The position numbers and the translations under genes were made by a program. A stretch of 11,079 nucleotides of DNA from Promethearchaeota archaeon (GTDB taxonomy: Archaea > Asgardarchaeota > Lokiarchaeia > Sigyniarchaeales > SOKP01), in NCBI GenBank assembly GCA_016840085.1, contig JAEOTA010000083.1, forward strand, positions 1 to 11,079, read 5' to 3'. Shown one piece after another: positions 1 through 11,079 of this stretch. The notes under the pieces are model-generated. The model saw only the letters and a list, made by a program, of their open reading frames with translations, made no database searches and was not told where the DNA came from. Positions within the stretch are counted from its first letter, which is position 1; each line of letters opens with the position of its first letter.

Positions 1-1
1 A

Positions 2-484
2 AAGTATCTTAAGGATGGTCAAGAAACCACTAAAAAATTCTTTGACGTTATTGAAATATTAAAACATAAATTAGGCCCTGTTTTATTCCAACTTCCTCCA
101 AATTGGCACCTTAATCTTGAAAGGCTAGAAGAATTTGTTGAAATTCTTCCAAAACAATACTTTTTTGCCTTTGAAATGCGGAATCCAGGTTGGTACGTCC
201 AAGACGTTATTGATTTATTTAATAAATTTAATATTGCTTTATGTATTCATGATTTCACGGGGGATTTATTATTAGAGAAGATTACTGCAAATTTTATTTA
301 TATAAGATTTCACGGACCAGTAGGTCATTATTATGGAAAATATTCATCTGATCATCTCAATCTATGGGCTGAGAAAATTAATACATGGTTAAAACAAAAG
401 ATCAAAATTTTTGCTTACTTTAATAATGACGCTCACGGTTGGGCCGTAGAAAATGCCTTAGAACTAAAAAATCGTATAACTTAA
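2..484 (+). CDS. DUF72 (YecE-like) family protein, 5'-truncated by the window edge
   Basis: The frame is open from nt 2 (KYLKDGQ...), well upstream of the ORF-track ATG at 176. It carries typical DUF72 motifs: KLGPVLFQLPP, FAFEMRNPGW, FIYIRFHG, YFNNDAHGWAVENA. Stop TAA at 482-484. Confidence 0.93.
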   Translation, partial: KYLKDGQETTKKFFDVIEILKHKLGPVLFQLPPNWHLNLERLEEFVEILPKQYFFAFEMRNPGWYVQDVIDLFNKFNIALCIHDFTGDLLLEKITANFIYIRFHGPVGHYYGKYSSDHLNLWAEKINTWLKQKIKIFAYFNNDAHGWAVENALELKNRIT

Positions 485-495
485 GGAACATATAA

Positions 496-827
496 CCAAC
501 AATAGTTAAGACTTTTGTCATTTTCCTGATCATTCCCTTCACTATCAACTTGATAGGATATATTACGGAAAAGGAAGAAAATTAAAATTATAATATCTCT
601 CGTAATTATCCTATTCTATCTCTTCTTGGAATTCTTATTAGATCACATCCTCTTAGTTCCATTCAGAGAAATACTCGCACTTCATATGCCCCTACATTAT
701 TGTATTTTATGCTGCCGCTTTTAGCATGCTAGGCGTGATTTTCGATAAAAATAGGAAAATGGGATTTGTGGTGCTGGCAACATTCGGGATATTGATAGGA
801 TGTTTGATTTACATGTATTTGGGTTAA
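496..827 (+). pseudogene. Degraded small multi-pass membrane protein gene (no start, two apparent +1 frameshifts)
   Basis: Three hydrophobic segments in different frames join into one plausible protein. These are PTIVKTFVIFLIIPFTINLIGYITEKEEN (496-582), then a shift near 583 to KIIISLVIILFYLFLEFLLDHILLVPFREILALHMP, then an extra C in the CCCC run at 689-692 to YIIVFYAAAFSMLGVIFDKNRKMGFVVLATFGILIGCLIYMYLG* (TAA 825-827). Confidence 0.7.
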
Positions 828-956
828 ACACTCCGAAGATCAAGATGAAATTTCCGCTTTTAAAAAAATTTAACTGAGATGTTAAAAAGAAATGTATCTG
901 ATTTTCATTAAGTTAGGAGGTATTCCTAATTGGAATTTGAATAGAGCTAGTTTATT

Positions 957-1919
957 CTATAAATTGAAATAAGGTTTAAATATCTTTCTCATCCAACTGA
1001 AATCAAATGTGAGAAGGGAATGAGTTACACATTGATTATTATCAAAATTTGTCTCAAATTTAAAACGGATTTCTATAATGCCAGTCTTTTCAACTCTATG
1101 ATACCCTTTCGGAATTTTGGGTAAAACAAATCCCTTTAAATTTGTGATTTTTATTATATCATTATAGTTAAATTGGATGTAAGTTAATATACCTTCTAAA
1201 ACTTTCTGAATTCTTTGATTAAATTCTAGTGGTGTTATCCCAAATTTATTTTTGATCATCCCAAAATATTCACGTTTCTTTCTTAAAGATCCTTTTTGAT
1301 AAGTTTCCAGTGTATACCATTTATTTGCTGCTAATAAAAACCGCTTTTGTATAAAATATTCTAAAAAATTATTTAATATTAAATTAAAACTAATTGGAAT
1401 ATTAAGACACTGAAAGCTATTTGGAAATTGATTATTTTTTAATATACTTACTAGCTCATATTGTATTTGATTATTATCCAGTAATTTCGGTTGTTTTGAA
1501 ATATATGAAGTAATTAGTGATTCTAGATCAATTTTAAAATTACTATCAATAATTATTGTGATATATTCTGAATCAATATTGAATAGATTAGATAAATGGA
1601 AAATAAAAAAATCATCAAGCCTTATAAAATATTTTTGATCTAAAGCTAAATTCTTTAGAGATTTTTGATCATTTATTTGAACAGAAAATAATTTACTAGG
1701 AATTTGTATAGGATTTTTCAAATATTGATGTAAAAGATTATTTAGAAAATCTTCTTCATCCATAAAACTACTTAAAGTTCTCAATCTATATTGTAAAGTT
1801 ATAATTTCAGTTTTTCCATTATATTGAAGAAAAACAGGTGTAAAGATTTTTTCATATTCACTAAATTGTTGGATTAATTGAGAAACCTTTTCCAACGACT
1901 GTTCTTTTATAATACTTAT
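957..1919 (-). CDS. Hypothetical protein (312 aa from TTG 1895; 320 aa if started at ATA 1919)
   Basis: Long ORF directly downstream of and co-oriented with the tandem-wHTH gene. SD GGTGA at 1930-1926 lies 6 nt before an in-frame ATA at 1919. No recognisable family motif. Confidence 0.75.
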   Translation of the reverse strand: MSIIKEQSLEKVSQLIQQFSEYEKIFTPVFLQYNGKTEIITLQYRLRTLSSFMDEEDFLNNLLHQYLKNPIQIPSKLFSVQINDQKSLKNLALDQKYFIRLDDFFIFHLSNLFNIDSEYITIIIDSNFKIDLESLITSYISKQPKLLDNNQIQYELVSILKNNQFPNSFQCLNIPISFNLILNNFLEYFIQKRFLLAANKWYTLETYQKGSLRKKREYFGMIKNKFGITPLEFNQRIQKVLEGILTYIQFNYNDIIKITNLKGFVLPKIPKGYHRVEKTGIIEIRFKFETNFDNNQCVTHSLLTFDFSWMRKIFKPYFNL

Positions 1920-1925
1920 TAAAAA

Positions 1926-1931
1926 TCACCT
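1926..1931 (-). promoter_or_regulatory. Shine-Dalgarno (AGGTGA) for the 312/320-aa gene
   Basis: The minus strand reads TGA-aaat-AGGTGA-ttttta-ATA-agt-att right after the upstream stop codon. Confidence 0.6.
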
Positions 1932-1935
1932 ATTT

Positions 1936-3393
1936 TCATGTTTGCGCAATCATGAGCGATTGATCATATAAATAATTTAGATTTCCTTCGTAATTTTCAC
2001 TAATCTCGATTCTTGTACTTACTTCATTTGAATAGTACTCATTTTTAATTGCATCAAAATATGGAATCCTAAACTGAAAGTAAAAAGTTCCTTTAGCATC
2101 TAATCTAAATTCTCCAATGAAATTATCTTGTTTTATCCCTGGTGGAATTTCTTGTTTTAAATCAATTGGATCTCTTTTTTTAGTTACAATTTCTACTTTT
2201 TGGTTATTTTCATCTAAAACCTTAAATTCTATTCCAGGAATTTCTATTTGAAATCCTTTTAATACTGAAATTTTGATTTCAAAATATCCACTACTCGAAG
2301 TTAATTGTTTGTTTTTAACATCTAATTTTACAATAGGCTTTATTATTTCAACTTTTAACTGTTTTCGATGTATCTCTTTAAAATTATTATTATATGCAAT
2401 GATTTCAATTCTTTCAATTTTAATTGGTTTGTTCCCTTCCGGAATTATTGAATAAAACTCAAATGGAATATAATTGATGTTTTTTTCTAAGATGTCAAGA
2501 GAATAGATATCTTGAGTCTCCTTAATATCATATTGAATATTCAAAAAGTTTCTAATTTTTAAATTGTTAGATACTTTTAATTCAATTTTAACAATTTCTT
2601 TTGAAAAAATTTTAATCCATCCCAAAATATTTTCATTTGGAAGTGCCCATGTTCCACAACCAGCTTCGAATATAGATTCGGAAATTTCAGTAATTTTCTC
2701 TGGCTTAATTTCCTTGAATTCAATAATATTTCTATAATAATTATTATAACTTTGAGTTAATTTAGTAATAATTTTCTTACCATAATTGGTCATTTCATAG
2801 AAAGAATACTCATTAGTAGTCTCATTCTTTCTTAAAAAGTTTTGAATTAAACCGCAAAATTCTAGCTTTTTTAAATGATTAGTAATTAAACTTTTCTCCT
2901 TATTTGTAACCCTTACAATATCAGAAAAGGATAATGATCCTTTATCCATTAATAATAGAACTAATGCATATCTAAATTTATTGGATATACCTTTTAATAG
3001 AGCTTCAAAATCTTTTGGAATTTTCTCCTTATAATCAAATTGGATGATGTTCAGATTATTGGCAGTTTTTTCATAGTAATTGTTATAACTTTTTATTAAA
3101 TCAGAAATTATAGCTTTTCCATAACTAGTTATTTCATAAAATGAAAATTCTTTAGATTCTTTAACTTTTTTTAAATAGTGTTGTACAATTCCAGCTAATT
3201 CTAATTTTCTTATATGATTAAGAACTGTACTGTTTGACTTATTTACATATTTGACTATTTTTGAGAGAGATAAACTTCCTTTTTCCATTAATAACAAAGA
3301 TAATTTAAATCTGAATTTATTACCCAAGCTTTTAATTAAAAATTTAAAATCTTTCGGAATTTTATCGTAATACTTATCTTTAAATTCAGTCAT
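1936..3393 (-). CDS. Tandem ArsR-like winged-helix protein with a beta-rich (Ig-like?) C-terminal region
   Basis: Two gapless 97-aa repeats (aa 11-107 and 124-220) show ArsR/wHTH patterning: LGNKFRFKLSLLLMEKGSLSLSKIV...STVLNHIRKLELAGIV...FYEITSYGK. The C-terminal ~245 aa have alternating hydrophobic, strand-like patterns. Confidence 0.85.
   Translation of the reverse strand: MTEFKDKYYDKIPKDFKFLIKSLGNKFRFKLSLLLMEKGSLSLSKIVKYVNKSNSTVLNHIRKLELAGIVQHYLKKVKESKEFSFYEITSYGKAIISDLIKSYNNYYEKTANNLNIIQFDYKEKIPKDFEALLKGISNKFRYALVLLLMDKGSLSFSDIVRVTNKEKSLITNHLKKLEFCGLIQNFLRKNETTNEYSFYEMTNYGKKIITKLTQSYNNYYRNIIEFKEIKPEKITEISESIFEAGCGTWALPNENILGWIKIFSKEIVKIELKVSNNLKIRNFLNIQYDIKETQDIYSLDILEKNINYIPFEFYSIIPEGNKPIKIERIEIIAYNNNFKEIHRKQLKVEIIKPIVKLDVKNKQLTSSSGYFEIKISVLKGFQIEIPGIEFKVLDENNQKVEIVTKKRDPIDLKQEIPPGIKQDNFIGEFRLDAKGTFYFQFRIPYFDAIKNEYYSNEVSTRIEISENYEGNLNYLYDQSLMIAQT
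2734..3363 (-). repeat. Intragenic duplication of the wHTH domain (3363-3073 and 3024-2734)
   Basis: Manual gapless alignment gives 55/97 identical residues; both copies run KIPKDF...SYNNYY. Confidence 0.95.
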
Positions 3394-3410
3394 TTTTAAT
3401 CATTTTTTAG

Positions 3411-3455
3411 ATACTAGTATAAAAAAATTTATCTAGATATATAAAAATTTACCTT
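3411..3455 (-). promoter_or_regulatory. Putative archaeal promoter (TATA box TTTATATA at ~3445-3438) followed by two CTAG-cored palindromes
   Basis: The minus strand reads aaggtaaattTTTATATAtctagata, about 45 nt before ATG 3393. The palindromes are TATCTAGATA (3430-3439) and ATACTAGTAT (3411-3420). The AT-rich background lowers significance. Confidence 0.45.
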
Positions 3456-3464
3456 AATTAATAT

Positions 3465-3962
3465 TTAACTTTTTCGTAAAATGTTGATTAAATTTTGTTT
3501 TATGAAAATAATGATTTTTTGATAAATTTCTATGTAATAATGAAAATAAAACACCTTTAATTCGTGTTTTTTTAATAGAGCTTTTAACATAAATGCATCA
3601 ACATTTCTGGATAATAAAACTAATGATGTTGCTTTTTTTTCTAAGAAGTAATTTGAATGTATTAAGTTTGACAATTCTATTGAGGCAGAAACATCATTAT
3701 TAGAAAAAAATATAAAAATATTGAAATCCGCTTTTTGCATTTCTTTATTAATTTCATTAAGAACATAAATCTCTCTTTCTTCAATTGGAGTATCCTCAGG
3801 TATTTTAATAATTTCATTTGCTAAAAAAGTATGAATAAATCCCTCGTTTCTTAATTTCTCAATTAAATTTTCCAAATAGGGTTTATTTTTTGGATGATAA
3901 GAACCAAATACAAGAACGTAAATTTTGTCATAAAAAGTGCTAATATCAATGAATTTTGTCAT
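3465..3962 (-). CDS. Nucleoside 2-deoxyribosyltransferase-like / TIR-like (flavodoxin-type alpha/beta fold) protein
   Basis: The pattern is strand 1 IYVLVFGSY, helix LENLIEKLRNEGF, strand TFLA, helix ...EMQKADFNIFIF, then DVSASIELS. This matches the 'AD-hhhh...G/S-x-x-x-E-L' layout of NDT/TIR-like enzymes, with a candidate catalytic Glu. Confidence 0.6.
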   Translation of the reverse strand: MTKFIDISTFYDKIYVLVFGSYHPKNKPYLENLIEKLRNEGFIHTFLANEIIKIPEDTPIEEREIYVLNEINKEMQKADFNIFIFFSNNDVSASIELSNLIHSNYFLEKKATSLVLLSRNVDAFMLKALLKKHELKVFYFHYYIEIYQKIIIFIKQNLINILRKS

Positions 3963-4115
3963 TTGGCAATTTTTGCATTAAATTTCTTACCTACTTATAT
4001 TAAATTATTTCTAATTAATTTAACTAAAAAAGAGTTAATAGTGTTCTAATTTATTAATTATTTTAAGTAATTTTTTTTAAATTGCTATTTGAAAGAAATC
4101 CAAATTATTTGTTGT

Positions 4116-6362
4116 TTATTGAAAATATATTGTCTTTGTAGTTTTTTTTACTGAATAATCATTTCCTATATCTAAAGCGATAGTCCAAATATCATCATCA
4201 AGTTCTTTACTTTTTTCTAAATTTAATTCTTCTCTTATTGCTTTGGTTGTATAATGATAAGTGATTTGTTTATTAGTTTTACTTTTATCAATGATATAAT
4301 TTTTAACTGCTAGCTTTATTTTTTCAACACCTACTTCTAATAGCACTTTTTTCTTAGTAATGAGTTCTTCAGTATCATCAGATACTTGACTTTTTGTAGA
4401 GATAGGTTCTTTTTGAGAAATCATAAAATCCGTAATTTCTTTTTCCTCTTTTGGAATTTTAATTTCTTTTGTTAATTTAGAGAGAACTGATAATCGTGTT
4501 TTGAATGTCAGCGGGGATAAGTTGATTTTATTTAAAAGACCCTCCGCTTCTTCAATTGAGGGATTATTTTCAAATATCTCTTTAAAATAGGTTATAAAAG
4601 ATAGGTAACCTACCTCTGTATCATCTAATGGACTAACCCGTCCAATATATTCTTTCAAACCTTCGGATATAGCATATCTATATTTTAAATCCAATTCAAC
4701 GTTAGTTATCCACGTAACATAATCTAATGCATTTTCTTCCAGTAATTTATAAGTTTTTTCTATGTCCATTTTTGTAACTTTGTTAGATTTCCTATAAACT
4801 TTAACTTCAATACCAAGATTTTTCACAAATTCAGCCCCTAAATTCCCAAAAAATTCTAGAAATACATCAGGTTTCTTTCCCGATTTACCCAACGGGGGCT
4901 CATGTTTAACATCAGTTAGATAATCATAATCTGAGTGATTTTTGAGGACCTCAAAAAAATCACATAGTGCTAATTCTACTTTGGTAGATCTTACCTTGTC
5001 CTGAATACTAGGATCTAATAATTTTTTTGTAAATTCTTTTTGTTCGGTGATTGTTAGTAGAATATCTTCTCTTTGTCTGAAAGCTTTAAATGCTTTAAAA
5101 AAAGTATTAACATGTTCTAACTTTTTATTCTTCTTGTAGTGTTCAATAAGCTCATAAAGATTTTTCAAGGTCTTTCGAAGATCTAATCCGCTATCCTCAT
5201 ATAAATATTTAATACTATTCTTTCCAAAAGGAAAAAGGGAATTGTCTGGAGAAGGTTGATAATTAAACTTAGACCAAAAATTAAATAAATATTTATTGAT
5301 TATATCTATAATGTAATTGGGCTCTAAGTTTGTTAAAGCTATTATTTTGGACCAATTATTTAACTGTAATTCCTGATCTTCTTGAAGGATCTCATCAAAT
5401 GCACCGAATGCATCTAGGGTCCCAGATAATATAATCGTAAGATACTTTTTCTGTCGTAAATTTAATAACAATGAAAATAGATTCTTGTAAACATCTTCTT
5501 GGTGTTCAGAGATTCCAGCTTCTAAATGATCGAATATTAATATGATTGTAGTCTTCTCATCGAAACACCATCTAATTAATTCGATTAATTCATCTATATA
5601 TTTTGAAGCATCATTATTAGTCTCCACGTTATAACCAGAATAATCATAACTTCCTTGAAAAGCTCTCATTGCATCAAATGTATTGGGATTTTGAATATGA
5701 GATTTCCAGAAAATCATTAAAAAATTTAAATCAACAGGAATTAATTCTTTTAATATTATAATATTACTCGTTAAGAGATCGATAAGTTTGTTGTAAAAAC
5801 TAGGGTTATCAATTCTTTTCCTTATAAAACTTAGATTAACAGAAAGACTATTAATCTCTTCTCCAGCAAATTTTTTTGAAAGCTCGTTATAAAGATTTCC
5901 TCCTTTTTCAACTAGGATATTGATAAATTTTCTTATTGAGTTCAAGAGGATATCAACACAAATACCAGATCTTTCAAGATTGGATACGAATTGACGATAT
6001 AATGCACGCATCTCATAGTCTTCTGGTTGAGAACTAGTTTCAAGATATGTAATTGGTATTTGATATGCTTCCGAAATTTCATTTACTGTCCAACAAATTA
6101 ATGTTGATTTACCAATCCCTTGTTTACCTATTACCCGTATTAATTTAGGCTGTTTGTAATGAATACTATCTCTGATTTCATATTTTATTTCTTCAATATA
6201 CTTATCTCGTCCATAACAAAAAGAAGGAGGATTATTGTAGAAATTTGTCGCAATTGGGGGTTTAGGAAAAGGATTTTCATTTTCAGGATTTAATAAAATT
6301 TCACTACATTTTTTAAGCCAATCCCATTCATCTTTATTTGAGAAGAAATGCATATTATACAA
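4116..6362 (-). CDS. AAA+/P-loop ATPase fused to a PD-(D/E)xK nuclease-like domain and a probable C-terminal wHTH
   Basis: N-terminal NPF...YGRDKYIEEI; Walker A GKQGIGKST (6128-6102); Walker B IILIFDHLE (~5546-5520); lid segment LFPFGKNSIKYLYEDSGLDLRKTL. The nuclease-like core is VELALCDFF...KKPDVFLEF...LGIEVK (~4980-4800). Start is TTG 6362 or ATG 6353. Confidence 0.85.
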   Translation of the reverse strand: MYNMHFFSNKDEWDWLKKCSEILLNPENENPFPKPPIATNFYNNPPSFCYGRDKYIEEIKYEIRDSIHYKQPKLIRVIGKQGIGKSTLICWTVNEISEAYQIPITYLETSSQPEDYEMRALYRQFVSNLERSGICVDILLNSIRKFINILVEKGGNLYNELSKKFAGEEINSLSVNLSFIRKRIDNPSFYNKLIDLLTSNIIILKELIPVDLNFLMIFWKSHIQNPNTFDAMRAFQGSYDYSGYNVETNNDASKYIDELIELIRWCFDEKTTIILIFDHLEAGISEHQEDVYKNLFSLLLNLRQKKYLTIILSGTLDAFGAFDEILQEDQELQLNNWSKIIALTNLEPNYIIDIINKYLFNFWSKFNYQPSPDNSLFPFGKNSIKYLYEDSGLDLRKTLKNLYELIEHYKKNKKLEHVNTFFKAFKAFRQREDILLTITEQKEFTKKLLDPSIQDKVRSTKVELALCDFFEVLKNHSDYDYLTDVKHEPPLGKSGKKPDVFLEFFGNLGAEFVKNLGIEVKVYRKSNKVTKMDIEKTYKLLEENALDYVTWITNVELDLKYRYAISEGLKEYIGRVSPLDDTEVGYLSFITYFKEIFENNPSIEEAEGLLNKINLSPLTFKTRLSVLSKLTKEIKIPKEEKEITDFMISQKEPISTKSQVSDDTEELITKKKVLLEVGVEKIKLAVKNYIIDKSKTNKQITYHYTTKAIREELNLEKSKELDDDIWTIALDIGNDYSVKKTTKTIYFQ

Positions 6363-6382
6363 ATTTATAGTTAACCAAACAA

Positions 6383-6997
6383 TTATTTTAATTTAAACCA
6401 AACAAATTTTTTCCCATCTTGTACTAACGGGGCACCTCGGTCTCTTTTTCCAGGTTGTAATTCAACTTTATAATTTAAAAACAGTGAATATAAGTGTTTA
6501 TGAATTCTTTCGGTTGACCATGGAATAAAATTTTTGATTTTTTCAGTTAAATCAGAAATTAGAACAAATTCGCCAAATTTTTTATCTAATGAGTTATAAG
6601 ATAATTTCAATATTCGGAAAAAATGATCCTCCGAAATCTCTGATACCGATTCAGTATCAATGCCAATCTTATCTTCTAATTTCTTAAGTCTACGACTGAA
6701 ACCTTCTAATGTTCTATGAATATTTGTAATATCAGATTGAATTTCTCCGATAATACTATTATCAATCTTCAGTGATTCTGCTTTCTCAAAAATGATACCT
6801 CTTGAAGGCTTTTCTAATAAATTTTTTGCCCCCTTAATAAACTTTTCTGCTGTTTTTTCTCCAATACCCTTAATTCTTTTTAAATCACTAATAGTTGACT
6901 CAGCTAACTTCTGTACTGAATCAATATTAGCACTCCTTAGCAGTGATAGTTTCTTTTCACCAATACCATCAATATCTTCAAGAACTAAAGCTGGCAA
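6383..6997 (-). CDS. Helix-hairpin-helix / coiled-coil / winged-helix DNA-binding protein
   Basis: Two HhH motifs (LEDIDGIGEKK and LKRIKGIGEKTAEK), a heptad segment (IQSDITNIHRTLEGFSRRLKKLEDKI), and a C-terminal three-helix plus hairpin pattern (FFRILKLSY...VLISDLTEKI...VELQPG...KFVWFKL). TTG start with SD GAGGT 7 nt upstream. Confidence 0.85.
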   Translation of the reverse strand: MPALVLEDIDGIGEKKLSLLRSANIDSVQKLAESTISDLKRIKGIGEKTAEKFIKGAKNLLEKPSRGIIFEKAESLKIDNSIIGEIQSDITNIHRTLEGFSRRLKKLEDKIGIDTESVSEISEDHFFRILKLSYNSLDKKFGEFVLISDLTEKIKNFIPWSTERIHKHLYSLFLNYKVELQPGKRDRGAPLVQDGKKFVWFKLK

Positions 6998-7004
6998 AAA
7001 AAAT

Positions 7005-7009
7005 ACCTC
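7005..7009 (-). promoter_or_regulatory. Shine-Dalgarno (GAGGT) for the HhH gene
   Basis: The minus strand reads ttaGAGGTattttttTTGcca. Confidence 0.6.
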
Positions 7010-7221
7010 TAAATTTTTGTTTCTTAAATGGATATATTATCTTTACAAATTTAATTTTAATCACATTCCTTATTAGCTTTTTTATTTTAGAGAACTTTAT
7101 TATATCGTAAGAAATCTAAATCTAAAGTTAAAAATAGAAAAATTTAGACCCTTTTCTCAGATAATCTCAACAAGTCAATCTGAGATAACATTTTGGTATA
7201 ACTTTTTTATACTTATAAGGA

Positions 7222-7698
7222 TTAGTATCCTTGTACTAATTTGATTCCAAATTCTTTGCATTTTGGAAGTTCTTCATTTACTATAGGCCCTTTTGAAGCT
7301 CCTGTACCTTCAACTTTTATAGACAATCCTGGACTTGCTTTTGTTAAATCTGGCATCAATTCACTGATCTGTTTCTCCATCTTTTTAACTGCTTTTTCAA
7401 AATCAGCTGTTATGTAGGTATCAAATACAGCATAAGCATTTACCTTTAATTGAGATTTTGGAAGTTTATTGATAAATTTCTTTACCGAGCCTACATGCTT
7501 TCCAAAATGATTCGGAGATCCTATTAAAATTAAGTCATAGGAAGCTTCTTCTTTAAGGTTTACATCTTTTACATTATTAACTATTACTTCATTACCCTCA
7601 GTAGACGTGATTCCTTCTGCTATTAATTTGGCTACTTTTTCAGTATTTCCATACTTTGTAGCATACACTATTAGAACTTTCACTTTGATACACATCAT
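7222..7698 (-). CDS. Flavodoxin-domain (FMN-binding) protein
   Basis: KVLIVYATKYGNTEKVA is the FMN phosphate loop; YDLILIGSPNHFG and AVFDT are also present. The true start may be GTG at 7683 (MKVLIVY). Confidence 0.92.
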   Translation of the reverse strand: MMCIKVKVLIVYATKYGNTEKVAKLIAEGITSTEGNEVIVNNVKDVNLKEEASYDLILIGSPNHFGKHVGSVKKFINKLPKSQLKVNAYAVFDTYITADFEKAVKKMEKQISELMPDLTKASPGLSIKVEGTGASKGPIVNEELPKCKEFGIKLVQGY

Positions 7699-7963
7699 TT
7701 AAGATTTTTATTGGAACTTACTATTCCTAATTAACCTTAATAATTAAGTCTTTTCAGAAAATTCTGTTATTTTTATTACAACGCTAAAGAAAAAGGAATA
7801 AATGGAGTTTTAATGAATTTAATTAATAAAATATCATAGTTTATCCACTGAACACCCCAAATTCTCAAATTCCTAGTAGTATTATTAAATTTAAGCTTAA
7901 TAGATGATTGCCTTATAAGAATTAATTCTTATAGTATCTTTAATAAATAATAGGAATTATGTT

Positions 7964-7978
7964 ATGAAATTTATAATA
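7964..7978 (+). promoter_or_regulatory. Putative BRE/TATA box (gaaaTTTATAAT) for the PRTase-DprA pair
   Basis: TTTATAAT at 7970-7977, preceded by purines, ends 31 nt before ATG 8009. This favours 8009 over 7964 as the start. Confidence 0.4.
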
Positions 7979-8008
7979 TTTTTATCAAATAATAAGAATA
8001 GTTTAATT

Positions 8009-9376
8009 ATGGAAAAAGAGACTGATCAAAAATTTTATATTGAAATAAAACAATCAAGAAAGGGACATTACTTTCTTGGTTCCTTAAAAATTCATGCTAA
8101 CTCTATTGAAGAAATGGAGAATTTAATGGATTCCGCTTTATCCTCTGCATTGCATAAGATTAAGCTCTTGAATGAGAGTAGACGCAAAGAAAAAAAGGTA
8201 AAAAAATCTGTACAATTATCAGATCCAGACGATAAGCAACTATTTGAAAAGCTACGTCATTGGAGGCTTGAGCTTTCTCGAGCGCAGGGTGTGCGGCCAT
8301 TTATGATATTTCATGATTCTACATTAAAGGAAATTGCAATAAGGAGACCTGTTACAAGAGAAGAGTTGTTTCGAATATCTGGTATTGGTCCAAAGAAATA
8401 CGACAAATATGGAGATAAACTCTTAGAAATCGTACATACCTTTATCACTGATAATCAAGTAAAAGAGAGTGAAAATCAAAACGTTATAGAGAATTTAAAT
8501 AAAAATAAAACATTAAATATGGAAATAGAAAAACCTAAATCAAGAGTTTTTATACAGGGAGATAGAGTAATAATTCAAACCCAATCAAATTATGACGGAG
8601 AAATTGGAAAAATTGTAGGATATGATGGTTATAAATATTTTGAAATTGAACTATTGAGTATAAAAAAGACTATAAATTGTTTAGAAAAAGAGATAGAAAT
8701 AGCTCCTGCTGAATATATTAGAAAATATGAACTAGAAATCAATCTTGATAATAATAAAATTCTTAAATTAAAAGCTCAGAATTTGAAGCCATCTATTGAA
8801 GCGTTAAGAGATAATCAAGTTTTTAAAGGTTTATATGCGTTAGGGAAATATTATTCTTTACGAGATTATCCTGAGAAGCATAAAAATGATTTTCTTTCAC
8901 AAAAGATAATAGAACTTAAATCATTAAATAAAAAGGCTGGTCAAGAGATCGCAGAAATATATTTAAGTTTCATAGAGGATTTAGCAGAATTAAAAAGAAT
9001 TACTGATAAAATCGATTATATAGTAATGATGCCGACAACAAAAGAGACAAATCATGTTAGTCTATGGGGAGATAAAATCTGTGAAGCTTTAAATAAGGAA
9101 AATCTTACGAAATTTATCTATATTAACCCAGAAAAGGTAGGCTATTTGAAAGATTACGTTCATAAGGATCTCTGGGGGCGCAAGCTTACTGCCAAGGGAG
9201 CTTTTCGAATAGATAAGGATAAACCTAGTTTTCCTTTATTAACTAACAAAACCTGCTTAATTTTGGATGATGTTTGTACTACAGGAAATCAGATTAATGC
9301 ACTTACTAATTTATTAGCTGAAGAAGGAATAAGGGAAGTGTATGCTTTTGTAATAGGAAAAACAAAATTTAGTTGA
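8009..9376 (+). CDS. HRDC + SH3/KOW-like + ComF/ShosT-like type I phosphoribosyltransferase fusion protein
   Basis: HRDC domain LFEKLRHWRLELSRAQGVRPFMIFHDSTLKEIA...ISGIGPKKYDKYG (~8231-8434). KOW/SH3-like segment FIQGDRVII...GEIGKIVG (~8549-8700). PRPP-binding loop LILDDVCTTGNQ (~9257-9292). C-terminal VYAFVIGKT as in ComF-like PRTases. The ORF track extends the start to 7964. Confidence 0.9.
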   Translation: MEKETDQKFYIEIKQSRKGHYFLGSLKIHANSIEEMENLMDSALSSALHKIKLLNESRRKEKKVKKSVQLSDPDDKQLFEKLRHWRLELSRAQGVRPFMIFHDSTLKEIAIRRPVTREELFRISGIGPKKYDKYGDKLLEIVHTFITDNQVKESENQNVIENLNKNKTLNMEIEKPKSRVFIQGDRVIIQTQSNYDGEIGKIVGYDGYKYFEIELLSIKKTINCLEKEIEIAPAEYIRKYELEINLDNNKILKLKAQNLKPSIEALRDNQVFKGLYALGKYYSLRDYPEKHKNDFLSQKIIELKSLNKKAGQEIAEIYLSFIEDLAELKRITDKIDYIVMMPTTKETNHVSLWGDKICEALNKENLTKFIYINPEKVGYLKDYVHKDLWGRKLTAKGAFRIDKDKPSFPLLTNKTCLILDDVCTTGNQINALTNLLAEEGIREVYAFVIGKTKFS

Positions 9377-9415
9377 ATTTAATATTATAGAATAATAATT
9401 ATAGGTTGAAGTTTA

Positions 9416-10417
9416 ATGAATCTAAGCTTTTATTTACTATTAAGCAAATATATCCCATTACCCTTATCTGCTTTAAAAATTGTAGAAAAGGATAAAGATC
9501 ACCCCTTTAGAAGCCTAGCGATATTAACTCAAAAAGAAATTGAACAACAATTAATAATCTTTAATAAAACACCTGGTATTTCGATAAAAAACATTAAGGA
9601 AAAAGTATTGAAGATTCAAAATTTAATTCAAAATGATTTTATCGAAAAAATTGATGGAAATTTAAATAGATGGAATAAATCTGGAATAAAAATCATAAGG
9701 TATTTCGATAATTCCTATCCAAAAAACCTCAAGGGTATTAAAGATGCTCCAAAAATTATTACTTATCAAGGAGACTTTAACCTATATAGTGAAAGATCCA
9801 TATCGATAATTGGTACTCGGAATCCAACAGATTATGGAATAGGTATGGCTCGTAAAATAGGGAGTAGATTTGGCGAATTAGGTTTTTTAATTGTTAATGG
9901 ATTTGCTAAAGGAATTGATACACATGCAATTAAGGGGGCTTTAGCGGTAGGAGGAAAAATTATTGGTGTATTAGGGTCAGGTTTACTACATATATATCCA
10001 AAAGAAAATAAAGAATTATTCTTTAATATTGTACAAGAAGGTAAAGGAGTATTTATATCAGAGCACTTACCTGATGATACCATAAAAAAATCAACCTTAG
10101 CTGCTAGAAATCGAATCTCTAGTGCACTTAGTCTAGGGAATATAGTAATAGAAGCGGGAAAGGGATCAGGAACTAGATGGCAAGTAGAATATGGCAAAGA
10201 ACAGGGTAAACCTATAATAGTTTTAAAACCCAAGGGAAACTATGAACAAGCATACTTACCTAATTATATAATTGAGCACGAGAAAAATTGTTTCATCATT
10301 GAAAATATTGATGATGTTGATAATATCGCAAATTCAATCTTGGAACTTAATAAGGAGAAAAAAGAAAAACATAGAGAAATTAGTAATAAATACCAAAAAA
10401 CTCTCTCAGATTTTTAA
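9416..10417 (+). CDS. dprA: DprA/SMF-family (ShosA-like) DNA-binding protein with C-terminal PIP box
   Basis: YPKNLKGIKDAPKII, SIIGTRNPTDYG, IVNGFAKGIDTHA, VLGSGLLHIYPKEN, ISEH, ARNRISSALS and VIEAGKGSGT form the DprA Rossmann-fold motif series. It lies 39 nt after the PRTase gene and ends QKTLSDF*. Confidence 0.93.
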   Translation: MNLSFYLLLSKYIPLPLSALKIVEKDKDHPFRSLAILTQKEIEQQLIIFNKTPGISIKNIKEKVLKIQNLIQNDFIEKIDGNLNRWNKSGIKIIRYFDNSYPKNLKGIKDAPKIITYQGDFNLYSERSISIIGTRNPTDYGIGMARKIGSRFGELGFLIVNGFAKGIDTHAIKGALAVGGKIIGVLGSGLLHIYPKENKELFFNIVQEGKGVFISEHLPDDTIKKSTLAARNRISSALSLGNIVIEAGKGSGTRWQVEYGKEQGKPIIVLKPKGNYEQAYLPNYIIEHEKNCFIIENIDDVDNIANSILELNKEKKEKHREISNKYQKTLSDF

Positions 10418-10455
10418 ATTTTTATTCATTTTAACCAAAGCCCTCCTTATATTAA

Positions 10456-10626
10456 TGTACAAAAACCCATAAAGTTCTTGAAAGTCATGAGCTTATTCTA
10501 AATGGTAATTTAAAAGAACTAACATTAAATTACATGAAAAAATATGGATGGAAGAATGTTATGGTTTATTCATGGATTCTACAGAATATGATAAAGCCAC
10601 CAAGAAAATTGAGAGATTATTATTAG
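10456..10626 (+). pseudogene. C-terminal relic of a GIY-YIG-like nuclease gene
   Basis: A start-less frame reads CTKTHKVLESHELILNGNLKELTLNYMKKYGWKNVMVYSW...KPPRKLRDYY*. It resembles the 'WTKxHKP...TxxYMxKYGxxNVRG' tail of a GIY-YIG subfamily, with W>C and RG>MV decay. The N-terminal GIY/YIG part is absent. Confidence 0.55.
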
Positions 10627-10736
10627 TATAACTTATTGAGATAATTTAGAATAATTTGTAGTAAAATATCTTATTTTATATCAATAAATTATATTGAAAT
10701 GAATATCAAAATGATTTTAGGTATCATGTTCATTTG

Positions 10737-10836
10737 TGTCCAATATTGGACATTTTAGAAAATCCATTTTTTCAGTATGTATAAAATCAGAGGAAATTGA
10801 AAATTAACAATGTTCTATTTTGTCCAATAGTGGACA
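10737..10836. repeat. Two copies of a 16-bp palindrome TGTCCAATA(T/G)TGGACA
   Basis: 10737-10752 TGTCCAATATTGGACA is a perfect palindrome. 10821-10836 TGTCCAATAGTGGACA is 15/16 identical. The starts are 84 bp apart, in non-coding AT-rich DNA. Confidence 0.9.
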
Positions 10837-11079
10837 ATTTGGGATCTTTTTGTATTTAAATGATTTTAAAATAAGAGAAAATATGTAAATAACAATACTT
10901 TAAATTCTTCTCTTATAGTTAAGTGATCTTTTTTATAATTTCTTGTTTTGGCTGATAATTTTTAATTTACCTTCATCGACAAAAATATTTATAGCTTTTG
11001 GAGGCTTAATTAAATCACGTTTTTCCTAAACGACAGACTTAAATTCGCCTAATCCTCTATTTTAATTAATGAATTAATT

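Follow-up and report, generated by a model that had tools for sequence, protein, structure and literature searches.

The window, by which we mean the whole 11,079-nt stretch of a Lokiarchaeal (Asgard) genome that was analysed, contains two co-oriented genes, A and B, both encoded on the minus strand. Their features are as follows.

4093..7139, minus strand: two-gene cassette (promoter region, gene A, gene B and a short 3' tail), delimited by blastn against locus L001
6383..6997, minus strand: gene A, an ORF encoding a 204-aa partner protein
6824..6985, minus strand: A residues 5-58, (HhH)2 DNA-binding head (Pfam HHH_5)
6659..6760, minus strand: A residues 80-113, short coiled coil of four heptads (heptad scan)
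6386..6640, minus strand: A residues 120-204, conserved C-terminal winged-helix-like domain with the family signature ..ELQPG..G..F.WFK (conservation)
4116..6362, minus strand: gene B, a 748-aa ORF encoding a AAA+ ATPase plus PD-(D/E)xK nuclease plus winged helix
5067..6314, minus strand: B residues 17-432, ORC/Cdc6/TnsC-clade AAA+ module with lid (VIA-align, Foldseek)
6105..6128, minus strand: B Walker A, G79-K-Q-G-I-G-K85-S86 (G82, G84 and K85 invariant in 34 diverse members)
5520..5546, minus strand: B Walker B strand, I-I-L-I-F-D278-H-L-E281 (D278 invariant)
4485..5045, minus strand: B residues 440-626, predicted PD-(D/E)xK (Mrr-like) nuclease with E463, P498-D499, E519-V-K521 and D547 (fold and motifs)
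4338..4466, minus strand: B residues 633-675, a disordered linker (pLDDT of 35-47 when B is modelled whole and of 47-61 when its C-terminal part is modelled)
4119..4337, minus strand: B residues 676-748, predicted C-terminal winged helix (VIA fold matches)

Gene A starts with TTG, and its N-terminus, MPALV..., is shared with its homologues. For gene B, the TTG at 6362 leaves a 20-nt gap between the genes, the spacing given in the sequence-only reading, and an ATG at 6353 leaves 29 nt. Because homologues of B align from residue 4-5 onward only, and a 92%-identical relative (P0099) is 745 aa long, the ATG is the likelier start and B is likely a 745-aa protein; the two ORFs and their coordinates stand, whereas the gap is probably 29 nt. 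That reading had also reported the window to be devoid of methyltransferase genes, and Pfam searches of its ORFs of at least 90 aa indeed match no methyltransferase family. The window likewise contains no tRNA genes or Rfam matches.

Overlaying the window on L001 with blastn shows that only 4093-7139 aligns, at 91% identity over 3049 nt, and that the flanks share nothing. The 3.05-kb A-B cassette moves as a unit, and a 13-nt direct repeat lies at both of its edges. Three genes downstream of the pair (957-3962) are absent beside the L001 cassette, which led us to reject a conserved operon that includes them. Of the window's genes, only those for DUF72 and flavodoxin are also present in congeners. 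In one congener (G202), unrelated metabolic genes lie between these two, and this different arrangement permits no empty-site comparison; we can only say that the A-B region of the window is strain-specific.

The AlphaFold2 model of B is confident overall (pLDDT 88.7, pTM 0.82). Its ATPase aligns best with replication initiators and a transposition regulator: VIA-align gives Z scores of 16.0 for Orc1 (5zr1_A; 260 aa, rmsd 3.7), 15.6 for Cdc6 (1fnn), 15.3 for TnsC (9g0f; 293 residues aligned) and 13.5 for RdrA (8hr8), and Foldseek gives E values of 9e-6 to 1e-4 for these four proteins (RdrA, 3e-5) and 5.9e-4 for BrxC (9zdx). Alignments to Aeropyrum ORC2 (1w5s/1w5t) span model residues 22-721. 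Sequence models find less, with Pfam AAA_16 at 7e-7 and the nSTAND and NACHT families at 0.01-0.07, all of them under cut-off and nSTAND far under it, and the Orc1/Cdc6 model TIGR02928 reaches 24.7 of the 181.3 bits required, over residues 50-125 only. An earlier likening of the ATPase to Orc1/Cdc6, STAND and BrxD proteins is borne out for Orc1/Cdc6 but not for BrxD, the nearest solved structures being Orc1/Cdc6, TnsC and RdrA.

The ATP-binding elements appear intact, in agreement with the sequence-only reading, which had named both Walker motifs and a AAA+-type lid: the Walker residues are invariant and lid R396 is nearly so. Between Walker A and Walker B lies a helical insert of ~120 aa (about 113-235). 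The Walker B aspartate of such ATPases is usually followed by a catalytic glutamate; the residue after D278 is histidine in B's subfamily and varies among H, E, D and N across the family, and E281 is invariant among B orthologues. In the B family alignment, the canonical box VII position shows no arginine that is conserved. Given the D-H Walker B and the absence of this arginine, ATP may act as a bound, slow switch without turnover.

The region around the PD...EVK motif is predicted to adopt the restriction-endonuclease-like fold that had been suspected from its letters, as judged by Foldseek, VIA and the ESM Atlas. The top Foldseek matches are all restriction-type (N.BspD6I, MspJI, AspBHI, FokI and Cap4; E 1.5e-3 to 2e-2). 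VIA Z scores are 8.4 for VC1899, 7.5 for McrC, 7.4 for AF1548 and 7.0 for the Avs3 nuclease, with 113-130 residues aligned in the top three. The Atlas places the domain next to Mrr_cat clusters, with TM values (by target) reaching 0.64, and one of these is an nSTAND3+Mrr_cat cluster. No Pfam nuclease family, Mrr_cat included, matches B at E<=0.1, so the assignment derives from fold and motifs. These motifs are well kept. Among 34 diverse family members, E463 is found in 31, D499 in 32 and K521 in 32, and E463, P498-D499, K521 and D547 are each kept at 90% or more over a range of about 17-90% identity. Position 519 is glutamate in 13 members and glutamine in 20, the glutamine being found in paralogues; at position 517, on the same strand, glutamate is commonest (20/34), and in the rows listed most of the Q519 members have it. 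D499 is missing from 4 of 33 orthologues and K521 likewise from 4 of 33, which suggests that selection does not always maintain the nuclease.

The last 73 residues of B model as a winged helix, in line with the wHTH-like terminal domain proposed earlier. Matches by VIA Z are the kleisin winged helix of JetA (7.2), the Scc1 C-WHD (6.7), Stn1 (6.4), Z-alpha (6.3), the DpnI winged helix (6.1) and the Cdt1 C-terminal domain (5.8). The same winged helix also ends proteins that are otherwise different (P0086, P0090, P0093, P0094 and P0096). Searching the PDB by sequence with B and with its C-terminal half gave nothing useful, and fold searches alone were informative.

Protein A had been described as a coiled coil with a DNA-binding domain at either end. 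Its HhH2 head is clear, with HHH_5 matched above the Pfam gathering threshold (E 4.5e-12, 46.7 bits against a cut-off of 27) and, in profile searches, similarity to the RadA/Rad51 N-terminal domains and the Topo V HhH. The coiled coil is also supported, since in the heptad scan all eight a/d positions are L/I/V/M/F and the other positions are 85% polar, and coiled-coil families are matched weakly in Pfam and the PDB. The tail is more tentative. Its secondary structure pattern, H-S-H-H-S-wing-S, fits a winged helix, and its PDB profile matches are winged helices at non-significant levels (MCM WH 2ma3, E 0.035; BlaI, 0.45; GntR, 0.52), from which we infer a winged-helix-like domain; a language-model look-up returned only unnamed clusters, all below 0.9.

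The tail is nevertheless the constant part of the A family. Among close orthologues, the majority of invariant columns fall within these C-terminal 85 residues, which can be aligned in 22 of 22 diverse partners, whereas the head differs between loci (HhH2, SAP/HeH-like, zinc-finger-like, wHTH-like or none recognisable). The HhH head is accordingly not the fixed feature of the partner that the initial description implied. A homologue search with A returned 19 proteins at E<=0.001, 16 of which are full-length or tail relatives; those bearing names are from Promethearchaeota.

Co-conservation of the two genes, raised as a check on the original proposal, is strict. Wherever a locus includes DNA upstream of B, with L022 as the single exception, an A-family ORF comes immediately before B in the same orientation, and the pairing persists down to about 17-20% B identity. 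It includes a paralogous pair on another contig of the same genome (C26) and a bacterial pair in Caldisericum exile, where A and B overlap by 4 nt; the A7 profile matches the partner in C. exile at 6e-14 and the one in locus L061 at 1.6e-8. Identity matrices for the A tail and for B are correlated (Mantel r 0.945, reached in 0 of 5000 permutations). Complex prediction for A and B gave run scores of 0.00, 0.53 and 0.00, which count neither for nor against binding, and screening longer proteins for A-B fusions, a weak test, yielded none. The B family is small, with 79 clusters among 1.84 billion, and is almost entirely Asgard. Its presence is patchy: a search of 201 genomes from the phylum gave matches in 13, one congener out of 10 has a match, and some genomes hold several paralogous pairs. 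Searches for B in plasmid, phage and IMG/VR collections gave no matches.

The pair often has defence genes as neighbours. One A-B locus adjoins a type I CRISPR-Cas system and an MmeI-type RM gene, and the C. exile pair sits inside a CRISPR-Cas locus. GmrSD and NurA/HerA-like genes occur near A-B pairs, the latter directly next to the pair in two loci, and a HEPN-NTase gene lies near another. A NERD-UvrD gene, 78% identical between its two occurrences, is divergently oriented beside two pairs of very different subfamilies. In L002, a BrxL-like gene is present as a neighbour only, and the window itself contains ShosTA-like genes. PADLOC matched 138 families among 150 neighbour ORFs from 13 loci (including Cas3b at 3.5e-174 and BrxL at 3e-99), compared to 21 mostly generic families among 150 ORFs from random regions of the window's genome, a rough comparison with one control genome, redundant models and pooling over loci. 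Roughly half the examined loci (L005, L027, L047, L036, L042 and L043) have no recognisable defence neighbour, and most lack a helicase or HerA neighbour. No integrase, transposase, TniQ, MCM or other replication gene lies beside the pair among the called genes and Pfam families of the examined loci.

Taken together, these observations favour, at a probability of roughly 0.55, a reading of A-B as an ATP-gated, methylase-independent DNA-cleaving immune module. The evidence for a defence role is genomic context and patchy distribution; because A and B always travel as a 3-kb cassette, often beside immune genes, the pair is probably an undescribed anti-virus or anti-plasmid system. In the mechanism that we propose, B would be an Orc1/Cdc6-like AAA+ switch with an Mrr-type nuclease inserted between lid and winged helix. 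A would be a small adaptor, probably dimeric, whose coiled coil links a swappable head, presumably a sequence-independent DNA-binding module, to a constant tail that presumably docks on B. A could thereby tether or present DNA. ATP binding would allow B to assemble on DNA, as initiator-clade AAA+ proteins (ORC, DnaA, TnsC) do, and assembly would license the nuclease to cut foreign DNA without a cognate methyltransferase, in a manner that may be type IV-like or self-limited. The fullest version of this proposal, a mainly Asgard, undescribed immune system in which an Orc1/Cdc6-type ATPase has become an ATP-gated restriction nuclease, with targeting diversified by swaps of the adaptor head and possible cooperation with NERD-UvrD or NurA/HerA-like proteins in some genomes, falls a little short of even odds.

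The same architecture and context would also suit an abortive-infection or toxin-antitoxin-like system, in which B is a STAND/ORC-type sensor-effector with a nuclease that degrades host DNA, A acts as its restraint or trigger sensor, and infection releases or activates B and leads to death or arrest. The B nuclease resembles the abortive effectors Cap4, NucC, Can2/Card1-like VC1899 and the Avs3 nuclease, gene A abuts its larger neighbour B or overlaps it (by 4 nt in C. exile), and the non-canonical D-H Walker B suits a switch over a motor. The STAND NTPases, themselves derived from the Cdc6/ORC clade, function as switches or sense nucleic acids (PMC8195603), which is also in keeping with such a role. 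However, B lacks the repeat-type sensor array (TPR, WD40 or LRR) of Avs and other STAND sensors, and the generic DNA-binding heads of A suit tethering of DNA better than sensing of viral proteins, and we consider an abortive system unlikely. Alternatively, the restriction-like domain might bind or sense nucleotides or DNA ends, making B an ATP-dependent regulator or scaffold that recruits NERD-UvrD or NurA/HerA-like effectors. Inactive REase domains paired with NTPases have been proposed as sensors in conflict systems (PMC12839542), certain orthologues lack D499 or K521, and the NERD-UvrD gene recurs beside two very different subfamilies. This explanation is improbable, though, because the E...PD...(E/Q)xK residues and D547 are kept in the window's B and in ~90% of the 34 members, which is hard to explain without catalysis, and a helicase or HerA neighbour that could be recruited is lacking at most loci.

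A non-immune role in DNA transactions of a mobile element or the host, such as replication initiation, integration/excision, partition or repair, is suggested by the closest solved folds of B and by its domain order (AAA+, lid, winged helix), which is that of Orc1/Cdc6 and is followed by the ORC2 alignments over residues 22-721. The repair-type NurA/HerA-like genes adjoining two pairs, the changes of context and the 13-nt repeats at the cassette edges could be read in the same way. We nonetheless judge it quite unlikely: integrase, transposase, MCM and other replication genes are missing beside the pair in the loci seen, the plasmid, phage and IMG/VR collections gave zero matches, a genome can hold several paralogous pairs, the distribution is too patchy for housekeeping, and the Orc1/Cdc6 family model (24.7 bits against 181) is far from its cut-off.

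Recent surveys indicate that many archaeal genomes have no known immune system beyond CRISPR-Cas and RM (PMC12988326). Archaeal immunity, above all in Asgard archaea, is poorly charted, and the A-B pair is a compact candidate with a confident B model and obvious residues for point mutants (K85, D499 and K521); the swappable heads of A amount to a natural experiment. If the pair is defensive, it would represent a new coupling of an ORC-like switch to a nuclease in Asgard archaea, the lineage closest to eukaryotes. If it is not, B would remain a nuclease-bearing derivative of Orc1/Cdc6, unusual in itself, and what it does in DNA transactions would have to be explained.

Literature searches found no published description of the A-B pair, and, as the sequence-only reading had proposed, it matches no named system: neither gene matches the BREX models or any other PADLOC model beyond weak hits (mad8, 0.005; DpdH, 0.034; DrmD, 0.005; PglW, 0.02). 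Those to mad8 and DpdH are the only ones to B, and we dismissed all four as generic P-loop or HhH similarity. B resembles RADAR RdrA and BREX BrxC, both anti-phage, in being a large ORC/STAND-like AAA+ protein. Unlike RADAR, the pair has no PADLOC RdrA match and no RdrB deaminase, its partner being a 204-aa predicted DNA-binding protein, and unlike BREX, no BREX ATPase model (BrxC included) matches B and the window has no PglX or PglZ. To our knowledge, neither RdrA nor BrxC carries an Mrr-like nuclease and winged-helix tail as in B.

With Tn7/CAST, B shares the TnsC ATPase fold and, in concept, the licensing of a restriction-type nuclease by a AAA+ assembly bound to DNA; TnsA is a PD-(D/E)xK nuclease with a winged helix. 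In B, however, the nuclease is fused to the ATPase, TnsA is absent among the listed matches of the nuclease domain, and TnsB and TniQ are found in none of the examined loci. We rejected a TnsC/TnsA-like transposition module on the lack of a transposase in any of them. Type IV restriction enzymes (McrBC, Mrr, MspJI/AspBHI, DpnI) are NTPase-coupled and need no methyltransferase, and the B nuclease is nearest to Mrr_cat, MspJI, AspBHI and McrC folds or clusters; as in DpnI, the PD-(D/E)xK domain of B is followed by a winged helix. The ATPase of B, with ORC/Cdc6/TnsC as its best matches, appears to be ORC-like and not of the McrB GTPase family, McrB is absent among the listed matches, and no known modification-reader domain was identified in B.

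The combination of an Mrr/Cap4-type nuclease with a Cdc6/STAND-clade NTPase recalls Avs3 and nSTAND3-Mrr_cat proteins. The order is reversed in B, where the nuclease is C-terminal to the NTPase; the lid is followed in the model by nuclease, linker and winged helix, with no TPR-like sensor array, and there is a dedicated partner gene. There is a further parallel with archaeal Orc1/Cdc6 (1fnn, 2qby, 1w5s), a near-universal core gene in archaeal genomes, with which B shares the initiator-clade AAA+ fold (VIA Z 15-16 over about 255-264 residues), the N-terminal ..GR.. motif, lid R396 and the C-terminal winged helix. A bona fide Orc1/Cdc6 was rejected on the low model score and the patchy distribution. 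In contrast to Orc1/Cdc6, the B family is accessory, patchy and tied to an obligate small partner, and B carries both the ~120-residue insert between the Walker motifs and, between lid and winged helix, a 190-residue nuclease with a disordered linker.

The two genes lie in a 4.7-Mb source genome of 27% GC, on an 11-kb contig that the window covers completely:

6383-6997, minus strand: gene A, 204 aa, with a TTG start (MPALV...) common to homologues
4116-6362, minus strand: gene B, 748 aa as called

For gene B, ATG 6353 is a more probable start than TTG 6362, since alignments with homologues begin at residue 4-5 and the 92%-identical homologue P0099 is 745 aa long. With this start the A-B spacer would be 29 nt, so the 20-nt gap of the sequence-only reading probably has to be revised. 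The absence of a methyltransferase gene, also noted there, holds for every ORF of at least 90 aa in the window, none of which matches such a family; neither tRNA genes nor Rfam matches were found in the window. The contig ends (1-112 and 10953-11079) recur at 100% identity at the ends of several further contigs in the assembly (C56, C58; C33, C77, C79, C41 and others), so repeats or assembly-graph junctions bound the contig.

Our AlphaFold2 model of B, built on an alignment of 34 family members, is confident over the full protein (pLDDT 88.7, pTM 0.82), and residues 425-748 modelled on their own give a pLDDT of 89.8. The parts of B (minus strand) are as follows, in residues:

17-432: AAA+ module of the initiator clade, from VIA-align and Foldseek on the model
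between Walker A and Walker B: helical insert of ~120 residues in the AlphaFold2 model
~440-626: PD-(D/E)xK nuclease domain, from fold matches and a conserved motif
633-675: disordered linker in the model
676-748: C-terminal winged helix, Z 6-7 to the winged helices of kleisin, Stn1, Z-alpha, DpnI and Cdt1

The AAA+ module aligns in VIA-align with yeast Orc1 (Z 16.0 over 260 residues, rmsd 3.7), Pyrobaculum Cdc6 (15.6), TnsC (15.3) and the RADAR ATPase RdrA (13.5), and the same set fills the top Foldseek ranks. Against the Orc1/Cdc6 family model B scores 24.7 bits, far under the 181-bit cut-off. Invariant or nearly so are R52 of a GR motif, G82, G84 and K85 of Walker A, D278 of Walker B, R303, T315 and R396 of the lid. 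The AAA+-type ATPase with Walker motifs and lid that had been read from the sequence is thus borne out by an initiator-clade fold and by conservation of K85, D278 and R396. The position after D278 is His in B's subfamily and H/E/D/N family-wide, and no conserved arginine was seen at the usual box VII position in the family alignment; on these two grounds, the ATPase may be a switch and not a fast motor.

The structural matches of the nuclease domain are restriction-type PD-(D/E)xK nucleases only, a uniform list even though the fold scores are middling. Foldseek returns N.BspD6I, MspJI, AspBHI, EcoT38I, FokI and Cap4, VIA-align gives VC1899 (Z 8.4), McrC (7.5), AF1548 (7.4) and the Avs3 nuclease (7.0), and the ESM Atlas neighbours are Mrr_cat clusters. 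E463, P498-D499, E519-x-K521 and D547 are kept down to ~17% identity; in the paralogous B subfamily, the acid is shifted by two residues on the same strand (E517-x-Q519-x-K521). The PD...EVK nuclease motif proposed earlier is therefore supported by fold and by conserved catalytic residues, and the proposed terminal wHTH-like domain corresponds to the winged helix. Some copies of B show signs of decay: D499 is absent in 4 of 33 aligned orthologues, K521 is absent in 4 of 33, and at locus L006/L046 (2100-4266) B is broken into ORFs of 326 and 421 aa in one assembly and intact in the sister assembly.

Protein A begins with a significant HhH2 domain (Pfam HHH_5, 46.7 bits), which is similar to Topo V repeats and to the N-terminal domain of RadA/Rad51, and residues 80-113 form four perfect heptads. 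In close orthologues the invariant columns fall mostly within its last 85 residues, which are alignable in all 22 diverse partners, with a pattern, ending ..ELQPG..G..F.WFK, that suggests a winged-helix-like fold. Profile matches of this tail to solved winged helices are weak (best MCM WH, E 0.035). Of the layout noted earlier, with DNA-binding domains on either side of a coiled coil, the head and the heptads are upheld, and a wHTH-like tail is suggested by its pattern. The head varies between loci and the tail is constant. Heads elsewhere, all assigned under Pfam thresholds, are SAP/Rho_N/HeH-like in some partners (Rho_N 2.5e-5, slightly below the cut-off); further ones look C2H2/zinc-ribbon-like or wHTH-like by eye, and some are short.

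Wherever upstream DNA exists, an A-family ORF (160-235 aa) lies directly upstream of B on the same strand, with L022 as the sole exception, in agreement with the two-gene unit first proposed. The same arrangement is seen in the paralogue subfamily of ~830 aa (the source genome itself has a second pair of this kind, on contig C26), in a Heimdallarchaeal locus, and in the bacterium Caldisericum exile, where A and B overlap by 4 nt; this bacterial pair suggests a transfer between domains of life. In pairwise comparisons, A-tail identity and B identity are strongly correlated (Mantel r 0.945, reached in 0 of 5000 permutations), partly owing to shared ancestry and with within-genome paralogues included. 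A weak search found no A-B fusion protein.

At 50% identity the family amounts to only 79 clusters among 1.84 billion proteins. Members were found in 13 of the phylum's 201 genomes (9 of the 85 of high quality) and in 1 of 10 congeners. Named relatives of both proteins come from Promethearchaeota/Lokiarchaeota, Helarchaeota and Heimdallarchaeota. When the window DNA was searched against 16 same-genus genomes, the source genome included, the DUF72 and flavodoxin genes alone were common to the window and the 15 congeners at DNA or protein level. Exactly 4093-7139 aligns with metagenomic locus L001 (91% nucleotide identity) and nothing beyond, which defines a 3.05-kb cassette: A and B, preceded by ~140 nt of DNA and followed by a 23-nt tail. 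Both cassette edges carry a 13-nt direct repeat (4093-4105, AAGAAATCCAAAT; 7109-7121, AAGAAATCTAAAT), found post hoc against a chance expectation of ~0.2 matches per window. No copies of the pair were found in plasmid, phage and viral-contig collections, and it is accompanied by no integrase or transposase.

Known or candidate defence genes lie near the pair in this window (the ShosT-like PRTase and DprA genes), L001, L002, L028/L044, L026, L040, C26 and C. exile. They are listed here together with the 485-aa wHTH protein of the window and the NurA/HerA-like gene pairs of L001, L038 and contig C57:

This window, 7964-10417, plus strand: ShosT-like PRTase and DprA genes, encoding a 470-aa HRDC-PRTase protein (PADLOC ShosT 6.6e-9, PsyrT 5e-8; Pfam HRDC 4.8e-24) and, 39 nt after its gene, a DprA-family protein (Pfam 7.9e-55)
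This window, 1936-3393, minus strand: protein of 485 aa that has a tandem pair of ArsR-type wHTH domains (Pfam HTH_5 6.7e-15)
L001: GmrSD and NurA/HerA-like genes
L001 12921-15788, L038 6129-8998 and source-genome contig C57 16191-19036: orthologous pairs of NurA-like and HerA-like (DUF87) genes
L002: BrxL-like gene
L028/L044: type I CRISPR-Cas and an MmeI-type enzyme
L026: HEPN-NTase
L040, 669-5594: orthologue-type A-B pair with a NERD+UvrD helicase
C26 (L059), 9051-14025: second A-B locus of the source genome, very divergent (~20% B identity), with a NERD+UvrD helicase as divergent flank
C. exile, L060 (AP012051.1) 7405-9965: pair within a CRISPR-Cas locus, between Cas6 genes and a type I cas operon; A homologue of 199 aa, its head wHTH-like, and B homologue of 654 aa with the ADV...FEVK motif kept

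The HRDC-PRTase and DprA genes look like a ShosTA-like defence pair, and they are divergently oriented with respect to the A-B cassette and the flavodoxin gene. In PADLOC, the 485-aa protein hits Csa3/CasR/CARF-associated regulators in their wHTH parts (1.2e-13), with no family match for the ~245 residues that follow, and its gene is not conserved beside the cassette in other loci. The NurA/HerA-like pair, whose NurA-like gene is barely over the Pfam cut-off (NurA, 21.5 bits), adjoins A-B in L001 and L038 in differing orientations and is on a separate contig in the source genome. The NERD+UvrD helicases of C26 and L040 are 78% identical in amino acids and 79.5% in nucleotides, with similarity ending at the helicase start codon; their position beside both pairs could mean that helicase and pair are functionally linked, or that different pairs have been exchanged at a shared hotspot. 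C26 also encodes an 824-aa SIR2_2-TPR protein (2501-4975). At PADLOC E<=1e-8, 150 neighbour ORFs from 13 loci match 138 families, some very strongly, compared to 21 families, nearly all generic ATPase/radical-SAM models, for 150 ORFs from 11 random regions of the source genome, which is a rough test of enrichment. About half of the A-B loci have no recognisable defence neighbour. In one locus only, L047, a distant A-B pair is followed after 1.4 kb by an adenosine deaminase gene of ordinary size (13644-14669, 341 aa, A_deaminase), noted here only because RADAR couples a deaminase to an ORC-like ATPase.

The most economical reading, to which we assign a probability of roughly 0.55, is an ATP-gated, methyltransferase-independent immune-type nuclease module made of a dimeric A adaptor and a DNA-assembling B. 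A would bind DNA as a dimer and contact B through its constant tail, and B would assemble on DNA, as in other initiator-clade AAA+ proteins, an assembly that would license the Mrr-type nuclease. An abortive or toxin-antitoxin-like variant of the same pair, with A as the restraint, seems unlikely. We give somewhat less credence to a mobile-element or repair function of an Orc1/Cdc6 derivative. It is improbable that the nuclease-like domain, with its widely kept motif, is non-catalytic and has a sensing role.

As the sequence-only reading had it, the pair matches no named system: neither A nor B has a convincing match among the PADLOC models, and no description of the pair was found in the searchable literature. 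The layout of B is that of Orc1/Cdc6, but with a nuclease inserted ahead of the winged helix. Defence systems that pair an NTPase with a nuclease are well known; as far as could be checked, undescribed are the A-B family itself, the ORC-with-inserted-nuclease architecture and the adaptor with swappable heads.

What the first reader, a model, noticed from the sequence alone, without database searches (positions are those of the whole stretch)
8009..10417. ShosTA/ComF-DprA-like two-gene system with an atypical HRDC-SH3-PRTase partner in an apparently archaeal genome
Seen: a PRTase gene is followed 39 nt later by a DprA-family gene, with its own TATA-like promoter. Known: PRTase plus DprA-like pairs form the bacterial ShosTA toxin-antitoxin/anti-phage system, and ComF(C) and DprA cooperate in bacterial natural transformation. 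Here the PRTase has neither the ComF zinc finger (no CxxC pairs) nor a recognisable HAD-type hydrolase domain, and carries HRDC and KOW/SH3-like modules instead. The DprA is divergent (NGFAKGID, SGTRWQV in place of SGLAxGID, SGSLITA) and lacks a C-terminal winged-helix domain. Inference: an archaeal variant of a DNA-sensing nucleotide-metabolism toxin with a DprA antitoxin, or a DNA-uptake/recombination module.
Basis: partly seen in the sequence, partly recalled or inferred. Interest (0 to 1): 0.85.

Follow-up and report, generated by a model that had tools for sequence, protein, structure and literature searches.

The report
Clamp-tagged ShosTA-like pair in Lokiarchaeia
This is an Asgard-archaeal version of a known bacterial toxin-antitoxin antiviral gene pair, and its antitoxin ends in a tag that looks built to grip the archaeal DNA-replication clamp, while bacterial relatives end in the matching tag for the bacterial clamp, a feature we could not find described.

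Summary
The gene pair is real: a PRTase (8009-9376; HRDC, KOW/SH3 and PRTase domains) lies 39 nt before a DprA-family gene (9416-10417) in a Lokiarchaeia genome. All 31 loci holding this PRTase family (21 distinct PRTases) have DprA directly behind. The conserved core is KOW-PRTase (~270 aa); HRDC is a swappable add-on, replaced by GIY-YIG or UvrD pieces elsewhere. The pair is rare and patchy, changes neighbours, and no ComEC or ComF was found, so transformation is unlikely. PADLOC hits ShosT and ShosA. ShosTA calls in Asgard archaea are already published, so the archaeal setting is not new. The DprA sits in an Asgard-only clade, beside neither E. coli ShosA nor competence DprA. New here: the DprA ends in a PIP-box-like motif (QKTLSDF), as do 27 of 49 family members under a strict pattern (shuffled 0.7%, proteome 1.3%). 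Meanwhile 61 of 120 bacterial ShosA-like proteins end in a beta-clamp motif (shuffled 3.8%). Best reading: a ShosTA-like type IV toxin-antitoxin defence cassette with a clamp-tethered antitoxin. Toxicity, defence and PCNA binding are inferred, not shown. The promoter claim is unsupported.

The parts
8009..9376 (+). Putative toxin: N-terminal beta-hairpin/helix module + HRDC + KOW/SH3 + ComF/ShosT-like type I PRTase, 455 aa
   Evidence: start supported
8033..8200 (+). Unassigned N-terminal module (two strands and a long helix, aa 9-64), seen only in the HRDC-bearing members
   Evidence: no usable Atlas hit
8225..8455 (+). HRDC domain (aa 73-149), accessory, RecQ-like
   Evidence: Pfam PF00570 E 4.5e-24; VIA Z 12.8 to E. 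coli RecQ HRDC; in 3 of 28 family members
8540..8707 (+). KOW/SH3-type barrel (aa 178-233), part of the conserved family core
   Evidence: VIA Z 8.8 to DSIF KOW, 8.4 to Spt5; present in all 28 aligned members
8735..9373 (+). PRTase domain (aa 243-455); PRPP-binding loop with invariant D420/D421 at 9257-9286
   Evidence: PADLOC ShosT E 2.7e-9, PsyrT E 4.8e-8; Foldseek top hit ShosT 8zvb; VIA ComF 7p0h Z 13.5, ShosT Z 10.1; invariant columns
9416..10417 (+). Putative antitoxin: DprA/ShosA-like protein, SAM + Rossmann fold, no winged helix, 333 aa; ssDNA-binding arginines R135 and R231 kept
10394..10414 (+). C-terminal PIP-box-like motif QKTLSDF (aa 327-333) on a low-confidence, probably flexible tail
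   Evidence: same style as the tails of this genome's FEN1, PolD DP2, Nre and DinB
10459..10617 (+). Remnant of a GIY-YIG domain (C-terminal half, no start codon), homologous to the GIY-YIG domains fused to the PRTase in relatives P0004 and P0046
   Evidence: tblastn 51% identity, E 2.6e-12; translation
7984..10711 (+). Extent of the cassette shared at 92% nucleotide identity with L027, where the flanks are different
10954..11079 (.). 126-bp repeated element end (IS-like), found at several other places and contig ends of the genome; not part of the system

Best explanation
A ShosTA-like (type IV) toxin-antitoxin cassette of Lokiarchaeia that most likely acts in abortive antiviral defence. Step 1 (shown by sequence and fold): the first gene is a PRPP-binding PRTase of the ComF/ShosT type with a fixed KOW barrel and a swappable nucleic-acid-handling domain (HRDC here). 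Step 2 (inferred from ShosT and RqlH): it uses PRPP to damage DNA or disturb nucleotide pools, and KOW/HRDC hold it near nucleic acid. Step 3 (motifs shown, function inferred): the DprA protein binds ssDNA through the two conserved arginines and promotes recombinational repair, presumably with RadA, without binding the toxin. Step 4 (motif shown, binding inferred): its C-terminal PIP box docks it on PCNA, so repair happens at replication forks; bacterial ShosA proteins carry a beta-clamp motif at the same place. Step 5 (inferred): infection removes or diverts the antitoxin (shut-off and turnover, viral ssDNA, or competition for the clamp), and the toxin stops the infected cell.
For: DprA follows the PRTase by 21-43 nt in all 31 family loci, 21 distinct PRTases. 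PADLOC ShosA E 9.7e-58 and ShosT E 2.7e-9; best PDB sequence hit of the DprA is ShosA; best Foldseek hit of the PRTase is ShosT. DD and the PRPP loop are invariant; the ShosA residues needed for antitoxin action, R139 and R234, map to R135 and R231. Patchy: true DprA in 38 of 400 Asgard genomes and 6 of 54 in the genus, this PRTase family in 2 of 400. Flanks differ between loci and include pAgo + REase, NERD/UvrD helicases, HerA and a TIR protein. Tail motif: strict PIP pattern in 27/49 family DprA against 0.7% shuffled and 1.3% of 3113 host ORFs; beta-clamp pattern in 61/120 bacterial ShosA-like proteins against 3.8% shuffled; the two motifs hardly cross over. Two sampled motif-bearing bacterial proteins have a ShosT neighbour. 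The host's FEN1, PolD DP2, Nre and DinB end in the same PIP style.
Against: No experiment on any archaeal member. The ShosT HMM match is weak (35 bits), the pyrophosphatase domain is missing, and only the DD loop aligns confidently with ShosT; by VIA the PRTase is closer to ComF than to ShosT. The DprA does not group with E. coli ShosA, and its fold matches competence DprA slightly better (Z 30.0 against 26.3). ShosA's RecA-contact R206 is Phe in all 18 family members, and no bacterial-type RecA was found. About a third of other Asgard DprA loci show no PRTase within 1.5 kb, and one Asgard subclade lacks the tail motif. Deleting ShosA's tail did not reduce toxin neutralisation in E. coli (PMC11961720), so the clamp link is not needed for rescue there.
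Confidence: 0.62

Rival explanations
1. A non-toxic accessory DNA repair/recombination module: the PCNA-tethered DprA loads RadA at stalled forks, and the ComF-like PRTase is a PRPP-sensing partner rather than a toxin, as ComFC is in transformation.
For: PIP tail like those of host repair proteins Nre, FEN1 and DinB. PRTase closest to ComF by VIA (Z 13.5) and ComF-like proteins are the next profile hits. Add-on domains and neighbours are repair-type: HRDC, GIY-YIG, UvrD. The Asgard DprA clade is old, spanning several families.
Against: Present in under 10% of Asgard genomes, at changing sites. Broken or missing PRTase partners beside intact DprA (L011, L015, L016) fit toxin decay. All 31 family PRTase loci keep their DprA, an asymmetry typical of toxin-antitoxin pairs. 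Tested bacterial two-gene PRTase + DprA pairs are toxic without the DprA.
Confidence: 0.22
2. A selfish addiction module: toxic PRTase and labile DprA keep the cassette or its variable region in the chromosome, with no real antiviral benefit. The tail may act mainly as a turnover signal.
For: Sharp cassette boundaries and different flanks in a 92% identical relative, and an IS-like end 540 nt downstream. ShosA's C-terminus confers instability (PMC11961720).
Against: No integrase or plasmid context in the window; neighbours in relatives include other defence genes; bacterial ShosTA and PsyrTA protect against phage. Addiction and defence are not exclusive.
Confidence: 0.11
3. A natural-transformation module (ComFC + DprA) for DNA uptake.
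For: Both proteins belong to families used in bacterial competence; sister Asgard PRTases carry a ComF-like zinc finger.
Against: No ComEC in the own genome (98.8% complete) or in five relatives with DprA, with controls positive in 10 of 14 genomes. No zinc finger in this family. The DprA lies outside the canonical competence set, whose sampled members sit beside topA or def/smg, not a PRTase.
Confidence: 0.04

Closest known systems
ShosTA (E. coli; Rousset 2022, Millman 2022; structures in PMC11961720 and PMC12961424)
   Same: Adjacent PRTase + DprA-like genes; PRPP-loop DD; SAM + Rossmann antitoxin with the two essential ssDNA arginines and a flexible C-tail; PADLOC hits to both genes.
   Different: Order is PRTase first (ShosA comes first in APEC O1 and P2); no N-terminal pyrophosphatase/HAD domain, KOW plus HRDC instead; RecA-contact R206 not kept; tail is PIP-like, whereas E. 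coli ShosA ends in a beta-clamp-like QLSLL; the DprA is not sister to E. coli ShosA.
PsyrTA / RqlHI (PMC4670107)
   Same: PRTase fused to a RecQ-related DNA-handling part and paired with a DprA-like protein; PADLOC PsyrT E 4.8e-8 on the PRTase part.
   Different: No helicase core; only an HRDC domain, which the RqlH paper does not mention; PsyrA scores lower than ShosA (108 against 194 bits).
Asgard ShosTA calls by DefenseFinder (Leao et al. 2024, PMC11291487)
   Same: DprA + PRTase pairs in Lokiarchaeales, reported as enriched in Asgard archaea.
   Different: The passages read give automatic calls only; the KOW-PRTase subfamily, its swappable N-terminal domains and the PIP tail were not found described. 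Most other Asgard pairs seen here are DprA followed by a zinc-finger PRTase.
ComFC + DprA of natural transformation
   Same: ComF is the closest PRTase fold by VIA (Z 13.5); S. pneumoniae DprA is the closest DprA fold (Z 30.0).
   Different: No zinc finger, no ComEC found, accessory and patchy rather than core, clamp-type tail absent from the canonical DprA sampled.

Membership tests
ShosTA | Adjacent DprA-like and PRTase genes, conserved as a pair | tested here: met
   31 of 31 family loci, gap 21-43 nt
ShosTA | Both proteins match ShosT and ShosA profiles | tested here: met
   PADLOC ShosA E 9.7e-58; ShosT (237-position model) E 2.7e-9, weak
ShosTA | Intact PRPP-binding DD loop (D331/D332 of ShosT) | tested here: met
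   D420/D421 invariant in 28 members and aligned to ShosT's loop
ShosTA | N-terminal pyrophosphatase/hydrolase domain of the characterised E. coli ShosT | tested here: not met
   Model has HRDC and KOW there. The domain is only accessory for toxicity (R56A marginal), so this excludes the E. coli type, not the mechanism.
ShosTA | Other PRPP contacts of ShosT (H240, K280, R285) | tested here: inconclusive
   The family has invariant H349, K376 and R391, but the alignment to ShosT outside the DD loop is unreliable
ShosTA | Antitoxin ssDNA-binding arginines R139 and R234 | tested here: met
   R135 and R231, 18 of 18; also universal in canonical DprA, so not discriminating
ShosTA | RecA-contact residues K200 and R206 | tested here: inconclusive
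   K kept (K196), R206 is Phe; the host has RadA-like proteins, so contacts may differ
ShosTA | DprA descends from the ShosA lineage | tested here: inconclusive
   Lies in an Asgard-only clade (99/94); its link to bacterial ShosA or canonical DprA is unresolved
ShosTA | PRTase toxicity, rescue by the DprA, and virus protection | not testable with these tools
   needs expression and infection assays
PsyrTA/RqlHI | RecQ-like helicase core fused to the PRTase | tested here: not met
   Only HRDC matches RecQ; no helicase domain in Pfam, NCBIfam or the model
ComFC/DprA competence system | ComFC N-terminal zinc finger | tested here: not met
   No CxxC pair in the protein
ComFC/DprA competence system | ComEC uptake channel in the genome | tested here: not met
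   PF03772 not found in G000 or five relatives; controls ring in 10 of 14
PCNA-interacting (PIP-box) proteins | Qxx[I/L]xxFF-type motif in a flexible C-terminal tail (consensus from PMC9690074) | tested here: met
   QKTLSDF matches Q, L and the first aromatic; the chain ends before the second aromatic; tail pLDDT under 50
PCNA-interacting (PIP-box) proteins | Physical binding to PCNA | not testable with these tools
   needs a binding assay

The most novel reading that the evidence does not exclude
ShosA-type antitoxins in general are sliding-clamp clients: they ride the host's replication clamp through a C-terminal motif (beta-clamp motif in bacteria, PIP box in Lokiarchaeia), which was re-keyed to the host clamp when the system settled in archaea. 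The system would then guard the replication fork itself: the PRTase, aimed at nucleic acid by interchangeable KOW/HRDC/GIY-YIG modules, makes a lesion that only the clamp-bound DprA repairs, and a virus that takes over or strips the clamp unleashes the toxin.
Probability: 0.35. Interest if true: 0.78.

Novelty: new variant of a known kind. Interest (0 to 1): 0.57.

Why it matters
How ShosTA senses infection, and what its PRTase acts on, are open: two structural papers give different triggers, and T7 escape mutations in SSB and primase-helicase are unexplained. A clamp-binding motif on the antitoxin tail, which neither paper's main text mentions, ties the system to the replisome and can be tested at once in E. 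coli with a few point mutations. The Lokiarchaeia family supplies the comparative argument: the motif type follows the host's clamp. Its nucleic-acid-binding add-ons support the older idea that these PRTases act on or at DNA. It also shows how a bacterial-type defence module was adapted to the PCNA-based machinery of the archaeal relatives of eukaryotes.

Tried and rejected
Complex prediction of host PCNA with the DprA tail (aa 296-333) gave no verdict: score 0.64, but an unrelated control scored 0.57; it is not used as evidence either way. No RNA holder was listed among sequencing runs, so expression is untested. Laying contigs showed no joint that skips the whole cassette, so no empty site was seen; one contig of a possible source run covers 7636-10790 without differences. 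Promoter scans gave chance-level counts. The N-terminal module aa 5-70 had no usable Atlas hit. Profile comparison with ShosT aligned only the DD loop. A single-protein search of 100 relatives with the PRTase found only the own genome; the family surfaced in metagenomes. No family member was found in viral contigs; the one hit matched only the PRPP loop and has no DprA. ShosA's IP-MS tables are not held as text, so DnaN could not be looked up; that experiment used a C-terminal FLAG tag beside the motif. Paper searches for DprA/ShosA with clamp or PIP found nothing relevant; the library lacks most subscription papers. The broad tail patterns (47/48 and 111/120) were written after seeing the tails and are inflated; the stricter counts are the ones relied on. 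The PRTase tree is a quick tree with long branches; only the KOW clade (SH-aLRT 99) is trusted. No AU test was run. Rejected: HRDC as the defining feature; loss of the winged helix as a sign of non-competence; a reduced PsyrT (no helicase).

Full report
Observation. The window holds two + strand ORFs, 8009-9376 (455 aa) and 9416-10417 (333 aa), 39 nt apart. An upstream ATG at 7964 exists, but nucleotide identity with the closest relative starts at 7984, which supports 8009. The first protein has an HRDC domain (aa 76-142, Pfam E 4.5e-24) and a PRTase motif; the second is a DprA (E 7.9e-55). An AlphaFold2 model (pLDDT 83) shows a small unassigned N-terminal module, HRDC, a flexible linker, a KOW/SH3 barrel (aa 178-233; Z 8.8 to a DSIF KOW) and a PRTase. 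The PRTase's best Foldseek hit is ShosT (E 1.5e-5) and its best VIA hit is H. pylori ComF (Z 13.5; ShosT 10.1). There is no zinc finger and no HAD domain. The DprA model is SAM + Rossmann with a long last helix and an unconfident tail. The promoter claim is not supported.

Host. A genome of the same order is Ca. Harpocratesius repetitus, so the host is a Lokiarchaeia member. It has one PCNA, RadA-like genes but no strong bacterial RecA match, one DprA, no second ComF-like gene and no ComEC.

The family. Searches found 28 full-length relatives sharing a ~270-aa KOW-PRTase core at 38-85% identity. A profile search of 1.84 billion representatives found about a dozen clusters, then a sharp drop to ComF-like PRTases. 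Most members are the bare core. Three carry HRDC, P0004 carries two GIY-YIG domains, P0046 GIY-YIG pieces, P0049 an apparent second KOW-like repeat, and P0029 joins a UvrD N-terminal half to the back half of the PRTase. The HRDC and GIY-YIG forms fall in one subclade of the PRTase tree, so these look like late additions. A GIY-YIG remnant also lies just behind the window's DprA (10459-10617, E 2.6e-12). In all 31 loci fetched (21 distinct PRTases) a DprA follows within 21-43 nt.

Distribution. Only 2 of 400 Asgard genomes hold this PRTase family. Full-length DprA occurs in 38 of 400, and in 6 of 54 in the genus. Of about 36 other Asgard DprA loci read, 21 have an intact adjacent PRTase, mostly downstream and often with a zinc finger; two have a broken or cut one. 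Flanks change from locus to locus. The closest relative shares 7984-10711 at 92% but sits behind a UvrD operon, not a flavodoxin. Neighbours elsewhere include pAgo with a restriction-type nuclease, NERD-helicases, HerA, a TIR protein and PDC-M11. This is the pattern of an accessory, mobile cassette.

Phylogeny. In a 100-row DprA tree the family is one clade (100/99), sister to Lokiarchaeia DprA whose partners are zinc-finger PRTases with a further C-terminal domain, inside a 50-row clade of Asgard and related metagenomic sequences (99/94). That clade is nested neither in canonical DprA nor beside E. coli ShosA; deeper nodes are open. The tree suggests (inference) that the PRTase-first order and the KOW are derived from a DprA-then-zinc-finger-PRTase arrangement; L046 carries both kinds of PRTase around one DprA.

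The tail. The DprA ends in QKTLSDF (10394-10414), which fits the PIP consensus Qxx[I/L]xxFF except for the last residue (PMC9690074). A strict pattern matches 27 of 49 family DprA tails, against 0.7% of shuffled tails and 1.3% of 3113 host ORFs; most of the rest keep the aliphatic-x-x-aromatic core with another first residue. The host's FEN1, PolD DP2, Nre and DinB end in the same style; that these are PCNA clients rests on my own knowledge of archaeal replication. E. coli ShosA ends in QLSLL, close to the beta-clamp consensus QL(S/D)LF. 61 of 120 bacterial ShosA-like proteins match a beta-clamp pattern (shuffled 3.8%), 2 match the PIP pattern, and none of the family DprA match the beta-clamp pattern. 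Two sampled bacterial proteins have ShosT neighbours. These sequences are related, so the counts are not independent events. The canonical control mostly ends in a winged helix and is not a fair one. One Asgard subclade, including Harpocratesius, lacks the motif. Neither ShosTA structural paper mentions clamps in its main text; both describe this tail as disordered, and one ties it to instability.

Mechanism. In ShosTA the PRTase binds PRPP, the DD mutant is non-toxic, and ShosA rescues indirectly by binding ssDNA and RecA (PMC11961720, PMC12961424). In RqlHI the PRTase is genotoxic without its DprA-like partner and was suggested to act on DNA (PMC4670107). The window's pair keeps the DD loop and both essential arginines. 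I therefore read it as a ShosTA-like type IV toxin-antitoxin defence cassette whose antitoxin is tethered to PCNA and repairs the toxin's damage at forks (confidence 0.62). Shown: architecture, conserved pairing, patchiness, motif enrichment. Inferred: toxicity, rescue, PCNA binding, trigger, antiviral role. The main caveats are the weak ShosT match, the missing pyrophosphatase domain, the lost RecA-contact arginine, and the fact that deleting ShosA's tail did not impair rescue in E. coli; the tail may matter for localisation, turnover or triggering instead. Rivals are a harmless PCNA-linked repair module (0.22), pure addiction (0.11) and transformation (0.04).

Comparison and novelty. It works like ShosTA, meets the gene-pair and profile criteria, but fails the E. 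coli ShosT domain architecture, so it is filed as a variant. It is not PsyrTA (no helicase) and not a competence locus (no zinc finger, no ComEC). ShosTA is already reported as enriched in Asgard archaea and frequent in archaea. What I could not find described is the KOW-PRTase subfamily with swappable nucleic-acid domains and the host-matched clamp motif on the antitoxin tail. The clamp motif restores part of the interest because it makes an open question about ShosTA directly testable. Interest 0.57; new variant of a known kind.

Noticed in passing
window 3465-3962 (-) and 1936-3393 (-): A 165-aa protein with Atlas leads to nucleoside deoxyribosyltransferase-like and retron-effector STM3845 clusters (scores 0.77-0.86) precedes a double winged-helix ArsR-like protein. 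Homologs of both flank a PRTase-less DprA in G216 (L090), and the ArsR-like one in G217 (L095). Possibly another defence pair.
   Followed up: partly
window 4116-6362 (-) and 6383-6997 (-): A 748-aa AAA/STAND-like ATPase behind an HhH protein; a 24% identical ATPase lies next to the DprA-PRTase pair of G050 (L211). The whole window may be a defence-rich variable region.
   Followed up: partly
window 10954-11079: 126-bp repeated end found at seven or more other places and contig ends of the genome, probably an IS that broke the assembly.
   Followed up: partly
L035:171-1643: P0029 joins the N-terminal half of a UvrD-like helicase to the back half of the PRTase, still followed by DprA; seen in two JGI samples. 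Probably a deletion between a UvrD gene and the PRTase, as in the gene order of L027.
   Followed up: partly
L046:92-2694: One DprA flanked by two different PRTases: KOW-PRTase upstream and zinc-finger PRTase downstream.
   Followed up: partly
L004:2506-3600, L005, L006, L102, L108: Sister Lokiarchaeia pairs in which DprA (also PIP-tailed) precedes a ~360-aa zinc-finger PRTase with an extra C-terminal Cys/His domain that looks SWIM-like by eye.
   Followed up: partly
L050:1234-4150 and L209:2793-5708: Nearly the same pAgo + REase pair lies near DprA-PRTase cassettes of two different subtypes.
   Followed up: partly
L009 / G068:C1:1026000-1028000: The complete genome of Ca. Harpocratesius repetitus has a DprA-PRTase pair beside a transposase-like ORF; its DprA lacks the PIP tail.
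   Followed up: partly
G000:C25:9359-10879, C22:59823-60689, C28:668-2044: An LRR protein, a DUF72 protein and a DNA methylase of the host also end in PIP-like motifs.
   Followed up: no
L030:3501-3914, L044, L049, L050: A small Smr-domain gene sits directly beside the pair in four loci.
   Followed up: no
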